Numbered from the stretch's first letter, positions 1 through 12,059 are shown. The stretch is DNA of 12,059 nt from Desulfosoma sp. (GCA_037481835.1 JBBFKW010000027.1:1354-13412); one strand, 5' to 3'. A program made the numbers and translations. Notes: generated by a model from the sequence alone, not told the origin.

Positions 1-402
1 CTAGCGGCGGAGAACTTTTTCCCGGGCCCGTTTTTTCTCCAGGGCGCCCTCGATTTTCACCACCAAATCGTCGATGGGACACGGTTTAAGAAGATATTCA
101 TAGCCGCCGAGGCGCATGATTTCCACGGCGGCGTCCACATTGGCGTGCCCGGTGAGGATGATGACTTCCGGCAAGGGATCCAGGGCCTTGATCTTGGCCA
201 AGGCCTGGATGCCGTCCATGCCCGGCATTTTCACATCCAGGACGATGACGTCCACTTCGCCTTGCTGCACCCGAACCAGAGCCTCATGGGCCGACCCCGC
301 CTCCTCCACCTCGAATCCCCTCTTCCTTAAAAGTTTTCCCATGGTGGTGCGAAACCGATCTTCATCGTCCACGAGAAGAATCCGTGCGATGCTCGATGCC
401 AT
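1..402 (-). CDS. Stand-alone response regulator (single receiver domain, NtrC-like subtype, no output domain), 133 aa
   Basis: Receiver motifs ILLVDDE, phospho-acceptor VLDVKMPGMDG, ILTGH and YLLKP, followed only by a short basic tail. ATG at 402 is preferred over 408 because AGGAGG (409-414, minus strand) lies 6 nt upstream. Stop TAG at 1-3. Confidence 0.95.
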   Translation of the reverse strand: MASSIARILLVDDEDRFRTTMGKLLRKRGFEVEEAGSAHEALVRVQQGEVDVIVLDVKMPGMDGIQALAKIKALDPLPEVIILTGHANVDAAVEIMRLGGYEYLLKPCPIDDLVVKIEGALEKKRAREKVLRR

Positions 403-412
403 GAACATCCTC

Positions 413-1342
413 CTATTGAAAAGTCTTCCGAGACGCTATGGGACGCCGGGGGAGCCGGACCGTGAATTGACTGCCGCACCCTTCTTTCGAATCCACGAGG
501 ATCAGCCCTCCGAGGGCCGTCACGATTTTCTGGCACACGGCCAACCCCAGTCCCGTGCCCCTTTCCGGGTCCTTGGTGCTGAAAAAGGGATCGAAAAGAT
601 GTGGAAGGTGTTGCGGGGCGATGCCGCATCCCGTATCGGCGATGGAAATATCCACCCAGCCCTTGGCATCGTCCCGGGTCATGACAGTTACGGTCCCTTC
701 TTTTTCGATGGCTTGGACGGCGTTGTTCAGAAGATTGAGGACGACCTGGCGAAGCAACGGGGGATCCGTCCACACAGGCGCCAGATTTTCCTGGTAGAGC
801 CTCTCCAGGGTGATGCTCTTGCCGTGGGTGACCCGCTCCACCAGCCGGACCATTTCCTCGATCAATGCGTTGATGTCGACCCACTGCAGGACGGGTTCGC
901 TCTTTCGGGCGAAGTCCAACAGCCGGTGCGTGATCTCGGCACATCGGCTGACCTGGGCCGCGATGACCTCAAGGGATTCCTGGACTTCGCGCCGTGCCTG
1001 AACATCAGGCGGAGGGTGCTCTTTGAGGATTTCCTGAATCCATTCCGTTTCACGGCCGATCACGGCCAAAGGATTGTTCACTTCATGGGCGATCCCCGAA
1101 GCCATTTCCCCGATGGTGGCCATTTTTTGGGCTTGGAGCAGCTGGCGCGTGGTGAACTCGTCCTTGGAGCGCTCCTGGAGGATCGTTCGAACGATGACGA
1201 AGGAGACGATGAGGAAGAAAACACCCCACAGGACCAAAAAAAAACCGGAAACGGGCCGACCCGACACCGCCGCTGCCGCACCGTGCCCCAAAGCCCCGAG
1301 GGCCGGGATGTAAGCCCAGAAATGCCGCGCTTGTTCCTTCAT
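413..1342 (-). CDS. Membrane-anchored histidine kinase (short N-terminal hydrophobic region + HisKA + HATPase_c), ~309 aa
   Basis: H-box GIAHEVNNPL, N-box QVVLNLLNNAVQA, G1 DTGCGI, F-box FDPFFSTK, G2 GTGLGLAV. Start reassigned from 1597 to ATG 1342 (MKEQARHFW...), which follows AGGAAGG. The 85 upstream codons look non-coding and overlap the regulatory region. Confidence 0.92.
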   Translation of the reverse strand: MKEQARHFWAYIPALGALGHGAAAAVSGRPVSGFFLVLWGVFFLIVSFVIVRTILQERSKDEFTTRQLLQAQKMATIGEMASGIAHEVNNPLAVIGRETEWIQEILKEHPPPDVQARREVQESLEVIAAQVSRCAEITHRLLDFARKSEPVLQWVDINALIEEMVRLVERVTHGKSITLERLYQENLAPVWTDPPLLRQVVLNLLNNAVQAIEKEGTVTVMTRDDAKGWVDISIADTGCGIAPQHLPHLFDPFFSTKDPERGTGLGLAVCQKIVTALGGLILVDSKEGCGSQFTVRLPRRPIASRKTFQ

Positions 1343-1523
1343 GGGACCTTCCTGTTCCCGTGCCGATCCTTCCGCCTTGCAGCGGACCGCACCGAACACC
1401 ATGACCGAGCAAAAGACGGGCCGTTTGCCCCAGAGCATCCAGTCCCCCCGGCTCGAAGCCTCAGCCCTTGGCCGGACCGGGTCTTGGGAGCCTCGCGCAA
1501 CTACCGCCCCACGTCTTTCTGCC

Positions 1524-1550
1524 TTTGACGAAATGTTAAAGATCCTGACA
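1524..1550. promoter_or_regulatory. Candidate upstream activator site: overlapping imperfect inverted repeats TTTGAC-N5-GTTAAA (1524-1540) and TGTTA-N7-TGACA (1534-1550)
   Basis: An AT-rich dyad in GC-rich intergenic DNA, ~100-120 bp upstream of the sigma-54 motif, a typical distance for an enhancer-binding-protein site. Function is inferred. Confidence 0.45.
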
Positions 1551-1646
1551 GTCGTCCGAAGCTCCGCACCCCGGCACCCATCCCCCAGGCTTTCCATGCC
1601 TTAAGGGGGATGCGCCCTTTTCGGCCCCTCCGGGCAACACTTCGCC

Positions 1647-1661
1647 TGGCACATTCCTTGC
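1647..1661 (+). promoter_or_regulatory. Sigma-54 (RpoN) -24/-12 promoter for the rightward operon
   Basis: TGGCACATTCCTTGC matches the consensus TGGCACG-N4-TTGC at all but one defined position, with exact GG-N10-GC spacing. It is intergenic and 86 nt upstream of the ATG at 1748. Confidence 0.85.
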
Positions 1662-1747
1662 CCTTCAGACAAGCGGCGTTCGGGGAGAAGGGCTGTCTTT
1701 TCTCGGCGCGGCACACAACTTTCGAAGGTGGAAGGACGCCAGCTTTC

Positions 1748-2197
1748 ATGGACCGACCTTTCCGAATTCTCGTCACCGACCGAAATCGCCATGTGCGGGC
1801 TTTCCTCAAAAGGGAACTTGCCCGGGAAGGCTACGAGGTCATGGAAGCCAAGGATTGCCGGGAGTTGCAAAAAATCCTGCGTTCCCCGGTGACGGTGGAT
1901 CTTTTGGTGTTCGATCCGGACATCGCTTTCGAAAATTTTCGAAGCATGATCCATCTGCTGAAAGAACGCTATCCGTCGTTGCCTGTGGTTCTACACAGCT
2001 TTGGGGAGGAGCCTGCGGGAGGGCAGGATGTGGCGGCGGCCGTTCGAAAGACGGGCTCGCCCGGTGAGCTCAAAGCCGCCGTGGCCCGGCTTCTTGGGGG
2101 TTCAGCCTCTTGGGAGGCTTCTTCACGGCCTTCTGTCGGCCATCCGTGGCGCGGTCCCTTGAGCGCAGGAAGGAACTCCGATGATCACGGCGGATGA
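1748..2197 (+). CDS. Atypical stand-alone receiver-domain protein, ~149 aa
   Basis: Receiver-fold pattern FRILVTDRNRHVR...GYEVMEAKD...VDLLVFDPDI...PVVLHS...VRKTGS. The acceptor Asp, Ser and Lys positions are retained, but the acidic pocket (DD/DE to DRN) and KP (to KT) are degenerate. Start ATG 1748 lies downstream of the sigma-54 promoter, which rules out the 1610 start. Confidence 0.85.
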   Translation: MDRPFRILVTDRNRHVRAFLKRELAREGYEVMEAKDCRELQKILRSPVTVDLLVFDPDIAFENFRSMIHLLKERYPSLPVVLHSFGEEPAGGQDVAAAVRKTGSPGELKAAVARLLGGSASWEASSRPSVGHPWRGPLSAGRNSDDHGG

Positions 2198-3989
2198 AAG
2201 ATATTACAGCAGCCTGCGCCGAAACATCATGGCCATCATCATTACCGTGGCCCTGATGCCTCTGCTCGCCATGATGGCCATCGCCGGGTACCAGTTTCAC
2301 ACGGCCTATCGCTACAAGGTGGTGGATCACCTGGCGGCTTTGGTGGACCGCCACACTTTGCATATTGATTCTTTTCTTTCGGAAAAACTGGCGGACATCA
2401 GCACTCTGGCGGCCATCAAACCCTTGGAAAAGCTCCAGGACCCCGCCGAGATGGAAAAGATTCTCGGCATGTTCCAGGAAAAGCATCGCGGTGTCTTCGT
2501 GGACCTCGGGCTTGTGGACGAACGAGGCTTCCAGGTGGCCTACGCCGGCCCGTTTCGCCTGACGCAGGCGCAATACGGGGAGGCGTCCTGGTTTCAGGAA
2601 TCCATCCGGCAGCCTTTCACCGTGAGCGACGTCTTTCTCGGGCTTCGGGGCATACCCCACTTCATCGTGGCCGTGCGCATCGAATCCGGCGGGCACTTGT
2701 GGGTCTTGCGCTCCACCATCGATTTCATGGCGTTCAACCGCCTTGTGGAGGATCTGCGCATCGGCAAGACGGGCCAGGCTTTCATCGTCAACGCCGAAGG
2801 CCAATTCCAGACCCAACCCCATGCCCAGCCCGGCGTGGATCCCCAGGAACTGCTGAGGGTCGTGCGGGGGGAAACGCCCAAGGAGATTCATCCCACGGCC
2901 GTGGAGGGTCTGGAAATCATGGGTTCGTCGGGCAATGTCTACAAAATGCCCACCAGCTCCCACGGGGCTTCCTGGTTCGAGTACACGGTGCCCCAGAGCC
3001 AGCGCCGATATCTGGTCTTTTACCAGATCCTCAAAGGGGGGCGCTGGTACCTCTTCTACCTGCAAGAAGTGGAAGACGCCTTCCACGACCTTTATAAGGC
3101 CCGCACCCTGACCCTCCTCGTGCTGGCTTTCAGCGCCCTGGGCGTGGCGGTGACGGCGTGGGCGTTGTCCCGGCGGGTGGTCCAGCGGATCATCCAGGTG
3201 GACCGCGAAAAGGAGATGATGAACGAGCAGGTCATCGAGGCGGGCAAGCTGGCTTCCATCGGGGAATTGGCCGCCGGGATCGCCCACGAAATCAATAACC
3301 CCGTGGCCATCATGGTGGAAGAGGCCGGATGGATCCAGGATCTCCTGGAAGATCTGGATCGGGGCCAATCGTTGGACGTGGAGGAGGTGCGCCGATCCTT
3401 GCAACAAATCCGCACGCAAGGGGCGCGGTGCAAGGAAATCACGCACAAGCTCCTGAGTTTTGCCCGCAGAACCGACCCCACGGTGCAACAGGTGCAGCTG
3501 AACAAACTCATTCGCGAAGTGGTGGCCCTGGTGGAACAAAGGGCCCGATACGCCGGCGTGACCATCCGTACGCACCTGACGGACGGCCTGCCTTGGGTGG
3601 CCATGTCCCCGTCGGAGATGCAGCAGGTGCTTTTGAACCTCATCAATAACGCTCTGGACGCCATGGAAAAGACCGGGGGCACCTTGGACATCACCACCCG
3701 GTTCGAAGACGGCCGGGTCATCGTGGATGTGGCGGATACGGGAGAAGGGATTCCCCAGGCCATTCTCCAGCGCATTTTCGATCCCTTTTTCACCACGAAA
3801 CCCGTGGGCAAGGGGACCGGCTTGGGCCTTTCCATCTGTTACGGGATCATACGAAAGCTCGGAGGCGACATTTCAGTCAACAGCGCCGTCGGCGTGGGGA
3901 CCACTTTTCATATCTATTTGCCTCCGGGCGACGGGGTTGTGGAGACGCCGCCGCCGGGGCCGGAAACTCTCAGCAAGGAGGATTCGTGA
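2181..3989 (+). CDS. Sensor histidine kinase, TM + periplasmic Cache-like domain + TM + HisKA + HATPase_c, 602 aa
   Basis: TM1 IMAIIITVALMPLLAMMAIAGY. Periplasmic region with Cache-like motifs (VFVDLGLVDERG, WFQES...VSDVFLG, GQAFIVNAEG). TM2 LTLLVLAFSALGVAVTAWAL. H-box GIAHEINNPV, N-box QVLLNLINNALDA, DTGEGI, FDPFFTTK, GTGLGLSI. AGGAAGGA precedes the ATG. Confidence 0.95.
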   Translation: MITADERYYSSLRRNIMAIIITVALMPLLAMMAIAGYQFHTAYRYKVVDHLAALVDRHTLHIDSFLSEKLADISTLAAIKPLEKLQDPAEMEKILGMFQEKHRGVFVDLGLVDERGFQVAYAGPFRLTQAQYGEASWFQESIRQPFTVSDVFLGLRGIPHFIVAVRIESGGHLWVLRSTIDFMAFNRLVEDLRIGKTGQAFIVNAEGQFQTQPHAQPGVDPQELLRVVRGETPKEIHPTAVEGLEIMGSSGNVYKMPTSSHGASWFEYTVPQSQRRYLVFYQILKGGRWYLFYLQEVEDAFHDLYKARTLTLLVLAFSALGVAVTAWALSRRVVQRIIQVDREKEMMNEQVIEAGKLASIGELAAGIAHEINNPVAIMVEEAGWIQDLLEDLDRGQSLDVEEVRRSLQQIRTQGARCKEITHKLLSFARRTDPTVQQVQLNKLIREVVALVEQRARYAGVTIRTHLTDGLPWVAMSPSEMQQVLLNLINNALDAMEKTGGTLDITTRFEDGRVIVDVADTGEGIPQAILQRIFDPFFTTKPVGKGTGLGLSICYGIIRKLGGDISVNSAVGVGTTFHIYLPPGDGVVETPPPGPETLSKEDS

Positions 3990-4423
3990 TGGATCGCACT
4001 TATGTGATGCTCGTGGACGATGAAGTGCCCTTCGTGGACACCATGACCCGACGCTTGGGCAAAAGGGGTTTTGAAATCCTGCAGGCCTACAGCGGCCCGG
4101 AGGCGCTGCAGGCGTTGGCCAAAAATCCCAAGGTGGATGTGGTCGTTCTGGACGTGAAGATGCCCGGCATGGACGGTATCGAGGCCTTGCGGGAAATCAA
4201 GAAGGCCTACCCTCTCGTGGAAGTCATAATGCTCACCGGCCACGCCACGGTGGAAACGGCCATCGAAGGCATGCGCCTCGGGGCGTTCGACTACCTGATG
4301 AAGCCCTGCGACATCGACGAACTGGTGTCCAAGGTGCAGGAAGCCAAGGAGAAAAAAGCCCGGCACGAAGACAAGATCATGGAAGCCAAGGCCAAGACCA
4401 TCGCCTTGCGCCGGGGAGATTGA
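3989..4423 (+). CDS. Stand-alone response regulator (single receiver), ~144 aa
   Basis: VMLVDDE, VLDVKMPGMDG, MLTGH, YLMKP. ATG 3989 overlaps the kinase stop (TGATG), with AGGAGG 7 nt upstream. GTG 3986 is an alternative start. Confidence 0.95.
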   Translation: MDRTYVMLVDDEVPFVDTMTRRLGKRGFEILQAYSGPEALQALAKNPKVDVVVLDVKMPGMDGIEALREIKKAYPLVEVIMLTGHATVETAIEGMRLGAFDYLMKPCDIDELVSKVQEAKEKKARHEDKIMEAKAKTIALRRGD

Positions 4424-4438
4424 GGAAAAGAGAGCGCC

Positions 4439-4834
4439 ATGACCGTCCCGCATAAGCCCGAGACACGCGAGCTTCGCGTCCTTTTGGTGGACGACGAAAA
4501 GGGCTTCACCGATGTCTTGGCCCGCCGCCTGGGGCGACGGTCCATGCGCGTCACCACAGCCGGCAGCGGCACCGAAGGCATTCAAAGACTTCGGGATGAG
4601 CGGTTCGATGTGGCGGTCTTGGACCTCAAAATGGAAGACATGGACGGTATCGAAGTTCTCAAAATCTTTAAGAAGATCGACCCCCAAATGCCGGTCATCA
4701 TGCTCACCGGCCATGGTTCGGAACAGGCGGCTCGAGAGGGCTTGGCTTACGGCGCCTTCGATTACCTGACAAAACCCTGCGAGTTGGACGATCTGGTGTC
4801 CAAGATCTGTCGGGCCGTGGAAGCTGCGAGGTGA
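4439..4834 (+). CDS. Stand-alone response regulator (single receiver), 131 aa
   Basis: VLLVDDE, VLDLKMEDMDG, MLTGH, YLTKP; no output domain. Confidence 0.95.
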   Translation: MTVPHKPETRELRVLLVDDEKGFTDVLARRLGRRSMRVTTAGSGTEGIQRLRDERFDVAVLDLKMEDMDGIEVLKIFKKIDPQMPVIMLTGHGSEQAAREGLAYGAFDYLTKPCELDDLVSKICRAVEAAR

Positions 4835-4838
4835 GTCC

Positions 4839-5258
4839 GTGGAAACGATCCGAGTGTTGCTCGTCGATGATGAAGTGGAATTTCTCGACACGCTCCTCAA
4901 GCGCATGCGCAAGAGGCAGGTGGAGGCCGCCGGGGTCTACAGCGGGGAAGAAGCCCTGCGCTACCTGGAATCATCCCCGGTGGACGTGGTGGTCTTGGAT
5001 GTCAAAATGCCGGGGATGGACGGCATTGACGCCTTGAAGGCCATCAAGGAGCGGTATCCCTTGGTGGAAGTGATCATGCTTACGGGCCACGCCAACGTGG
5101 AGGTGGCCATTCAGGGCATGGAACTGGGCGCCTTCGACTACCTGATGAAACCCATGGACATCGATGAGCTCCTCTACAAGGTCCAGGACGCCTGCAAGAA
5201 AAAGAGACTTCATGAAAAGAGAATCCAAAAGCGGAAAGGGGGTGAAGACGGAGAGTAA
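4839..5258 (+). CDS. Stand-alone response regulator (single receiver), 139 aa
   Basis: VLLVDDE, VLDVKMPGMDG, MLTGH, YLMKP, basic C-terminal tail. GTG start with a 4-nt gap after the previous stop, preceded by GAGGTG. Confidence 0.95.
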   Translation: METIRVLLVDDEVEFLDTLLKRMRKRQVEAAGVYSGEEALRYLESSPVDVVVLDVKMPGMDGIDALKAIKERYPLVEVIMLTGHANVEVAIQGMELGAFDYLMKPMDIDELLYKVQDACKKKRLHEKRIQKRKGGEDGE

Positions 5259-5338
5259 CAAAAGGGGAGTGTGAGCCGGTACCGGCCGGGATCGGCAAGG
5301 GAGGAATGCCTACGAGACCTAGAGCAGAGGTTGAGACC

Positions 5339-6637
5339 ATGAAAAGCCTTCGAAAAGCCTATGAACTCCTTCTCAGCGCATCCAAAGCGCACGCCCGCTG
5401 GGATTACGAGACATCCATGAACATCGTGCGCAGTCGAAAGCGTCTGGTCCTTCTCGGCCTTTTGGCGCTTCCGGCGTTGCTGTTCGCCGTGGCCTTCGCC
5501 GCAGATCCGTCCGGCGGAGGGCTGCCGGGCATGCTGGGCGGCAAGGAAGCCTACACGCCCGCCTTTTACGACACCCGCATCTTCTTGATTTCCATTCTCA
5601 TCGGCTTGTGTGCCGGCCTGATCACGGGATGTATCGGCGCCGGTGGGGGCTTCATCATCACCCCCGCCTTGATGAGCGCCGGCATCAAGGGGATCTTGGC
5701 GGTCGGAACGGATTTGTTCCACATTTTCGCCAAGGCCATCATGGGAACCACGGTTCATAAGAAACTGGGCAACGTTTCCGTGCCCTTGGCCATCTGGTTC
5801 CTCGTGGGATCCGGCATCGGGGTGACCGGGGGCGGGGTGATCAACCGCACCCTTTACGAAATCAACCCTCTTCTGAGCGACACCTTCATCAGCGTTGTCT
5901 ACGTTTTCCTCCTGGGATTCTTGGGAATCTATGCTCTGACGGATTTCCTCAGGCTGCGCAAAGCGGGCGTGGATGTGGGCGCCCACCACGGGGAAAGCCC
6001 TCACGGCGCCGAGGCGGCTTCGGGCAAGGTGGGGCTGCCGGCCCGGTTGCAGGCCGTGAACCTCCCCCCGTACATCCGCTTTGATGAAGACCTGGTTCCC
6101 GGCGGCAAGAAGATCCCCGCCATCTTCGTCATCATCTCCGGCGCCCTGGTGGGTTTCGTGGCGGCTATCATGGGCGTGGGCGGCGGTTTCCTCACGTTCC
6201 CCATCTTTGTCTACGTTCTCGGCGTCTCTTCGTTCACCACGGTGGGAACGGACATCCTTCAGATCATCTTCACGGGCGCCTACGCCGCCATCTTTCAGTA
6301 CGCCATCTATGGGTTCATTTTTTATACGCTCGCCATGGGCATGCTCCTGGGCTCGCTTCTCGGCGTCCAACTCGGGGCTCTCACGACGAAGGTCATCAAG
6401 GGGATTTACATTCGGGGATTCTACGCCACGGCCATCATGGCGGGTTTTGTCAACCGCTTGTTCGCCCTGCCCAAGAAGCTGGCGGACATGAAGTACATCA
6501 GCCTGGCTCCCGAAACGGGCAAAATCCTAACCACCATCGGCAACTGGGCCTTTTTCATCGTAGTGACCATTTTCGCCTTATGGGTCATCGGCACTTTTGT
6601 GACCCGCATCGGGCTCCTTCGCGGAGAGGAGGCGTAA
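5339..6637 (+). CDS. TauE/SafE (sulfite exporter, TSUP) family polytopic membrane protein, ~432 aa
   Basis: Two internal repeats with the family signature: GLITGCIGAGGGFIITPAL...AVGTDLFHI and GFVAAIMGVGGGFLTFPIF...TVGTDILQI. Many hydrophobic helices. The start is uncertain: ATG 5339 (GAGG upstream) or ATG 5306. Confidence 0.88.
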   Translation: MKSLRKAYELLLSASKAHARWDYETSMNIVRSRKRLVLLGLLALPALLFAVAFAADPSGGGLPGMLGGKEAYTPAFYDTRIFLISILIGLCAGLITGCIGAGGGFIITPALMSAGIKGILAVGTDLFHIFAKAIMGTTVHKKLGNVSVPLAIWFLVGSGIGVTGGGVINRTLYEINPLLSDTFISVVYVFLLGFLGIYALTDFLRLRKAGVDVGAHHGESPHGAEAASGKVGLPARLQAVNLPPYIRFDEDLVPGGKKIPAIFVIISGALVGFVAAIMGVGGGFLTFPIFVYVLGVSSFTTVGTDILQIIFTGAYAAIFQYAIYGFIFYTLAMGMLLGSLLGVQLGALTTKVIKGIYIRGFYATAIMAGFVNRLFALPKKLADMKYISLAPETGKILTTIGNWAFFIVVTIFALWVIGTFVTRIGLLRGEEA

Positions 6638-6641
6638 GATC

Positions 6642-7346
6642 ATGATTCGCAATAAAAAAGCCTTCAGTTTGGGACTTGTCTTGACCGTCTCCTTTTTCAT
6701 CGTCTTGTGGATCATGTTCATGCCGTATTTCGGCGGCGAGAACGCCTTCCATGCGGCGGACCGGTTGTTCAACACCATTTCCAAGGGGTCTTCTTACTAC
6801 ATCCCGGGCCTGGTGGAAAAAGCCAAGGAATGGGACGGCAAGGCGCTTGACGTGAAGATTTCCGTCAGCCCCGATAAGCTCCGGGACAACGTGGCCAAGA
6901 TCCTCATGACCAACGGCGTCATGGTTGCTCAGGAGGCCAACGCCTTGAAGGTGCAAGGGGATCTGGGATCCCTTTTCCAGGCGGCCTTAAAAGACAGTGA
7001 CGATATGTACCACAACCGCGGGGACGCCGTGAGCAGTCGTTACGGCATGCCGGAGAAGGAAGCCCTTTTTGCCTGGTTCAACGCACTCAAAGCTGTGGAC
7101 AAGGCCCTCAAGGAACAAAAGAAGTTTAAGGAATCCAAGGCCGTCAATGAGGTGATCGCTCGTGCCGTCGAGGTCGGTTACAATTACTATGGCATCGCCC
7201 CTCAAAAGGCTTCGGAACAGGCCGGTATTCTGGCCTTCGCACTGGTCTTCTACGTTGTCTACACCATGTGGTGGGGTTTTGCGATCATGTACCTGTTCGA
7301 TGGGCTTGGTCTGGAAATGAAGAAAGGGGCCAAGAAGGAAGTGTAG
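6642..7346 (+). CDS. Hypothetical membrane protein (N- and C-terminal TM helices flanking a ~170-aa soluble domain), probable TauE partner, 234 aa
   Basis: TM FSLGLVLTVSFFIVLWIMFMPYF and TM GILAFALVFYVVYTMWWGFAIMYLF, with basic termini (RNKK; KKGAKK). 4-nt gap after the TauE stop, GGAGG upstream, codon usage like its neighbours. Confidence 0.85.
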   Translation: MIRNKKAFSLGLVLTVSFFIVLWIMFMPYFGGENAFHAADRLFNTISKGSSYYIPGLVEKAKEWDGKALDVKISVSPDKLRDNVAKILMTNGVMVAQEANALKVQGDLGSLFQAALKDSDDMYHNRGDAVSSRYGMPEKEALFAWFNALKAVDKALKEQKKFKESKAVNEVIARAVEVGYNYYGIAPQKASEQAGILAFALVFYVVYTMWWGFAIMYLFDGLGLEMKKGAKKEV

Positions 7347-7432
7347 AGTTTTTAGGTGCGGAGGAGGCCTGCCGTGGGAAAGGCCATACCCCCCCGAACC
7401 GGCGCAGCCCTGCGGCGGGGCTCCTCCCTCGG

Positions 7433-7464
7433 CCTTCCCGGCGGGTTTTCCGCCGGGAAGGTTT
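7433..7464 (+). terminator. Strong hairpin; possible partial terminator or mRNA-stabilising/processing stem
   Basis: Perfect 12-bp stem CCTTCCCGGCGG (7433-7444) / CCGCCGGGAAGG (7450-7461) with loop GTTTT, followed by only TTT. It lies between the partner gene and the PEP-synthase-like gene. Confidence 0.6.
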
Positions 7465-7599
7465 GCCAAGCTTTGGAACCAACCGAAATGGGCCGTTTAA
7501 CCGTTGTGCCCGTGGAAGGCGCCGGGGGGCGCCCGGTTCTTCCAACCGGCGGGCGTCATGAAGGGGACGCTGTGAGCGGGACACCTAGGGGAGGATCCG

Positions 7600-10257
7600 G
7601 TGGCAAGCGCGTTGAGAAGGGGCCTGGAAAAGTGGGCGAAGAACGTGTCGGGCTGGCTCGGACTCTCCCTATCCAAGGAACCGGCTTCTGAGGAGAGCCT
7701 GGAGGATCTGCGTCTTGCTTTTCAGAACCGGTATCATCACTTCAAACTCCTTCTAAACGCCAACAATCGCGCCTTGGAGATCATGACCGAAATGGAAGAG
7801 ATGCTCCAAGGCACGCGCCCTTTCGGCATGAGCTTCGTGAGATCCCGCTGCACGCAGGTTTCCACCAGTGTTTTCCAGATCATCCAGCATTTGGATGCCT
7901 TAGCCCCCGGAAAATATACCGAGCTCTACGAGCGGTTCAGGTCCATCCAAAGGGAGATCAACCCGTATATCCACGCCGCGCGGCCGTCGGCTGCCGGGCC
8001 TTTGGTGGTGCCCATGGATCAGGTGGACAAGGAGTCGGGCGATCTTGTGGGATCCAAGATGGCGAACCTGGGCGAACTGAAGCGCCGCCTGGGCGTGACC
8101 ACTCCCGAAGGGTTCGCGGTCACCGTGCACGGCACCACCCGTTTTTTTGAAGAAAACGACCTTCAGGAAGAAATCGATCGGCGGGTGCAGGCGGTGCCTT
8201 CGGATCGATTGGACGATCTTTTCGCCCTGAGCGCCCAGATTCAGCAGCTGGTCATTGCCGCTTCGGTGCCTCACGACCTCCGGCAGGCCGTGGAAGCCCA
8301 AGTCAAGGCCCTCAAAGACAGGATGGGGGGGCGGCTGCGTTTTGCCGTGAGAAGCAGTTCTTTGGCGGAAGATCTTCCGGGCATGTCCTTTGCCGGCCAG
8401 TTCCGCTCCGAGCTCAACGTGGGCGAAGAAAACATCCTGCAGGCCTTCAAGGAAGTGGTGGCCAGCAAGTACGGTGTGGCCGCCATGACGTACCGGCTCC
8501 GCCACGGCCTTCGGGACGAGGACGTAGCCATGTGCGTGGGATGCCTCGTCATGGTGGACGCCGTGGCGAGCGGGGTGCTCTACACGCGAAATCCGCTGAA
8601 TATCCGAGACGACGTCCTGGTGATCAACGGCGTGTGGGGGCTTCCCAAGTCGGTCGTGGACGGCAGTGTGAGCCCCGACGTGTGGGTCGTGTCCCGCAGG
8701 GAACCGCACGCGGTGCTGGAGCGCCGCATTGGGGAAAAATCGGTCAAGTATGTCTGCTATCCGGATGAAGGGGTATGTCGGCTGGAGACGGCCGGGGATG
8801 AAAGCCGCCGCCCGTGCCTGACGGATGCCCAGGTGGCGGAGCTGGCCGGGCTGGCCCTTCGCATCGAGGCCCATTACGGTGGGGCTCAGGATATCGAATG
8901 GGCCGTGGACGGCTCGGGCCGTTTCGTCATCCTCCAGACGCGGCCTTTTGAAGGGCGCGCCTCGGAAAATCGGCCCGTTCACGTCCCCGGCGAAGACCGC
9001 GGCATTCCCGAGGGCGTCCAGGTCCTCGCCGAAGGGGGCGTTACCGCCTCGTCCGGTGCGGCGTCCGGGCCCGTTTTCGTGGTGCGCCGCGACGCCGATG
9101 CCTTGCAGTTTCCCGAAGGGGCCGTCTTGGTGGTGGCCCAGGCGCTGCCCCGCTGGGCGCCGCTTCTCGGGCGTGCCGCCGCAGTCGTCAGCGAACAGGG
9201 AAGCGTGGCCGGCCATTTGGCCAACGTGGCCCGGGAGTTCCGGGTTCCCGCCCTTTTTGGCATTCCTGGCATCCTGGAACGCCTGGAACCGGGTCGCATG
9301 ATCACCGTGGATGCCGACCAGGGACGCATCTACGACGGTTTGGTGGAATTGCACACGGAGCGGCCTGGAGAACGCCCGGCCCTCATGAAAGGCACCCCTG
9401 TTTACGAGGCCCTGGAAGGGGTGAGTCGCCTGATTCTTCCCCTGCATCTTCTGGATCCCGAATCGCCGGATTTTTCACCCAAAAAATGCCGTACTTTCCA
9501 CGACATCACGCGGTTCTGTCACGAAAAGGCCGTGGATGAGATGTTCCGGTTCGGTTCGGAACATCGCTTTCCCCAAAAGTCGGCCAAGCAGCTCAAATGC
9601 CGCGTGCCCATGCAGTTTTGGATCATCAATCTGGATGACGGTTTCGTGGATGACATCGACGGCCCTTACGTCACCTTGGACCAAATCGTCTCTGTGCCCA
9701 TGCTCGCCCTATGGCAGGGGATGACGGCCATCCCGTGGGAGGGGCCGCCTCCCATCGACAGCAAGGGGTTCATGTCCATTCTCATGGAAGCCACGTTCAA
9801 CCCGGGTCTGGATCCTTCCGTGGCGTCCCCGTACGCCATCCGGAATTACTTCATGATTTCTCGGAATTTCTGCAGTCTCCAGTCCCGGTTCGGTTTTCAT
9901 TTTTCCACCGTGGAAACCCTGGTGGACGAAAGGACGTCCCAGAACTACGCGAGCTTTCAGTTCAAAGGCGGAGCGGCCGACCGCACGAGGCGGATCCTTC
10001 GCGCCCGTTTCGTGGCGGACCTCCTGGAGGCGTTCGATTTCCGCTGTGAAGTGCGGGAGGATGCGGCCTTCGCCCGCCTAGAAGGCCGCCCTCAAGACAT
10101 CATGGTGGATCGGCTGCGCATTTTGGGTTATCTCATCATTCACACGCGCCAGCTGGACATGGTCATGACCAATGCAGGTTCAGTGCACCACTACAGGACC
10201 AAGATGCTCCAGGAGATCGAAACGGTGCGGCGCGCTGAGGGTCTGGTCTGTCCATAG
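7600..10257 (+). CDS. PEP synthase/PPDK-related protein: helical N-extension + ATP-grasp (PPDK_N) + phospho-His swivel domain + unassigned C-terminal domain, 885 aa
   Basis: PPDK_N motifs VGSKMANLGEL, PEGFAVT, FAVRSSSLAED...SFAGQF, SGVLYTRNP, GLPKSVVDGSVSPD, QDIEWA...ILQTRP. Swivel domain ASSGAASGPV...VVSEQGSVAGHLANVAREFRVPALFG...ITVDADQGRIYDG (His at residue 539). GTG start preceded by GGGGAGGA. Not called ppsA because the C-terminal pyruvate-binding barrel motifs were not seen. Confidence 0.9.
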   Translation: MASALRRGLEKWAKNVSGWLGLSLSKEPASEESLEDLRLAFQNRYHHFKLLLNANNRALEIMTEMEEMLQGTRPFGMSFVRSRCTQVSTSVFQIIQHLDALAPGKYTELYERFRSIQREINPYIHAARPSAAGPLVVPMDQVDKESGDLVGSKMANLGELKRRLGVTTPEGFAVTVHGTTRFFEENDLQEEIDRRVQAVPSDRLDDLFALSAQIQQLVIAASVPHDLRQAVEAQVKALKDRMGGRLRFAVRSSSLAEDLPGMSFAGQFRSELNVGEENILQAFKEVVASKYGVAAMTYRLRHGLRDEDVAMCVGCLVMVDAVASGVLYTRNPLNIRDDVLVINGVWGLPKSVVDGSVSPDVWVVSRREPHAVLERRIGEKSVKYVCYPDEGVCRLETAGDESRRPCLTDAQVAELAGLALRIEAHYGGAQDIEWAVDGSGRFVILQTRPFEGRASENRPVHVPGEDRGIPEGVQVLAEGGVTASSGAASGPVFVVRRDADALQFPEGAVLVVAQALPRWAPLLGRAAAVVSEQGSVAGHLANVAREFRVPALFGIPGILERLEPGRMITVDADQGRIYDGLVELHTERPGERPALMKGTPVYEALEGVSRLILPLHLLDPESPDFSPKKCRTFHDITRFCHEKAVDEMFRFGSEHRFPQKSAKQLKCRVPMQFWIINLDDGFVDDIDGPYVTLDQIVSVPMLALWQGMTAIPWEGPPPIDSKGFMSILMEATFNPGLDPSVASPYAIRNYFMISRNFCSLQSRFGFHFSTVETLVDERTSQNYASFQFKGGAADRTRRILRARFVADLLEAFDFRCEVREDAAFARLEGRPQDIMVDRLRILGYLIIHTRQLDMVMTNAGSVHHYRTKMLQEIETVRRAEGLVCP

Positions 10258-10317
10258 GAGGGCGCTTGGCCCCGGTGGCCGCACCGAAAGACGGGATGTC
10301 GCCGCAGGAGATTTTTC

Positions 10318-11610
10318 ATGGGTCCCATGACGTTCCAAAGTGATTTGACAACGATCGCCTTCAGCCGGAGCAAGCTCATGGGCCGCAACCGGGCCCTGTC
10401 GGTGCTCTTGGGGCTGAGCGAACTGTTGTCCCAGTCCAAGGGGGTCAGCGAGCTCCTCAACCAGGCCCTGGATTATGTGCTGGAACACACGGCCTTTGAT
10501 GCCGGACGCATCTACCTCATGGAGCCCGACCGGCAGGGTTTGCGGTTGGCCGCCCATCGGGGGCTGGACGTGGAAGGTTTGGAACGGGTGAGTTTGGACG
10601 AAGGCTTTACGGGACGGGCGGCCAAAACGTGTTCTTTCATCGCCCAATCGGTGCAGGCTTTGGGGGACGCCAAAAGAGCCGAACTCTTGGCGTCCAAAGG
10701 GATTCACACGGTGGTCTGTGTCCCGTTCGTCGTTTTGGACCGCGTGGAAGGGGTCATGAACCTGGCGGCCAAGAGCCCGATCCAGTTGGACCACGATGAG
10801 GTGGATCTTCTCATGATGATCGGCCACCTCATCGGTGTGGCGGCCATTCATTCGGAAACGGAAGAAATTCTTCGGGAGATCGTCGAAGAGCTGCAACACA
10901 GGAACGAGACTATCAAGCTTTTCGTTTCCACGGTAGGCCACGACTTGAAGGGGCCGGCCGTAGCCGCCTACGGGTTTGCCAAGCGATTGCAGGAACGCTA
11001 CGCCGGCGTGCTGGATGAGCGAGGCAAGCTCTATTGTGAGCAGATTCTTAAGGCGACAAGGCAAATTGCGTGCATGGTGGACGAACTGAACAGCTTCGTC
11101 CGCACCCGCGAAATGACCCTTCAGATTCGTCGCCTTCCCGTATCGGCCTTGTGGGAGAGCCTGCGGCAGGAGTTTTCGCCGGAGTTTGCCAAGAGATCCG
11201 TGCGTTGGGAGGAGCATTCCCCGGTGGCGGAAGTGACGGCCGACGAAGTCATGGTGCTGCGGGCCTTGAGGAACCTCGTGCAGAACGCCTTGACCCACGG
11301 CGGTCCGACCCTGAGCGCCATTCGCGTGGGCTGTGACGAAAGGGAAGGATTTTTCGTCTTTTGGGTTGCCGATGACGGCCGAGGTATTCCCGCGGAAGAG
11401 CACGAAAAATTATTCCAACCCTTTGCCCGACTGAAGACGTCTCAGTCCGTGGAAGGCTCGGGCTTGGGATTGACCATCGTGCGCGAAGTGGCGCATCGCC
11501 ACGGGGGGGAAGCCTGGGTGCGTTCCGAGCCGGGCAAGGGGGCGGTTTTCTTTTTCAGCGTGGCGAAAGCAAAGGCGGCCGAATGCCGGTGCGGCCATGA
11601 AGGAGGGTGA
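10318..11610 (+). CDS. Cytoplasmic GAF-domain sensor histidine kinase, 430 aa
   Basis: GAF pattern (AGRIYLME...LRLAAHRGL...EGFTGRAAKT...VVCVPFVVLDRVEGVMNLA). H-box VGHDLKGP, N-box ALRNLVQNALTH, DDGRGI, LFQPFARL, GSGLGLTIV. No TM segment. AGGAG lies 7 nt before the ATG. Confidence 0.93.
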   Translation: MGPMTFQSDLTTIAFSRSKLMGRNRALSVLLGLSELLSQSKGVSELLNQALDYVLEHTAFDAGRIYLMEPDRQGLRLAAHRGLDVEGLERVSLDEGFTGRAAKTCSFIAQSVQALGDAKRAELLASKGIHTVVCVPFVVLDRVEGVMNLAAKSPIQLDHDEVDLLMMIGHLIGVAAIHSETEEILREIVEELQHRNETIKLFVSTVGHDLKGPAVAAYGFAKRLQERYAGVLDERGKLYCEQILKATRQIACMVDELNSFVRTREMTLQIRRLPVSALWESLRQEFSPEFAKRSVRWEEHSPVAEVTADEVMVLRALRNLVQNALTHGGPTLSAIRVGCDEREGFFVFWVADDGRGIPAEEHEKLFQPFARLKTSQSVEGSGLGLTIVREVAHRHGGEAWVRSEPGKGAVFFFSVAKAKAAECRCGHEGG

Positions 11611-11612
11611 CC

Positions 11613-12059
11613 ATGTTCAAGAAGATTCTGTTCCCGGTGGATTTTTCCGATGTGTCGGCCAGGATTGTGCCCGTGGTGCGGGAAATGGCCGCCCGTTTCG
11701 ACGCCTCCGTTCATGTGCTCTTCGTGGCGCGGGTTTTCGAGCACCTGGGAAGCATCTACGTGCCGCACCCCAGCATCAAGACCATTCAAGCGGAATTGGC
11801 CGAAGGGGCTCAAAGAAAACTCGCCGAATTCCTCGCGCAACATTTCCATGGGGTTTCCGTGGAGGGCCGCGTGGTTTCCGGCGATCCCGCCGAGGAGATA
11901 CTGAAGTATGCGAGTTCCCAGGGGATCGATCTCATCATCATGGGCACCCACGGGCGCAAGGGGCTGGAACGGATCGTCTTCGGAAGTGTGGCGGAACGGG
12001 TGGTCAAAGGAGCCGCCATGCCGGTGCTCACCGTGAACCCTTACGGCGACAAGACAAAG
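11613..12059 (+). CDS. Universal stress protein (UspA family), stop codon beyond the window edge
   Basis: Manually translated (absent from the ORF track): MFKKILFPVDFSDVSARIVPVVREMAARFDASVHVLFVA...VVSGDPAEEILKYASSQGIDLIIMGTHGRKGLERIVFGSVAERVVKGAAMPVLTVNPYGDKTK. AGGAGG upstream; 149 open codons to the window end. Confidence 0.95.
   Translation, partial: MFKKILFPVDFSDVSARIVPVVREMAARFDASVHVLFVARVFEHLGSIYVPHPSIKTIQAELAEGAQRKLAEFLAQHFHGVSVEGRVVSGDPAEEILKYASSQGIDLIIMGTHGRKGLERIVFGSVAERVVKGAAMPVLTVNPYGDKTK

Follow-up and report, generated by a model that had tools for sequence, protein, structure and literature searches.

A conserved gene cluster of sulfate reducers and related anaerobes that unites a sensor kinase, small receivers, a putative two-part transporter and a modified phosphate-transfer enzyme

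What do small receivers without output domains do when they are encoded beside a membrane transporter and a protein that resembles phosphoenolpyruvate (PEP) synthase? The question is raised by a 12,059-nt stretch of DNA from Desulfosoma sp. (GCA_037481835.1, JBBFKW010000027.1:1354-13412; hereafter, the window), which a preliminary description had read as an output-less phosphorelay packaged with a TauE transporter pair, a PEP-synthase-like phosphotransferase and a universal stress protein (USP). ORF calling together with Pfam and NCBIfam searches recovered all of the gene content listed there: three histidine kinases, five receiver-only proteins (the fifth of which, RECx, proved atypical), a TauE/TSUP permease, its 234-aa partner (P234), a PpsA-like protein (here, the PEPS-like enzyme) and a USP. 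The genes are tightly packed, as had been claimed, mostly with overlaps of 4-17 nt (17, 4 and 4 nt) or gaps of 4-60 nt (15, 4, 47, 4 and 60 nt); the single large gap, of 253 nt, precedes the gene for the 885-aa PEPS-like enzyme. PADLOC defence-protein models gave weak generic receiver matches only, to two of the 12 window proteins. The cluster is genuine and previously uncharacterised, belongs to sulfate reducers and related anaerobes, and unites a sensing kinase, several small receivers, a putative transporter made of two membrane proteins and an altered phosphotransferase that is driven by ATP. The literature searched contained no mechanistic description of such a cluster; the preliminary description had likewise known of none.

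The rightward genes had been described as lying behind one sigma-54 motif. We found TGGCAC-N5-TTGC with zero mismatches once in the window, on the plus strand at 1647-1661 (TGGCACATTCCTTGC), about 87 nt before the start of RECx, against 0.01 matches expected from shuffled sequences; this -24/-12 promoter element heads the rightward genes. When at most one mismatch was allowed, sigma-54-like motifs at the operon heads of related loci numbered 41 versus 2.25 expected (about 18-fold), and 40 of the 70 evaluable loci carried one. The rightward genes make up a single sigma-54-dependent operon, which spans about 1647-10257 and is extended by local additions.

To follow the operon across genomes, we compared 80 loci anchored on P234, with counts taken over evaluable loci only. 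TauE lay directly upstream of the P234 gene in 76/76 loci, and the PEPS-like gene followed the P234 gene in 72/77; the other five had no PEPS-like gene next to TauE-P234. A receiver directly preceded TauE in 58/74 loci and was absent there in 16/74, and a dCache kinase was encoded within 6 kb in 40/65. The receivers could be sorted into orthogroups, whose genes keep a set arrangement of x, kinase, b, c, d, TauE, P234, PEPS; this order was complete in 11 of the 80 loci, and a minimal form, d-TauE-P234-PEPS, occurred in nine loci, in two more cut by contig ends and in a further three after a hybrid kinase. The preliminary description was to be given up if TauE, its partner and the PEPS-like gene were not co-conserved with the receivers and kinases. 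We found instead that these genes are strongly co-conserved with the receivers and the dCache kinase, and the record titles of the loci bore out its statement that such neighbourhoods occur in sulfate reducers, adding relatives of these. The operon is conserved across Thermodesulfobacteriota. Four components make up its invariant core: an extended and highly conserved TSUP/TauE permease, its dedicated two-helix partner P234, a PpsA-derived His-swivel phosphotransferase and the canonical receiver RECd; the fuller form, as in the window, adds a dCache sensor kinase, the canonical receivers RECb and RECc, and the atypical RECx.

The remaining genes had been counted as part of the package, and the 80-locus comparison showed them to be lineage-specific additions outside the core. 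RECa (1-408, minus strand, 135 aa; PF00072, 106 bits) is a canonical stand-alone receiver with the DD/D/T/K residues, and its orthologue was present in just 1/80 loci, the closest relative L001. Next to it, HKa (413-1597, minus strand, start codon uncertain) is a HisKA+HATPase kinase with two hydrophobic helices by hydropathy and no sensor-domain match in Pfam; its orthologue in L001 is an ORF of 341 aa. At the other end lies a cytoplasmic GAF-HisKA-HATPase kinase (10318-11610, plus strand, 430 aa; Pfam), without a hydrophobic segment in the hydropathy scan, which took the same position in 3/80 loci (L001, L004 and L040). The USP gene (11607-12059, plus strand, cut by the window end; PF00582, 113.2 bits) was present somewhere in 11/80.

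The window contains classical two-component parts: three HisKA+HATPase kinases, and receivers a, b, c and d with the DD/D/T/K residues. The conserved 602-aa kinase (2181-3989, plus strand; Pfam, hydropathy) has a periplasmic dCache_1 domain flanked by a transmembrane helix on either side, followed by HisKA and HATPase domains. The window has neither a hybrid kinase nor, in the 20 frames scanned with Pfam, an HPt domain, and so does not qualify as a strict His-Asp-His-Asp phosphorelay. The N-terminal domain of the PEPS-like enzyme shows no invariant His in the aligned family members, and hybrid kinases occur in some related loci. The same Pfam scan found no HTH, AAA+ or GGDEF domain, so that the word output-less is accurate for the window. 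It fails as a general label, since 23/80 related loci encode an NtrC-type sigma-54 activator nearby: 25 of 39 long receiver ORFs were REC+Sigma54_activat, most also with HTH_8, and in 14/80 loci the activator lay directly upstream together with its own kinase, in agreement with the sigma-54 promoter. No enhancer-binding protein was found in the window, nor within 10 kb either side of the cluster in L001.

How might the receivers act? RECx (1748-2197, plus strand, 149 aa), the first gene of the operon, scored 23.8 bits against PF00072, below the gathering score of 30.2; its orthologues have Arg at the second acidic residue in 27/29 cases and retain the acceptor Asp in 23/29. RECb (3986-4423, 145 aa, NtrC/AtoC type; PF00072, 106.9 bits), RECc (4439-4834, 131 aa; 105 bits) and RECd (4839-5258, 139 aa; 105.8 bits), all on the plus strand, are canonical stand-alone receivers, and their orthologues kept the phosphorylation residues in 27/27 (T or S at the Thr site), 48/48 and 66/66 (T or S) cases, respectively. 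Pfam and NCBIfam showed all five receivers of the window to be single-domain proteins with no output domain, and we therefore propose that receivers b, c and d work through contacts with other proteins. RECd is the receiver retained in minimal versions of the cluster, and its alpha4-beta5-alpha5 region is almost invariant across 34 orthologues. In two loci (L051 and L057) it has moved to a place immediately ahead of the PEPS-like gene, and a d-like receiver directly precedes a second PEPS-like copy in three others (L014, L016 and L017). Partial Mantel tests, run in an exploratory way over 47 loci, gave correlations for TauE-P234 (r 0.69), RECd-PEPS (r 0.43) and P234-PEPS (r 0.35), each with p 0.001, and none for RECd-TauE (r -0.04). 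A weak sign of co-evolution may thus connect RECd with the PEPS-like enzyme; such correlations of distance matrices are weak evidence because of shared phylogeny and maximal ORF calls.

The family resemblance of receivers a, b, c and d counts against our proposal: in NCBIfam they are closest to the receivers of NtrC/AtoC-type activators, with top matches to those of AtoC, NtrC, ZraR and GlrR (AtoC and NtrC for RECb). They could instead act on NtrC/AtoC-type activators or serve as phosphate sinks. In its full form, this alternative has the receivers as NtrC-type proteins without AAA+, acting as sinks or heterodimer partners for a sigma-54 activator, with TauE, P234 and the PEPS-like enzyme as cargo, and it would suit both the sigma-54 promoters at operon heads and the activator genes just described. 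However, minimal clusters retain RECd without an activator within 10 kb, and none was found within that distance in L001, the closest relative; RECd relocates beside the PEPS-like gene, and its distances track those of the enzyme after accounting for other proteins. We regard a transcriptional output as somewhat unlikely.

The permease (5306-6637, plus strand, 443-aa maximal ORF) matched PF01925 over residues 97-379 at 118.5 bits, exceeding the gathering score of 32.6. Its start is probably at 5339, giving 432 aa, because the closest homologue among the matches listed has 432 aa. A crude hydropathy scan showed seven strong hydrophobic segments, and the best 120 of at least 6328 homologues were 71-96% identical, mostly with 417-440 aa. 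P234 (6642-7346, plus strand; ORF, hydropathy and AlphaFold2) consists of an alpha/beta domain of about 165 aa, probably periplasmic, with a transmembrane helix at its N-terminal and another at its C-terminal side, followed by a conserved basic tail. It matched no Pfam or NCBIfam family, and every one of its 1351 relatives is unnamed or 'hypothetical'; neither a fold comparison of the AlphaFold2 model (pLDDT 83.4; best E 0.13) nor a profile search yielded a relative in the PDB.

Could the pair simply be a sulfur transporter? TauE-P234 might export or import a sulfur oxyanion (sulfite, thiosulfate or sulfate) in dissimilatory sulfur metabolism, with the PEPS-like enzyme separate and merely co-expressed. 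Sulfur-containing anions are the compounds with which TSUP proteins are associated, and export or uptake of sulfite, sulfoacetate or sulfonates is the mark of TauE/SafE transporters. Two published accounts give the substrates of sulfate-reducer TSUPs as unknown (PMC4641369; PMC5840216). A highly conserved TSUP clade, present in 25/44 sulfate-reducer genomes, has been proposed as a candidate sulfate carrier (PMC5840216). The 71-96% identity within the TauE subfamily points the same way, as does co-induction in Dissulfuribacter thermophilus, in which three consecutively numbered proteins are recorded as rising together under thiosulfate disproportionation (PMC13490349); judging by their names, these would belong to the same three families as the window proteins. 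Against a separate enzyme, mere co-expression would hardly account for its adjacency in 72/77 loci spread over several orders, and the P234-PEPS distance correlation likewise argues against it. We consider this version unlikely.

We then turned to the PEPS-like enzyme (7600-10257, plus strand, 885 aa; Pfam PPDK_N and PEP-utilizers). Two domains peculiar to the family, one N-terminal (about residues 26-135) and one C-terminal (residues 591-885, 295 aa), enclose an ATP-grasp domain (PPDK_N, PF01326, 312.5 bits, residues 148-456) and a phospho-His swivel domain (PF00391, 60.2 bits, residues 504-575), whose catalytic His539 does not vary among 36 sequences. In the C-terminal domain, too, many His, Arg and Asp residues are the same in all 36, and this domain is almost confined to the ends of proteins of about 850-900 aa. 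Its model (pLDDT 81.7) resembled no fold in the PDB (best E 0.04, TM 0.20), its profile found no PDB sequence, and no Pfam match was common to 40 members. Is it, then, an ordinary PEP synthase (pyruvate, water dikinase) placed here by chance? Many database records use that name, the PPDK_N and PEP-utilizers domains are those of the family, and the closest PDB sequences are PEP synthases. Yet Pfam found no PEP-utilizers_C match, that is, no PEP/pyruvate TIM barrel; the NCBIfam PpsA model NF005057 reached 341.2 bits, below its equivalog cut-off of 598, and covered residues 135-589 only; TIGR01418 reached 320.9 bits (cut-off 739.75); and PDB PpsA chains aligned to residues 135-592 only. The C-terminal 295 aa are predicted to adopt a different fold, with no PDB or Pfam relative, and the gene order is conserved in 72/77 loci. 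The enzyme thus keeps the ATP-grasp and the catalytic His, and carries a domain of no known Pfam or PDB relative in place of the PEP/pyruvate barrel; it is not a PEP synthase, and a chance-placed PEP synthase is highly improbable. The family numbers at least 5322 matches, against 1351 for P234, in a search that, like the one for TauE, scored at most 8000 candidates; eight further copies in the 80 loci do not adjoin P234, indicating that the enzyme is not tied to the TauE-P234 transporter alone. Identity with rifampin phosphotransferase or PigC/RedH was also considered and rejected, as those enzymes run from ATP-grasp through a substrate domain to a terminal swivel domain, which is central here, and the scores fell far short of the cut-offs, at 236 versus 999 (NF041857) and 201 versus 1300 (NF052631).

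Our main reading, to which we assign a probability of roughly 40%, is that of a conserved operon for a putative transporter and phosphotransferase, with receivers that act by protein binding. TauE and P234 would form one transporter for a small anion. The PEPS-like enzyme would load His539 using ATP, and the phosphoryl group would pass to a non-pyruvate acceptor held in the C-terminal domain; the simplest candidates are the solute that is transported and a product of it. The dCache kinase would sense an external ligand and phosphorylate receivers b, c and d, which would exert their effects through protein contacts, in the case of RECd most likely with the PEPS-like enzyme. The joint rise of the three D. 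thermophilus proteins counts in favour of this reading as well. Transcription would need an NtrC-type activator, encoded next door in many relatives and, in this genome, presumably outside the window. Post-translational control by the receivers, and phosphoryl exchange with them, had been suggested in the preliminary description and may operate here. A narrower proposal, which we hold to be decidedly unlikely, makes the PEPS-like enzyme the true partner of the receivers, through either RECd-gated phosphorylation of the solute or phosphotransfer from His539 to a receiver Asp. If the former were true, phosphorylated RECd would switch on the enzyme and solute entering via TauE-P234 would be phosphorylated at once, an ATP-driven, receiver-gated counterpart of group translocation; if the latter, the enzyme would be a receiver kinase unrelated to histidine kinases. 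Under this proposal, the very high conservation of the permease among sulfate reducers means that the solute might be a sulfur oxyanion at the heart of their energy metabolism.

Among published systems, the cluster comes closest to TSUP operons under sigma-54 control in Desulfovibrio vulgaris Hildenborough (DVU2957-DVU2967, DVU0132-0133 and DVU0150-0146; Kazakov et al. 2015, PMC4641369). As described there, they share with the window a sigma-54 promoter and a TSUP permease adjoining a 'hypothetical membrane protein', and DVU2957-2967 also encodes two kinases, one a membrane sensor and the other a hybrid, along with two receiver-only proteins; DVU2958/2959 and the window TauE/P234 were compared by annotation only. 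That account gives their function merely as 'transmembrane transport', with the substrate unknown. Unlike the window, the operons as listed in it include no PEP-synthase-like gene, and DVU2957-2967 contains its own sigma-54 regulator genes (PMC4641369). The PEPS-like enzyme shares with PpsA and the dikinase family an ATP-grasp followed by a swivelling phospho-His domain with a conserved catalytic His; it differs by its extra N-terminal domain of about 110 aa and by the relative-less 295-aa domain that stands instead of the TIM barrel, and, whereas rifampin phosphotransferase and PigC have a C-terminal swivel domain, its own is central. CheY, DivK and CpdR are likewise canonical receivers without an output domain that work by protein contact or as a phosphate shuttle or sink; here, however, three orthologous receivers and an atypical one are arranged in a constant order alongside genes for a transporter and a dikinase-type enzyme, and Pfam found no chemotaxis, cell-cycle or protease partner genes in the window. 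Finally, the cluster resembles the PTS (enzyme I, HPr and enzyme II) in logic only, by bringing together a swivel-His protein, a membrane transporter and small phospho-acceptors. The window enzyme has an ATP-grasp rather than a PEP-binding barrel, and in place of HPr, EIIA and EIIB domains, which the window lacks, the small proteins are Asp-phosphorylated receivers.

Because the G+C content of the window is ~60%, it holds many open frames, and we picked its genes from among these with Pfam and NCBIfam. The two libraries recovered one consistent gene set, which bore out the gene content given in the preliminary description. On the minus strand lie RECa, a stand-alone receiver (1-408), and HKa, a HisKA/HATPase kinase with two hydrophobic helices, no match to a sensor domain, and an uncertain start (413-1597). 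The plus strand carries the weak receiver RECx (1748-2197), a dCache_1 sensor kinase (2181-3989), the strong receivers RECb (3986-4423), RECc (4439-4834) and RECd (4839-5258), a TauE/TSUP permease (5306-6637), P234, a 234-aa protein without a known family (6642-7346), an 885-aa PEPS-like enzyme with PPDK_N and PEP-utilizers domains (7600-10257), a GAF kinase (10318-11610), and a USP that is truncated by the window end (11607-12059). A Pfam scan found no HTH, AAA+ or GGDEF domain in the window, as had been claimed, and HPt was likewise not found. The tight spacing described earlier was also observed, with the exception of a 253-nt gap before the 885-aa gene.

Conservation of this gap (7347-7599) ends with the closest relative, and its fold energy is ordinary (z -1.64). 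Within it we observed a perfect GC-rich hairpin (7435-7463) with a 12-bp stem and a 5-nt loop, after which comes a weak T-rich stretch; the hairpin could give the transporter and the enzyme different expression levels. A 111-aa ORF (7356-7691) overlaps the start of the 885-aa gene, but is probably not a gene, since its composition is Gly/Arg/Pro-rich and a search of Pfam and NCBIfam returned no family for it. An Rfam search of the window gave two sub-threshold chance matches only, and PADLOC detected no defence system there.

To follow the cluster across genomes, we ran the neighborhood check that had been proposed for the 234-aa protein, using an alignment of its family as the anchor and scanning 185,579 species genomes. 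We analyzed 80 of the 117 P234 relatives as loci, together with as much as 10 kb of flanking sequence per side, and labeled their six-frame ORFs by phmmer with the window's proteins and domains as queries. The P234 ORF was called in 79/80 loci, the call in L067 being lost to an overlapping ORF. A TauE homologue lay directly upstream of P234 on the same strand in all 76 evaluable loci. A PEPS-like gene with N, core and C parts was found ≤1.5 kb downstream of P234 in 72/77 loci and was absent there from L018, L019, L021, L056, and L065. Furthermore, a single receiver directly preceded TauE on the same strand in 58/74 loci, and a dCache kinase was present within 6 kb in 40/65. The receivers fall into orthogroups with a constant order of x, dCache kinase, b, c, d, TauE, P234, PEPS. 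We observed the full order of the window in 11 of the 80 loci and a minimal form, d-TauE-P234-PEPS, in nine, with two more truncated at contig ends and three more placed after a hybrid kinase. HKa/RECa (1 locus), the GAF kinase (3 loci), and the USP (11 loci) are local additions (n = 80). The locus titles name Desulfosoma, Desulfacinum, Desulfomonile, Syntrophaceae, Desulfarculaceae, Desulfobacteraceae, many Desulfovibrionaceae, and a few other-labeled bins. Strains of Pseudodesulfovibrio, Maridesulfovibrio, and Desulfocurvibacter are examples of tractable hosts that carry it. Overall, the cluster is real and conserved. In the closest relative (L001:15629-20700), the DNA past the USP encodes a Pat-like acetyltransferase (CoA-ligase domains and GNAT, 907 aa), a tandem USP (326 aa), and a DHH-DHHA1-CBS protein.

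We then considered whether the 885-aa protein is a PEP synthase. This identity was rejected: PEP synthase models and PDB chains align to residues 135-592 only, and the protein scores under the PEP synthase equivalog cut-offs. Its family is large, with at least 5322 matches among 8000 scored candidates. The best 120 matches span 94-100% of the query at lengths of 848-928 aa; therefore, the extra N- and C-terminal parts are features of the family. The catalytic His539 does not vary among 36 aligned members, and the C-terminal invariants include H634, D635, R638, H641, E642, H767, G790, G791, R801, R826, H848, T849, R850, Q851, and D853. The same alignment holds no invariant His in the N-terminal domain, and an HPt-like role for that domain was ruled out for this reason.

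An AlphaFold2 model of the C-terminal domain (residues 591-885), built from 40 sequences, has a mixed alpha/beta fold (pLDDT 81.7). Foldseek against the PDB gave a best hit of E 0.04 and TM 0.20, a profile of the domain matched no PDB sequence, and no Pfam family was common to the 40 members. When 1.84 billion representatives were searched with this profile, we retrieved 1483 proteins, in nearly all of which the domain ends a chain of ~850-900 aa; the shorter proteins look like fragments. The five longest or oddest matches, in which fusions were sought, carried no extra Pfam domain. The partial match to PpsA, together with a C-terminal domain that has no detected relative, identifies the protein as a phosphotransferase derived from PpsA whose acceptor domain is a different one.

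Additional copies of the enzyme were also seen. L001 encodes a second PEPS-like paralogue (L001:564-3185; 873 aa, with the same arrangement of domains and 38% identity in the C-terminal one) just past the equivalent of the left end of the window and convergent with the RECa/HKa pair. Among eight extra copies in the loci, four have a same-strand receiver gene directly upstream and three adjoin a convergent receiver-containing gene. Directly downstream of the PEPS-like gene, we observed fusions of Cytidylate_kin2 with a C-terminal receiver (L046:6009-7241, L064:3621-4832, and L073:13473-14774). L002 and L003 encode a 384-aa protein that shares the C-terminal receiver of these fusions and whose N-terminal part gave no Pfam match.

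The partner of the permease, P234, has 1351 relatives of almost constant length, every one of them unnamed or "hypothetical." Its model (pLDDT 83.4) consists of a transmembrane helix, an alpha/beta domain of ~165 aa, and a second transmembrane helix, and the protein ends in a disordered, conserved basic tail. By the positive-inside rule, the alpha/beta domain would be periplasmic. Fold and profile searches of the PDB with P234 found no relative, and a protein atlas search returned the same families only. Identity among the best 120 TauE matches is 71-96%, their lengths fall mostly in the range 417-440 aa, and the permease is conserved across orders far above P234 (~50%) or the PEPS-like enzyme (~58%). 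TauE and its homologues extend the usual ~250-aa TSUP core at the N terminus, in the central loop, and at the C terminus. In four loci (L014, L016, L017, and L028), an extra USP and a shorter TauE (351 aa) lie upstream of the long TauE (e.g., L014:982-4522), and the ~1.5 kb between the two did not match the window-derived queries.

The acidic pair, the acceptor Asp (Asp54 in RECd), and the Thr and Lys are all present in RECa, RECb, RECc, and RECd, whose nearest curated models (NCBIfam) describe the AtoC, NtrC, and ZraR receivers. RECx has an Arg at the second acidic position, as do 27/29 of its orthologues, and the acceptor Asp is retained in 23/29.

The single sigma-54 motif noted earlier at the head of the rightward genes is a perfect TGGCAC-N5-TTGC at 1647-1661, between the divergent genes, where shuffles expect 0.01. 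At 394 aa, the longest possible HKa ORF probably begins too early, given that its L001 orthologue has 341 aa; with a start further in, the divergent promoter region would be wider. Across the loci, operon heads contained 41 motifs with ≤1 mismatch in 61 kb, compared with 2.25 expected from the rest of the loci. These motifs occurred in 40/70 evaluable loci and were positioned before RECx or before TauE. The loci also encode 39 receiver-containing ORFs of ≥230 aa, 25 of which combine REC with Sigma54_activat, most with HTH_8, and are spread over 23 loci; a kinase and a sigma-54 activator lie directly upstream on the same strand in 14 loci. Given the promoter motif and the activators in relatives, the operon is very probably sigma-54-dependent. 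We did not find an activator within 10 kb in L001, and we infer that the activator is encoded outside the window in the Desulfosoma sp. genome. A search for activator sites upstream of the promoter gave no inverted repeat. Nothing in a promoter and terminator scan exceeded the shuffled expectation.

What the data show is the conservation, the domain content, the intact catalytic and phosphorylation residues, and the promoter; the remainder of the mechanism is inferred. TauE and P234 would form one transporter because they are adjacent in 76/76 loci, are separated by 4 nt in the window, and rank highest when distance matrices are compared by partial correlation (r 0.69, p 0.001, 47 loci), an exploratory measure given shared phylogeny and maximal ORF calls. 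The dCache kinase would phosphorylate RECb, RECc, and RECd, which would then act by contact, and the PEPS-like enzyme would phosphorylate an acceptor other than pyruvate via His539. RECd is the best candidate for the link to the enzyme, as suggested by gene order and by the same exploratory correlations over 47 loci (RECd-PEPS r 0.43, p 0.001; RECd-TauE r -0.04). RECd directly precedes the PEPS-like gene in L051 and L057, and a d-like receiver precedes the second PEPS-like copy in L014, L016, and L017. Complex prediction for PEPS-like residues 26-885 with RECd 1-125 gave 0.20 and 0.26 against a mark of 0.32, without controls, and counts neither for nor against this link.

In the cluster, a TSUP permease of unusually high conservation is joined with its own dedicated partner, with a defined set of receivers, and with a dikinase-type enzyme whose acceptor domain is new, and this offers testable handles: one enzyme, one receiver, four genes. 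The analysis also shows that the pyruvate-binding domain is absent from thousands of database entries that bear the name "pyruvate, water dikinase." The preliminary description knew of no mechanistic account, and our full-text literature searches found no account of the cluster. In a proteomics study of Dissulfuribacter thermophilus, the authors class the first of three consecutively numbered proteins co-induced during thiosulfate disproportionation as a carbon-metabolism enzyme (PMC13490349). According to two further reports, sulfate reducers and syntrophs have many sigma-54-controlled TSUP transporters whose substrates are unknown, and the carrier of sulfate or related anions into these organisms has yet to be established (Kazakov et al., 2015, PMC4641369; Marietou et al., 2018, PMC5840216). 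The latter describes a highly conserved TSUP clade, DVU2958 included, in 25/44 sulfate-reducer genomes and puts it forward as a possible sulfate carrier (PMC5840216). The former describes nine sigma-54-dependent operons for TSUP or PSE transporters of unknown substrate; one of them, DVU2957-2967, combines a TSUP and a hypothetical membrane protein with a sigma-54 regulator, two receiver-only proteins, and both a sensor kinase and a hybrid kinase, and a gel shift showed that the activator DVU2956 drives it (PMC4641369). The parts of our cluster thus belong to known families, and analogous TSUP operons, likened to it by annotation, have already been mapped; what is new is the fixed association of a TSUP pair with a remodeled dikinase and a set of orthologous stand-alone receivers.
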